This document shows, one piece after another, positions 1-64,000 of a stretch of 64,000 nucleotides of DNA (the first letter of the stretch is position 1; each line of letters opens with the position of its first letter). The translations under genes and the position numbers were made by a program. The notes below the pieces were generated by a model that saw only the letters and a program-made list of their open reading frames with translations, was not told the DNA's origin and made no database searches. Where the stretch lies: the NCBI GenBank assembly GCA_965204745.1, contig OZ242010.1, forward strand, positions 1,632,001-1,696,000. The letters run 5' to 3'. Source of the DNA: Candidatus Latescibacterota bacterium (GTDB taxonomy: Bacteria; Latescibacterota; UBA2968).

Positions 1-2
1 AA

Positions 3-1637
3 TTTGGCGGGGACTCGGGCATTCGGCACTATATCGAATTGACCGAAGACAAGGTTTTGGGCGGGCGGCTGATAACGGGCAAAACCTATTTCTTTGCGGT
101 GACGGCGTATTCGCTGAACGAGAGCAGGTCGCCCAAAACCCTAGAGACGGCACTTGCGCCGCTGGCCGATGGGCGCATGACATTCAAGCCCCTTTCGGAC
201 GAGTTGATTCCTGCCAATGGCATCGTGCCGCGCTCGCCCACGGCAGGCACGCGATTCAATACCGTGGGGGTCGATAGCCTGGTCGCGCACACGCAGGGGT
301 CGAGCGATGGGATCGTGGCCGTGCAGGTGGTTGACGAGACCCGCGTGACCGGCGCGTCTTACGAGGTGCGCTTCCGCGAGACCGATGAGGGCACCACTGT
401 TTGGGATTTGGTCAATTTGTCGAGCGGGCAAGCCGTGCTTTCCGATATGGCGCAACACGCGACCTTAGACGAGGCCGTTTCCAATCCGGTTGTCGAGGGG
501 TTGCTCGTGCGCGTGACCGGCCCGCCCTTGGGCATTAAGGATTGGGAGATTCCCTCTGGGGCGCGGTGGTACACCTGGGCGGGTAACAACTGGGGGGGCG
601 AGGGGTTTCGCGGCGCGATGACGGGCGATGTGGCCCACTATTGGTTTGGCCCGACGAGCGTGCCCCCTGCGCGGTTGGTCAATGTGGAATTGCGCTTTAC
701 CAGCGTGATTGAAGACGAGGGGGAAGATCAGTACAAGCCCATCGACTTGACCAATCCCAATGTGTCGTGGGGGTATCGGTATTTGCGCGGCGCAAGTGCG
801 CCGCCACCGGCGCCTGCGGATCAGACCACGACCAAGGCCCCGTACGATTGGAGCAGCTACATCATCAATACGTCAGGGCCAGGCGTTTATGTGTATCAGG
901 AACGCAATCCCATCGCCCTGGCGGCTTGGGATGTGGAAAACAACCGCCGCCTCGAGGTGGGATGGCTGGAAAACAATCAGACCGGGGGCTTGGTCAACGG
1001 CGCTTATGGGCCGGCCTATTACGATGATATCGGCAATCTCGTCGGCGCTGGCCCGCGCGAGTGGTTGTTCATCTTTGACCGAACTTATACCGAGCCGGGC
1101 GATGATACCAATGTGGCGGAATTGTCGCAGGGGTTGATCAACGACGATTCGCCGCCGCCGATTATGTACATCGTATTTGCAGGCCGCCGGCAAGCAGACC
1201 GGTTCCCGCAAGATGGCGATTCGTTTCTGATTTACGCCAATCACGTCAACAGCAGCAACGATGTGTTTTCATTCAATACGCAGGGCGCGTTGCGAAACGA
1301 TCAGGCGTTGGCCGCAGAGGATTTGACGAAAATTCTGGCCGTGCCCAATCCGTATTTGGGGCGGTCGTCTTACGAACTGAGTTCGCTGGCGCGGCAGATG
1401 CGCTTTACCAATCTTCCCGCGTCATGTACGATCCGAATTTTCAGCCTGTCGGGCGATTTGGTGCGGACGATCAGCCACAACAATGGCTTGTCGTTTGACA
1501 CCTGGGATCTGAAAACCGATCAGGGCGTGCTGGTCTCGAGCGGCGTTTATATCGCGCATTTTGACGCGCCGGGCATTGGCACGCATTTTATCAAGTGCGC
1601 GGTATTTATGGAATCCGAGGCCCTCAATTCGTTCTAA
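3..1637 (+). CDS. Large secreted protein with C-terminal T9SS-type/FlgD-Ig sorting domain (5' truncated by window edge)
   Basis: Frame is open from the window start. The C-terminus KILAVPNPY...MRFTNLPASCTIRIFSLSGDLVRTI...WDLKTDQGVLVSSGVYIAH is typical of FCB-group CTD proteins, and a PorV-like gene follows. Confidence 0.75.
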   Translation, partial: FGGDSGIRHYIELTEDKVLGGRLITGKTYFFAVTAYSLNESRSPKTLETALAPLADGRMTFKPLSDELIPANGIVPRSPTAGTRFNTVGVDSLVAHTQGSSDGIVAVQVVDETRVTGASYEVRFRETDEGTTVWDLVNLSSGQAVLSDMAQHATLDEAVSNPVVEGLLVRVTGPPLGIKDWEIPSGARWYTWAGNNWGGEGFRGAMTGDVAHYWFGPTSVPPARLVNVELRFTSVIEDEGEDQYKPIDLTNPNVSWGYRYLRGASAPPPAPADQTTTKAPYDWSSYIINTSGPGVYVYQERNPIALAAWDVENNRRLEVGWLENNQTGGLVNGAYGPAYYDDIGNLVGAGPREWLFIFDRTYTEPGDDTNVAELSQGLINDDSPPPIMYIVFAGRRQADRFPQDGDSFLIYANHVNSSNDVFSFNTQGALRNDQALAAEDLTKILAVPNPYLGRSSYELSSLARQMRFTNLPASCTIRIFSLSGDLVRTISHNNGLSFDTWDLKTDQGVLVSSGVYIAHFDAPGIGTHFIKCAVFMESEALNSF

Positions 1638-1652
1638 ATGGAGGAATGACTT

Positions 1653-2708
1653 ATGTTGAAGCAGATCATTTTGCTGTTCGCCGCGCTGGCCTTGGTGGCA
1701 CAAGATGCACGCGCTGGCGATAAGAGCCGCATCGGCACGTCCGCGGCGCAAGAGTTGCGGATTCCCATCGGGTCGCGCGGGACCGCGCTGGGCGGCGCGA
1801 TTTTGGCCCATGTCAGCGGCGCAGAGGCATTGCAGTGGAATCCTTCGGGATTGGTTTTTGGCGCGCACAAGCGCGAGGTCGTGTTTTCGTATCTCGATTA
1901 TATCGCGGATATGAATATCAACTACGTCGCCCTGACCACGCACTTGCGCGACGATATTTCGATAGGGATCAGCGCCCGCGTGTTTTCCGTGGGCGATATC
2001 ATCGTGACCACCGAGGAATCGCCCGAGGGCACGGGCGAGGTGCTTTCGCCCAAGTTTTCGTGCGTGGCGTTCACGTATTCGCAGTTGTTGACGGACCGCG
2101 TGTCGTTTGGCAGCACGATCAAGTACATTCACGAGGGGATCAAGCGCGAGGTCGCCAGGGGCATGGCGTTTGATTTTGGGTTTCAGTACAAGACCGCGCT
2201 CAAGGGGTTGACCCTGGGCATTGCCATGCGAAACTTCGGGCCGGACTTGCGGTTCGATGGCCCGGACTTGGAGCGGGTGGTGCGCTTGCAAGACGCGATT
2301 CCCAATGCGGATCCCCAAGCTACGTCGCGCAATTTCCGCACGTCGCTCGCCTCTGCGGAGTTGCCCACGTCTATCGAAATCGGGTTTTCTTATGATTTCT
2401 ACGAAGATGCGATGGGCAAAGCCGCTTTTTCCGCCACCTTCCGCAACAATAATCTGGCGACGGACGAGTATCAGGCAGGTGTCGAGTATTCCCTAAAAAA
2501 GATGCTCCAGTTGCGCGGTGGGTATGTGATGTCGCCAACAGGGGATGCCCTGCCCAACGGGTTTAAGAAGGAATATATCCTCGGCCCGACATTTGGCTTT
2601 GGCCTCCATGTGCCCATGGGCAATACGGCATTTCAGGTGGATTACGCCTACGGCAAGACCGAGTTCTTCCAAGACAACCACTGGCTGACTGTGGGACTCG
2701 GGTTTTAG
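1653..2708 (+). CDS. PorV/PorQ-family outer-membrane beta-barrel protein
   Basis: Signal peptide, GTSAAQELRIPIGSRGTALGGA...ALQWNPSGL motif, terminal aromatic beta-strand (TVGLGF); GGAGG RBS. Confidence 0.8.
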   Translation: MLKQIILLFAALALVAQDARAGDKSRIGTSAAQELRIPIGSRGTALGGAILAHVSGAEALQWNPSGLVFGAHKREVVFSYLDYIADMNINYVALTTHLRDDISIGISARVFSVGDIIVTTEESPEGTGEVLSPKFSCVAFTYSQLLTDRVSFGSTIKYIHEGIKREVARGMAFDFGFQYKTALKGLTLGIAMRNFGPDLRFDGPDLERVVRLQDAIPNADPQATSRNFRTSLASAELPTSIEIGFSYDFYEDAMGKAAFSATFRNNNLATDEYQAGVEYSLKKMLQLRGGYVMSPTGDALPNGFKKEYILGPTFGFGLHVPMGNTAFQVDYAYGKTEFFQDNHWLTVGLGF

Positions 2709-2830
2709 GAAGGAAGGAAGAGGGGAGACGTAAGAGGGGAGACGTAAGAGGCAAGAGGGGAGAAGCGGACCTATCCCCCTAACCCTCTCACATCAGGGAT
2801 GAATGAGGAACAGACGTTCCGTAGGGATCC

Positions 2831-3083
2831 TGCGTTGCTTGTCTCACGTTTGTTGCATTCCGTTTGTTTTGATGCCTTCGGCGACCTACTTTTTTTCAAC
2901 AGGAAAAAAAGTAGGCAAAAAATGCCGCTCTCAAACGCCGAGAGGCTTGCACAGCGCAAATCGCTTTTGTAATCGCACGACATGCGTTGGCCTGCAAAGG
3001 GGGTTACAAGCGGGTTGTTGGTTGCGAGACGGACTTGCGCGCTGTGCGTGATGGCTTGATTGGAGGATGTTTTGCGATGGCAT
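2831..3083. repeat. Dispersed ~250-bp repeat family C, copy 1
   Basis: GATGCCTTCGGCGAC...AATGCCGCTCTCAAACGCCGAG...GCGCGCTGTGC core recurs at 38089-38355 and 50594-50883. Confidence 0.9.
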
Positions 3084-3317
3084 GGTTGCGATGACTTCTC
3101 TGAATGACTGCATAGCGTCAAGGAGATCATTGGCTCTCAGCATATCGCATCACATTAGGCCAACAGAAAATCAGTTTAGTATAATTCCTCGCCTCTCGGC
3201 GCATTTAACCGTCTGTATTGGTTTGTCGCACCAATGCAGGCGGTTTTGTTTTGTGTGGGCAATGGGCATTTGTATGGAAAACAAGGGGATATGACTTTTA
3301 CGGTCGCAACTGATGGT

Positions 3318-3332
3318 TGGCACGGATCTTGC
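3318..3332 (+). promoter_or_regulatory. Sigma-54 (-24/-12) promoter of pspA-like gene
   Basis: TGGCAC-GGATC-TTGC, exact consensus spacing, 46 bp upstream of a PspA-family ATG; psp operons are classically sigma-54 driven. Confidence 0.8.
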
Positions 3333-3378
3333 GAAAGAGCGCGTTTGATGGACAACCCCAAACCGAAAGGAGAGAAAG

Positions 3379-4053
3379 ATGGGTGCATTGAGCAGGATGG
3401 CGAATGTGGTTCGCGCAGAGGTCAACGAGGTTTTGAATCGGATCGAGGATCCGAAGAAGATGGTGCGGCAGATGATTTGGGATATGCAGGCCGAGGTGGA
3501 TGACGCGCTGGCAGCGGTGGCCCATGCCATTGCCAACGAGCGGGTGTTGGATCGCCGGCTGGCGCAGAAGCGGGAAGAGGCCGCGCTGTGGACGCGCAAG
3601 GCCGAGGCCGCGGTTGACGCGGGCGAAGAGGAGCTGGCGCGCAAGGCGTTGGTTCAGAAGGTGGCGGCGGATGAGGCGATCAGCGCGCTTCAGAAGGCGC
3701 GGGCCGAGGTCGCGACGCAGACCCTGAAGGATCGGGCGGCGGATTTGAAGGCCAAGTTGGCGACTGCGCGCACGCAACAGGGCGTTTTGGCCCTTCGCAT
3801 GCGCGCGGCGCGAGCGCGTCGCGACGTGGCGATGGTCGATGTGCAAGCGCGGTCGCGCTACGACGAGTTCGTCGATGAGGTGACGCGCGACGAGGTGGCC
3901 GCCGAGGTCTATGCGGAGATGGCGGCAAGCGATGATGGGCAACTCAAAGAGGAGTTCGACCGCCTGGAGCAAAAGCAACGGGTCGAGGCCGAGATTCAGG
4001 CGTTGAAGGAAAAGGCCAACCAAAAGAATCGGCCATCCGAGCAGGAGGAATGA
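3379..4053 (+). CDS. pspA: PspA/IM30 family protein
   Basis: MGALSRMANVVRAEVNEVLNRIEDPKKMVRQMIWDM N-terminus, coiled-coil body, GEEELARKAL motif. Confidence 0.9.
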   Translation: MGALSRMANVVRAEVNEVLNRIEDPKKMVRQMIWDMQAEVDDALAAVAHAIANERVLDRRLAQKREEAALWTRKAEAAVDAGEEELARKALVQKVAADEAISALQKARAEVATQTLKDRAADLKAKLATARTQQGVLALRMRAARARRDVAMVDVQARSRYDEFVDEVTRDEVAAEVYAEMAASDDGQLKEEFDRLEQKQRVEAEIQALKEKANQKNRPSEQEE

Positions 4054-4055
4054 CG

Positions 4056-4208
4056 ATGTTGGCAAAGCTGTTCGGCATTGTTTTGCTGCTCATCGGCGCG
4101 GTCCTCGCGGTTGCCGTTTTGATGTTCGCGCTGAAGGTGGCCGCGGCAGTCGCGCTGATCTACCTCGGCTACCGCTTGCTCACGCGGCATCGGCGCCGCA
4201 GGTATTAA
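4056..4208 (+). CDS. 50-aa hydrophobic membrane protein, probable Psp-system partner (not in ORF track)
   Basis: AGGAGG RBS at the pspA end; translates MLAKLFGIVLLLIGAVLAVAVLMFALKVAAAVALIYLGYRLLTRHRRRRY with a basic tail. Confidence 0.75.
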   Translation: MLAKLFGIVLLLIGAVLAVAVLMFALKVAAAVALIYLGYRLLTRHRRRRY

Positions 4209-4232
4209 ATGCGCGGTTCGCGCAAAACGATT

Positions 4233-4272
4233 AAACCACCCATATCACAAAGATGTGGGTGGTTTTGTTTTT
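4233..4272. terminator. Intrinsic terminator between convergent genes
   Basis: AAACCACCCATATC/GATGTGGGTGGTTT stem followed by a T-rich run. Confidence 0.75.
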
Positions 4273-4292
4273 GGTTCAAGGGTGTCTGTGGG

Positions 4293-5093
4293 TCAGTTCT
4301 CGATTTGCGTTGCGAAATCGCGCACCGCTGGGAAGAGGTCGCCGTCGAGTGGCGCGCCGATTTCGAGCTCGAGCGGGTCCGTGACGACGTGGCGTTTGCC
4401 GGTGTACGTGGTGGTGCAGTCCATGAAGATGATCACATGGGCTACGCGGGGTTCGTCCGTGTTGTTCGGCGTGGCCATGTGGGCGCAACGGCTGTGGTGA
4501 AACGTGCAGTCGCCCGCGCGCAGGGGCACGGTGATGCGCGGTGCCCAGGTCAGATCCGGTTGCGCGGTGAACAGGCGGCTTTCGTCTCGCGTGCTCTGTG
4601 CGGGCAGGTCCGTGTGCCGGTGCGATCCGGGGATAAAGCTCATGCAGCCGCGCTCGACCGGCACGTCGCACAACGCGATCCAGGCGGAAATGGATTGGGG
4701 CGAGTTGGCGTGCGGCCAAAAGGGTTGGTCTTGGTGAAAAGAGGTGGGCGCTTCGTTGTGCGGTTGTTTGATGAGGACGTGGTCGTGCCACAAGCGCAGG
4801 GGCACAGCCGCGAGTGCTTCGGCGACCGCGCCGATGTTGGGATGAAAGGTCAAGCGGCGAATGGCGTCGTTTTTGGGCCAGAAATTGACGAGTTGGGTAA
4901 AAACCGGTTGGTCGCGCACCATGATGTCTCGGCCTTCCGTGGGCCGCACGCCTTCACTGAAGTTTTGAATGGCGTCGTGAAATTCTGCGGCTTCTTCCGG
5001 CGAGATGATGCCGGGGATGTGGACAAAGCCGTTGTCCCGATAGCATTGGCGTTGCGCGGGGGTCAGGGTTTCAGGGGTGGTTTGATAGGCCAT
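4293..5093 (-). CDS. Phytanoyl-CoA dioxygenase (PhyH) family Fe(II)/2OG dioxygenase
   Basis: HQD and distal H (FHHSRCAH) iron ligands; SISAWIAL...GCMSFIPGSH; start moved to MAYQ (GGAG RBS). Confidence 0.9.
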   Translation of the reverse strand: MAYQTTPETLTPAQRQCYRDNGFVHIPGIISPEEAAEFHDAIQNFSEGVRPTEGRDIMVRDQPVFTQLVNFWPKNDAIRRLTFHPNIGAVAEALAAVPLRLWHDHVLIKQPHNEAPTSFHQDQPFWPHANSPQSISAWIALCDVPVERGCMSFIPGSHRHTDLPAQSTRDESRLFTAQPDLTWAPRITVPLRAGDCTFHHSRCAHMATPNNTDEPRVAHVIIFMDCTTTYTGKRHVVTDPLELEIGAPLDGDLFPAVRDFATQIEN

Positions 5094-5101
5094 GGGGTCT
5101 C

Positions 5102-5920
5102 CTATGGAATGTGATCGCCAGCGGGACGGGGGATGTGTTGCCAGTATCCCGATGGGTCGATGCCGCGACATACCACCGCGGGGGCGCGGTCCGTTTCTCG
5201 CGTGCGGACGTCGGGCGGCATGTAGCGCAGGGTTAGGCCACAGCGACGGCGGCGCGATGTGTTGGGCCGGGAACCGTGCAACAACAAGTCCGAGTGAATG
5301 GAAATTTGCCCGGCTTTCATGACAAAGGGCACGGGGTCGCCGAATCGCTCGGCATTGTGAACGGATTGTTTGAGCACGTTGTTTTCCTCGGGCGCGCTGT
5401 GGTCAAACGGGATTTGCCCGTGCAAATGCGAGCCGGGAATGACTTCCATCGGGCCGTTTTCCAGATCCACGTCGTCGATGGCGAGCCAGACTGTGACGGT
5501 TTTGGACGGGGTGAGCGGCCAGTACGAAGCGTCTTGGTGATAGGCCACTCGTTTGCCGTCGCCGGGCATTTTGCTGAAGTAGTGGGTCATGCGCGAGACC
5601 AAATTTGGGCCGAGCAGGTCTTCGACATAGTCGAGGATGCGGCCATCGATGAGCAGGTCGTAAATGCCCTTGCAAGTGCGGTGCCACCCGTTGATGGCAT
5701 AACTGTTTTTGCCCGCGGCCCGCGCTTTTGCCAGCAGGTGGTCGAAATACGCGCGATTGGCTTCGGCTTCGCGCTCGGTGAAAACGTCGAGCGGGAAGAT
5801 GTATCCCCGGTCATTGAAGTGCCGAATCTGCGCCCGCGTCAATTTTTTTGGCGCGTCATTCTCGGCCGGGTAAAATTTTATCTCCCGCTTCATCTCGGGA
5901 AGCGCGTCTGTTATGGGCAT
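5102..5920 (-). CDS. Phytanoyl-CoA dioxygenase (PhyH) family protein
   Basis: YHQDASYWP, TVWLAIDD...NGPMEVIPGSH, LLHGSRPN...RRCGLTLRY. Confidence 0.9.
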   Translation of the reverse strand: MPITDALPEMKREIKFYPAENDAPKKLTRAQIRHFNDRGYIFPLDVFTEREAEANRAYFDHLLAKARAAGKNSYAINGWHRTCKGIYDLLIDGRILDYVEDLLGPNLVSRMTHYFSKMPGDGKRVAYHQDASYWPLTPSKTVTVWLAIDDVDLENGPMEVIPGSHLHGQIPFDHSAPEENNVLKQSVHNAERFGDPVPFVMKAGQISIHSDLLLHGSRPNTSRRRRCGLTLRYMPPDVRTRETDRAPAVVCRGIDPSGYWQHIPRPAGDHIP

Positions 5921-5943
5921 AGCGTCTCCTAAAAAAAGACCAC

Positions 5944-6186
5944 CTATGGATGTGCAATTAACGCGCGCAGGGCTTTGTTCACAGATTCAGAATTGGGAAA
6001 GTGGCGTTTTACGTCTGGGTCGAGCATGACAGAGCCATCTTCGGGTGTAAAGTAGTGAACTTCTGTGGTGCCATCCCGTTTGTCTATTTGGACAGCATGC
6101 CCCTGACGATACGCCCGATGGTGTTTTCCGAGAACACCGCCGGAGAAATCGCATTCTGCCTGCATTTCATTTTGTTTGTCATCCAT
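5944..6186 (-). CDS. Small BrnA/CopG-like antitoxin-type protein, no adjacent toxin
   Basis: ECDFSGGVLGKH...LDPDVKRHFPNSESVNKALRAL pattern; AGGAG RBS and own promoter. Confidence 0.6.
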   Translation of the reverse strand: MDDKQNEMQAECDFSGGVLGKHHRAYRQGHAVQIDKRDGTTEVHYFTPEDGSVMLDPDVKRHFPNSESVNKALRALIAHP

Positions 6187-6213
6187 AGTCTTGTCGCTCC
6201 TTTTTCGTTGGTC

Positions 6214-6242
6214 ATTATACTCAGTTGACGGCGAATCGTCAA
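6214..6242 (-). promoter_or_regulatory. Sigma-70 promoter with palindrome over the -35 box
   Basis: TTGACG-N17-TATAAT on minus strand; TTGACG-attcgc-CGTCAA inverted repeat at 6225-6242. Confidence 0.7.
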
Positions 6243-6305
6243 GTGAGCGTGGGATGAGATACGGACGGGATTGAACGAATCGAGGCAGAAAAATCAATCG
6301 GATAC

Positions 6306-6339
6306 AAAAAAGAGCGACGGGGCTTTCGACCCGCCGCTC
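6306..6339 (-). terminator. Intrinsic terminator closing the sigma/mini-RNAP operon
   Basis: GAGCGGCGGG/CCCGTCGCTC stem plus T6 on minus strand, 11 bp after the stop. Confidence 0.85.
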
Positions 6340-6350
6340 GGTTGTGCGGT

Positions 6351-9518
<3,168 letters not shown>

Positions 9519-9531
9519 CTATTGTGTGATC

Positions 9532-9558
9532 GGGTGAACGCGGAGGCATCGCCCCTAC
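9532..9558 (-). repeat. GTAG-type REP-like palindrome between sigma and mini-RNAP genes
   Basis: GTAGGGGCGATGCCTCCGCGTTCACCC; related copy at 37075-37100, degenerate copies near 40443 and 59542. Confidence 0.7.
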
Positions 9559-9560
9559 GA

Positions 9561-10154
9561 TTACCGAAAATCCTTCAATCTCGAAAATTCCGATGCGAGT
9601 TGCTTGCGGGCGTGGAACAGGCGGGATTTGACCGTGCCTTCTGGAATCGCGAGCCGTTCGGCGGCTTCTCGGAGCGTGACCTCGTCTTCGTACACCAGTT
9701 GAAACACCTCGCGTTTTTCCTCGGGCAATGCGTCGATCAACTCCTGCAACACGCGCCGCTGTTCTGCGCGTTCCAGTTGCACGTCCGGGCCCAGTGCGGC
9801 GCGGTCGATCATCCACCCCGGAACCGGGCGTTCTTCGTCCTCATCATCGTGGAGCGATGGCATGTGCAAGGGCTGTTCCCTGCGGCGATTTTTGCTCCGC
9901 AACTGATTCAGCGCGAGATTTTTCGCCATGCGAAACAACCACCCGCGAAATGACCCGCGCCCAGACCATTGCTCGGCCCGATTCCAAACGCGGAGAAAGA
10001 CCTCTTGCGTCAAATCATCCGCCGCACTCGCGTCGCTCACCATCCAATATATCAACTCGGTCACTCGCGCCTGATAACGCGCAAACAAAAGCGAAAACGC
10101 CGCTTCGTCCCGCGCCACAATTCGCTGCATTAAGATGGCGTCCGAAGGCGTCAT
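9561..10154 (-). CDS. ECF-family RNA polymerase sigma-70 factor
   Basis: Region 2 (ADDLTQEVFLRVW...FRGWLFRMAKNLALN) and region 4 (LREAAERLAIPEGTVKSRLFHARKQL). Confidence 0.95.
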   Translation of the reverse strand: MTPSDAILMQRIVARDEAAFSLLFARYQARVTELIYWMVSDASAADDLTQEVFLRVWNRAEQWSGRGSFRGWLFRMAKNLALNQLRSKNRRREQPLHMPSLHDDEDEERPVPGWMIDRAALGPDVQLERAEQRRVLQELIDALPEEKREVFQLVYEDEVTLREAAERLAIPEGTVKSRLFHARKQLASEFSRLKDFR

Positions 10155-10380
10155 GCGTGCCTCACCTCGCTACCCTGTTGCCTGTGCGTGCCCATCCTTT
10201 CCGCCCATCCGCCCGTGCGGCCTCACCTCGCCGCCGCCCGTGCGTGCCCGGCCCCAAGCGGTCAGCGGTAAGATGGGCGTTTTGCCACGAGCGGGGTACA
10301 ACTGGCGATAGCCCGTTCAAAGGTGATCCGGGTGTAGTCCAGAGATACAAGGAGAGACAGAAAAGTCGGTCTGTGGGGAA

Positions 10381-10408
10381 TGGACACCGCTCGGTGCGGA
10401 GGGGTTCA
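10381..10408 (-). promoter_or_regulatory. Candidate ECF-type promoter for the sigma/mini-RNAP operon
   Basis: TGAACC-N16-TGTCCA on minus strand (AAC in -35, GTC in -10); short motif, could be chance. Confidence 0.35.
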
Positions 10409-10437
10409 AAAATAGTGCGTGCCCGGCCCCTGCCGCA

Positions 10438-10503
10438 GTGTCTGAATCGCGGATTAAACGGATTACGCGGATTGCGCGGATTACCCCACACCGCCCTACC
10501 GCC
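10438..10503 (-). repeat. 66-bp repeat family A (AATCCGCG-type units), exact reverse complement of 19467-19532
   Basis: Base-by-base match; third partial copy at about 19601-19648. Confidence 0.9.
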
Positions 10504-10505
10504 AT

Positions 10506-11480
10506 AGCCCTATCCCCCCGGCCCCCGTTATTCGCTTCGCTCATTGTAGGCTACGCCTGTGCCTACAAGGAAAGGGGGAGCACATGGCTTTTTGAAGGTT
10601 TGTATCCCTGGCTGTTCTGATGGCTTTGGGCGAATGGATCGCGCCATGAAAATGCGACCTATCCCCCCGGCCCCCGTTATTCGCTTCGCTCATTGTAGGC
10701 TACGCCTGTGCCTACAAGGAAAGGGGAGCACATGGCTTTCTTAAAGGTTTGCATCCAGGCCTGTTCTGATGGCTTTGAGCGAATGGATCACGCCATAGAA
10801 ACCCAAACCCCCTCGCGCAAATCCCTCGCAAGACCTACCCCCTGGCCCCCTTCCTCGCAGGAAGGGGGCCAGGGGGTAGGTCCCACCTCGCAAGCCCTAT
10901 CCCCCGGCCCCCGTTATTCGCTTCGCTCATTGTAGGCTACGCCTGTGCCTACAAGGAAAGGGGGAGCGCATGGCTTTCTTGAAGGGTTGTATCCCTGGCT
11001 GTTTTGATGGCTTTGCGCGAATGGATCATGCCATGAACCCCCCAAAACCTCTCGCCATTCCCCTCGCAAAACCTCTCGCCATTCCCCCTTCCTCGTAGGA
11101 AGGGGGCCAGGGGGTAGGTCCCACCTCGCAAGCCCTATCCCCCGGCCCCCGTTATTCGCTTCGCTCATTGTAGGCTACGCCTGTGCCTACAAGGAAAGGG
11201 GGAGCGCATGGCTTTCTTGAAGGGTTGTATCCCTGGCTGTTTTGATGGCTTTGCGCGAATGGATCATGCCATGAAAATGCGACCTATCCCCCCGGCCCCC
11301 TTTCCTTGTAGGAAAGGGGGAGCGTATGGCTTTCTTGAAGGTTTGTATCCCTGGCTGTTCTGATGGCTTTGCGCGAATGGATCGCGCCATGAACCCCAAA
11401 AAACCTCTCGCCATTCCCTCGGAAAACCTCTCGCCATTCCCCCCTTCCTCGCAGGAAGGGGGGTTAGGGGGGTAGGTCCC
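10506..11480. repeat. Tandem array of five full or partial copies of a ~150-240-bp palindromic-ended MITE/REPIN-like element (family B)
   Basis: Units start near 10508, 10657, 10894, 11132 and 11281. They share CTATCCCCCGGCCCCC...AGGAAAGGGGGAGC..ATGGCTTT...CGAATGGATC; full units end in CCCCCTTCCT..AGGAAGGGGG..AGGGGGTAGGTCCC. Confidence 0.9.
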
Positions 11481-11487
11481 AAAAGTA

Positions 11488-11524
11488 AAGCCCGAGTTCA
11501 CTGTGAACCCGGGCTTTTGTTTTT
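11488..11524. terminator. Terminator hairpin downstream of giant surface-protein gene
   Basis: AAAGCCCGAGTTCAC/GTGAACCCGGGCTTT with A/T runs on both sides. Confidence 0.75.
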
Positions 11525-11546
11525 CCTTTCGCGTCTTTCGCATTTG

Positions 11547-14500
11547 TCAGCCTGATGAGCCAAAGTCGGCGGCGAAGATGAGGAAATCGTCAAAGTCAAT
11601 TTGACCATCGCCATTGAGATCGCACCGGGGGTCATATCGCTCCTGACCGAGGCGCGAGCCGAACTTGCCCGCAAAGGTCAAGAAGTCGGCGAAATTTACA
11701 ACCCCATCGCCATCGAGGTCGGGCGAGGGGAGTGAGACTTCGAGCGTGAAGGGTAGCGAGGCCACATCGCCATCGGCGTCTAACGCGCTCAAGGTGTAGG
11801 TCGCCTGGGCCTTCGCCTCACTCGGCATGCCGGAAAGCGTGCGCGTGGTCGGGTCAAACGATAGGCCATCTGGGAGGAATGGCAAGAGGATATAGACCAA
11901 CATGCCATCGCCACTGCTCGCTTGCGGGAGCGTGAGGGACGCGATCTCTTGGTTGACGAGATAGCTTTGTGCGGCGATGGTCGTATCGCCAAAAGTGGGC
12001 ACCAAGTTCGGGATTTCAAGGGTGAACGTGAGAGGGGCCGAATCGCCATTGCCATCTGTGGCGGTCAGCGTGTAGGTCGTCTCGTCCATGGCCTTGATCG
12101 GTGTGCCAGACAAGGTGAGCGTTTCGGCGTCAAAGGTCAAGCCCTCGGGCAACGCGGGGGTCAATGCGTAGGTCAGTGGGTCATCGCCACCGGTTGCTTG
12201 CGGGAGCGTCAAGGACGCGATCTCTCGATGTTGCATATAGACCTGTGCGGCGACGGTCGTATCGCCAAAGGTCGGTATTGGATCGGTCGTTACAGAGAGG
12301 GTGAACGTCAGGGTCGCCGCGTCGCCATCGCTGTCTGTGGCGGTCAGCGTATAGATCGTTTCGTCCGTTGCCTCGAGCGGTGTGCCAGACAATTCCCGGG
12401 TCTCGGCATTGAAGTTCAAGCCCTCGGGCAGATCCGGGGTCAGTGCATAGGTCAGCGGGTCATCGCCACCGGTCGCTTGCGGGAGCGTCAAGGACGTGAT
12501 CTCTTGCTTCCGCGTATAGGCCAGTGTATCCACACTCGCATCGCCGAAGGAGGGCGCCACGTTCCCGATGATGGTGAGGAAGAAGCTCATGGTGCCCTCA
12601 TCGCCATCTTCATCTGTGGCGGTCAGGGTGTAGATCGCTTTTTCTATCGCCTCGAGCGGTGTGCCAGATACGGTGCGCGTCTCAGCATCGAAGCTCAACC
12701 CATCGGGCAGACCCGTCAGGGTGTAGGTTAGGTCCCCATTGCCATCTGTTGCCGCGGGCAAGGTCAGCGGATCGATGGCCTGGTTTTGCCGATAGCTTTG
12801 CGGATCAACCGCCTCGGTGAAGGTCGGATCTGTATCCGGATCCGGTTCTGGCTCTGGATCCGTCGGATCTGTGGGTGTGGGCGCCTGGTCGTCGTTGGTG
12901 ATCGTGCCGGTGCCGGTCGCCACAGCCAAGGCCGCGCTGACCGGGTTGCTCAGCGTCACGACCACGGTCTCATCCGGTTCTACCGCTCCATCGCCGATGA
13001 CCGAGATGTCGATGGTCTTGCTCGTTTCGCCAACCGCGAAGGTCAGGGTCCCTGCGGCGAGCGCGTCGTAGTCCGTTCCCGAAGTCGCGTTGCCAGTGCC
13101 AGCGTCTGCATACGCCACCGTCACTTGTAACCCACTCGCCGAACTCAGCGAAACCGTGAAGCGGAGAGTGGGAGACGTCCCTGCCGCGCCCTCGGCCACG
13201 CTGGGCGAATCGATGCGTAGCACGGCCGCGTCATCATCGATGATCCTCCCCATCCCTGTCACACCGCCTAAGCTGCTGCTCAGGCTCACGGCCACGGTCT
13301 CATTGGGTTCATCCATTGTATCGTCGAGCACGGAAACGGCAAAGGTCTGCGTGGTCGCGCCTATCGCGAAGGTCAGGGTCCCTGCGGCGAACGCGGTGTA
13401 ATCCGTCCCCGAAGTCGCGCTACCGGTGCCCGCGTCTGCATACGTCACCGTCACCGCTGCCGTGTGCGCCGGGATTAGGTACACCCGAAAGGTTAGGGTC
13501 GCGCCGGTCGCGCCTTCAATCACGCTGGGCGAACCGATACTCAGCGCAGACGAGCCATCGTTGTCGATAATCGTCCCGGTGCCGGTGAGGCTCGTCGCAC
13601 CGCCATTCAAGGTGGCATTGACCGCGCTGCTCAACGTCACCACCACGGTCTCGTTCGGATCAACAGCCGAGTCGTCGGTCACAGTAACATCGAAAGTCCG
13701 CTCGGTCTGCCCTGGCCCAAAGATCAGGAGCCCCCCGGTAAGCGCGGTGTAGTCCGTCCCCGAAGTCGCGGTGCCCGTGCCCGCATCGGCATACGACACC
13801 GTCACCAGTTTGTAGCTCACTTTATTCAATCTGACGGTGAACCTCATGGTAGTGCCCTCGACCGCACTCGGCGAACTGATCGAGAGCATCGGCGGCGCGT
13901 CATCATCGGTGATCGTTACCGACGCCCCGGTCACGCTCCCGGTGCCTTGGCTATTGGTCATCACGCCCGTCACCGTCGTAGCGTTGTCCGCCGCGTCTAT
14001 GTCGTTGTCCACGCCGGTGATCGTCACGGCGTCCGTGCTCGTCGTCGCGTCCGCCGCGATGACGATGGTGTTGTCCGAACCCACCGTATAGACATTCGTT
14101 ACCGCCGTCACTGTGATCGTCGTCGCCGCGCTCGATGTATGCGACAGGGTCGCGCTCACCATCGCCACGCCGCCGTTCTCCGAAAAGGACAGCGGCGACG
14201 CGCTCAGGGTCGCGTCCGGCGGATCGTCGTCGTCTGTCAGCGTCAATGCCGTGCCGCCGATTATACTGGCCGTGCCTTGGGTGTTGCGCGCCACAACGGA
14301 CATGGTCACATTGCGATTAGGCTCGTCTCGGGTGTTGTTCATCGCAGTGATGACCACATTGTCCGACGCGTTCGCCGTGCTCCCGGCCGCGATGGTAATC
14401 GTCGAATCCGCCCCCACCGTGTAAGCACCCGCCACCGGGCGCACCGTGATCGTCGTGATCGCGCTCGACTTGTGAGATAGCGTCGCTGTCACCGTCGAAA

Positions 14501-17500
14501 CCGCGCCGTTCTCTGAAATCGACGCGGGATTCGACGTCAATGTCACCGTCGGCGCGGCCTCATCATCGGTGATCGTCAACGTCTCGGGAGACGATAGCGA
14601 CGCCATATTGCCACCCGTCACCGTTGCAGACACGGTCACGCTCTTGTCAGGCGCGTCAGTCGTGTCGTTCACCGAGGTGATCGTCACGGCGCCCGTGCTC
14701 GTCGTCGCATTCGCCGCGAAGGTCAGCGTGGTCGCGGTCGATAGCGTAAAATCGCCCGCAACCGCAGGGGCCACAGGTGTCGCTGAAACCGTGACCGTCG
14801 CCGCCGCGGTTGCGGTGCGATCTAGCGTCGCTGTGATCGTGGAAACCTGGGCATTCTCCGTAATCGACGCCGGAGTCAAAACCAACGTCACCTGCGGCAC
14901 GTCGTCATCGACAAGCGTCAGCGTCGCATCAGTGACCGTTCCCGTGCCCACGTTGTTGCCCACCGTGCTCGACACGGTCACCGTCTTGTTCCCCGTAGCA
15001 TCGGCATTATTCACCCCTGTGATCGTCACGGTGCCCGTGCTCGTCGTTTGCCCCGCCGCGACGAGCAGCGTGTCCGCCGTGCTCAGCGTGTAATCGCCTG
15101 CAACAGCAGGTTGCACAGGCGCCACTGTCACCGTAATCGTCGTCGGATCGCTCGACGTGTGAGACAGCCGTGCGGTCACGGTCGAGATACCGCCGTTCTC
15201 TGCAATCGACGCAGGCGACACAACCATCGTCACAGTCGGCGGGTCGTCGTCGTCCGTCAGCGTTATAGTGCCGGTCACACTACCCGCGCCTTGGGCGTTG
15301 CGCGACACACCGGACAAGTCCACGGTGCGATTAATCTCATCTCGGGTGTTGTCCACCGATGTGATGACCACCGTATCCGACGCGTTTATCGTGTCCCCCG
15401 CCGCGATGGTGATCGTCGTATCCGTCGCCGACACCGTGTAAGCACCCGCCACCGAGCGCACCGTGATCGTCGTCGCCGCGCTCGATGGGCGCGATAGCGA
15501 CGCCATCACTGTCGAAGCCGCGGCGTTCTCCGAAATCGACGCGGGATTCGGCGTCAGCGTCACCATCGGCGCAAGGTCGTCGTCGTCCAGCGTCAAAGTT
15601 GCCCCGGTTACCCTGCCCGAGACTTGGCTGTTGTGCATCACAACGGGCATGGTCACATTGCGATTAGGCTCGTCTTGGGTATTGTTCACCGCTGTGATAA
15701 CCACCGTGTCCGACGCGTTCGCCGTGCTCCCGGCCGCGATGGTGATCGTCGAATCCGCCGGCACCGTGTAAGCACCCGCCACCGGGCGCACCGTGATCGT
15801 CGTCGCGCTCGACGACAACGACCGTGACAGCGTCGCGGTCACGGTACTCATCCCGCCGTTTTCCGAGATCGACGAGGGCGTCAGTGCCAACGTCACGACC
15901 ACGGGTTGGAGGTTAAATTGCACGGCGGGATCCTTGCCGGCATACTTCAAGGCCGGATACTGATTCGTCGCGCCAAAGGCCCACGGGTCGTCGTCCGTCG
16001 GGTTCCAGCTTGCGTAGATGCCGGTGTAGCCGAGGGGGGTCTGGAGTTCGGCGGTGGTTTTGCCAGCGACGGTTACAGAGGAGCCGGATTGGCTGCCGAC
16101 GCACGGGAGGGTCGTGCGATGAACCGTGCTGTCGCAGTAGGTGTAGGACATCATGCTACCGGCGTTGGCGACACTCCCGACAAATCCGCCGATGACGTTG
16201 GTGGCATCGGCAGTGCCGGACACGTCACCGGCGGCGTAGGCAGCGGTGATCCTGCCGCTGACGGGGTTGCCCATGATCGCTGTGTGGTTGCCTACTAGCC
16301 CGCCCAAGGAGAGGCTGGTATAGGTTCCGCCATCGACGGATGCCGTGGCGTAGGCTTCGGTGATCGTGCCGAAGTTGTTGCCCGCCAACCCGCCCACATG
16401 AGTGCCATTGATGATGGTGGAGACGGAACCGCCTTGTACGTAACTGGCAGTCACCGAACCTATGGAGTTGATTTGACCCACCAGAATGGCAAGGGCGTCA
16501 TTGGGGTTGGCGCCGCCACTCACGCGGGCGTTTATCATCCCCACCTCCCGGATAGAACCGCTCAGAGCAGTGAATAGGCCAGTAGAACCGGCGTAGTTGG
16601 TGATGGTCATGCGGGTAATGGTATGGCCGTTGCCGTTGAATGCGGCGGTATATGTCGGGATGGGGGTCCAACTGGGGTAGGTGTCGTCGGCGTCCACGTC
16701 GGAATCGCTGTCCGTGTCGAAGTCCAGGTCGCTGAGCAGTTCGTAGCCGGTGCATCTCAAGAAGCAACCCATAGGGGTGGCGGTGGCGGTGTCCCGGTTG
16801 GAAAAAGCGGTGTTGTAGGCGGTCGTATCGCTGGTCGAGGCACTTGTGTCTATGGCACCATCGCCATTGAGATCCCAGCGCATGGCGTTGAGTTGTGCCA
16901 AGGACGAGACCTCGATGAGGCCATCGGTATCGCTATCGTAACTCGGTGTCCCTGGGACGCCCATGACCTCGGCCGAGGGTGCATCGCGCACACCGGTCTT
17001 GGTGGCAAGGACACGCACTGTGTAGGTCGTCCCCGACGTCAAGGAGAGAATCTTGTGGAGCGTATCCGTGGTGGCGGCCTCACGCATGGTGTCGTAGCTT
17101 TGCATGCCGGATTTCCACTGCACCTTGTACCCCGTCGCGCGACTCGCCGCACGCCAGTACACGTTCAAGCTGTCCGTATTGGACGTCACGGCCACCTCCG
17201 GTTGCCCGGGCGGTTGCAACGCAAGTTGCGCGGTGGTGTCCAGGCCGGCATACTTCAACACGGGGTACCGATCCGTCGCGCCAAAGTACCACGGATCGTC
17301 GTTGCCCGTTTGCCCGTCCAGATTTTGGTTCCAGTTGGCGTAGATGCTACCGGTATAGCCGGTGGGGCTTTGGAGGGCACTGGTGGTTTGAGCGCCCGTG
17401 GTGCTGGTGCTGGTTCCAGCGGTGGTGTCCAGGCCGGTGGTTTGTCTGTCCCAGTAGCTGTTGGTCATCGGGTTGGCTGTACCACCCTGTTGTGCCGCCA

Positions 17501-18806
17501 GGCCTCCGGCGGCCGTGGTGCCAGTGCTGGTGTTGGAAACAGCGCCGATAGCATAGACGGCGCTTATCGAGTTCGCGGTATTGACGGTCGCGCGGCCTAT
17601 CAGACCGCCCGCTTTGACGCCGGTGCCGCTCCCAGAAACGTTCCCGGTTGCGTAGCTGGAGCGCAGGTATTCGCCACTACCGAGAATTATCTCCCCTATC
17701 AGGCCGCCCACTTTGAGGCTGAGGGCGTCGGTAGCACCGGTGCCGGTGCCACTACCGGAAACGTTCCCAGTCGCGTAGGTGGCGTAGCTGGGACCCCGCA
17801 TTTCCCCTATCAGGCCGCCCACTCTGCCGAGGCCGGTGGCGGAAACGTTCCCAGTCGCGTAGCTGACGCTGACCCGGGAACTGGTCCAACCGATCAGGCC
17901 ACCGGCGGTGATGGTGCCGGTAAAAGTACCGGTGATGGTGACCGTCCCAGTGGCGTAGGTGGAGTCGACGGTACTGGTGGCTACCCCGATCAGGCCGCCG
18001 GCGAAATGCGAATTGTTGTTCGTTCCGAATACATTGCAGGTGGCGTAGCTATCGCTGACGGTCCCAAGAGAGTAGCCCAACAGACAGCCGATATAGCTAA
18101 AACTGCCACTGGCACTGCTGGGGTTGTGGGTTACGGAGCCGCCGGCAACGTAGCTCCCGCGCACCGTGCCGCCGCTACTGAGGCGACCCGCCAAGGCACC
18201 GGTTCGACCAAAGTTGTTCGAACTGGAGGTGGAAGTGCGGGTGTTGGTGACATTCACGTCCAACAAGCCCACATCTCTAATCGTGCCGCTGACATCGCCG
18301 AACAGACCGACGAAACCGCCACCGGTGGCGGTGCTGGTGCTGTCAGCGATAAACAAGTTGGAAATGGTGTTGTCATTGCCATCAAAGGTGGCGGTGAAGA
18401 GGGTTGCAGCACCGGTGGACGCAACACCGATGGGCGTCCAGCCAGCACCGCTGTTCCAGTAGGTGGCGTCTGCTGAGGTGATCTGGTCATCGTTGTTCTC
18501 GTCAAAGTCCAGGTTGCCCATCAACTCGTAGCCGGTGCAGGTAGCGGCGCAACCCATGCGGGTGGCGGTGGCGGTATCTCGGCCGGAAAAGGCGGCGTTG
18601 TAAGCGGCCGTATCGGCGGTCGAGGCACTTGCGTCTATGGCACCATCGCCGTTGAGGTCCCAGCGAATGGCATTCAGTTGCGCCAAGGTGGTGACGTCAA
18701 TCAGGTTGTCGTTGTCCGTATCGTAGTCGGTTTGGGCAAAAGCCGGCCCCGATGCCATCAGAAAAACCAGCGCGACCATAGCCAACATAGTGTAGCGGGA
18801 CATCAT
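11547..18806 (-). CDS. Giant secreted adhesin-like protein (~2419 aa): two GLUG/beta-helix-like modules, FN3, Calx-beta repeats, putative Ig repeats, C-terminal dockerin/EF-hand pair
   Basis: Signal peptide MMSRYTMLAMVALVFLMASGPAFAQ after AAGGAG; repeated LAQLNAxRWDLNGDG; GTATSGTDY...GTLTF Calx-beta units; LPxGLxFDxxTRTLSGTP Ig units; PDLDGDGVVNFADFL/DLNGDGQIDFDDFL tail. Confidence 0.85.
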   Translation of the reverse strand: MMSRYTMLAMVALVFLMASGPAFAQTDYDTDNDNLIDVTTLAQLNAIRWDLNGDGAIDASASTADTAAYNAAFSGRDTATATRMGCAATCTGYELMGNLDFDENNDDQITSADATYWNSGAGWTPIGVASTGAATLFTATFDGNDNTISNLFIADSTSTATGGGFVGLFGDVSGTIRDVGLLDVNVTNTRTSTSSSNNFGRTGALAGRLSSGGTVRGSYVAGGSVTHNPSSASGSFSYIGCLLGYSLGTVSDSYATCNVFGTNNNSHFAGGLIGVATSTVDSTYATGTVTITGTFTGTITAGGLIGWTSSRVSVSYATGNVSATGLGRVGGLIGEMRGPSYATYATGNVSGSGTGTGATDALSLKVGGLIGEIILGSGEYLRSSYATGNVSGSGTGVKAGGLIGRATVNTANSISAVYAIGAVSNTSTGTTAAGGLAAQQGGTANPMTNSYWDRQTTGLDTTAGTSTSTTGAQTTSALQSPTGYTGSIYANWNQNLDGQTGNDDPWYFGATDRYPVLKYAGLDTTAQLALQPPGQPEVAVTSNTDSLNVYWRAASRATGYKVQWKSGMQSYDTMREAATTDTLHKILSLTSGTTYTVRVLATKTGVRDAPSAEVMGVPGTPSYDSDTDGLIEVSSLAQLNAMRWDLNGDGAIDTSASTSDTTAYNTAFSNRDTATATPMGCFLRCTGYELLSDLDFDTDSDSDVDADDTYPSWTPIPTYTAAFNGNGHTITRMTITNYAGSTGLFTALSGSIREVGMINARVSGGANPNDALAILVGQINSIGSVTASYVQGGSVSTIINGTHVGGLAGNNFGTITEAYATASVDGGTYTSLSLGGLVGNHTAIMGNPVSGRITAAYAAGDVSGTADATNVIGGFVGSVANAGSMMSYTYCDSTVHRTTLPCVGSQSGSSVTVAGKTTAELQTPLGYTGIYASWNPTDDDPWAFGATNQYPALKYAGKDPAVQFNLQPVVVTLALTPSSISENGGMSTVTATLSRSLSSSATTITVRPVAGAYTVPADSTITIAAGSTANASDTVVITAVNNTQDEPNRNVTMPVVMHNSQVSGRVTGATLTLDDDDLAPMVTLTPNPASISENAAASTVMASLSRPSSAATTITVRSVAGAYTVSATDTTITIAAGDTINASDTVVITSVDNTRDEINRTVDLSGVSRNAQGAGSVTGTITLTDDDDPPTVTMVVSPASIAENGGISTVTARLSHTSSDPTTITVTVAPVQPAVAGDYTLSTADTLLVAAGQTTSTGTVTITGVNNADATGNKTVTVSSTVGNNVGTGTVTDATLTLVDDDVPQVTLVLTPASITENAQVSTITATLDRTATAAATVTVSATPVAPAVAGDFTLSTATTLTFAANATTSTGAVTITSVNDTTDAPDKSVTVSATVTGGNMASLSSPETLTITDDEAAPTVTLTSNPASISENGAVSTVTATLSHKSSAITTITVRPVAGAYTVGADSTITIAAGSTANASDNVVITAMNNTRDEPNRNVTMSVVARNTQGTASIIGGTALTLTDDDDPPDATLSASPLSFSENGGVAMVSATLSHTSSAATTITVTAVTNVYTVGSDNTIVIAADATTSTDAVTITGVDNDIDAADNATTVTGVMTNSQGTGSVTGASVTITDDDAPPMLSISSPSAVEGTTMRFTVRLNKVSYKLVTVSYADAGTGTATSGTDYTALTGGLLIFGPGQTERTFDVTVTDDSAVDPNETVVVTLSSAVNATLNGGATSLTGTGTIIDNDGSSALSIGSPSVIEGATGATLTFRVYLIPAHTAAVTVTYADAGTGSATSGTDYTAFAAGTLTFAIGATTQTFAVSVLDDTMDEPNETVAVSLSSSLGGVTGMGRIIDDDAAVLRIDSPSVAEGAAGTSPTLRFTVSLSSASGLQVTVAYADAGTGNATSGTDYDALAAGTLTFAVGETSKTIDISVIGDGAVEPDETVVVTLSNPVSAALAVATGTGTITNDDQAPTPTDPTDPEPEPDPDTDPTFTEAVDPQSYRQNQAIDPLTLPAATDGNGDLTYTLTGLPDGLSFDAETRTVSGTPLEAIEKAIYTLTATDEDGDEGTMSFFLTIIGNVAPSFGDASVDTLAYTRKQEITSLTLPQATGGDDPLTYALTPDLPEGLNFNAETRELSGTPLEATDETIYTLTATDSDGDAATLTFTLSVTTDPIPTFGDTTVAAQVYMQHREIASLTLPQATGGDDPLTYALTPALPEGLTFDAETLTLSGTPIKAMDETTYTLTATDGNGDSAPLTFTLEIPNLVPTFGDTTIAAQSYLVNQEIASLTLPQASSGDGMLVYILLPFLPDGLSFDPTTRTLSGMPSEAKAQATYTLSALDADGDVASLPFTLEVSLPSPDLDGDGVVNFADFLTFAGKFGSRLGQERYDPRCDLNGDGQIDFDDFLIFAADFGSSG

Positions 18807-19013
18807 ATCAGACTCCTTTGCAATGAAATAGAAGCACACGCCAAGATGGGGATGGGCGACATGAACGCCTGTTTTCGCAGGAGAACGGCGGCCTCCAAAC
18901 AGGTTTGAACAACGCCGAAAAATGGCAGTCAACATGTGAATCCTCCCGAAAAATAGAACGAGTTGCACAGGCATGGCTTTTGCCTGCGGGAAAAAAATAA
19001 CGACGGTTGGGAA

Positions 19014-19041
19014 AGTATAAGATGCCAAATCATTTTGTCAA
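19014..19041 (-). promoter_or_regulatory. Sigma-70 promoter of giant surface-protein gene
   Basis: TTGACA-N16-TATACT on minus strand. Confidence 0.7.
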
Positions 19042-19050
19042 GGGGAAATT

Positions 19051-19394
19051 GGACCTACCCCCTAACCCCCTTCCTGCGAGGAAGGGGGAACTGTGAGCGG
19101 TTTTGCGAGGGATTGCGCGATAGGTTTTTGGGGTTCCATGGCGTGATCCATTCGCGCAAAGCCATCAGAATAGCCAGGGATACAACCCTTCAAGTTGGGA
19201 CCTACCCCCTGGCCCCCTTCCTGCGAGGAAGGGGGAACTGTGAGCGGTTTTGCGAGGGATTGCGCGATAGGTTTTTGGGGTTCCATGGCGTGATCCATTC
19301 GCGCAAAGCCATCAAAACAGCCAGGGATACAAATCTTCAAGAAAGCCATACGCTCCCCCTTTCCTCGTAGGAAAGGGGGCCGGGGGGATAGGTC
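19051..19394. repeat. Family B element, two tandem units, inverted relative to 10506-11480
   Basis: GGACCTACCCCCT..CCCCCTTCCTGCGAGGAAGGGGG at 19051 and ~19198; ends AGGAAAGGGGGCCGGGGGGATAGGTC. Confidence 0.9.
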
Positions 19395-19466
19395 TTGCGG
19401 TGGTGGGGTGGTGGGTGGTAATCAGGGCCGACCGAACTGGAAAACGCCTATGCCGATACGTCTTGC

Positions 19467-19648
19467 GGCGGTAGGGCGGTGTGGGGTAATCCGCGCAATC
19501 CGCGTAATCCGTTTAATCCGCGATTCAGACACGGATGGGCGGCGGGGGATGCGAAGGACACATCGGAGGGAAACGATGAAGCGGTGGTGGGGTGGTGGGT
19601 GGTAATCCGCGTAATCCGCGTAATCCGTTTAATCCGCGATTCAGACAC
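19467..19648 (+). repeat. Two copies of repeat family A
   Basis: GGTAATCCGCG(C/T)AATCCGCGTAATCCGTTTAATCCGCGATTCAGACACGG twice. Confidence 0.9.
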
Positions 19649-19765
19649 GGTGGTGCGGTGCCTAAACGCTGATTGCCGACACGAAATATTCTCAATTTCT
19701 CCTCCAAAATTTGGTATCTTATGGATATCCAAACGCAGTTCCACCACACTCACAGGAGGCATCCC

Positions 19766-20371
19766 TTGGCAGAAGTCAAAGCCACCAATATCGTTTGGCA
19801 CGAAAGCCAGGTTGCGCGTGAACAGCGCGAAGCCTTGCTCGACCAAAAAGGTGTGTTGATATGGCTCACCGGCTTGCCCAGCTCGGGCAAAAGCACCATC
19901 GCATTCACCGTCGAACACGCCCTGATTGAACGCGGGCGCATGGCGTATGTGCTCGACGGCGACAACATCCGCCACGGCTTGAACAAAAACCTCGGCTTCT
20001 CGGCTGAAGACCGTGCGGAAAACATCCGGCGCATCGGCGAAGTGGGCAAACTCTTTGCAGACACTGGCGTCATCACCCTCTCTAGCTTTGTCAGTCCCTA
20101 CCGTGCGGACCGCGACGGTGTGCGCGCATTGATGAATGACGAGAACTTCATCGAAGTCTTCATCGACACGCCTCTCAAGGTGTGCGAAACACGCGATCCC
20201 AAGGGTTTGTACAAAAAAGCGCGAACAGGTGAAATCCCCAATTTCACGGGCATCTCCGACCCGTACGAACCGCCTGTAAATCCCGAACTCGTCATTTACA
20301 CTGTTGACAGTACGCCGCAACAGGCCGCACGACAAATCATCACCTCGCTCGAAACGAGGGGGAATATTTAA
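19766..20371 (+). CDS. cysC: Adenylyl-sulfate kinase
   Basis: WLTGLPSSGKST P-loop, LDGDNIRHGLN, RDPKGLY, FTGISDPYE; TTG start after AGGAGG. Confidence 0.95.
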   Translation: MAEVKATNIVWHESQVAREQREALLDQKGVLIWLTGLPSSGKSTIAFTVEHALIERGRMAYVLDGDNIRHGLNKNLGFSAEDRAENIRRIGEVGKLFADTGVITLSSFVSPYRADRDGVRALMNDENFIEVFIDTPLKVCETRDPKGLYKKARTGEIPNFTGISDPYEPPVNPELVIYTVDSTPQQAARQIITSLETRGNI

Positions 20372-20373
20372 GA

Positions 20374-20526
20374 AGTAGTCAGTGGTCAGTCCCCGCCCAA
20401 CCGCCCTTCGGTGAGACGTAAGAAGGGAGAGGGGAGACCGCCCCGCCACCCCAAGTGGTCAGTAGTCAGTGGTCAGTGGTCAGTAGTCAGTCCCCGCCCA
20501 ACACCTCCAAAACCCGTCGCACTTCG
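20374..20526. repeat. Composite heptamer-repeat element (CAGTGGT/CAGTAGT plus purine-rich units)
   Basis: Colinear homologue at 39808-39937; component tracts also at 2720-2762, 37040-37066 and 44727-44775. Confidence 0.8.
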
Positions 20527-20587
20527 ATGAACTGCTACGGGGAGGGGCATGTTTTTTGCCCAATTTCTAAGCACGCGACCCGAGGAC

Positions 20588-21979
20588 ATGACGATGATTT
20601 ACCATCAACTCTTCGCCCAAACGGACCGCATCGTGCGCGTGGGCGTCATTGGCACCGGGCAATACGCCACCGCCCTCGTCGCGCAATCGCACGCTATCGA
20701 TCAACTCCATGTGCCCGTGGTCTGCGACACCAACTTAGACGCGGCCCAAAACGCTTTCGATCACGCGGGCTTGGATTCGGACAAAACGATCATCGCCGAC
20801 ACCGGCGAACAGGCCGCCGTTGCCATCGCACAGGGCAAATACGTCATTCTCACAGACGCCATGCAAATGATGGACTTGCCCCTCGACGTCATCGTGGAAT
20901 CCACAGGGGTCGCAAGCGCGGGCGCGAACCACGGCCTTGAAGCCATCCGACACGGCAAGCACGTCGCGATGGTCTCCAAAGAAACCGACGTCACGGTCGG
21001 CCCCATCCTCAAACACCTCGCAGACCAAGCGGGCCTGGTCTATACCGCTGTTGATGGGGACCAGCACGGCTTGCTCATGGGCCTCGTCCAGTGGGCGCGC
21101 GACCTGGGCCTCGAAGTGCTCTGCGGCGGCAAATCCCTCGATTCGGACCGCGTGTACGACCCGCAAGCCAACGCCATTGTCTGGTCCAAAGGTAGTCTCC
21201 AAATTCCAGATCGACGCATCTTTGCGGCCCAAACAGCCGAAGGCCCCTCGGCTTATGTCGCGCAACGCCGCAACATTCTCGGGCAACGCGGCGCGATTGC
21301 GGGCTACGACATCACCGAACTGACTATCGCCGCCAATGCCACCGGCCTCATCCCCGACACAGACACCCTGCATACCCCCATCGTCCGCACGGTCGAAATC
21401 CCGGAAGTGCTCGCCCCCAAAGAAGATGGCGGCATCTTGTCGCAACGCGGCGTCATCGACTGCGTCTCCTGCTTGCGCCAACAGGGTGAACCCGGCCTCG
21501 GCGGCGGGGTCTTCATCGTCGTGGCCTGCGAAAATGCGTACGCTCGGCGCATCCTCACCACCAAAGGACTCATCTCCAATCGAAAAGGTAGCGCGGCCCT
21601 CATCTACCGCCCCTATCACCTCTGCGGCGTGGAAACCCCCATCACCACCTTGGTCGCGGGCCTCTTAAACCTGCCCACGGGCGCGACCCATTACCGGCCG
21701 CGCTTTGACATTGTGGCCCGCGCAAAAGAACACCTCAAAGCCGGCGCCCAAATCGGCACGGATCACAGCACAAACCTCGACTACCTCATGCGCCCTGCCC
21801 TGCCTATCGCGGGCGACAATCCCCTGCCCTTTCACATGGCGAGTGGCAACCCCCTCCGCCGGGATGTCCCCGCGGGCGAACTCATCACCGCGAGCGCGAT
21901 CCGCGCCCAAGACGACGACCCGCTCTGGACGCTCCGCAAAAAACAGGACGCCCATTTTCTCGGACGATCCCCCGCATGA
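20588..21979 (+). CDS. Homoserine-dehydrogenase-like NAD(P)-binding oxidoreductase with C-terminal SAF domain
   Basis: VGVIGTGQY Rossmann motif, KETDVTVGPIL, VYTAVDGDQH, YRPYHLCGVE, LRRDVPAGELIT. Confidence 0.8.
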   Translation: MTMIYHQLFAQTDRIVRVGVIGTGQYATALVAQSHAIDQLHVPVVCDTNLDAAQNAFDHAGLDSDKTIIADTGEQAAVAIAQGKYVILTDAMQMMDLPLDVIVESTGVASAGANHGLEAIRHGKHVAMVSKETDVTVGPILKHLADQAGLVYTAVDGDQHGLLMGLVQWARDLGLEVLCGGKSLDSDRVYDPQANAIVWSKGSLQIPDRRIFAAQTAEGPSAYVAQRRNILGQRGAIAGYDITELTIAANATGLIPDTDTLHTPIVRTVEIPEVLAPKEDGGILSQRGVIDCVSCLRQQGEPGLGGGVFIVVACENAYARRILTTKGLISNRKGSAALIYRPYHLCGVETPITTLVAGLLNLPTGATHYRPRFDIVARAKEHLKAGAQIGTDHSTNLDYLMRPALPIAGDNPLPFHMASGNPLRRDVPAGELITASAIRAQDDDPLWTLRKKQDAHFLGRSPA

Positions 21980-22722
21980 CCTACCGTTGCCAACTCGCCC
22001 GAGGCCAACGAGGCGCGCGAGAAGCCGCACAACGCGGCGATGTCCTCGTCATAGTTGACACCCTCAGCTTCTCCACGGCTGCCATTACCGCCATCCACAA
22101 CGGCGGCGTTGTCTTTCCCCGTGCCAAAGGCGAAGACGCCGCAACCTACGCGCAGCGCGTCAATGCCGAGTGCGCCGTGGGCCGCGGCGATGTCCCCGCA
22201 AAAGGCCGGTTCTCGCTTTCCCCGCTCACCTATCTCGACATAGAACCCCAAACGCGCATCGTGCTCGCCTCGCCCAATGGCGCGACCTGCATTCGGTATG
22301 CCCCTCGCGTTCCCATCCTGCTCGTGGGCGCGTTGCTCAATGCCCGATCCGTTGCCCGCGCGCTTTCCCACATCTCGCAGACGACCGATTATGCCATCAC
22401 CATTTTGTCCTGCGGCGAACGCTATGTCGATCCCGATGCCGACGGGCCCCTGCGCTGGGCCTTGGAAGACGACCTCGGCGCAGGCGCGATCCTGTCCTAT
22501 CTCTCCTGCGAAAAATCGCCCGAAGCCCGCGCATGCGAAGGCGCGTTCATCCACCTGCGCGATGACTTAGCCACCGCGTTGACCCATTGCCCCAGCGGCC
22601 GAGAGCTCTGCGCCAGGGGCTTTGCCGCCGATGTTGCCCACGCAGCACAACTCAACTATTGCAACGCGGTACCCACAATGCGCGGCGAGCAGCTCGAAAA
22701 TCAGTGGGCACTCCACCGCTGA
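21976..22722 (+). CDS. 2-phosphosulfolactate phosphatase (ComB family)
   Basis: VIVDTLSFSTA, FSLSP, LASPNG, GALLNA, ALEDDLGAG; ATGA coupling. Confidence 0.85.
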   Translation: MTYRCQLARGQRGAREAAQRGDVLVIVDTLSFSTAAITAIHNGGVVFPRAKGEDAATYAQRVNAECAVGRGDVPAKGRFSLSPLTYLDIEPQTRIVLASPNGATCIRYAPRVPILLVGALLNARSVARALSHISQTTDYAITILSCGERYVDPDADGPLRWALEDDLGAGAILSYLSCEKSPEARACEGAFIHLRDDLATALTHCPSGRELCARGFAADVAHAAQLNYCNAVPTMRGEQLENQWALHR

Positions 22723-22840
22723 CCTGGCGGGTACAAGGGCTGCTTCTCAAGCCCGTTCAATCGTACAGCAAAAAAAACCGGGTGCATCGCAAAGACGCAT
22801 CCGGTTTTTGAGTTATTTGCCGCCGCCACTATCGGCTCTG

Positions 22841-23425
22841 TCACCAAATTTCATCCAGATCGAGTTCAAACCCCCGCAAGATGGGATCGCCAAAAAGACG
22901 CGAGGGCTTTTCCAATTCTTCGACGGGCAATCCGGGCCGATACACAGAAACGCGCTGGGTATCCGGATCGATCAACCAGCCCAGACTCAGGCCATTGTCG
23001 AGATACTCCCGCATCTTCGCCTTCAAGGGGGACAAGGGATCGCTTGCCGAGCGCAATTCGATGGCAAAATCCGGACACAGCGGAATAAACTTGCGCCGCT
23101 CTGATGCGGACAATGCGTTGAGCCGCGTATATTCAATCCACGCCGCATCTGGAGAACGCACCGCGCCATTGGGCAATCGAAACCCGCCCGACGAATCAAA
23201 ACTCGCGCCTGTGCCATCGCCTTTTGCCCAAAGCCGCAACTGCATCGTGATCTCTGCATTGCGCTCGCTCGTCTCTCCGCCCGCTGGTGGCATCACAATC
23301 ATATCCCCCCGAGCATCGCGCTCGATGAAAAGGTCGCGGTTGAGTTGGCAAAACGCATAAAATTTCTCATCGCTCAACTCGAGCACGGGCTGAAAATGCA
23401 AGACGGTTTCCATCGTCCTATCCAT
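22841..23425 (-). CDS. Uma2 (DUF820) family putative endonuclease
   Basis: [47 protein letters not shown]. Confidence 0.9.
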
Positions 23426-26096
23426 CCTTCAAAAAATTCCGCAGCACGGTGTGCAGAATGCCGCCATTGCGGTAGTAGTCGATCTCCACGGGGGTATCGA
23501 TCCGCACAGTCGCGGAGAATGATCGGACCTGACCCCTATCATCTGTCGCGGTCACCGTCACATCTTGCAAGGGTTGCAAATCATCGCCCAAGCCGGCAAT
23601 ACCGTACACCTCGCGCCCGGTCAGTCCCAACGAATCGGCGTTCTCGCCATCCTTAAACTGCAAGGGCAATACCCCCATCCCCACCAAATTGCTGCGGTGA
23701 ATGCGTTCAAAACTCTCCACGAGCACCGCGCGCACCCCTTGAAGTGCCGGGCCTTTGGCGGCCCAATCGCGCGACGACCCCGCGCCGTATTCCGCGCCTG
23801 CGATCACGATAGACGGCACGCCTTCCTCCACGTACCGCATCGCCGCGTCAAAAATGCTCATCTGATCGCCCGAAGGCAGGTGAACAGTCACCCCGCCCTC
23901 TGTGCCGGGCGCGAGCAAATTGCGGATGCGAATATTGGCAAAGGTGCCCCGCATCATCACCTCGTGATTCCCCCGCCGCGACCCGTAGGAATTGAAATCC
24001 TTCGGCTCGACGCCTTTTGAAATCAAATACCGCCCGGCTGGGCTATCCACCGCGATTGAACCCGCGGGCGAAATGTGATCCGTCGTCACCGAATCGCCCA
24101 ATTTTGCCAGCACGCGCGCGCCCCTGATATCGGCAATCTCGTCCAACTCGGGCGACAGGTCCATAAAAAACGGGGGTTCTTGTACATAAGTGCTCTCGGC
24201 CTGCCATGCGTAGAGATCCCCTGCTTGCCCGGCCACCGCATTCCACATCTCATTGCCATCGAACACATTGCCATAGCGCGTTTCAAACATCTCGGGTTTG
24301 AGTGCCCGCGCAATCGTCTTGGCAATCTCGTCTTGGCTCGGCCAGATATCGCGCAAAAAAACCGCCTCGCCATCGGCATCGCGCCCGAGTGGCTGCGCGG
24401 TCAAATCCACATCCACGCGCCCGGCCAGTGCGTAGGCCACGACCAGCGGCGGCGACGCCAAATAATTCGCCTTGACATGCGGATGCACGCGCCCCTCAAA
24501 ATTGCGGTTGCCACTCAACACGGACGCCGCAACGAGATCGCCTCCCTCTATCGCAGTCACCACGGGGGCGGGCAGCGGGCCGCTGTTGCCAATACACGTC
24601 GTACAGCCATACCCCACCGTGTGAAAACCCAAGCGTTCCAAATAGGGCGTCAACCCCGCCCGATCCAGATAATCCGACACCACGCGCGATCCGGGCGCGA
24701 GACTCGTCTTGACGTGGGCGCGCACGCTCAGCCCGCGGTCGACGGCTTTCTTCGCCAGCAACCCCGCCGCCACCATCACGGAGGGGTTGCTCGTATTCGT
24801 GCAACTCGTAATCGCCGCGATCACCACCGCGCCGTGCCCGATCTCGGCATTTTTCACCGCGATCTTTTGCTCGTCCAAGCCATACCCGCTGTTGCCCACG
24901 GGCGCGCGCAACGCCTCTTCAAACGCCTCTTTCATCTGCCCGAGCGCGATGCGGTCCTGCGGCCGTTTTGGCCCGGCCAAACTCGGCTCCACCGTGCCCA
25001 AATCCAGCGCGAGCACGTCTGTGAACCGCGGCTCTGGCGTGTCGTCTGTGCGAAACAACCCCTGTTCCTTGGCGTACCGCTCCACCACATCCACCGCTTT
25101 TGCCGGGCGCCCGGTGCGCCGCAAGTAGCGCAAGGTCTCGTCATCCACCGGGAAAAACCCCATTGTCGCGCCGTACTCGGGCGCCATATTCGCAATCGTC
25201 GCGCGGTCCGCCAGCCCAATACCCGTCAAGCCCGTGCCGTAAAACTCCACGAACTTGCCCACCACGCCCTTCTCGCGTAGCATCTGCACCACCGTCAACG
25301 TCAAATCCGTCGCGGTCGTTCCTTCCGGCAACTGCCCGTCCAACTTGAACCCGACCACCTCGGGCATCAGCATGTAAATCGGTTGCCCGAGCATCACGGC
25401 CTCGGCCTCGATCCCGCCCACGCCCCAACCGAGCACCCCCAGGCCATTGATCATCGTGGTGTGCGAATCCGTTCCCACCACGCTGTCCGGAAACGCCATG
25501 CCATCGCGGGCGATGACCCCCTTGCCCAGGTATTCGAGATTGACCTGATGCACGATGCCCGTCAGCGGGGGCACCACCCGGAACCGCTCGAACGCATTCG
25601 CGCCCCAGCGCAAAAACTCGTAGCGTTCCCGATTGCGCTCAAACTCGATCTCCGCATTCCGCCGCAGCGCGTCCGAATTGGCAAAACTATCGACCTGCAC
25701 CGAATGATCCACGACCAGATCCGCCGGAATCACAGGCTCGATCCGCGTGGGATCTCCACCCGCGCGCCCCAGCGCCGAACGCAGTGCCGCCAAATCCACC
25801 AGCGAGGGCACACCCGTAAAATCTTGCAACACCACGCGCGCGGGCTTAAACGGTATCTCGATGGCCTCCGGATCTGCGGCCCGCCAATTCGCCAACGCGC
25901 GCACATCTTCCTCGCGCACCTGATACCCGTCCAAATGGCGCAGCGCGGCCTCGAGCAATACGCGCACGGAAAACGGCAACCCCGACACGGGCCCAACGCC
26001 ATCGCCTTCCAGCCTGTCCAACCGAAAAATTGCGAGATCGCCCGCCTGTGTCGGCAGCGTATCGCGCGTATTCAAAGGATTATGGGGTTCAGTCAT
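23418..26096 (-). CDS. acnA: Aconitate hydratase A
   Basis: [61 protein letters not shown]. Confidence 0.97.
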
Positions 26097-26382
26097 AAAT
26101 CGGTTCCTTTCCGATGATTTGTTTCCACGGATTTCAAAAAAATACAGCCTCACCGCGTAACGTCAACCAAAAAGAAATACCAAATTCACCTCTGTTTAAT
26201 GATGCGGAAATAATTTGACCCTAATTTTGTGCCCGTCATAAACCCGCGTATCGCCGTTCGGAACAACGGATTGGGGAACCGTTCGTTTCGCCGCAACTGA
26301 AAGGAGGCGCTCGATTGACCATCCCCACAGAAGTGAGTTTGCGATATTGTCCAACACAGCACCGATCTGGAGGAACACACGC

Positions 26383-27648
26383 ATGAAAAAATCGTCATTT
26401 GTCATTGTTGCCCTGTTGCTCGCGATGGGGCTTTCCGTCCGCGCAGACGATCACGCAACCGTCAAACTCGGCGTCCTGCACTCCCTCAGCGGAACCATGG
26501 CCATCTCCGAGGTCTCCTTGCGCGATGTCGTGCTCATGGCCGTTGAAGAAATCAATGCCAGCGGCGGCGTGCTCGGCAAGCAAATCGATCCCGTCGTCGT
26601 GGATCCGGCATCCGACTGGGACTTGTTCGCCGAAAAATCCAAAGAACTCCTGCGGGAAAAGGAGGTCGCCGTCACCTTTGGGTGCTGGACTTCTGTCTCG
26701 CGCAAATCCGTTTTGCCGGTCTTTGAAGAAAGCAATGGCCTGCTCTTTTACCCGGTTCAGTACGAAGGCGAAGAATGCTCGCGCAACATCATCTACACCG
26801 GCGCCACGCCCAATCAGCAACTCATTCCCGCCGCTGACTATCTGATGAGCGAAGAAGGGGGTGGGTACGAGAAATTTTACCTGCTCGGCACGGATTACGT
26901 CTTCCCGCGCACCGCAAACAAAATTCTCCGCGCTTTCCTGCTGCACAAAGGCGTGCCAGAGGAAAACATCATCGAGGAATACACGCCCTTTCACCATCAG
27001 GACTACCAGACCATCGTGCAAAAAATCAAACGCTTTGCCGCCGATGGCGACGCGGCGGTCCTCTCCACCATCAACGGCGACTCCAACGTGCCGTTCTACA
27101 AGGAATTTGCCAACCAAGGACTCACCTCGGCCATGTGCCCCATCATGGCATTTTCCGTCGCCGAAGACGAATTGCGCTCCATGGACACGGAATTTCTCGT
27201 GGGCCACCTCGCCGCGTGGAACTACTTCCAATCCATCCCCACCGCAGAAAACCGCGCCTTTGTCAAAAAGTTCAAAGACTACTGCGCGGCAAAAGGGTTG
27301 CCCGGCGGGGCCAGGCGCGTGACCGACGACCCCATCGTGTGGTCTTACGTGGGGGTTTATCTGTGGAAAGCCGCAGTGGAAAAGGCCGGCTCCTTTGCCG
27401 TTGATGCCGTGCGCCCCGCGCTCTACAGCCTCGGATTCGACGGGCCGGGCGGCACCGTCATGATAGACGCAAAAAACCACCACCTGCACAAACCCGTGCT
27501 GATCGGCGAAATCCGCAAAAACGGCCAATTCAAAATCGTCTATGAAACAGATGGCCTCGTCGCCCCGGACCCGTGGGACGACATCACGAGTGCGGACAAA
27601 GACTGCGATCACGTCAACCACATGGGAACCTACACCCTCAAACCGTAA
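26383..27648 (+). CDS. urtA: Urea ABC transporter substrate-binding protein
   Basis: LHSLSGTMAISE, FGCWTSVSRKSVLPVFE, FYPVQYEGEE, GTDYVFPRTAN. Confidence 0.95.
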   Translation: MKKSSFVIVALLLAMGLSVRADDHATVKLGVLHSLSGTMAISEVSLRDVVLMAVEEINASGGVLGKQIDPVVVDPASDWDLFAEKSKELLREKEVAVTFGCWTSVSRKSVLPVFEESNGLLFYPVQYEGEECSRNIIYTGATPNQQLIPAADYLMSEEGGGYEKFYLLGTDYVFPRTANKILRAFLLHKGVPEENIIEEYTPFHHQDYQTIVQKIKRFAADGDAAVLSTINGDSNVPFYKEFANQGLTSAMCPIMAFSVAEDELRSMDTEFLVGHLAAWNYFQSIPTAENRAFVKKFKDYCAAKGLPGGARRVTDDPIVWSYVGVYLWKAAVEKAGSFAVDAVRPALYSLGFDGPGGTVMIDAKNHHLHKPVLIGEIRKNGQFKIVYETDGLVAPDPWDDITSADKDCDHVNHMGTYTLKP

Positions 27649-27699
27649 AGACTCGGCCGGGCAACGCGCTCGCCCGGCCCCATTCAACAGGAGAAAACC

Positions 27700-28629
27700 A
27701 TGAAAAAACTGCTGCTGATTTTCGCGCTCACGGCATTTCTCGCCACCCCGTCAGTTGCACAAATCAAAATTACCGACAACCTCACAGTGACGGGTTTTTT
27801 CGACATGTCGTCGACCTACGACACGGGGTCTAAAGACAATACCCTGTCCTTCGATCAATTCGAAGTCGATTTTCTCTACGATTACGGCCATGGCATCACG
27901 GCCCGAGCCGACATCAACAGCCTCAGCGGCGGCTCTGTCGATCTCGAGCAGGCGTTTGTCACGTACAAAGCACCCAATGGCTTCAGCATCACGGGCGGCA
28001 AATTTCTGAGTTGCTCGGGTTGGGAAACCGCAGAACCCACGGGGCTATATCAGTACTCCTACTCTGCAACCCTCGTCTATGGCGGGTATCAAAACGGCGC
28101 TGCCGCGAGTTTTGGCAATGGCAAAATCGGCTTTTTTGGATCGGTGGTCTCCAGCGTCTGGGATGGCAACGACACCAGCTTTGACGACTTGGGTTTTGAA
28201 ACGCAAATCATTTTGACCCCCTCTGAAGCCATCACCGCCAAAGTCGCCTACCTCTGGGAAGACATGGTCGTCGAAGACGAGGACACGGGCGCGACGACCG
28301 CTTTTAACCAGTCCCTCATCAATGCTTGGGCCATGTATGCCACGGGCCCTGTCACCCTGGCCGCCGAATACAATTATCTGACGAACTGGGGCGCCAAAGA
28401 CAACGACGGCCATGGCTATATTTTGATGGGCAACCTGGCCGTATCTGACAAAATCGCCGCCACGGTGCGTTACAGCGGCATAGACACGGACGACGAGGAC
28501 AAGTTCACGGAAATCACCTTCAGCCCCAGCTACAGCATCACCGACAACTGGGGTATTCTGGCCGAACTGCGCCGCAATATCGACGAAAAAGTGACCGAGG
28601 TTGCTTTTGAATCCATATTCTCGTTCTAA
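27700..28629 (+). CDS. Outer-membrane beta-barrel porin within urt operon
   Basis: Signal peptide, LEQAFVTY...ITGGKFLS..GWE motif, amphipathic strands, terminal Phe. Confidence 0.75.
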   Translation: MKKLLLIFALTAFLATPSVAQIKITDNLTVTGFFDMSSTYDTGSKDNTLSFDQFEVDFLYDYGHGITARADINSLSGGSVDLEQAFVTYKAPNGFSITGGKFLSCSGWETAEPTGLYQYSYSATLVYGGYQNGAAASFGNGKIGFFGSVVSSVWDGNDTSFDDLGFETQIILTPSEAITAKVAYLWEDMVVEDEDTGATTAFNQSLINAWAMYATGPVTLAAEYNYLTNWGAKDNDGHGYILMGNLAVSDKIAATVRYSGIDTDDEDKFTEITFSPSYSITDNWGILAELRRNIDEKVTEVAFESIFSF

Positions 28630-28697
28630 ACCTCGTCCCAATCGGGACCTACCCCCTTCCGCGCTCGCAGGAGGGGGCAGGTCCCACCTCAAAACGC

Positions 28698-30383
28698 ATG
28701 AAAACAAAACGCCACAAATTTTTGCGCGCGGTCTGCATCATCGCTGTCGCCCTCATCTCGGGCATGCAGTCCATCCAGGCGCAATCGGATCACCACCTGC
28801 AACTCGGGCGCATCGCCAGCAACGACCGCGACAGCATCACAACCGCCGTCAAAGCCATTGCCGAACGGGACAACGCGAATTATTACGCCCTGATGATCGC
28901 GCTCTTCAACGGCGAACTCTATCTGAAAAATGGCGCACTCGTCATCGTGGGCGACTTGCGAGAAGACGATTACGGCGACAGCTTCGCCCCGCTCTACACC
29001 GCATATCCCCAACGCCAGCCCATTCCAACCGCCGATGGCAACCCCCTCATCGCCCCCCTGATCGACCTCGAAGAAATCGACAGCAACCGCCGCATCCGCG
29101 CCCTCATCCAACCCTATCTCACCCGCATGGAAATTTTTCATCCGGACCCCGTCAAGCGGCGCATTGCAGCCGAAACCCTCGGCAATCGCGGCGGCCCCAG
29201 CGCGATCCCCACCTTGCGCGCTGCCCTCGAAAAAGAGGCCGACAGCAGCATTCAAAACCTCATCCGCGTCGCCTTGGGCAAACGCGAACTCACCAGCGAA
29301 AACCCCGACATTCGCCTCAACGCGGCGAAAACCCTAAGAGAACTCGACAACACATTCGTCCTGTCCTTTCTCCGCGGGCGCGTCGAACCCGACGCCAATG
29401 GCGCCATCGCCGAACCCCATCCCGAGGTCCAAGGCGAAATTCGCAAAACCATCCAGTGGCTCGAAACCCTCGAGCAAATCCTGGTCGTCATCCAAACCAC
29501 CTTTGTCGGCATCAGCCTGGGGTCCATCCTCATCCTGATCGGCCTGGGGTTGGCGGTCATCTACGGGCAGATCGGCATCATCAACATGGCGCACGGCGAA
29601 TTTATGATGGTCGGGGCGTATTTCACATTCATCGTCCAAAATATATGCCTCATCGTCCTCCCCCCTGCGTACATCGACTTGTTCTTTCTCCTGTCCCTCC
29701 CCATTGCCTTTCTCGCCGCAGGCAGCATGGGCTTGCTCGTCGAAACCGCGGTCATTCGCCACCTCTACAACCGCCCCCTCGAAAGCCTGCTCGCCACATG
29801 GGGCATCAGCCTCATCCTCATCCAACTCGCCCGCACGATATTCGGCGACCTCACCGCCGTCAAACTGCCCCAAATACTCAGCGGCGGCTTTGAAGTGGCC
29901 CCCCAAGTCATCCTGCCCTACAACCGCCTCTTCATCATCGGATTCACCTGCCTCATCCTCATCGCCCTGATCGCCTTATTTTTCAAAACGCGCTTTGGCC
30001 TCCGCCTGCGCGCCGTCACGCAAAACCGCGAGATGAGCGCGTGCATGGGCATTCCCACCCGCCGCGTGGACGCTATCGCTTTCTTCGTCGGCACGGGCAT
30101 CGCCGGCGTCGCCGGATGGGCCATGACCCTGATTGGCAATGTCGTACCCAACATGGGACAGACTTATATCGTGGATGCGTTTTTGGTCGTCGTCGTAGGC
30201 GGCGTGGGCAAAATTTTAGGCGCTGTTGTCGCCGGACTCGGCATTGGCATTTCCAACAAAATCATCGAACCCTTTGCCGAAGCCGTCTATGCCAAAGTGC
30301 TCATCTTGGGCCTCATCATCCTCTTCTTGCAACTGCGCCCCACCGGCATCTTTCCCGCAAAAGGCAGACGCGAAGATGAGTAA
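28698..30383 (+). CDS. urtB: Urea ABC transporter permease with N-terminal periplasmic HEAT-like domain
   Basis: GIINMAHGEFMMVGAY, RPLESLLATWGISL, YIVDAFLVVVVGGVG. Confidence 0.92.
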   Translation: MKTKRHKFLRAVCIIAVALISGMQSIQAQSDHHLQLGRIASNDRDSITTAVKAIAERDNANYYALMIALFNGELYLKNGALVIVGDLREDDYGDSFAPLYTAYPQRQPIPTADGNPLIAPLIDLEEIDSNRRIRALIQPYLTRMEIFHPDPVKRRIAAETLGNRGGPSAIPTLRAALEKEADSSIQNLIRVALGKRELTSENPDIRLNAAKTLRELDNTFVLSFLRGRVEPDANGAIAEPHPEVQGEIRKTIQWLETLEQILVVIQTTFVGISLGSILILIGLGLAVIYGQIGIINMAHGEFMMVGAYFTFIVQNICLIVLPPAYIDLFFLLSLPIAFLAAGSMGLLVETAVIRHLYNRPLESLLATWGISLILIQLARTIFGDLTAVKLPQILSGGFEVAPQVILPYNRLFIIGFTCLILIALIALFFKTRFGLRLRAVTQNREMSACMGIPTRRVDAIAFFVGTGIAGVAGWAMTLIGNVVPNMGQTYIVDAFLVVVVGGVGKILGAVVAGLGIGISNKIIEPFAEAVYAKVLILGLIILFLQLRPTGIFPAKGRREDE

Positions 30384-31458
30384 AAACACCGCCATGACCT
30401 ACGCTTGGCCCATCGCCATCTTCCTCGTCTTTGGCATTGCCGCGCCCGTGCTCAATGCGATGGGCCTCATCTCCGACACGACCCTAAACCTCTGGGGCCG
30501 TTACTTCTGCTTTGCCATCGCCGCCCTCGGCATCGACCTCATCTGGGGATACACCGGCATCCTCTCGCTCTGCCAAGCCTTCTTCTTTTGCTTGGGCGGG
30601 TACGCCATCGGCATGTACATGCTCCTCAAAACCGGCACCCAAGGCGTCTATGGCAGCGCGTTGCCCGACTTCATGGTCTGGAATCGCGTAGAACAACTGC
30701 CCCTGTTTTGGGAGCCGTTTCACACCTTCACCTTCGCCTTCATCCTCGGCCTGCTCGTCCCGGCCCTGATCGCCCTCATCTTTGGGTACCTCGCGTTTCG
30801 CAGCCGCCTCAAAGGCGTCTATTTTGCCATCATCACGCAAGCCCTCGCCCTGGGCATCTATCTCATCTTTTTGCGAAATGAAACCATGCTCGGCGGCACC
30901 AATGGGCTCACGGATTTCAAAACCCTGCTCGGCTTTGAACTCGCCGATCCAGCCACCAAACGCGGCCTCTACACCATCGCCTTTGCCGCGCTGTTCGCGT
31001 CCTATTTTTTGTGCCGCGCCATCGTCAACGCCAAACTCGGGCGCGTGCTCATCGCCATTCGAGACGGCGAACACCGCCTGCGCTTCATCGGCTACCGCAT
31101 CGCCAGTTACAAAGTCTTCGTCTTTGTGCTCGCCAGCGTGCTCTGCGCGTTTGGGGGCATGCTCTACGTGCCGCAAACCGGCATCATCACCCCCGGGCGC
31201 ATGGATGTGCAAGCGTCTATCGAAATGGTGATCTGGGTCGCCATTGGCGGGCGCGGCACCTTGATCGGCCCCATCATCGGCGCCGTGCTCGTCAACCTGC
31301 TCTACAGCTTTTTGACCGGCGCGTTCCCCGGCACTTGGCTCTACTTTTTGGGCTTTCTCTTCATCGGCGGCGTGCTCTTTTTTCCCGACGGCCTCATCGG
31401 CCTGCGATCCAAAATCGACTCGATCCGTCCCAACCGCCGAAAGCGAAAATCGCCATGA
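30376..31458 (+). CDS. urtC: Urea ABC transporter permease
   Basis: DLIWGYTGILSL, LPDFM.WN, KGVYFAIITQAL, GGTNGLTDFK. Confidence 0.92.
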   Translation: MSKNTAMTYAWPIAIFLVFGIAAPVLNAMGLISDTTLNLWGRYFCFAIAALGIDLIWGYTGILSLCQAFFFCLGGYAIGMYMLLKTGTQGVYGSALPDFMVWNRVEQLPLFWEPFHTFTFAFILGLLVPALIALIFGYLAFRSRLKGVYFAIITQALALGIYLIFLRNETMLGGTNGLTDFKTLLGFELADPATKRGLYTIAFAALFASYFLCRAIVNAKLGRVLIAIRDGEHRLRFIGYRIASYKVFVFVLASVLCAFGGMLYVPQTGIITPGRMDVQASIEMVIWVAIGGRGTLIGPIIGAVLVNLLYSFLTGAFPGTWLYFLGFLFIGGVLFFPDGLIGLRSKIDSIRPNRRKRKSP

Positions 31459-32213
31459 CATTCGACCCCATCCTCCTCACCGTGCAAAACCTCCGCGTCT
31501 CCTTCGACGGGTTTGTCGCGCTCGACATCCGCGAATTCGTCTTGCACGACCGGGAATTGCGCGTGGTCATCGGCCCCAATGGCGCGGGCAAAACCACCTT
31601 TCTCGACGTGCTGTGTGGCAAAACCAAGCCCGACCGAGGCAGTGCGCGATTCGACAAATTCGACCTCACCCACATGAGCGAAGATGCCATCGTCAAAGCC
31701 GGGGTCGGGCGCAAATTTCAAACCCCCTCTGTCTTCACCTCCCTCAGCGTGTACGAAAATTTGATGCTCGCGCTCAAAACCGACCGCAACGTCCTCTTTT
31801 CGCTTTTCTCGCGCCTCTCCGACAAAAACCGCGACCGCATCCGCGCAGTCGCAGAACAAACCGGTTTGACCGACCACCTGCACGCCCCGGCGGCCTCCCT
31901 CTCGCACGGGCAAAAACAGTGGCTCGAAATTGCAATGGTCATTTTGCAAGACCCCGAACTCTTCCTCATCGACGAACCCGCCGCGGGCATGACAGACGAA
32001 GAAACCGCCAAAACCGGCGAAATCCTCCAACGCCTGACCATGAACCACGCCATCATCGTCATCGAACACAACATGGAATTTGTCCGACAAATCGCCCGCA
32101 CGGTCACCGTGCTTCACGAAGGCAAAGTGCTCGTCGAAGGGCCGATGGAACAAGTGCAAAACGACCCCCGCGTCATCGAATGCTATTTGGGCAAACACCC
32201 CGAAACCGCTTGA
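31455..32213 (+). CDS. urtD: Urea ABC transporter ATP-binding protein
   Basis: GPNGAGKTT, GRKFQTP, LSHGQKQWLEI, DEPAAGMT. Confidence 0.93.
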   Translation: MTFDPILLTVQNLRVSFDGFVALDIREFVLHDRELRVVIGPNGAGKTTFLDVLCGKTKPDRGSARFDKFDLTHMSEDAIVKAGVGRKFQTPSVFTSLSVYENLMLALKTDRNVLFSLFSRLSDKNRDRIRAVAEQTGLTDHLHAPAASLSHGQKQWLEIAMVILQDPELFLIDEPAAGMTDEETAKTGEILQRLTMNHAIIVIEHNMEFVRQIARTVTVLHEGKVLVEGPMEQVQNDPRVIECYLGKHPETA

Positions 32214-32219
32214 GGCCCC

Positions 32220-32930
32220 ATGAACACCCCCGCGCTCGCAGTGCGAGACCTCCACGTTTATTACGGCGAAAGCCGCATCTTGCAGGGCATCGACATGCAC
32301 ATCGCCACCGGTTGCATCGCCGCCATCATGGGGCGCAATGGCGTCGGCAAAACCACGCTCATCAAAACCATTGTGGGCTTGCTCCAACCGCGCCGAGGTC
32401 ATATCTTCATCAAGGGCGAACGCGCCACGGCTTGGACGCCGGACGTGCGCGCTCGTGCGGCCGTGGGGTACGTACCCCAAGGGCGCGAAATTTTTCCCAA
32501 ACTCACGGTCCTCGAAAATTTGCAAATCGGCTTAGAGGCACGCACCGATGGCCTCGCAACGATCCCCGAAAACCCCATCTACGACCTCTTTCCGGCATTG
32601 GCCGACATGAAACGGCAGCTGGGCGGCAACCTCAGCGGTGGGCAACAACAGCAACTCGCCATTGCTCGCGCCCTCGTCGGAGATCCGGATATCCTCATCC
32701 TCGACGAACCCACCGAAGGCATCCAGCCCTCGATCATTCTCGACATCGAAAACGCATTGCGCCGCCTCAAAGCCCGCGCCGACCTCACCATCATCTTGGT
32801 CGAACACCGCTTTGACTTTGCCCGACAAATCGCCGATTATTTTTATATTATGGACCGCGGCAGCATCGCATTGCACGGCCCATCGCACGCCCTCTCGGAC
32901 GAAACCATCCAACAGCACCTCACGTTTTAA
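32220..32930 (+). CDS. urtE: Urea ABC transporter ATP-binding protein
   Basis: [44 protein letters not shown]. Confidence 0.93.
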
Positions 32931-32940
32931 GGAATGTCCC

Positions 32941-33675
32941 ATGCACCTATCGCCCAAAGAAATCGACAAACTCATCCTCCACAACGCGGGATTCCTCGCC
33001 CAAAAACGCTATGCCCGCGGCTTGCGGCTCAACTACCCGGAAGCGGTCGCGCTCATCGCGGCCCAACTCCTCGAATTTATCCGAGACGGAAACGCCGTGG
33101 CCGCGCTCATGGACAAAGGCAAGCAACTGCTCGGCACAAACGACGTCTTGCCCGGCGTCCCCGCGATGGTCGGCGAAGTGCAAGTGGAAGGCACCTTTCC
33201 CGACGGCACCAAACTCGTCACGGTTCACCACCCCATCTGCCGCGCAGAAGGCGACCCCGACCTCGCCCTGTACGGTTCGGGCCTCGCGCGCACCCAGTCG
33301 CCCTGGTCCCCGGACAACACCATCTCCGCAACGCCGGGCGCGACCACCCCTCTCGCCGAACCCATCGCCCTCAACGCAGACCGGGAAACCATCACCCTCT
33401 CCGTCACCAACACGGGCGACCGCCCCGTACAGGTGGGATCGCACTACACATTTTTTGAAGTCAATCCCGCCCTCTCATTCGACCGGGAAAAAGCCTACGG
33501 CTTTCGCCTGAACATTCCCTCTGGCACGGCAGCGCGCTTTGAACCCGGGGAAACCAAAACCGTCTCCCTCGTCGCCATCGCGGGCCGCCGCACCGTCTAT
33601 GGCGGCAATGCCCTCATCTCGGGCCAACTCGACGAAAACAAAGCCGAGGCCCTCCAAAACGCACGCCATTTTTAA
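32941..33675 (+). CDS. ureAB: Urease gamma/beta fusion subunit
   Basis: Gamma block [10 protein letters not shown]...[20 protein letters not shown], then beta block [13 protein letters not shown]...RFEPGE. Confidence 0.95.
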
Positions 33676-33687
33676 GCGAGGCGACCC

Positions 33688-35391
<1,704 letters not shown>

Positions 35392-35396
35392 GCCCC

Positions 35397-36065
35397 ATGT
35401 TACTCGACCTTTTCACCCTTGCCGACAGCGCGTTGCCCACGGGCGGGTACGCATTCTCCAATGGGCTGGAAGCCGCCGTACAAATGGGATTGTTGCGTAC
35501 CCCTGCGGACCTCGACGCGTACCTCCAAACCGCCATCCACACCACGGCCACGAGCGAAATCCCCTTCATCAACGCCTGCTACAACGGCGATCCCATCCCC
35601 GCAAACCTGACCGACATCCTGCTCGCTTACGACGCCATGCTCACGGCCCCCGCCATAGCCCGCGCCAGCGCGATGCAGGGCCGCAACTTGTTGCGCCTGA
35701 TGCGCGACTTGTACGCCTCAAAGACCATGGGGCGTCTGCACAAAACCTTGCTCGGTCAAGCCGTGCCTGCCCACTACACCATCGTCTTGGGCGCGACCTG
35801 CCATGTCGCCGGCCTCAAACGCCCGCACACCTGCCGGGTATTCATGTACCAATTCTTGCGCGACCAAATCAGCGCGGCGGTTCGCTTGGGGCAAATCGGC
35901 CCTCTCGAAGCCGCGCGATTGCAAAAACGCCACCACCAAACCGCCATCGCCGCTATCGCCGCCATCGCCAACGCAGACCACACCCGCGCCTCGCGCTCTG
36001 CCCCCCAATGGGACATCGCCCAAGGCATGCACGAGTATCTCTATTCCCGATTGTTTCAAAGCTAA
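35397..36065 (+). CDS. ureF: Urease accessory protein UreF
   Basis: LADSALPTGGYAFSNGLEAA, SAAVRLGQIGP, HEYLYSRLFQS. Confidence 0.93.
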   Translation: MLLDLFTLADSALPTGGYAFSNGLEAAVQMGLLRTPADLDAYLQTAIHTTATSEIPFINACYNGDPIPANLTDILLAYDAMLTAPAIARASAMQGRNLLRLMRDLYASKTMGRLHKTLLGQAVPAHYTIVLGATCHVAGLKRPHTCRVFMYQFLRDQISAAVRLGQIGPLEAARLQKRHHQTAIAAIAAIANADHTRASRSAPQWDIAQGMHEYLYSRLFQS

Positions 36066-36077
36066 AAAGGACATCTC

Positions 36078-36797
36078 ATGCACGACCACCATCACGGCCA
36101 TGCTCATTCCCCCTTTGAATCCCCCGGCAAATTCGCCCTGCGCGAATCGGTCGCAGCCAGCCGCGACTTTTCGCAACGCGCATTCACTATCGGCGTTGGC
36201 GGGCCGGTCGGCACTGGCAAAACCGCACTCGTTCGCCTGCTCTGCGAAGCCCTGCGCGACCAATACAGCCTCGGCGTGGTCACCAACGACATCTTCACGC
36301 GCGAAGACGCCGAATTTCTCTTGCATCACAACGCACTCGAAGCCGACCGCATCATCGGCGTTGAAACCGGCGGATGCCCACACGCTGCCATTCGGGAAGA
36401 CATCTCCCTCAACCTCAACGCCCTCGAAGACCTCATGATTCGCTTTGACTGCGATATCGACCTCCTCGTCGTCGAAAGCGGCGGCGACAACCTAGCGGCG
36501 CACTTCAGCAAAGAACTCGTGGATTACGCCATCTACGTCATCGACGTCTCCGCAGGCGACAAAATTCCCCGAAAGGGCGGCCCGGGCATCACCCAATCGG
36601 ACCTGCTCATCATCAACAAAACCGACCTCGCGGACCTCGTGGGCGCGGACCTCGGCATTATGGAACGAGACGCAAAAAAAATGCGCGGGGACGGCCCCAC
36701 GCTCTTTGCCTGCATCAAAAACAAAGTTGGACGCGATGAAATCATCGCCCACATCCTCCGCGCCCATGAATCTGCCCGCTTGTATCTTGCGAGATAG
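36078..36797 (+). CDS. ureG: Urease accessory GTPase UreG with His-rich N-terminus
   Basis: [33 protein letters not shown]; starts [10 protein letters not shown]. Confidence 0.96.
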
Positions 36798-36857
36798 AGG
36801 GCGCACCCCCGTATCGAGGGCATCTTATGTCTCACTTGCGGAAGGGCGGTGCGCGAG

Positions 36858-37178
36858 GGGACCTATCCCCCGGCCCCTTTCCTACGAGGAAAGGGGAGTA
36901 AAGTCCCTTTGATGGCTTATCTCAAGGGTTGCTCTGATGGCGTTGACCGAGGGCATAAAGCGATTAAAAATCCCTCATCAATCCCCTCGCAAAACCGCTC
37001 ACAGTTCCCCCCCCTTCCTCTAAGGAAGGGCGGTGCGGGGACTGACCACTGACTACTGACCACTGATTTTGATCGGGCGAGCACGGGGCATCGCCCCTAC
37101 ACATATCGCCAGTTGTACCCCTTTTGTGCCTTTTGTGCCTTTGAACTGGCTATCGCCAGTTGTACCCCGCTTGTGGCT
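36858..37178. repeat. Repeat mosaic inside the urease operon (family B copy, heptamer tract, REP, micro-element)
   Basis: GGGACCTATCCCCCGGCCCCTTTCCTACGAGGAAAGGGG; ACTGACC/ACTGACT tract; GGGCGAGCACGGGGCATCGCCCCTAC; TTGAACTGGCTATCGCCAGTTGTACCCCGC. Confidence 0.85.
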
Positions 37179-37204
37179 AACCCCATCTCACCTCAGCCGC
37201 GCTC

Positions 37205-38041
37205 ATGCCCACAATCCCCTCATCTATCGAAGTGACCCACAATGGCACGCGCTCTGTCCTCACGGCTTGCCGCTCCATTGCACCGCTCAAATTGCTCAAC
37301 CCCGCCACGCAGGGCACGTATTGCGCGGTTGTGATCTCCAGTTACGGCGGCGGCATGGTCGAAGGAGACGCGCCAATCCTCCGCGTGCGCTGTGGCAAAC
37401 GCGCGGCCCTGTACTTGGGCACGCAGGCATTGACCAAAGTCTATAAAAATCCCCACGGCATCCCGTCCAAACAAACCCTCATCGGCAAAGTCGAATCCCA
37501 GGCCCTCGCTATCGTGTGGCCCGATCCCGTTGTCCCCTATGCACAAAGCATCTTTGAACAAAACCAACACTGGCACTTGGCCCCCAACGCCTGCCTGCTC
37601 CTCGCGGATGGGCATACGGCCGGGCGCGTTGCCCACGGCGAACACTTTGCCTACGCACGTTACCGATCCCACATCGCCATTCACACGCCCAAACGCCCGC
37701 TCCTCATCGAACGCTACCACTCCGAACCGGGCGCGGTATCGCCCACGCACCCGGGCGCGTTTGGCCCTTACAACGTCGTCTTCAACATCTTCATCGCAGG
37801 GACGCCCGGCGAAGCGCGCTTCACCCACCTAATCGAAAATCTCTCCCAAACCCTCATCCCATTATTGCGACCAACCCCGCCCGACCTCTTGCTCTCTTTC
37901 GCCTCCCCCAAGCCCGACCTCTTCATCATCCGATCCCTCGCGCAAAATATCGAAAGCCTCCACCCCCTCTTCGCGGCCCTCCGCAACGCAATCGCCCACC
38001 CCAACATCCTCGGCACAGATCCCCTCGCCCGAAAGTACTAG
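37205..38041 (+). CDS. ureD: Urease accessory protein UreD
   Basis: PLKLL, SYGGGMVEGD, TQALTKVYK, PDPVVPYAQS, GRVAHGE, terminal RKY. Confidence 0.9.
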   Translation: MPTIPSSIEVTHNGTRSVLTACRSIAPLKLLNPATQGTYCAVVISSYGGGMVEGDAPILRVRCGKRAALYLGTQALTKVYKNPHGIPSKQTLIGKVESQALAIVWPDPVVPYAQSIFEQNQHWHLAPNACLLLADGHTAGRVAHGEHFAYARYRSHIAIHTPKRPLLIERYHSEPGAVSPTHPGAFGPYNVVFNIFIAGTPGEARFTHLIENLSQTLIPLLRPTPPDLLLSFASPKPDLFIIRSLAQNIESLHPLFAALRNAIAHPNILGTDPLARKY

Positions 38042-38088
38042 GTCGTGTTGACATTTTATTTTTTGAACGTTACGCACAGAGTAGCAAA

Positions 38089-38355
38089 TGTATTGCTTAC
38101 TCATTTAATGCGTTTGGTCCTACAGCCTCGTTGGTTGCCTCCGATGCCTTCGGCGACTTACTTTTTTTCAACAGCAAAAAAAAGTAAGCAAAAAATGCCG
38201 CTCTCAAACGCCGAGGGGCTTGCACAGCGCAAATCGCTTTCGTAACAGAACGATACGCGCCAGCCTGCAAAGTGGGTTGCATAATGGATGTGGGTTGCGA
38301 GACGGCCTTGCGCGCTGTGCGTGATAGCTTGATCGGAGGGTATTTTGCGAGGGCA
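38089..38355. repeat. Repeat family C, copy 2
   Basis: Aligns with 2831-3083. Confidence 0.9.
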
Positions 38356-38813
38356 CTTGTTAGGATGCCTTCTTTGAACTGCGGAACATCCGTGAATACG
38401 ATGCGTGTGGTAGCAAAAGCGAGAATGCTGAAGGAACCACTGTTGCCCGTCCCCGTTGCGGAGAGGGGCCGAGGGATGGGTCATCTTTTGTTTTAAGACA
38501 ACTTCTAAGGGGCACGAATTGGTTTTGTATATTTTTTGTGTTCTCAATTCCACATTCCCCCTTCCTCACAGGCACAGGCGTAGCCTACAACGAGTGAAGC
38601 GAGGGTAGTCCCGATATTCTTTGTTGCCTAATTTCAGGCATGTTATATTTTTTAGCCATCCATCTACTCGTTGAGATGGACTCCTGTGCCCCACCGCATA
38701 GGAGGAACGGATGAAGAAACGGATTTTGTCAACGGGCTTGTTGATTGCTTCTCACTCGCTTTCTACTCTTAATTCGCATTGTCAACCGACAACTTCAGAA
38801 AGGACGTACCATT

Positions 38814-39788
38814 ATGCCGATGGAATACGGCACGATTGACGGGATGAAGAAGAAAATCTCGCGCATTTTGCAGGGCACGATCATGTTGCGCGAAGATGAT
38901 TTGCAAGGTGGATTTGCATTGCTGGATGGGGTGTGGGCACTCGGGGTCAATGGGTTTGACGCTGCGTATATTTACGGCGGCGGGCAGTGCGAGCGCGTTT
39001 TGGGCCAGTGGCTGGAAGAACGTGGCCTGTTCGACGAGGCCGTCATTTTGACAAAGGGCGCGCATCATGCCGGCCCGAAAAACAAAGTCAATCCAGTCGA
39101 TATTACGGCGGATTTGACCGCGTCATTGGAGCGGTGCCGAACGGATTTCATCGACATCTACGTGTTGCACCGAGATGATCTCAATGTCGAAGTCGGACCG
39201 ATTGTCGAGGTGTTGAACGAGCACAAAGCCGCGGGCCGAATCGGCCTGTTTGGCGGGTCGAACTGGACCGTGCCGCGCATTCGGGAGGCCAATGAGTACG
39301 CTTACAAGCACAACTTGGAACCCTTTAGCGTGAGCAGTCCCAATTATAGCCTCGCCGAACAGGTGAAAGAACCCTGGCGCGGTTGCATCAGCATCAGCGG
39401 GCCGAGCAACGAAGCGGATCGGGCGTGGTACGCAGAACAAAAAATGCCCCTGTTCACGTGGTCGAGCCTCGCACAGGGGTTTTTCTCGGGCAAGTTCACA
39501 CGCGAGACGTTTGAAGCCTACAAGCCGAATCTGCCGGGGTCATGCGTGGATGCCTATTGTTACGAGCAAAACTTCGAGCGTCTAAATCGCGCGGGCGAAT
39601 TGGCGAGGGAAAAGGGGCTGACCGTGCCGCAAATCGCGCTGGCATTTAACCTGAATCAACCCCTGAATCTCTTTTCCCTGATCGGCGTGTTCCACCCGGA
39701 TGAGTGCAAGGCCAATATCGAGGCCCTCAATTTGAAACTCACGCGAGAAGAACTCGATTGGCTGGATTTGAAGTGCGACGAGCGATGA
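38814..39788 (+). CDS. Aldo/keto reductase
   Basis: FDAAYIYG, ILTKG, IDIYVLHRD, GGSNW, TVPQIALA. Confidence 0.9.
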   Translation: MPMEYGTIDGMKKKISRILQGTIMLREDDLQGGFALLDGVWALGVNGFDAAYIYGGGQCERVLGQWLEERGLFDEAVILTKGAHHAGPKNKVNPVDITADLTASLERCRTDFIDIYVLHRDDLNVEVGPIVEVLNEHKAAGRIGLFGGSNWTVPRIREANEYAYKHNLEPFSVSSPNYSLAEQVKEPWRGCISISGPSNEADRAWYAEQKMPLFTWSSLAQGFFSGKFTRETFEAYKPNLPGSCVDAYCYEQNFERLNRAGELAREKGLTVPQIALAFNLNQPLNLFSLIGVFHPDECKANIEALNLKLTREELDWLDLKCDER

Positions 39789-39807
39789 GCGAGAGGGCGA
39801 AGATGAA

Positions 39808-39937
39808 CCCCGCCCAACCCCCTTCGGTGAGAGGTAAGACGGGAGAGGCGAGAAACAGGCTCCAAGCGGTCAGTGGTCAGTGGTCAGTAGTCAGTAGTCA
39901 GTCCCCGCCCAACAGCCCCAAAACCCGACGCACTGCG
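39808..39937. repeat. Composite heptamer-repeat element, copy 2
   Basis: Colinear with 20391-20526. Confidence 0.8.
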
Positions 39938-40014
39938 TAGATGCACTGGCCCGAAAAACGGTCAGTTGCCCCGTTTCGTTGATTCGCTTGGCAGATTAAA
40001 TTAGCTTAAATGGC

Positions 40015-40047
40015 AAAGGCCGACGGGCATCACCCGTCGGCCTTTTT
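40015..40047. terminator. Bidirectional intrinsic terminator
   Basis: AAAGGCCGACGGG/CCCGTCGGCCTTT stem between convergent genes. Confidence 0.85.
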
Positions 40048-40048
40048 G

Positions 40049-40396
40049 TTAGACCTTTTGCCGCGTCCAGCCGCGTTTGACTTCGGGCTGTTTGCGGAAT
40101 CCCTTTTGCGGTTTGGTGCCGGTCGCGCCCAAGGCTTTTTGTCGCCTGTGATGGGTTTCCCACTGGTGTTGCATGCGCTGGCCCTCGTTTGAAGCCAGCC
40201 ACGCATCCAGTTTTTCTTTTGACACGCCGCGCTCTGTCACGATGCCCCCTTTTTGAAATGCCTGCCGCCTGCGCTTGATTTCGCCCCGCGAGCATCCGAG
40301 TTTTCGCGCCATGTGTTTGTCGTCTTCGCCAGCGACCAAAAGGTCTGCAAAGGTGCGATAAAATACCGCTGCGTCGTCAATTTGAAGATGTGCCAT
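40049..40396 (-). CDS. Hypothetical basic protein, possible HTH
   Basis: AGGAGG RBS, followed by terminator; MARKLGCSRGEIKRRR is HTH-like. Confidence 0.65.
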   Translation of the reverse strand: MAHLQIDDAAVFYRTFADLLVAGEDDKHMARKLGCSRGEIKRRRQAFQKGGIVTERGVSKEKLDAWLASNEGQRMQHQWETHHRRQKALGATGTKPQKGFRKQPEVKRGWTRQKV

Positions 40397-40470
40397 GTGA
40401 ACCTCCTAAGTGTCTTTCGTCTTCCCTCTCGCATCTTGTCTTTGGTCGAGCACGAGGCCATCGCCCCTTC

Positions 40471-41454
40471 TCACCGCATTCTCGATTCCGACATCCACAT
40501 ATCGGGGTTGTTGCCGAGTTTGTTTTTGACGCCCACCGTGATTTCAGAGAGGCGTTGCAGGAGGTCTTCGGAGAGCGCGAGTGCGACTGAGGGGAGATTC
40601 CATTGGACTTCGTCGGGCGTTCTCGCGCCGACCAGAAGCGAGGTGATGCCGGGTTGTTGCCGCGCCCACGCGAGGGCCATTTCCGCCATGGTGACGCCAG
40701 CCTCGGCGGCGACAGCGCGAATTTCTGACAGCGCGTTGAAGACTTCGGTTTCGCAACCGGGTTCGCCGTGTCGGGCCATGGGCCGGTCGTGCGAATACAG
40801 GCGGGTGCGCGCCAAGCCATCGGGCACTTCATCCGCAGAGGCGTAACGCCCGGTGAGCAGCCCTTGCATCAGCGGGCTATAGCAAATGATGCCGATCTCG
40901 TTTTCCAAACACATCGGCTGAATTTCGCGTTCGATCACGCGCCAGAGCAAGCTATACGGCAACTGATTGGTGGCGATATCGCCCACAGCGAGCAAGTCGC
41001 CGAGATCGCCGCAGGCAAAATTGCAGACGCCAATGGCCCGAATTTTCCCCTGATCGCGCAGGCGAGAAAGCGCGTTTGCGGTTTCTTCAATGGGGATAGT
41101 GTGATTGGGCCAGTGAATTTGGTACAGATCGATGTAATCCGTTTGTAGATTTTTCAAGCTGTTTTCACAGGCTTTGGGCAGATCATCGGATGAGAGATGA
41201 GCACCGCCGACTTTGGTGGCGATCACCGCTTCGTCGCGCCGCCCTTTAAGGCCACGCCCGAGGACGCGCTCGGAATTGCCATACCCCTCTGCCGTGTCAA
41301 AAAACGTGATGCCCGCGTCATGTGCGGCATGCACAGTGGCGATAGAGACGTCGTCATCTTGTTCGCCCCAAACATCGCCGCCGGCAAAAGGCCAACAACC
41401 CAACGCGAGGACAGAGACAGCTATATCCGTGCCGGGGAGTTTGGTGTAGGTCAC
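40471..41454 (-). CDS. Aldo/keto reductase
   Basis: FFDTAEGYG, IATKV, YIDLYQIHWP, YSPLMQGLLTG; GTG start. Confidence 0.92.
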   Translation of the reverse strand: MTYTKLPGTDIAVSVLALGCWPFAGGDVWGEQDDDVSIATVHAAHDAGITFFDTAEGYGNSERVLGRGLKGRRDEAVIATKVGGAHLSSDDLPKACENSLKNLQTDYIDLYQIHWPNHTIPIEETANALSRLRDQGKIRAIGVCNFACGDLGDLLAVGDIATNQLPYSLLWRVIEREIQPMCLENEIGIICYSPLMQGLLTGRYASADEVPDGLARTRLYSHDRPMARHGEPGCETEVFNALSEIRAVAAEAGVTMAEMALAWARQQPGITSLLVGARTPDEVQWNLPSVALALSEDLLQRLSEITVGVKNKLGNNPDMWMSESRMR

Positions 41455-41545
41455 GATTTGTCCTTTCGATGAGGTGGTCAGTCTCCGCCCATCCGCTTCG
41501 CCGCCCCATTCCGTTGCATGGCTCGCAAATGTCAACACAACCTAA

Positions 41546-42907
41546 TTACCGATGCCATGCGCCTTCTACGTAACGCGCCGATAGGCGGCGAGATAACTCG
41601 CGTCTGAGGTCGGGATTTTGTTCGGCGATGTTGTGTTCTTCTTTCGGGTCCGCGATCAAGTCGTAGAGTTCGGTGACGTCGTTGTAATTTTCGATCAACT
41701 TGTGCTCGTGCGTGCGGATGCACCGGAAGTTGCGGATGCCGCTGACGGTTTCGGCCCGGTGGCTCGCTGTTTCGCCCCGCAACACAGCCGCGATGGACCG
41801 GGCGTCGATATCCGAGAGCGGGGGGATGCCAGCGAGGTCGCATATCGTGGGATTTAGGTCGATGAGTTCGACCAAGGCATCGGAGACGCGCCCGGCCGCA
41901 ATGCCGGGGCCTGCCACGATGAGCGGGATGTGTACCGAGGCTTCGTAGGGTACGCTTTTGGTGTACAAGCCGTGATCGCCGAGCATTTCCCCGTGGTCGC
42001 TGGAAAATATGACGTACGTATTGTCGGCCATGCCTCGCCGTTCAACGGCTGCGAGGATTTCGCCGATCTGATCGTCGATGGCTTCGATGGCCGCGCAATA
42101 TTGCCGCCGCGTTTCCGCGATTTTTTCTGGGGTGATGTCTTTGACGCGGTCTTTGAGGTACGCGGGTTTGCCCGGCAAGTTCGCAGGTGTGGCAGGTGGC
42201 ATGTCCGCGTCGCGGTATTTGTCGCCGTATTCGGTGGGCGGGTCAAAGGGATCGTGCGGGCCGACAAAGCTGACGAACAAATGCCAGGGGAAATCCCCGG
42301 GGATGTTCTCGATCCATTCGACAGATCGCTGCCCAATATAGACATCCTCAAAGGCTTCGGTGGGCAAGACCGAATCGTGACAAGAGCAGTGAAAGCCCTC
42401 TTTGGCGCGGCGGGTATAATCAGCGACAAAGGCTTCGAACAACCCTTTGTCTTGCAAGAAGTGGTTGTATGGCCCCAGCGGCGTTTTGGAACGGCCCGCG
42501 TGCATTTTGCCCTCGCATTCAACCGGGTGGGTAAAGCCCCACATATAAGTGGCGGGACGGTCGCCGTCTCGTCCGTTGTACCCATCGGGTTTGGCGAGGT
42601 CGAGTTTGCCCACGCAACCCACGTAATAGTTGTAATCGCGCAGTTGCTGGTAATAAGTCGGTTGGCTTCGGGGCAAGAAGCAATTGTTTTCAACGCATCC
42701 GAGGCGCGAGGGTTGCATGCCCGAGGCGAGCGCAATGCGCGAAGGCGCGCAGACCGGGCAATTCGTCGTGCATTGGGTGAAGTGCATCCCCTGTTCCGCG
42801 AGGCGGTCGATATTGGGCGTGCGAACAAAATCCGCACCTGCACAGCCCAAGTAATCAAAGCGATGCTGGTCATCCATGATGAACAGGATATTGGGGCGAT
42901 CTGTCAT
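41546..42907 (-). CDS. Formylglycine-dependent sulfatase
   Basis: RPNILFIMDDQHR, CAPSR (CxPxR), PHDP, SDHGEMLGDHG. Confidence 0.93.
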   Translation of the reverse strand: MTDRPNILFIMDDQHRFDYLGCAGADFVRTPNIDRLAEQGMHFTQCTTNCPVCAPSRIALASGMQPSRLGCVENNCFLPRSQPTYYQQLRDYNYYVGCVGKLDLAKPDGYNGRDGDRPATYMWGFTHPVECEGKMHAGRSKTPLGPYNHFLQDKGLFEAFVADYTRRAKEGFHCSCHDSVLPTEAFEDVYIGQRSVEWIENIPGDFPWHLFVSFVGPHDPFDPPTEYGDKYRDADMPPATPANLPGKPAYLKDRVKDITPEKIAETRRQYCAAIEAIDDQIGEILAAVERRGMADNTYVIFSSDHGEMLGDHGLYTKSVPYEASVHIPLIVAGPGIAAGRVSDALVELIDLNPTICDLAGIPPLSDIDARSIAAVLRGETASHRAETVSGIRNFRCIRTHEHKLIENYNDVTELYDLIADPKEEHNIAEQNPDLRRELSRRLSARYVEGAWHR

Positions 42908-42973
42908 GTCGTCTCCTTAGAATCAGTACTTAAAGGGTAGGCACGCAATATAGGGGTGGTGTCTCTGTGCGTT

Positions 42974-43360
42974 CTACCAAAGCACCGGTACCGGGTAGCG
43001 AGAGATTGCCGCGTCGGGCGTTACTATCGTCAGGCTGTTCAAGATAGCCTGAGAGACGAGACCCCGGTCAAACGGATCGGAATGATGCAGTGGCAAGAAC
43101 GCTTCGTGTGCGGCACAGGCCTCGTCAAAGGCAAGCGGCTCAAGTCGCAACCACCTGCGCCGGCTGACCACATAGCGATCCGGCGGCTCTGGTAGCGGCA
43201 AACGACCTAACCGGTATTTGATGGCAATTTCCCAAGCTGAAAGCGCGCTGAGGTAAACGTCGTTCTCGGGGCTACGGCAACTTGTTCGCGCTACAGGTGT
43301 CAACTGCGGGTCGTCGGCCGCCAGCCAGAGGAAGGTACATGTGTCAAGCAGGAGTTTCAT
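42974..43360 (-). CDS. PIN-domain (VapC-family) toxin
   Basis: MKLLLDTCTFLW, SAWEIAIK, HHSDPFDR, VTPD. Confidence 0.9.
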   Translation of the reverse strand: MKLLLDTCTFLWLAADDPQLTPVARTSCRSPENDVYLSALSAWEIAIKYRLGRLPLPEPPDRYVVSRRRWLRLEPLAFDEACAAHEAFLPLHHSDPFDRGLVSQAILNSLTIVTPDAAISRYPVPVLW

Positions 43361-43751
43361 GCGATTGGTTGTCTCCGCAAAATGCGTTGAGCAGGTCATC
43401 GGGAAGCGGATCGAAGAAGCTAAGGGGAATGGTCAGTCCACGGTCAATCCCTACTGGGCGCAATTTTGAGGAATCAATTGCCCCAATAATTTCCTCAGTT
43501 TCTCGATGGTCCTTTGATTCGGGGAAACGGTGGCTGGCGTTCAGGATCGTAAGGCCGATCACTTGGCCCTGCTCATAGCGGATGATCACGTCGTCGTCTG
43601 TCAGTTCGCTATCGTCTGCACGACTGGGTTTTTTGAAATTGACATACAACACATCGGCTTCGGCATCGTATGAAGACCACAAATAGTGCTTCGGGGAATG
43701 CCGCACTGCCGGGATTAAGTGTACATATTTATCTACTGTGATAGAGGCCAT
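43344..43751 (-). CDS. DUF2283-type antitoxin fused to a VapB/Phd-type C-terminal tail
   Basis: YDAEADVLYVNF...VIGLTILNAS followed by RPVG...IPLSFFDPLPDDLLNAF. Confidence 0.7.
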   Translation of the reverse strand: MASITVDKYVHLIPAVRHSPKHYLWSSYDAEADVLYVNFKKPSRADDSELTDDDVIIRYEQGQVIGLTILNASHRFPESKDHRETEEIIGAIDSSKLRPVGIDRGLTIPLSFFDPLPDDLLNAFCGDNQSHETPA

Positions 43752-44044
43752 ACTTGCTTTCTCCTGTTTAGGGAATTTATTCGCCTAAAAAAAAAGGCAG
43801 TGATGATAAATCCATCTGATCCTACCTCACGATACGGTACGAGCAGAAATTTTCCAGACTCTATCTCGCGTACCGCGATCAATTCGCCTTGGTTACCCAC
43901 GAGGATTTTCAGGGGGTCTGTGACAGTTTCGAGGATTTCTTCCCGCATGCCTGCGAGTTCACAGTGTTCTTCTGTAATATGTGCCCAGCGTTCATCTGTG
44001 AGCCGGATCGGGATGCCGTTTAGCGATTGTGTGACTTCGTCCAT
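43733..44044 (-). CDS. Putative RelE/BECR-fold toxin paired with the DUF2283 gene
   Basis: IRLTDERWAHITEEH...TVTDP...GFIITAF; overlaps the DUF2283 gene. Confidence 0.65.
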   Translation of the reverse strand: MDEVTQSLNGIPIRLTDERWAHITEEHCELAGMREEILETVTDPLKILVGNQGELIAVREIESGKFLLVPYREVGSDGFIITAFFFRRINSLNRRKQVWPLSQ

Positions 44045-44066
44045 GAATAACCATCGTAGTTCATGT

Positions 44067-44558
44067 TTATCCGCTCGACAAATCTCGCTTGGCGATTAGG
44101 ATGCCGTCTGCGTCTGCGTAGAGATAATCGCCGGGCAGGAAGGTGACGCCGGCAAATGCGAGGGGCGTGTTTTGGCGGCCATGGCCTTCTTTGCGACTGC
44201 GGCGCGGCACAGCGAAACGCGCTTTGACGCCGATAGGGATTTTGGCGAGCTCGGAAACATCGCGCACCCCGCCGTTGATGACGATGCCCGACCAACTGTT
44301 GTCGCTGGCGATTTGCGCGACCATATCCCCCAACAGCGCGCACCACGTCGAAGCCTCGCCATCGACGACGAGCACGCGACCGTCGCCCGGGGTTTCGAGC
44401 ACTTGGCGCACGAGCGCGTTGTCTTCGCAAACTTTGACCGTGGCAATCGGACCGCAAAATGCAAGGGTCCCGCCGTAGTCGTCAAACAGGGGTTCGGCAA
44501 CTTGGAGCGTGGGATCGGTTTCATATTCGTCGCACAAATCCGTGGTATTGAAAGCCAT
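44067..44558 (-). CDS. rraA: RraA/HMG-aldolase family protein
   Basis: TTDLCD, TVKVCEDN, VLVVDG...ALLGD, GGVRD, YADADGI. Confidence 0.9.
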   Translation of the reverse strand: MAFNTTDLCDEYETDPTLQVAEPLFDDYGGTLAFCGPIATVKVCEDNALVRQVLETPGDGRVLVVDGEASTWCALLGDMVAQIASDNSWSGIVINGGVRDVSELAKIPIGVKARFAVPRRSRKEGHGRQNTPLAFAGVTFLPGDYLYADADGILIAKRDLSSG

Positions 44559-44772
44559 CGATGATCTCCCAGAATTTTGATGAACAAGGTGCTGACCGCT
44601 TAATATGCGTTTCAAAAGCGACTTGTCAATTTTTTTGTTTCGCAAAGCGGAACGGGGTACAACTGGCCGTTTTTCAGACCCAGTTCATCAGCAAAGGGCA
44701 TACGGATTTTGGGGCTGTTGGGCGGCCCTCTCCCGTCTTACCTCTCACCTCTCCCGTCTTGCCTCTCCCCTC

Positions 44773-45762
44773 TCACCATTCAAATACCACGCCCAAGGCT
44801 TCTGTTGGATCGTCGGCGAGCATGTCGAAGGTGGTCTGGCAATCGGCGGGTTTTGCGATATGGGTTATCAGGTCTTCAATGGGCAACTTGCCCGCGGCCA
44901 TCAAGCGCAAGACCAACTCGCGGTCCCTGCGCTTGTTCCAGGGATAGTAGATGTGCTCATCGTCCGGCGTTTTGGGCTGGTGCGCGCCTAAAATGGAGAC
45001 TTCGCGCTGGTGAACTTCGGGCAAAAAGCTCACTTCCACTTTGCCGCGTGGAGACCCCAGCGCGACCAGTCGCCCACCCAGCCGGGGCAAAGAGAGTGCC
45101 GTGGGATAGACTGCGGGGATGCCAGTCGCTTCAATGACCAGGTCCACGCCGTCGGCGGTGCCGTGGTCGCGCACGGCTTGGGCGACATCGGCTACGGCAT
45201 GGGGATTGAGACAGACATCTGCGCCCCGAGCACCGGCCCTGTCCAACCGGAAGGGGTTTATGTCGATAGCAATGACCGGCAAGGCGCCGGCCAAGCGGGC
45301 AAAGGTGGCCGCCAGTTGGCCCACAATGCCCATGCCGGTGATCGCGACGACCTCGCCCAATTCGGGACGGCCGACCCGGTGCCCGTGCAGGGCAATGGCG
45401 CACATGACCATAAAAGCCGCGGATTTGGGGGACACGCCCGCAGGCACTTGAAAGAAGTTCTGGGTCAGGACCGCGTGGTGCGCGTGATTGCCCTGCCCGG
45501 CGACGCGGTCGCCGGGTTTGACATTTCGCACGTCTTTGCCGACTTCGAGCGCGATGCCCGTGTTGCAATAGCCGGTTGGGCGCGGGAAGGTTCTCGGCCG
45601 GGATGGCTCGCCCCCGTGTGCGTAGTTGTAGATTTCCGTGCCGACGCTGATGGCGGTGTAATCGTTTTGCACCAAGATGCCGTGGGCCGGCAGGCGCGGC
45701 AATTCAAATTCCCGCAATTCGATCCGCCGAATGCCCGTGCAGACCAAGCGTTGCGATTTCAT
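44773..45762 (-). CDS. Zinc-type alcohol dehydrogenase superfamily oxidoreductase
   Basis: ISVGTE, PTGYCNTG, GMGIVGQL, DLVIEATG. Confidence 0.85.
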   Translation of the reverse strand: MKSQRLVCTGIRRIELREFELPRLPAHGILVQNDYTAISVGTEIYNYAHGGEPSRPRTFPRPTGYCNTGIALEVGKDVRNVKPGDRVAGQGNHAHHAVLTQNFFQVPAGVSPKSAAFMVMCAIALHGHRVGRPELGEVVAITGMGIVGQLAATFARLAGALPVIAIDINPFRLDRAGARGADVCLNPHAVADVAQAVRDHGTADGVDLVIEATGIPAVYPTALSLPRLGGRLVALGSPRGKVEVSFLPEVHQREVSILGAHQPKTPDDEHIYYPWNKRRDRELVLRLMAAGKLPIEDLITHIAKPADCQTTFDMLADDPTEALGVVFEW

Positions 45763-45773
45763 TTTTCGTTCTC

Positions 45774-47096
45774 CTATGGGGGATCGACCGGGACTTTCTG
45801 GCGTTTTGGAATGAGGGGATCGTAGGTAAAGCCCTCGGTTGCCTTTTCAAATTCCGCGCGGGCCGCTCGCAACTGCTCGGGGTTCGAGATCAGATCGATG
45901 GCCGATCCGGCAAAGACTTTGGCCGTTTGCAAAATCGCGCGCTCGGCAAAGGGCATGGCGGCTTGGGCGGTCATGTCTCGGTGATGGCCCGGCGTGCCCT
46001 TGGTATAGCACACCATCTGAAACCGGCCCATCGGCGCGAGCCACGACACATTGTCTTCATCCGATGAGCCGCGCCCTTGCGACCCCTTGCCCGTTTTGAT
46101 TTTCCCATCAAATTTGCCTTTGTACCCGAGTGCCTGCACGCGCTCCTCGTCTTTTTTGGATGCACGCGGCGGGCCGAATAATTCGAGGTTTTGGCGCACG
46201 GTTTCACCCATGGCATCGTTTGGCAACCGGGGATAGACAGCCGTGATCCGATGCCATTTCATCGTGGTTTCCGTGGCCATGGCCGCGCCTTTGGCGCATT
46301 TGGTCAATCGCTTGCGGATCTCATCGACCTGTGCGCGATCTTTTCCCCGCACGTAGTACCACACTTTCGCGTAGGCCGGCACCACATTGGGCGCGTCGCC
46401 ACCATCGCGGATCACGCAGTGAATACGCACGTTTTCGGGGACGTGTTCGCGCAAATAATTCGCCGCAATATCCATCAACATCACGCCGTCCAATGCGCTG
46501 CGCCCATGGTGCGCGCTCGCGCCGTGAGACGTTTTGCCAAAAAATTCGTACACCAGCGAATCCAGCGATGAGCCTCCGCGGTTGTTCACGCCCGTACTCG
46601 TTCCCGGATGCCACGCGAGCACCGCGTCCAAATCGCGGAACGCGCCATCGCGGGCCATATAGACCTTGCCGGACAGGGTCTCTTCGGCCGGGCAGCCGTA
46701 ATAGATGATCTGCCCGGGGGATTTCAAATTTTCCAACACTGCTTTTGCAGCGACCGCACCTGCGGCCGGGGCAACGCCCAACAAGTTGTGGCCTCAGCCG
46801 TGCCCCCATGTGCCTTCCTCAGCACCGCAGTTGGGCAATGCGTCGTATTCGCCCAACATGCCAATGGCGGGCTTGCCCATCCCCCATGTGGCGCGAAAGG
46901 CGGTTGGGATGTTTTTGAACGGAAATTCGATTTGGAATCCATTGTCTTCCAAATAGGTCGCCAATGCCTTCGACGATTCGCGTTCCCGAAAGGGCCGCTC
47001 GGCCCAGCCGTGAATTTGCCTGGACAGATCAAACGCCCGTCGCGATTGGGCTTTCACCGCAGGGTTGACCCGTGATTTTTTGGTTTTCGCATCCAT
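45774..47096 (-). CDS. M20-family (AbgB-like) amidohydrolase with in-frame TGA at the conserved Cys (recoded, or pseudogene)
   Basis: ORFs 46794-47096 and 45774-46784 are in one frame: EYDALP...GHG-TGA-GHNLLG...GCPAEE...WHP...GSSD. Confidence 0.85.
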
Positions 47097-47169
47097 GATG
47101 GCAGTCCTTTTTGTTGGCGATTACTCCCGCACCGAGTTGACAAGTCGCGCGATGATTTCATTGATGAGT

Positions 47170-49119
47170 TCAACCGAGATTATTTCCCGCCTTTTGCTTT
47201 GCTTCTCGAAGTTGATCGTATCGCTTTAGAAATTCTTTGTGTGCTCGTTTTACCATGGCGAGTAAATCTATGTACCTTCTGATGTAGATTTGCGAATTTG
47301 CTAAAATTTTCCTTTTTCCTCTCACTTGATAAGTGCCCACCAAATCTCCACAAAGGAGATATCCGGTGACGGCCTCGTACTGATAATCGAGATCCGTCGT
47401 CTGTTGAATGTTCTCCCGCATGAAGATAACGTACTCTTCAATTTGATCGAGTTCCTTCACAGAAGCCTTTGACCGCGGGCGTTTGATTTCCACTACGACT
47501 AAGTTCTTATCTTCTCGCACGCAGAGGAAATCAATGCGTCTGTCGCTTTCCGGGGCGTCGCTATTTTCCGGGAATTTGTCGCGCAGTAAGTCGCTATATC
47601 TCACCTCGTCATCGACCAATGTCCAACGCGGGTCAATCACCCACGGAAATTCTTTTAAGAAGTTGTGGAGCGTCGGTACTTCTAACGCATTGTTCTCAAT
47701 CAATTTTTGAAGTTTTTCAATTGTCGTGATTCGCCCTTGAGTCACCCTTGCCATTTCCTTTGCTTCGACAATTTCCCATTCCCGAAATAAATTGAGGAGT
47801 TTTTCGGTGTCCTCAAACTCCGTTTTCGTCAAGTCTTCAGCGATTTCCCAAAAAGCATCAAACTCCAAAAAATCAAGGGAGGTTTGGATGATGGGTTCGA
47901 GTTCCGCAACCTCGGCAATCGGATTCTTGTCAATCGCTTGACGCACCAATTGATCTGCCAACTTCAATGCCCGCTTATTGCCAATCTCCTCTGCTCGTTC
48001 TCGGAACTCGCCATAGACCGCGTTTTCTTCCAATTGCCGTTCATTATCTTCGCGGCGTTTCTTCGACCACTCCCGAGCAATTCGCTTGACCTCTTTATCA
48101 CCCCACTCCTTGAGAGCCGTATTCGCCTCCGTATCCCATACCAATGAGTTGCGCGTCGTTCCGATTGTATCTTCTCCTTCATCGACAAACTCGACGTGAA
48201 GTTCTCCAATGAGGTAGGAAAGCGCGAACTGTTGGCCGACAACCGCTTCAAAGACAAACGGCTCTTGGACCAATTTTCCTCTCGCCATCAGAACGATTCC
48301 GCGGTCTATCCCATCGATATCCGGCGTTGTGCGATTGAGCGCGCCAATCCAACCCGATACGGTCCAGCCCGTTTGGGGTTGGATTTCCTCTTTATCGTAT
48401 TCCCACAAATACGGCGCATCGTTCATATCTTTGTCGAGCAGGCGTTTCAAGTCGCGGTCTTCAGGCGAGATTGGAATCCCGTTAATCGCGACCTCAAAGT
48501 TTTGTCGCGCCCCAATGACAGCGAATCGCCTTGCGAGCCCTCGGCGGATTCTTTGAATCGAAATGCGGCGGGTTTGAAATTTTGTGATGTGTCTGAGGAT
48601 GACTTTTGTGCCTTTAGAGACAGTGCCAGTAGAAGCCAATGGCGGAAATTCGATTTTGCGCTCATCCGCTTTTTCCAACAGTTCGTCGTAGTTCATGCTG
48701 AAATGGCTGACTTCGCCATCTTTCACACTTTCAACATCGATCTCTTTGGCGATGCCAAACGCCGAGAACTTACCGATGCCTTTTCTGCCCATGATTTTGC
48801 GGCTGTGCGGAGGAGGCGTCTCATCGGATCGCTCATTTTCGCGCCGGTCTCGACCGATAATGAGGTATTTTTTTCGCACATCCCCATCTGACATGCCCAT
48901 GCCATCATCGCTGATGACGATTTCAGAGGTTTGTTCGTCAATCGGCGTTTCGGGTATGGTAATCTCGACCTTGGTTGCGTTTGCATCCCAACCGTTGGCT
49001 ACCAATTCCCCGATGACTGGCGGCAATGTCGAGTACATCTGCAAGCCGAGGTGCTTAATGGTATAAACGTCAAATTCCATCCGATATGGGGCTTTGGAAG
49101 CGACTGCGCGAGTACCCAT
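47170..49119 (-). CDS. GHKL (MORC/HSP90-like) ATPase fused to a C-terminal PD-(D/E)xK nuclease-like domain
   Basis: ELVANGWDANA, DDGMGM, GRKGIGK, GTKV; C-terminal RIDFLC...VVVEIKRP...QIEEY. Confidence 0.85.
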   Translation of the reverse strand: MGTRAVASKAPYRMEFDVYTIKHLGLQMYSTLPPVIGELVANGWDANATKVEITIPETPIDEQTSEIVISDDGMGMSDGDVRKKYLIIGRDRRENERSDETPPPHSRKIMGRKGIGKFSAFGIAKEIDVESVKDGEVSHFSMNYDELLEKADERKIEFPPLASTGTVSKGTKVILRHITKFQTRRISIQRIRRGLARRFAVIGARQNFEVAINGIPISPEDRDLKRLLDKDMNDAPYLWEYDKEEIQPQTGWTVSGWIGALNRTTPDIDGIDRGIVLMARGKLVQEPFVFEAVVGQQFALSYLIGELHVEFVDEGEDTIGTTRNSLVWDTEANTALKEWGDKEVKRIAREWSKKRREDNERQLEENAVYGEFRERAEEIGNKRALKLADQLVRQAIDKNPIAEVAELEPIIQTSLDFLEFDAFWEIAEDLTKTEFEDTEKLLNLFREWEIVEAKEMARVTQGRITTIEKLQKLIENNALEVPTLHNFLKEFPWVIDPRWTLVDDEVRYSDLLRDKFPENSDAPESDRRIDFLCVREDKNLVVVEIKRPRSKASVKELDQIEEYVIFMRENIQQTTDLDYQYEAVTGYLLCGDLVGTYQVRGKRKILANSQIYIRRYIDLLAMVKRAHKEFLKRYDQLREAKQKAGNNLG

Positions 49120-49137
49120 AACATGTCTCCTTCAGCA

Positions 49138-50163
49138 TCAACGCGAATCGGTAATTGATTTGCCCAACTGTTCTGCGAGTTTCACCGGGACAGCGTTGCC
49201 GATTTGACGAGAACAAGAAATCAAAGATGAACCGAAAAACTCGTAATCGTCTCCAAATGTTTGCAAGGCAGCGGCCTCGCGTAAGGAAATGCCCCTGTCT
49301 TGCTCGGGGTGTATAAAGCGACCACAATAAACATCGGTGCAACGACACGTCAACGTCGGACTCGGCTCATCCCATGCCATCCGCCCAAACACATCTTTAT
49401 GGGCGTTTGGTCTCTTTTGGTGACAGGGTAACAGAATAGAGGTGTCGGTCACATCCCGCCGACTGCCGCCGTTTTTGGGGATGGCTAAGACGATGCGTTT
49501 GTGGTGCGGTTGCAGTTTTCTGGCGACGTGATTCGGATGGGCCTTTGATGCTTCGCCATCGGCAATTGCAGGGTACTTTTCAATGCACGCCCGCACGGTT
49601 GACATCCGGCTTGGATCTGTTTGTGGCTTATGTAGAGAGATTGCCCCGTGTCTGGATGCCACGAGGATGAATCTCTTGCGCGTTTGCGGAACGCCGAAGT
49701 GTTTCGCGTCGAGCAAATCCGCCGCCGCCGAAAAGCCGCACCTTTTTAAGGTCGATAGAAATTCTTTGTAGATTTCTTTTCCGTGAGCTTTATGTAGCCC
49801 GGGGACATTTTCAACGAGAATAAAATCAGGAGGGCATTTTTTGATGATTTTTGCAAAATCCAATAGGAGTATTTTTCGTTTGTCTTTGCCTTTCTGCCTG
49901 TTGAGTGTAGAAAAGGGTTGGCAGGGCGTACACGCCGCATAAAGGATGAGGTCTTGCGGCTGGATGCCGAGTTCTTCCCGAAGTGCTTCAATCTCAATAT
50001 CATTGATGTCGCTGGCAATAAAACGACTGGGCTTGTTATTGTGCGTGTAGGTCTGTTGCAAGCGTTCATCATTGTCCACGCCTGCCAACACCGAGATGCT
50101 GGCATTCAACAACCCCCTCGTTAAACCACCCGCTCCGCAAAAGAAATCAATGGCTTTGATCAT
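49138..50163 (-). CDS. DNA (cytosine-5)-methyltransferase
   Basis: DFFCGAGG, PCQPFS, ENVPG, GVPQTRKR, REAAALQTF, QIGNAVP. Confidence 0.96.
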   Translation of the reverse strand: MIKAIDFFCGAGGLTRGLLNASISVLAGVDNDERLQQTYTHNNKPSRFIASDINDIEIEALREELGIQPQDLILYAACTPCQPFSTLNRQKGKDKRKILLLDFAKIIKKCPPDFILVENVPGLHKAHGKEIYKEFLSTLKRCGFSAAADLLDAKHFGVPQTRKRFILVASRHGAISLHKPQTDPSRMSTVRACIEKYPAIADGEASKAHPNHVARKLQPHHKRIVLAIPKNGGSRRDVTDTSILLPCHQKRPNAHKDVFGRMAWDEPSPTLTCRCTDVYCGRFIHPEQDRGISLREAAALQTFGDDYEFFGSSLISCSRQIGNAVPVKLAEQLGKSITDSR

Positions 50164-50317
50164 GGCATACCTTTCAAATTCTCAACCAAGCCTTGGAATG
50201 CTTTATCCAACAACCCCAACCCCGGCAACCCCTCCACAAACGCCCGTTGCGATTGGGCTTTCACCGCAGGGTTGACCCGTGATTTTTTGGTTTTCGCATC
50301 CATGATGGCAGTCCTTT
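50160..50317 (-). pseudogene. Chimeric remnant: amidohydrolase 5' end fused to a type IIG gene 3' end
   Basis: 50237-50317 matches 47030-47110 (80/81); 50215-50239 matches 55033-55057 (25/25). Confidence 0.85.
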
Positions 50318-50535
50318 CATGTCTGTACAAAGATAGGCTCACGGATCACATCTCGAATTTCCGCAACGGACTCTTCAGCGAGCAGGCGATTGGCTTCAAG
50401 GGTCATTGCGATTGCCTCTCGAATATTGACCCGAACTTCATCGAGCGTCTCCCCTTGCGTGTTCGCGCCGGGCAATTCTTCGACAAATCCAATATACCCT
50501 TCCGAGACTTTTCTATAAACTGCGGTGAATTTCAT
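50317..50535 (-). CDS. HicB-family antitoxin, HicA partner absent
   Basis: GYIGFVEELPGANTQGETLDEVRVNIREAI. Confidence 0.85.
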   Translation of the reverse strand: MKFTAVYRKVSEGYIGFVEELPGANTQGETLDEVRVNIREAIAMTLEANRLLAEESVAEIRDVIREPIFVQT

Positions 50536-50593
50536 GTTGGAAATCTCCTTTCGCGTTGTCTCGATCTACTGACGCTACGCACAACTTCACATA

Positions 50594-50883
50594 TGCGTTG
50601 CTTGTCTAAAGCGTTTGGTCCTATAGCATCGTTTATTGCCTTTGATGCCTTCGGCGACCTACTTTTTTTCTACAGCAAAAAAAAGTAGGCGAGCGGGGTA
50701 CAACTGCCCCAGCAGTTCAAAAATGCCGCTCTCAAACGCCGAGAGGCTTGCACAGCGCAAATCGCTTTTGTAATCGCACGACATGCGCCAGCCTGCAAGG
50801 TGGGTTGCATAATGGAGGTTGGTTGCGAAACGGACTTGCGCGCTGTGCCTGATGGCTTTTTCCGATGGGTTTTTTGATGGCAT
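50594..50883. repeat. Repeat family C, copy 3, carrying a ~28-bp nested insert (50691-50718)
   Basis: Aligns with copies 1 and 2 except for GAGCGGGGTACAACTGCCCCAGCAGTTC. Confidence 0.9.
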
Positions 50884-52377
50884 TCACCGTGAGTAGTCCG
50901 ATGGATTTTTCATGTTACCATTGATCACAAATACAAATGCCTTAGATGGAAAATCTTTGGCTATATCGTCTCCCCCATGAGTCTCGACATCAGTAAGAAT
51001 AATATCGTTCCGAATGTCGCCGGGGGGCTTATCTTTGGTCGTCAGGTCGAGTACGAGAAGGATGCTGACTTGTCGGGCTTCGACGCCTGCATATTGAGTA
51101 GCTTGGGCTGTGTACTTTTTCGAGATGTGCTCTCGGGCACCGTTTTCCTTTTCGACTTTTAGTTCGACAATCACTCCGCAATACCTAATATCTGTGACGC
51201 CCCCTGCTTGGCTTGAGTGTTCTTGTACATCCTGTCCGAGCACATTCCGGAGATCTCGAAGCACTCTTACTTGGAACTTAGCCTCCGATACATCACTCCG
51301 TCCCTTGTAGATTGCTTCTTGAGCATAAGTAGCCAGCAGACGAGTGAGAGCCTGAAGCATCTTTAACAAGTCAGGAAGTTCATAGCGGACTTTGGGACAG
51401 TCTGAAAGCAGTCTTGTGGCAAGTTCGTTAATGTGTTGATCCAGTCTCCGGTTGCCTGTCATCAGGGGATGCCTAGCTTCATTAACAACTTTGAGACGCA
51501 ACTCATTGTGCCCAATTACGGGGAGTTTAATGAACTTTCCGTCGGACGTTTCAAATGCGCCACGAACTGTAAATACAAGATCATCTAGACCGCTACTTTG
51601 CTCTGAATTGAACTTAATTTGTCCTGCTAATTCCCCCCGATACTCGCCATTTTCAACACTACCCGGTGCGGGCAGCACAAATTTGGAAATCGAGAACTCG
51701 GTTGAGGGACACGTCGTAAGCAAGTCAAGGTGAAGGCGAATCGCATCATTGGGCCATGTGAGGCCACGCACCCGAAATTCCAAAGGGTACAAAATATTGG
51801 GTTTTAAGAGTTGTGGACTTGCAAGCGGAGCATGATCCAGAAATACAATCACCCTCAACATCGGGCTTAGTGTAGCTACGGGTTCTTCTACCGCACCTTG
51901 ATATGGAAGATCCAATTTGCTTCTATGCCAGTACAAGATAGGTAGTGGGACTGCCAAGAGGAATGCACGCAGTCTGTCGGAATCGCATTGCCCTGTTTGG
52001 AACAATGATTGACGAATTGAATCCGCGATACCCGGCAATGTGAGAGTGTCCGACGAAATCCAACGTCGTAGCTCATCAACTAAGACATCGCATCTTGCAC
52101 GTTCCGCAACCAAGTCACCTTCACTACCTTGGGCAATTGCTACACAAGTAACTTGACTGACCAAGACACGTAGTCCGGCAACGACGACCTCCCACTCTAC
52201 AGGTACATACCCATCTGGCGTCTGTTTGATAAGTTTGTCAATCTGATCGACGAAAGTATCAACCTTCTGACACCATTCTACTTTATCATCAGTGTCCGAG
52301 TTCAAAATCGTGCGTATATCATGAATGAGTGCCACTGAATTAGAAGCATGATCAATATCCAACTTGGATTCCCACAT
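50884..52377 (-). CDS. Hypothetical protein with probable C-terminal PD-(D/E)xK nuclease domain
   Basis: SEAKFQ...QEHSSQAGGVTDI....IVELK...QATQY; TGATG coupling to the upstream gene. Confidence 0.7.
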   Translation of the reverse strand: MWESKLDIDHASNSVALIHDIRTILNSDTDDKVEWCQKVDTFVDQIDKLIKQTPDGYVPVEWEVVVAGLRVLVSQVTCVAIAQGSEGDLVAERARCDVLVDELRRWISSDTLTLPGIADSIRQSLFQTGQCDSDRLRAFLLAVPLPILYWHRSKLDLPYQGAVEEPVATLSPMLRVIVFLDHAPLASPQLLKPNILYPLEFRVRGLTWPNDAIRLHLDLLTTCPSTEFSISKFVLPAPGSVENGEYRGELAGQIKFNSEQSSGLDDLVFTVRGAFETSDGKFIKLPVIGHNELRLKVVNEARHPLMTGNRRLDQHINELATRLLSDCPKVRYELPDLLKMLQALTRLLATYAQEAIYKGRSDVSEAKFQVRVLRDLRNVLGQDVQEHSSQAGGVTDIRYCGVIVELKVEKENGAREHISKKYTAQATQYAGVEARQVSILLVLDLTTKDKPPGDIRNDIILTDVETHGGDDIAKDFPSKAFVFVINGNMKNPSDYSR

Positions 52378-54974
52378 CAAGTTTCATCCTTTCCCTTTGT
52401 AAAATATGCTTCAGCCGCTACTGTGTCACCGGTTTGTAGTGATGCGTTTCCTGCGGCGATCATCGCGAGTTGCTGTAATTTTGTGCGAAATGCTTCATGT
52501 CTTGGTTCTTTTGCGAGAGCGTTGGTTGCGGTCTCCAATACATTTTGCTCGTATTGAAATGCGCGGAAGTGCGAGAAAAGGCTTGCGAAATGGCGTGATT
52601 CCCAAGCATCACGTTTGGCTAGTTGTAGGGCGGAAACCAAGAGGTCATCTGCTATACTCTGATACGTTGCGACTGGAAGTTGGTGTAGCCATTTGAAGAA
52701 TCGAAAATGTCCGTAGTAATTAGAGCGATCTCTGTCATGGTACGCTATATGCACACCAATGTCTTTGGCAACAAATTTAGCAATTTTTTCGTTTGGCTCG
52801 CAGAACCGAATCAGGTTTTCCGCGATCTTTCTATCTACAAAATATTCTTTAGTCGGAAAGACAGACTTGACCATGCGTAACGCCAATAGTTTGAGGCTCT
52901 CATCTCGGTGACCAATTTTCAGGATTGCATCGCAGATACCTTCGAGTTGATATTTATCATTATGATACACACGAAGGTGTGCTTCAAGACACTTAAGAAC
53001 TTCAAGTGGTTGCCTTTTATCAAACCACTTTGAACACCGAGCCACGGCTTGTCGCGCAGCTCGATGAACAATGACTTTCGGATCTTGTAGGTGAACGATA
53101 ATGGTGTCCACAAGATTTTGGGGTGGCATAGTGGTCGAAGAAGAGAACATCTCGACTGTTGCGTTTATTGCTTCAGCCCGCACCCAAGATGAATCGTAAT
53201 CCATCAACGTACGCCAAATCAAAGGTAGTACGCGTGTTTGGAGAGTATAGTTCTTGCCAAGTTCACCGAGCAACGATACACAGCACCCCTTGAATTCGTC
53301 CTCAAGGTGTGCTGACGGTTGGTTCAAACAGTTGAAGACAGAATCGAATGTCTCTGAAGGCTTGGCTTTGCAGAGTTCGTTCAAGCATCCCTGCAATCGT
53401 CTTTTGAATAAATCCCATTGTTGGATGCGCCCTAATTCTTCTAGCAACTGCTCAAGTTGAGTATCTTGCGTCTGAACCTGGTTAGGTAGCAGAATTTTGG
53501 GCGGTGAGGCAGGCGGAGGTTCCTCGCCACTAATGATGGCAAAATAACCGAGGAGAGAGTCAAAATGGTTCAGCATCTCTGCTGAGGCATCTTGACAGGC
53601 GATTTCCAACGCTTCAAATGCAGCGGCTCGAATATCGATCTCGAATCTGTCGTCCTTAGCCCATGAAAGTAACCGCTTAATTGCAATCTTCTCCTGTTCT
53701 GACACTTCAGTTCGGTTTCTATGATCCTGTCGTTCTTCCCAACTTACGGTCTGGTCAAAAAGTGGGCCTCGGTACACACGAATAATATCTTCTTGCACGG
53801 CTGGACGAACGCGGGTCATTGACTCGGCAAGAAACTGGTCAACTCTCTCTGGGGAATACCGAAACGCCGATTGCAAAATTTGGATAATCTGTTCTGATGG
53901 CTTCTCTGCACCTGACCGTGTATTTTCGTAAAATTCAAGTGATTGAACTAAGTCGCCAAGTAGATTCTCGGCTATCTGTGGTCGTTCGCGCTGAATGAGT
54001 TTGATCGTTCCACACAATTGGAAGCGTTCGGCCTCACTCTCGTTTTGTAGTTCGCGGCGAATAATGTTTTGCACACTCTCTGGGTCAGCGTCAAAATTTC
54101 GTACGATGACTGCGGTACTGTGATAGTAGCCAGATTCATCGTAGGCCCTATTACGAAAGAAAAGGTAGTGATCCTGCGAAAATATCAAGTGTTTGATACA
54201 TGCTTCACTGAGTGGATACTCAACGGCGTCACCGAGCGCGTTAAGCATTGCGGCAGACAACTCTGGAGATTGTCCTTTCACAATATTGTCAAAAGCTACT
54301 TGGCTAAAGCGAGGGCCTAACTCAGAGCGTTTGCTGGCGAGTGTTGTACAGACCGGAAGCATTAGTTCGGAAAATTCGGCGGAACCGGCAAGTAGCAAGA
54401 TCAGGTCAATAGCATCGTCCGGAAACAGATCTGCCCCCAAGAGTGCAGATTGTTGCAAGCGTTCGGATGCTTCCTTACGTTCGGTTTCATCTTCAGAAAA
54501 AAACTCCTCGAGATACTTAAGTATGCTGTAAGCTTCGGGTTCTGATTCCGAGCTGATCTCCCCGGATTTTATACGCAAATCAGAGCGGAGTTGGGATATT
54601 CGCTCCGCTTCTGTTTTGGTTGCTTGCTCGCGTTCTTGGACTTCTTTTTTGTTTTTTTTTATAATCTCTTGTCCCCAAGAAGTATCTCCATTAGGAGTAT
54701 GATGCGGACAAATGGCACAATGTTCTACAAGGAAATTGGAGAAAATCCAACGAAGATTCATGGACTCGTGCATGCCCTCTACTTTAGGGCAACCTATGCT
54801 ATGGCTTGCAATGGGAAGTCCTGTCCATTGTGCGTAAAGCCCTTCAGTGGTTCGCTCAATCTCCACATGTTTGCACCAACGCCGCATTTGGCGTATGCAC
54901 TCAGCATTGTCCTCGCCGAGCTTTATAGCTTGCTTAAAATCATCATCTTGAGTTTCGTCGAATCGTCGCATCAT
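52377..54974 (-). CDS. Hypothetical 865-aa helical-repeat (HEAT/ARM-like) protein with N-terminal Cys/His cluster
   Basis: Long ORF with AGGAG RBS; WCKH, IGCP, HCAICPHH; repeated amphipathic helices (VRAEAI, VHRAARQAV). Confidence 0.7.
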   Translation of the reverse strand: MMRRFDETQDDDFKQAIKLGEDNAECIRQMRRWCKHVEIERTTEGLYAQWTGLPIASHSIGCPKVEGMHESMNLRWIFSNFLVEHCAICPHHTPNGDTSWGQEIIKKNKKEVQEREQATKTEAERISQLRSDLRIKSGEISSESEPEAYSILKYLEEFFSEDETERKEASERLQQSALLGADLFPDDAIDLILLLAGSAEFSELMLPVCTTLASKRSELGPRFSQVAFDNIVKGQSPELSAAMLNALGDAVEYPLSEACIKHLIFSQDHYLFFRNRAYDESGYYHSTAVIVRNFDADPESVQNIIRRELQNESEAERFQLCGTIKLIQRERPQIAENLLGDLVQSLEFYENTRSGAEKPSEQIIQILQSAFRYSPERVDQFLAESMTRVRPAVQEDIIRVYRGPLFDQTVSWEERQDHRNRTEVSEQEKIAIKRLLSWAKDDRFEIDIRAAAFEALEIACQDASAEMLNHFDSLLGYFAIISGEEPPPASPPKILLPNQVQTQDTQLEQLLEELGRIQQWDLFKRRLQGCLNELCKAKPSETFDSVFNCLNQPSAHLEDEFKGCCVSLLGELGKNYTLQTRVLPLIWRTLMDYDSSWVRAEAINATVEMFSSSTTMPPQNLVDTIIVHLQDPKVIVHRAARQAVARCSKWFDKRQPLEVLKCLEAHLRVYHNDKYQLEGICDAILKIGHRDESLKLLALRMVKSVFPTKEYFVDRKIAENLIRFCEPNEKIAKFVAKDIGVHIAYHDRDRSNYYGHFRFFKWLHQLPVATYQSIADDLLVSALQLAKRDAWESRHFASLFSHFRAFQYEQNVLETATNALAKEPRHEAFRTKLQQLAMIAAGNASLQTGDTVAAEAYFTKGKDET

Positions 54975-55007
54975 TTTTTGATTCTCCTTAGCAGATGTTG
55001 CTACCTA

Positions 55008-58000
55008 TTATGCTTCTTGTTCTTCCTGCACACCCAACCCCGGCAACCCCTCCACAATCGCCGCTGTCTCTAAGCTCACCGCGATCACTTTGCCGATCAG
55101 TTTGACGATGTACTGCGGATCGGCCTCGCGGTTCGGGTCGTTGATTATGCCGCTTCGTTTGTCGGTCTTGACGCGGTATTGATCGATGACCCATTCGAGT
55201 GCCGAGCGGTTTCCGAGCCGATACTCAAATGCTTTGGGCGGAATCCCGTCGAGTGTCAAGAAGTCGTTGTACTCGATCTGCGTTTTGTCTTTGGACAAGC
55301 GCATCTTTTCCACGCGCCAGTCGAGCGGCGCGTCTGAATTTTCGATGAACTCGAGCCGATGTTCGGGTTGGGCTTCATAGCCGATGTGGAGTTCTGCCAA
55401 GCGTTGGCCGGCTTTGGCAAAGGCCCCAAAGTCCGGGGCGTAAGGGATGTGCGGCAGGTCGCGCTTGAGGTTGGCACGGTATCGCGCCCGGTATTCCGGG
55501 TGGTGGAGCAAGCCATAGACATAATGGAAGATGGCCCACTTATCAATCGCGTTGTCGCCGTAATGCGAGCGGAATTGAGCCAACGCCCAGTCGGTGATGT
55601 TCTCGCGGCGATTCGTTCCGTCCTCGTCGTAGGTGTAGAAGGGGAAACATTGAGTCCCGCCATTTGAGGAGTTTGAGAATTTTAACTCAACGATACGATC
55701 CGCTATAAGGCATCTGAAAACATCGTGCCCAAGTCCAGCAACACAAATGATCTGATTTTCCGTTTCTGTCTCAGGCGTGGGAAAGATGGAGGGGAAAGCG
55801 TAAACGCGCTCAGCCGTGAGTCTGTCAAAGTAGAGGTGCGATTTCGTGAACGGGCGATAGAGTGATGCCCTCATCTTTGCAGGCGAAAAATCAGCGGTTT
55901 TCCCTCGCTTTAAGTTCGCTTTCAGTGTTTCGCCCCACTTGATCTTTTCGTCATCATAAATCACAAAATCATCGACGTTTTCATTTTTGTTTTCATTTTT
56001 TTTAGACGCGCCCCACTTGAACACCTGCTCATTGTAGGTATCGATCATCCGCTCTATGTTTTCGGCGAGGGCGTTTGGGTTAAAGTTGTACGCCCACGCA
56101 TCGCGATTGGTTTTGACACCGCCGCTAAAGGTCCTAAAAATCACACCTTCAGCCCCGACCTTCGCCGCCTTTGCTTCCTTGCTTCCCATCGGGGTAAAGG
56201 TTTCAAATTCCGTCTGAAGTCCTTCCGTGAGCCAAGTGTGTCGCTCGTCCGGGTTAATCGTTTGCCACTCGATATTGTCGATGTGTTGCCGCTCGTTTAG
56301 GAAGTCGAATTTCTGCTTTTTGTTCCACAGGTCGTCGGTTCGGTAGTAAAAGATACGGGCTGTTTTTGATGGATTTTGTTTTACAAACAAATTGATGCTG
56401 ACCCCGACCCGAATGCCGAACACATTGGCATCCGCGACCTTCAATCCCTTGCGTGCATTCCCGCCCAAATCCAAAATGTAAATCGCGTCAAAATCGTCTG
56501 CGAGGTGTTTTCGCATGCCATCAAATGCCACGCCGTCGAGAAATCCGCTATTTGTCACAAAGGCGACAATGCCTTCCTCTCCGATCCGATCTGAAGCCCA
56601 ACGGATCGCTTTGACGTATGGATCGGCGAGGGCGTTTTTATTCGTTGCGTTGGACGCTTGCGAATAGGTTTCTCTGACCCGTGCATCTATCGTTTTGTAC
56701 TTCCGATTTTTGTTGTTGTCGTTCTCGTTGACCTGCCCCGCGTTGTAGGGCGGGTTGCCGACGATCACAAACATGTCAGTTTTCTTTTGTCGTTCAACCC
56801 GCGCCGTGTTCTCCGCTGTGAACAGGGCCAGTTCGCGTTCCTCTGCCAGTTCAAACGTATCGACCAAGCACAGCCCTTTATACGGCAGATAACGCCCCGT
56901 CGCCTCGTAGAACTCGTGCTCGATGTTCATAGACGCGATGTAATACGGCAACAGCATCACCTCGTTGCAGTGGAGTTCGGATGAGTACTTGTCCTCCAGC
57001 GCGGTTCTGCGAATCTCGCGCATCATGCGGACGATGAAATTGCCGGTGCCGACAAACGGGTCGATGATGTGAACGCCCGCGTCAGACAGGGAACGACCAA
57101 ACTCGGTCTTGAGGATGTGCTCAACGCTTTTCGCCATGAAATCGACAATCGGTTGCGGCGTATAGACGATGCCGTGCGTATCGGCGGCCTCCACCGAAAA
57201 GCCCTGAAAGAACTGCTCATAGACCGTGTTGAGGAAGTGCTGTTTTTGGGAGAAGTCATCGATGGTTTCCGCGGTCTGCTCAATCGCAACATAGAAGCGG
57301 TCAAGGCTTTTGAGAAACTCGTGGCGGTTAAACGATTGAGACGTGAGCGCGTCGATGACCTTTTCGATCTCGTTGGCGATAGCGTTGCGCCGCGTGAAAT
57401 CGGGGTTGCTGAAGACGGTTCGGAAAATCCGCTCGGTCAAGAGGTGTTGAACGAGCATCTCCTCGACAGCGGCTTCGGAGAGATTGGGGTTGATGGACTG
57501 ACGGCATTTTTCGTAGAAACCCGCAAAGGCCATCGTGAACCGGCGGTTGGTCTGTCGCTCCCGTTGGATCAACGCCGCCAACCCGCGCCCGATATCGGGC
57601 ACTTTGTCCTTGAACTGCGCGACGGCCTCTTCCCATTTGGCGATCTCTGCCGGACGATGGGAAAAGAAGGTCTCGAGCGTCTCGACAAGTCGCCTTTGAT
57701 CGGTCAAATCCGCGTCGAGAACGGGCGCGTCATTCTGCCACAGGATCGCCCGTTGGGGCGTTTGGAACAGGATGTTGTCTCGCGGATAGCCCGCCGCAAA
57801 CTTGTGTTGCACTTCGGCGTCGAGGTCGTCGTGAATATCCTTTGCTTCCCAATAGCCGTGCGGCAAGTTGAACGCGTCGATCAACGCGCCATCGACGACA
57901 ATCCGCTTATTGCCGCCGAGCGAGATGGCATGTTCGGGGACGAGTGTCCACGCAACTTGCCGAGCACACGATTCGAGCAGCGCATGAAACGCCGAGCGCA

Positions 58001-58100
58001 CGGCGGTTTCATGCGTCACGCCGAGGTGCTCAAATTCGCGGAGCGATTCGTAATACGCCCTAACGGGCTTGTGCGTGGGTTTGAGATTGAGCGTTGGCAT
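55008..58100 (-). CDS. Type IIG/ISP-like fused restriction endonuclease-N6 adenine methyltransferase-TRD (no helicase)
   Basis: N-terminal VDG...YWEAKD, GIVYTPQPIV, IDPFVGTGNF, GNPPY, GVKTNRDAW, YRPF, YRLGNRSALEWVIDQY. Confidence 0.9.
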   Translation of the reverse strand: MPTLNLKPTHKPVRAYYESLREFEHLGVTHETAVRSAFHALLESCARQVAWTLVPEHAISLGGNKRIVVDGALIDAFNLPHGYWEAKDIHDDLDAEVQHKFAAGYPRDNILFQTPQRAILWQNDAPVLDADLTDQRRLVETLETFFSHRPAEIAKWEEAVAQFKDKVPDIGRGLAALIQRERQTNRRFTMAFAGFYEKCRQSINPNLSEAAVEEMLVQHLLTERIFRTVFSNPDFTRRNAIANEIEKVIDALTSQSFNRHEFLKSLDRFYVAIEQTAETIDDFSQKQHFLNTVYEQFFQGFSVEAADTHGIVYTPQPIVDFMAKSVEHILKTEFGRSLSDAGVHIIDPFVGTGNFIVRMMREIRRTALEDKYSSELHCNEVMLLPYYIASMNIEHEFYEATGRYLPYKGLCLVDTFELAEERELALFTAENTARVERQKKTDMFVIVGNPPYNAGQVNENDNNKNRKYKTIDARVRETYSQASNATNKNALADPYVKAIRWASDRIGEEGIVAFVTNSGFLDGVAFDGMRKHLADDFDAIYILDLGGNARKGLKVADANVFGIRVGVSINLFVKQNPSKTARIFYYRTDDLWNKKQKFDFLNERQHIDNIEWQTINPDERHTWLTEGLQTEFETFTPMGSKEAKAAKVGAEGVIFRTFSGGVKTNRDAWAYNFNPNALAENIERMIDTYNEQVFKWGASKKNENKNENVDDFVIYDDEKIKWGETLKANLKRGKTADFSPAKMRASLYRPFTKSHLYFDRLTAERVYAFPSIFPTPETETENQIICVAGLGHDVFRCLIADRIVELKFSNSSNGGTQCFPFYTYDEDGTNRRENITDWALAQFRSHYGDNAIDKWAIFHYVYGLLHHPEYRARYRANLKRDLPHIPYAPDFGAFAKAGQRLAELHIGYEAQPEHRLEFIENSDAPLDWRVEKMRLSKDKTQIEYNDFLTLDGIPPKAFEYRLGNRSALEWVIDQYRVKTDKRSGIINDPNREADPQYIVKLIGKVIAVSLETAAIVEGLPGLGVQEEQEA

Positions 58101-58107
58101 GTTGGTA

Positions 58108-59145
58108 TTATTTTTTTACCGCGTCGATAAGTCGCGCGATGATTTCATTTTGGCTGGCGGTCTCGTTGTTCTCTGCTCTGAACTGATCCCACAGGCCTGG
58201 GTTTTGGGCGATGACCAAACCCAATCGCGGGCATACCCAGATGTGTTTCGCGCCCGCGCCGGATGCGGCGAAGGAATCTCGGGGGGCGTCTGCCCATTGT
58301 TTCCCGTGGTCGTTGCACCAGAACCCGTGCCCGTAGTTCCAATTTTCTTCGGGTTCGTTTTTCAGGATGAAGGCATTGGTTTTGGTGGCTTCTTTGAGGT
58401 ACTTTTCCGGGGCGACCTGAACGCCGTTCCAGTTGCCGTAATTGAGCCACAAGTGCCCTGCGCGCAGTTGATCGCGCAACGTGGTATGCACCTGCGTGTA
58501 ATACCCGAAGATGTTGATCCGCGCATTGTTGCCCAGGTCAAAATTGGCGTGCGAATGCGTCCATGCCCCACCGATGGGATCGCGCATCTTTTCGTTGATC
58601 AACTTGCCACACCCCGGCGAACCCTCGGGATCGGTTGCGTCGTAATACCCGTACAGTTTGGCGATAGCGTGCGTGAGGATGTTCATGCCATACGTTTGAT
58701 AGTGAAAGACTCTGCCCGGTTTTTCCCCCGGTTTCATGTAGCCCGACACATTGCAGATGAGGTGCCGAAAGGTGATCTCGCGGTCTTTTTCAAACGCATA
58801 TCGCCCGGGCTTTGGGCCTTCTTGCTCGCCCACGTCCATCATTTCCGGATAGTAGTTGACGACGCGTTCATCGGGCGAAGACAATTTGCCCTCGGCGACC
58901 ACAATGCCCAAGAGCGTGGCGTAATACGACTTTGCGGCAGATGCCTGCGAATGCACAGAACCCCCTGCAATGCCTTGCCGCCACTCGGCAACGAGATAGC
59001 CATAACGCGCAATCCCCACCTGAAAGGGCCGATTGCCTGCCACCTCTTGCAACCACGTCTGCACCCGCGCGAGTTTGTCCGCATCAAAGCCGATATCCCC
59101 GGGCCTTCGCGCCTCCCACTCCGCATGTGGAAAAGTCATATCCAT
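58108..59145 (-). CDS. Beta-lactamase-like serine hydrolase
   Basis: SAAK (SxxK), ITFRHL, PGRVFHYQT, YGHGFW, FAASGAG. Confidence 0.88.
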   Translation of the reverse strand: MDMTFPHAEWEARRPGDIGFDADKLARVQTWLQEVAGNRPFQVGIARYGYLVAEWRQGIAGGSVHSQASAAKSYYATLLGIVVAEGKLSSPDERVVNYYPEMMDVGEQEGPKPGRYAFEKDREITFRHLICNVSGYMKPGEKPGRVFHYQTYGMNILTHAIAKLYGYYDATDPEGSPGCGKLINEKMRDPIGGAWTHSHANFDLGNNARINIFGYYTQVHTTLRDQLRAGHLWLNYGNWNGVQVAPEKYLKEATKTNAFILKNEPEENWNYGHGFWCNDHGKQWADAPRDSFAASGAGAKHIWVCPRLGLVIAQNPGLWDQFRAENNETASQNEIIARLIDAVKK

Positions 59146-59177
59146 CCCAAAAATCTCCTCGTATCGAGACAGGCGTA

Positions 59178-59501
59178 TTATTCGCCTGATAACGCGACAC
59201 CCTCTTTGCGAATATTCCGAAGCAGGGGACCGCGTTTGTTTTCGTAACGCTGGCGATCTACAAACACACAACTGATCACCACTTCGTTTTCCAAACAAAG
59301 ATCGGACACAATCCCACAGGTTCGCTCAATTTCCTCACCTGCATTTACAGGCCCATTCAATACGACGAGCACATCGATATCCGAGTCGGGCTTTGCATCG
59401 CCGCGTGCCCTCGAACCGAATAACACCATGCGCGCCAGACGATCACCGTAAAATATCTCAAAACGATGGCGCAATATTTGGAGAACGACTTTCAAATTCA
59501 T
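59178..59501 (-). CDS. Minimal nucleotidyltransferase (MNT) domain protein, no HEPN partner
   Basis: LFGSRARGDAKPDSDIDVLVV, LLRNIRKEG. Confidence 0.88.
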   Translation of the reverse strand: MNLKVVLQILRHRFEIFYGDRLARMVLFGSRARGDAKPDSDIDVLVVLNGPVNAGEEIERTCGIVSDLCLENEVVISCVFVDRQRYENKRGPLLRNIRKEGVALSGE

Positions 59502-59693
59502 AGCCCACCCTCCAGTCGTCAGCCCACCTATCTCGTATCTTCGGTCGAGCACGGGGGCATCGCTCAAAAAGGTGAGAGGCAAGACGGGAGAAGATCTACA
59601 CCACTGCTCGCCTTTGAACGGGTTGTCGCCAGTTGTACCCCGCTCGTGCCTTTTGTGGCTAAAATCCCTCTCCCGTGGCGTTGCCCGATTGGT

Positions 59694-61499
59694 TCATTTC
59701 GGCAAGACGTATCCGATCTTTCTGAGTGCATTGCGAAAGGCTGTCAGGGATTTTTCCGGCACGACCAGATGGCGGTCGCCTGATAGATGGCAATATTTTT
59801 TGACGCCTCGGTCATGCGCGAGAAACTGTGCGGTCTCGGCGTCTGTCACCTCGATCAAATGCGCTGTACCTTTGACGCTTAAACGCGATACTTTGCCGGC
59901 CATATCGTCAAACAGCACGGCCACGGGCTGTGGCAATTCCCCGCCGCTTTTGTGGGTGAGAAATGACCGCATCTGATCGAGCGATTGCCCGCTCTCCAAG
60001 CCTTTGAGCATCCGTTCGGGCCGAATGGTCCACACGTTGTCAGAAGTCTTGTCCGCGCATTGTTCCAGCGCGATCTGATCGCCCAACGGCAGGGGCTTCA
60101 AGGCGACCACATCGAAATTGGGCAACACTTTGAGCACGGGTTCAGCTTTCACTTCTGAAGGCGCGTAAGACCGCGTTTTGCCCAAACAAAAAGCCCCCAA
60201 CGCATTCACGCGCACATACATCAACCCATCGTAGCGACTCAAAAAATCGAGATCGCCCTCGTAGTCTTTGGGGCCATGTACGGGTTCAATGTATGCCACA
60301 TCGACAAGCCCCAAGGTCGCGGCATATTCAAACAGCAAGGCCATGGTGTAGCGGGATGTCAGCAAGGGCCAGTTGTCGGTCAAATGTCCATAGTGATCGA
60401 AAACATAAATCTCCCACGGCTCGTGCGACACGATCAGCACATGGCCGGCCGCACGCATGAAATTGCAAAAGCTGGCAAAATTGAACCACTTTTCCGTTGG
60501 GCATTGCCCGATTGCTTTGACGATCATCTCGCGCCGCTCTACCGGAGATGTCAGTCCCGATTTCCCAGGTCCAGCCTGCCCGCGCAAGAGATCGATTCGT
60601 TGCAACTCATCGATGGTTTTATTTTTTAGCCACGCCTGCCACATGGTCTTAATCGTTTCGTGAGGGGGCGCGATCAATGCCTTTCGCCCCGCGGTTGTCA
60701 AATGCAACTTGCCGCTTTTCAAACTCGCCAGTTTTGCCGCGTGAACCAACACCGGCCAAGCATAAGCCCTAATCGGACCGGGCAAGTCTTCCCACTTGTG
60801 GCACTTTTCGCGATCCAAATAAAAATCGCCGCCCGAAAGTGCCTCGCCAACAGCGCGAACACTGGCGGCTGTCGGGCGTTCCGTGATTTTACTCAGGCGC
60901 ACTTTGCCCGCGTCGACCAACCGCAATACGGCTATCAGTTCTTCTGGTGCTGCCTGCTCGGTGTCGACGCGATGAAGCGGGAACCGTTCTGCCTTCCCCT
61001 TGTTTGTCAAAAAAATATCGCGGATAATATCGACGGTTTCCGGACATTCTTCTTGAACCCGCAATTTTGCGGGCGGCGGTTTGGGCACAAATTTTTTCAA
61101 TGCGGCTTTCAAATCAGCGGGCACGACCTTCTGATCGCCGATATAATCATAGCGGGCATAGACAAAAAGAAACAAGTTGAGCAGGGAAGGCTCGCGAATA
61201 TAATTCCCCCAAGGGGCCGTTTCGCCCCAATCTGGATCTGTGCCATATTTGAGTCTAAACCCCAACTCGTCAAACCACGGCGCGTAAAGTGCTTCTGCAA
61301 CGGCTTTCTGTTGCACCTCGTCCAGCAGTTCCCAGTACTCGCGCGTGTACCCGAGCATCTCCTTGACGATGACGGCGATAATATCCGCCTTGCGCGTGGG
61401 CAAACGCGCGCCGGTCAACAAACGCGCGAGTTTCTTGAGTTGACCGACCACATGCCCGTTCAGAAATTCTGCAAGTGTTCCCGATAGAGGGTCTGTCAT
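59694..61499 (-). CDS. Protein with XPB/Ssl2-like helicase-associated C-terminal domain
   Basis: VLPNFDVVAL...FLTHKSGGELPQPVAVLFDD pattern; no helicase motifs seen. Confidence 0.65.
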   Translation of the reverse strand: MTDPLSGTLAEFLNGHVVGQLKKLARLLTGARLPTRKADIIAVIVKEMLGYTREYWELLDEVQQKAVAEALYAPWFDELGFRLKYGTDPDWGETAPWGNYIREPSLLNLFLFVYARYDYIGDQKVVPADLKAALKKFVPKPPPAKLRVQEECPETVDIIRDIFLTNKGKAERFPLHRVDTEQAAPEELIAVLRLVDAGKVRLSKITERPTAASVRAVGEALSGGDFYLDREKCHKWEDLPGPIRAYAWPVLVHAAKLASLKSGKLHLTTAGRKALIAPPHETIKTMWQAWLKNKTIDELQRIDLLRGQAGPGKSGLTSPVERREMIVKAIGQCPTEKWFNFASFCNFMRAAGHVLIVSHEPWEIYVFDHYGHLTDNWPLLTSRYTMALLFEYAATLGLVDVAYIEPVHGPKDYEGDLDFLSRYDGLMYVRVNALGAFCLGKTRSYAPSEVKAEPVLKVLPNFDVVALKPLPLGDQIALEQCADKTSDNVWTIRPERMLKGLESGQSLDQMRSFLTHKSGGELPQPVAVLFDDMAGKVSRLSVKGTAHLIEVTDAETAQFLAHDRGVKKYCHLSGDRHLVVPEKSLTAFRNALRKIGYVLPK

Positions 61500-61539
61500 A
61501 ACGAGACGTCCTCTTTGTGAATAGTCCGTAGTGGGAGTG

Positions 61540-62673
61540 TCACTGTCCCACCCTGAACCCATCTTCTCGTGCGATGCCTTCTGCTATCGCGGCTGCTTCG
61601 AGGTCAAAGCCCGTACCGGGGGTATCGGGCACGATCAAACACCCGTCCCGCATTGTCCATCCGTCTAAGACAATGCCCGGCATGGCTGCGGGGGCGGCTT
61701 CTTGCAGGCAGAAATGCGGGATGGAAGCGGCAAAATGCGCGTGGGCATACCGCTCGATCAAACTGCCCCAGCAGTGGGGGGCGCACTGGCCGCCCCAGGG
61801 TTCGATCATCGCGGCGGTTTCGCGCCACCACGTGAGGCCCTTGGCGCGGAAATCGTGTTGCACCACGTCGATCCACCCGCGTTTGACCATGTCGAAATAA
61901 GTGGGCGGCGGCGGGCCGGATTCGCCATCCGCGACCAGGGTATCATAGCCCTTTTGCACGATGAAGTGCTTAAGGGCTTCGTTAAAAGATCGATCCTCGT
62001 GAAAGGGCTCTTCAAACCAGTAGATGCCCACAGCTTCGCAGCGCGTGAGAATGTCTTTTGCGATGTTGAGCGTGGTGCCGTTGTTGGCGTCGATGAGGAT
62101 TTTCGCATCTGCACCTGCGGCTTCCCGAACGCTGTGAATGACCAGCACATCCCGGTCCGTGCCCTCTGTGACGGGCATCCAGCGCGCGCCGCGCCCGACC
62201 TTGATTTTGAAATTTTTGTACCCGTACTCGTGCCCGGTTTTGACTTCCTCGTGGAAGATGGCGACGGCCTCTTCGTCTGAGGCGTCCAAGTCGTCGATGT
62301 AAATCGACCCGTCGTACAATTCAACTGCGCGCGATCCCCGAGCACCCAAGAGTTGGTACAGGGGTTGGCCCGACAATTTTGCCACCAGATCCCACAGGGG
62401 CAAATCAATCGCGGTGCCGGCTTCGGTTGAGCCGCTGGGCAATTGGAACACATCCCCCACGGGTTTGCCCACCAATGCCTCGGCTTCTTCCCGATCCAGC
62501 CGCGCCCATCCGACGCCGATGGCGCCGCTGTTCGTGTGGATGCGAACCACGGGGTCGGTCACCGTGTCCCCGTGGATGCCGATGCGCGCATTGCGCCCGA
62601 CCACGCGGGGGCGCTTGAATTTCAGGACCACTTTTTCAATTCGGACGATTTTTTCCCGGTGCAAGTTCGGCAT
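61540..62673 (-). CDS. Mandelate racemase/enolase superfamily protein
   Basis: IDLPLWDLVAK, FKIKVGRG, ILIDANN, WFEEPF, VADGE, APHCWG. Confidence 0.9.
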   Translation of the reverse strand: MPNLHREKIVRIEKVVLKFKRPRVVGRNARIGIHGDTVTDPVVRIHTNSGAIGVGWARLDREEAEALVGKPVGDVFQLPSGSTEAGTAIDLPLWDLVAKLSGQPLYQLLGARGSRAVELYDGSIYIDDLDASDEEAVAIFHEEVKTGHEYGYKNFKIKVGRGARWMPVTEGTDRDVLVIHSVREAAGADAKILIDANNGTTLNIAKDILTRCEAVGIYWFEEPFHEDRSFNEALKHFIVQKGYDTLVADGESGPPPPTYFDMVKRGWIDVVQHDFRAKGLTWWRETAAMIEPWGGQCAPHCWGSLIERYAHAHFAASIPHFCLQEAAPAAMPGIVLDGWTMRDGCLIVPDTPGTGFDLEAAAIAEGIAREDGFRVGQ

Positions 62674-62792
62674 GAGAAACTCCTCTCGATCAAGCCTGAC
62701 ACAATTCCAATTTTTGAAATATAATGTCGAAGCACGTAATATCAAGTGTCAAATTATCCGACAAAATGCACAGGTGCGTCCGCGTTCTCATT

Positions 62793-62820
62793 TTGACATC
62801 ACGCGGCTTTGCCGTATAAT
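62793..62820 (+). promoter_or_regulatory. Consensus sigma-70 promoter
   Basis: TTGACA-N16-TATAAT upstream of a GAGGAGG RBS. Confidence 0.8.
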
Positions 62821-62849
62821 TTGTATTCACAAAAACCGAGGAGGGCACG

Positions 62850-64000
62850 GTGTTGATCCATAGAGAAGCGAAAAGAGACATTCCGATTGTGGAAAACGTG
62901 GATGTCATTGTTTGTGGCGGTGGGCCGGCCGGTGTCGCGGCTGCGATCTCGTGTGCGCGGCAAGGGGCGAAGACGCGATTGATTGAGTTGCACGGTTGCC
63001 TAGGAGGCGTTTGGACGACGGGCGCGCTGAGTTGGATCATCGATTCCGCGGACAAGCCCGGCATCATGGCGGAGATCACGGATCGGCTCGACGCCCGAGA
63101 GGCGCGCAGGCTTCGCGTGCACGGTGGCAAAAACTACGCGTACGATGTGGAAGAGATGAAGTTGCTCCTCGATGAGATGTGCGTCGAGGCGGGGGTCGAA
63201 ATTCGGTTGTTGACGCGCGTGGTCGGCGCGGCGCGTGACAGCGAGAATAGACTTTCAGTCGCGATCACAGAGTCCAAAACCGGGCGAGAAGCGTGGCACG
63301 CATCGGCTTTTATCGACGCGACAGGTGACGGTGATCTCGGAGCACTTTCCGGATGCGGGTTCGATGTCGGTCACCCGGAAACCGGAAATGTCCAGCCGAT
63401 GAGTTTGATGGCGTTGATCGCCGGGTTGCAGTTCGATCAGATCGAACCCTATGTAGGTGGGTCCCTGAAAGAGCCGAAGGAGCGACTCCGCGCGTTGATG
63501 GACGAGATCGGCGTTTCACCTTCTTATGGGCACCCGACATTATTTCGCATCAGGGACGATCTGTTCGCGCTCATGGGCAATCATCAATACGGCGTGAAAT
63601 GCGACGATGCCCAGGCGATCACAGAGGCGACGATCCGCGCGCGTCGAGAGGTTCATACACAAGTGGCTGCCTTGCGCGCCCACGGCGGGGTCTGGGCGAC
63701 GATGCGCGTGGTGTCAACGGGCGCGCAGATCGGCATTCGGGAAGGGCGGCGGATTCGCGGACGATATGAGGTGACTGGGGAGGATATCCTCCATGGCGCG
63801 CGCTTCGAGGATGCCGTCTGCCGGGTCACGATGGGGATTGACGTACACTCGACCGACCCGACAAAAACGAAGATCGTAGAGGCCAAGCCGCACCGGTCGC
63901 GCCCTTACGACATGCCACTCAGGGCGCTGATCGCGCGCGATGTCGATGGGCTACTCATGGCGGGCCGTTGCATAAGCGGGGATTTTATCGCGCATTCGAG
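62850..64000 (+). CDS. FAD-dependent oxidoreductase (3' truncated; not in ORF track)
   Basis: GTG start; DVIVCGGGPAGVAAA, FIDATGDGDL, GIREGRRIRG, LLMAGRCISGD. Confidence 0.9.
   Translation, partial: MLIHREAKRDIPIVENVDVIVCGGGPAGVAAAISCARQGAKTRLIELHGCLGGVWTTGALSWIIDSADKPGIMAEITDRLDAREARRLRVHGGKNYAYDVEEMKLLLDEMCVEAGVEIRLLTRVVGAARDSENRLSVAITESKTGREAWHASAFIDATGDGDLGALSGCGFDVGHPETGNVQPMSLMALIAGLQFDQIEPYVGGSLKEPKERLRALMDEIGVSPSYGHPTLFRIRDDLFALMGNHQYGVKCDDAQAITEATIRARREVHTQVAALRAHGGVWATMRVVSTGAQIGIREGRRIRGRYEVTGEDILHGARFEDAVCRVTMGIDVHSTDPTKTKIVEAKPHRSRPYDMPLRALIARDVDGLLMAGRCISGDFIAHS

Follow-up and report, generated by a model that had tools for sequence, protein, structure and literature searches.

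Almost all known selenoproteins are redox enzymes, and the most widespread of them in bacteria is the alpha subunit of formate dehydrogenase (FdhA). The M20D enzymes, to which HmrA of S. aureus, human PM20D2 and CsAga of C. striatum belong, are hydrolases built around a two-metal centre with a Cys/His/Glu/His/His ligand set, in which the homologous Cys93 of HmrA presumably acts as a metal ligand. In CsAga, according to a review, the Cys bridges both zinc ions. Selenocysteine (Sec) at the position of a Cys that binds a catalytic metal has precedents in FdhA (Mo/W) and in the [NiFeSe] hydrogenases, as set out in a recent review (PMC13188914, 2026, 'Recent advances in exploring the composition and evolution of the prokaryotic selenoproteome'). 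Table 1 of that review holds 119 families/subfamilies; M20 enzymes, peptidases and amidohydrolases are absent from it, as are these words from its text. Full-text literature searches returned no published M20 selenoprotein, which supplements of other papers and of bioRxiv preprints, beyond their reach, could still list, and none is present in the GOS paper, in the main text and three supplementary files of deep-Sep, or in the main text of the Haft preprint. Furthermore, not a single selenoprotein-specific model of NCBIfam release 20 was matched.

Here we describe an M20D-type gene with a TGA at the position of this Cys codon (Table 1). It lies in a window of 64,000 nucleotides, the whole stretch of DNA that was analysed, from an uncultured Candidatus Latescibacterota bacterium whose genome is assembled as one contig (5.48 Mb, 97.65% complete). 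The minus strand of window positions 46744-46802 contains CAC GGC TGA GGC CAC AAC TTG TTG, and when the TGA is translated as U, a single frame of 440 residues runs from the ATG at 47096 to the stop at 45774, with the TGA as its sole interruption. Reading and translating the minus strand thus bears out what a first-pass annotation had claimed from the letters, namely a TGA at 46794-46796 with both halves of a 440-aa protein in frame. Around residue 101 the protein reads ...NCGAEEGTWGHG-U-GHNLLGVAPAAG..., giving the motif WGHG-U-GHNLLG where Cys-form orthologs carry WGHGCGHNLLG. On the sequence evidence set out below, our verdict is that this is a genuine selenoprotein gene that employs canonical bacterial recoding, in a family not yet catalogued as Sec-containing.

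Table 1. Coordinates of the features discussed in the text (window positions unless a contig is named).
Feature	Position	Strand	Details
M20D-type amidohydrolase gene (HmrA/PM20D2-like), complete	45774..47096	-	440 codons; coordinates include stop
Predicted Sec-UGA codon, residue 101, Cys position of GH-x-C-GH	46794..46796	-	Same codon in 30 of 30 loci
Hairpin 1, GGGC-GUU-GCCC	46769..46779	-	+18 to +28; MFE -4.6 kcal/mol
Hairpin 2, probable SelB-binding SECIS core	46751..46768	-	7-bp stem CGGCCGY/GCGGUYG, loop RGGU, +29 to +46
Zone of suppressed synonymous change	46755..46781	-	Codons +5 to +13; RNA-level constraint overlapping coding sequence
Alternative long hairpin (RNAalifold), enclosing the UGA	46763..46800	-	13 consensus pairs; incompatible with hairpins 1 and 2
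Zinc-type dehydrogenase gene	44773..45762	-	Pfam ADH_zinc_N; 11 nt past the M20D stop
selD, itself a selenoprotein gene, context SCGG-U-ASKL	G000:C1:2158634-2159765 (outside window)		Directly beside tRNA-Sec
TIGR01891 paralog L189, Cys (TGT), HACGHD	G000:C1:3957549-3958631		
TIGR01891 paralog L190, Cys (TGT), HACGHN	G000:C1:3186260-3187303		

The protein scores 193.4 bits against the NCBIfam model TIGR01891 'amidohydrolase', above the cut-off of 153.75, and matches Pfam M20_dimer and Peptidase_M20. Its best relatives of solved structure, judged by sequence, are S. aureus HmrA (3RAM, phmmer E = 8e-43) and human PM20D2 (7YH4/8XZC). An AF2 model computed from an 18-sequence alignment forms one compact fold (mean pLDDT 88.5, pTM 0.88), for which Foldseek returns 3RAM as the top match (TM 0.82/0.92, rmsd 2.1), followed by PM20D2, CsAga 6SLF, 4EWT, 3IO1, YxeP 1YSJ and ILL2 1XMB; the model, the match to 3RAM and the M20_dimer hit agree on a two-domain M20 fold with a dimerisation domain. 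Residues H99, C/U101, H103, E138, E139, H163, H191 and H371 do not vary among the 18 orthologs of the alignment, and of these C/U101, H103, E138/E139, H163 and H371 align with the HmrA motifs that correspond to the Cys/His/Glu/His/His ligand set. From this alignment, residue 101 is predicted to occupy the metal-binding Cys position of M20D enzymes, and sequence and model together suggest an amidohydrolase or dipeptidase of the HmrA/PM20D2 branch. What the window protein has in common with the Cys enzymes HmrA (3RAM), PM20D2 (7YH4) and CsAga (6SLF) is the fold and the GH-x-C-GHN, PAEE, HPG and C-terminal His motifs, while it differs in having a Sec codon for the Cys codon, in an identity of merely 25-27%, and in a conserved downstream partner, a zinc-type dehydrogenase.

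Could the TGA simply be a mistake? A sequencing or assembly error in the host genome can be dismissed, since the identical TGA is found in contigs of four runs from four studies, which cover site 46794-46796 with zero differences, as well as in 55 genomes. Our first ortholog search, which covered 60 relatives besides the genome of the window itself (61 in total), gave a match in 52, and exactly one internal TGA was present in 49 of these; the remaining three matches are without TGA, one at 68% identity and two paralog-like at 38%. In all 30 loci retrieved from this search the TGA falls on the same codon. Extending the search to 168 Latescibacterota genomes, with E = 1e-120 or better as the ortholog threshold, resulted in orthologs in 56, of which 55 carry one TGA and one (G059) a Cys codon; the 55 genomes span three taxonomic families (f1, f2 and f3), all of one class. 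The TGA is thus by no means unique to this assembly, and homologues with TGA at the same codon, which the first-pass annotation had proposed to look for, are plentiful. Counted by locus, TGA is found in 21 and TGC or TGT in 37 of the 58 on genome contigs, and in two and 57, respectively, of the 59 on metagenome contigs. All 51 different Sec-form proteins that were checked, with identities down to 72%, have their TGA at the codon of residue 101 and are free of any further stop or frameshift, and in orthologs farther off the codon in this column is TGC or TGT.

The coding sequence on both sides of the TGA is under selection. The window gene was compared with each of 47 other full-length Sec-form sequences, and after pairs with dS <= 0.05 or without a computable value were dropped, 34 pairs were left upstream and 41 downstream. 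Median dN/dS amounts to 0.096 upstream of the TGA (100 codons) and to 0.071 downstream of it (339 codons), ratios that are rough because dS is near saturation (about 1.1-1.4). Relaxed selection past the TGA was looked for, and purifying selection was found instead. These values, together with the retention of the TGA in 55/56 orthologs from three families and the intact frames of the 51 proteins, speak against a nonsense mutation from TGC to TGA that left the gene dead or dying. This alternative, raised by the first-pass annotation, would take a single-base change, and public gene calls do treat the gene as truncated (320-336 aa); the conservation and selection data nevertheless exclude it, and we regard it as scarcely credible.

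These gene calls deserve a closer look. Among the 120 database proteins listed, 103 are full-length and all of these have Cys, whereas the other 17 are calls of 294-336 aa that lack the N-terminus and start just past the TGA, either at a TTG five codons beyond it or at codons nearby. Some of the truncated calls are named 'peptidase dimerization domain-containing protein', and one cluster of them comprises 217 sequences. Taken at face value, such entries would fit a gene with two products, a 100-aa N-terminal peptide and a 336-aa protein initiated at that TTG. However, the first 100 codons are part of the catalytic domain and are subject to the same purifying selection, and a split at this point would part H99 from H103 inside one motif. 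Moreover, the Cys-form orthologs are single 440-aa proteins, and the AF2 model is one compact fold. A pair of products is for these reasons very unlikely, and we consider the entries miscalls: throughout public databases, a full-length gene would be hidden under the name of a truncated 'peptidase dimerization domain-containing protein'.

A UGA that is read through calls attention to the decoding machinery, and all four genes that the first-pass annotation had suggested to look for, selA/selB/selC/selD, are found in the host genome. Its tRNA-Sec, at 70.1 bits, exceeds the gathering score of 47 and is called tRNA-SeC by ARAGORN, with anticodon TCA (UCA). The genes for SelA (489.4 bits) and SelB (377.6 bits) are adjacent, and SelD (372.8 bits), whose gene adjoins that of tRNA-Sec, has an in-frame TGA of its own, followed at +19 to +31 by its SECIS, the hairpin CCAGC-GGU-GCUGG with a GGU loop in the context GC-GGU-GC. 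Of the 61 genomes, 57 gave a SelA match, among them 48 of the 49 that carry the TGA form; the one left over, G012, is an assembly of 430 contigs with 91% completeness. A search for SelA found none in the Cys-form genome G059, itself 86% complete, or in its congener G055. A reassignment of TGA in the host can be discounted because TGA is the commonest ordinary stop there, ending 1015 of the 1954 frames of >= 400 codons.

It could still be argued that the UGA is recoded as something other than Sec, either as Cys through a mischarged tRNA-Sec or by near-cognate (Trp) read-through, with the hairpin merely promoting the event. Insertion of Cys at Sec-UGA codons under selenium shortage occurs in other organisms, as does SelB-dependent recoding to Cys. 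In this host, however, the full pathway for Sec synthesis is present, with SelA and with a SelD that is itself a selenoprotein, and the Cys form of the M20D gene occurs exactly where SelA is not found. A need for Cys could moreover be met by TGC, and two host paralogs indeed use TGT at this position. Recoding to another amino acid is as such unlikely, and UGA 101 is almost certainly read as Sec, although we infer the insertion of selenium itself. For the reading as a whole, in which UGA 101 would be decoded as Sec by the host's own SelA/SelB/SelD/tRNA-Sec system under the direction of an RNA element, we would put the probability at about 0.9. The first-pass annotation had called the gene a candidate selenoprotein, a proposal now supported by the recurrent TGA, by selABCD, by purifying selection and by a hairpin that fits the bacterial SECIS (bSECIS) model.

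The whole host genome has zero matches to formate dehydrogenase alpha (TIGR01553). If so, the Sec trait would be kept by other selenoproteins, namely SelD and the product of the M20D gene. Of the three TIGR01891 paralogs in the host, only one became a selenoprotein. A further in-frame TGA was seen in a paralog of the L190 type from another Latescibacterota genome (L192, G155:C97:1-2600; YRLG*VKEGK), for which a pseudogene and an assembly error are among the possible explanations; it falls outside the present finding because its position differs and is not that of a Cys.

So which RNA element would direct the decoding? Counting nucleotides from the U of the UGA, two hairpins follow directly upon each other in the conserved stretch 18-46 nt past this codon, of which hairpin 2, with its 7-bp stem and RGGU loop, is probably where SelB binds. 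In the window it reads CGGCCGC-AGGU-GCGGUCG, with an MFE of -11.4 kcal/mol that was reached by none of 200 shuffles. The hairpin that the first-pass annotation had drawn, GGCCGC-AGGU-GCGGUC, is thereby present and gains an extra C-G pair, which brings it to 7 bp, and the start of its loop about 32 nt after the UGA was correctly placed. The lower stem UUGC/GCAA proposed along with it holds up in part: three of its pairs are kept in 42 or 43 of the 43 sequences, whereas U30-A57 is broken in 25 of 43. As described in PMC13188914, the bSECIS model has a loop of 3-9 nt, a stem of 4-16 bp, a spacing of 16-37 nt, a G in loop position 1 or 2 that is followed by G/U, and an MFE <= -7.5 kcal/mol. Hairpin 2 agrees with it on every point (AGGU loop, 7 bp, G2 then G, 32 nt, -11.4 kcal/mol), with a spacing near the upper end of the range, and the SECIS-like hairpin 3' of the UGA that the annotation claimed is upheld. 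Hairpin 1 constitutes an extra invariant mini-hairpin between UGA and main hairpin by which the window departs from the bSECIS consensus, and it may serve as a spacer or stacking helix. The spacing in the E. coli fdhF SECIS is about 20 nt, compared with 32 nt in the window gene, and the loop context GCAGGU of hairpin 2 presumably resembles that of fdhF.

Conservation of this element is pronounced. Over 43 distinct sequences, pairing holds for 99.8% of the cells in the helices of hairpins 1 and 2. All four pairs of hairpin 1 are invariant, with variants (GUA, ACA) confined to its loop, and the substitutions in hairpin 2 either exchange A and G in the loop or keep the pairing (C-G to U-G; G-C to G-U to A-U), the exceptions being one GGGC loop and one A-C mismatch. 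Covariation is nearly absent and not significant because the element is almost invariant: double-sided change is limited to one pair (3 cells), and an equal score is reached by 46 of 500 shuffles. Support for the structure therefore comes from invariance and energy. The coding sequence carries the same mark, as the minima of synonymous diversity among 432 nine-codon windows start at codons +5 and +6 (0.094-0.097, against a median of 0.473), and all nine of the lowest windows overlap this stretch. Third-position identity is 0.92-1.0 at eight of the nine codons from +5 to +13, and about 0.5 elsewhere.

It should be noted that the signal is a local one, consisting of the hairpin and its conservation; the 75-nt region folded as a whole is no better than shuffles (z = -0.6). 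RNAalifold prefers the long hairpin that encloses the UGA, for which there is zero compensatory change and for which the window sequence gives z = -0.32 against shuffles. An Rfam scan of the region returned three chance-level matches (E = 2.5-3.2), far under the gathering scores. Pairing of an upstream GGGGCA with UGCCCC was dropped because the third base of the Gly codon varies (identity 0.42). Also dropped was a genome-wide scan for in-frame TGA with a GGU hairpin, which in its first version missed both the M20D gene and selD, and when loosened gave 99 mostly spurious candidates while still missing selD.

The Cys-form orthologs provide a natural comparison. They occur in Latescibacterota, Planctomycetota, Verrucomicrobiota and Kiritimatiellia, share 45-81% identity with the window protein at equal length, and go by names such as 'amidohydrolase' and 'aminobenzoyl-glutamate utilization protein B'. 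With their TGC/TGT codon, they show no suppression of synonymous change after it. The 18 nt homologous to hairpin 2 reach -7.5 kcal/mol or lower in 40 of 41 Sec forms (median -9.4 kcal/mol), compared with 8 of 70 Cys forms (median -4.05 kcal/mol). As some Cys forms fold as well, the G+C-rich AAGAV codons are evidently fold-prone, and the hairpin by itself proves nothing. One such case is L144, a Cys form at 61% identity on a metagenome contig, with the near-identical hairpin CGGCCGCGGGUGCGGUCG (-11.4 kcal/mol). From L144 it may be that the SECIS-like fold predated the change from Cys to Sec.

Where the Sec form came from was addressed with a quickly built maximum-likelihood tree (LG+G4) covering 155 different proteins, in which the Sec/Cys column was masked and four relatives at 37-41% identity served as outgroup. 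All 51 Sec forms fall in a single clade of 57 rows that is nested among Cys forms, and the clade also includes six Cys forms (P0002/P0003, P0004, P0013/P0017 and P0014). At least five changes of the Sec/Cys state are needed, three of them forced by starred branches. On the simplest interpretation, a single change from Cys to Sec was followed by reversions; the tree is equally compatible with other divisions into gains and losses. As such, Sec appears to have arisen from Cys within one Latescibacterota class, with some lineages having gone back to Cys.

What, then, would Sec do in a hydrolase? In the proposed mechanism, it would replace the Cys that in the M20D subfamily is a ligand of the two-metal centre, and the mature enzyme would therefore carry a selenolate, rather than a thiolate, at its catalytic metals. 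The situation is similar to that of FdhA and the [NiFeSe] hydrogenases in that Sec stands for a metal-binding Cys, a role that is predicted in M20D, and differs in that those are redox enzymes and the window gene encodes a hydrolase with a two-metal centre. On balance, we favour a natural, non-redox hydrolytic selenoenzyme in which the selenolate of Sec101 bridges or binds both catalytic metal ions and tunes them without redox chemistry of its own. If this is true, selenium would tune the choice of metal, its Lewis acidity or the resistance of the ligand to oxidation, and the known roles of selenium in proteins would be extended to that of a ligand in a two-metal hydrolase. Furthermore, the natural Sec/Cys pair, whose orthologs are up to 81% identical, would offer a way to address the effect of a selenolate on a Zn, Mn or Co centre.

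The surroundings of the gene also set the Sec form apart. The dehydrogenase gene adjoins 20 of 21 Sec-form loci and none of the 37 Cys-form loci, and in the window it probably shares an operon with the selenoprotein gene. Copies nearly identical to the M20D gene (runs X1-X20) derive mainly from sponge and marine metagenomes, from nine studies, and these sources suggest a sponge-associated lifestyle of the lineage, which would then have retained its Sec machinery although it is without a formate dehydrogenase match. Directly upstream of the M20D gene, window positions 47170-54974 on the minus strand hold genes for a HATPase_c_3 protein of 649 aa and a C5 cytosine DNA methylase, besides two large ORFs of 498 and 865 aa for which Pfam gave no match. 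This stretch is possibly a restriction or defence island; in related loci, the HATPase gene did not turn up in the vicinity of the M20D gene. On the other side, positions 37205-45762 encode a UreD urease accessory protein, two aldo/keto reductases, a sulfatase, an RraA-like aldolase and the zinc-type dehydrogenase. In many loci of the same genus, the RraA-like and sulfatase genes are likewise found downstream.
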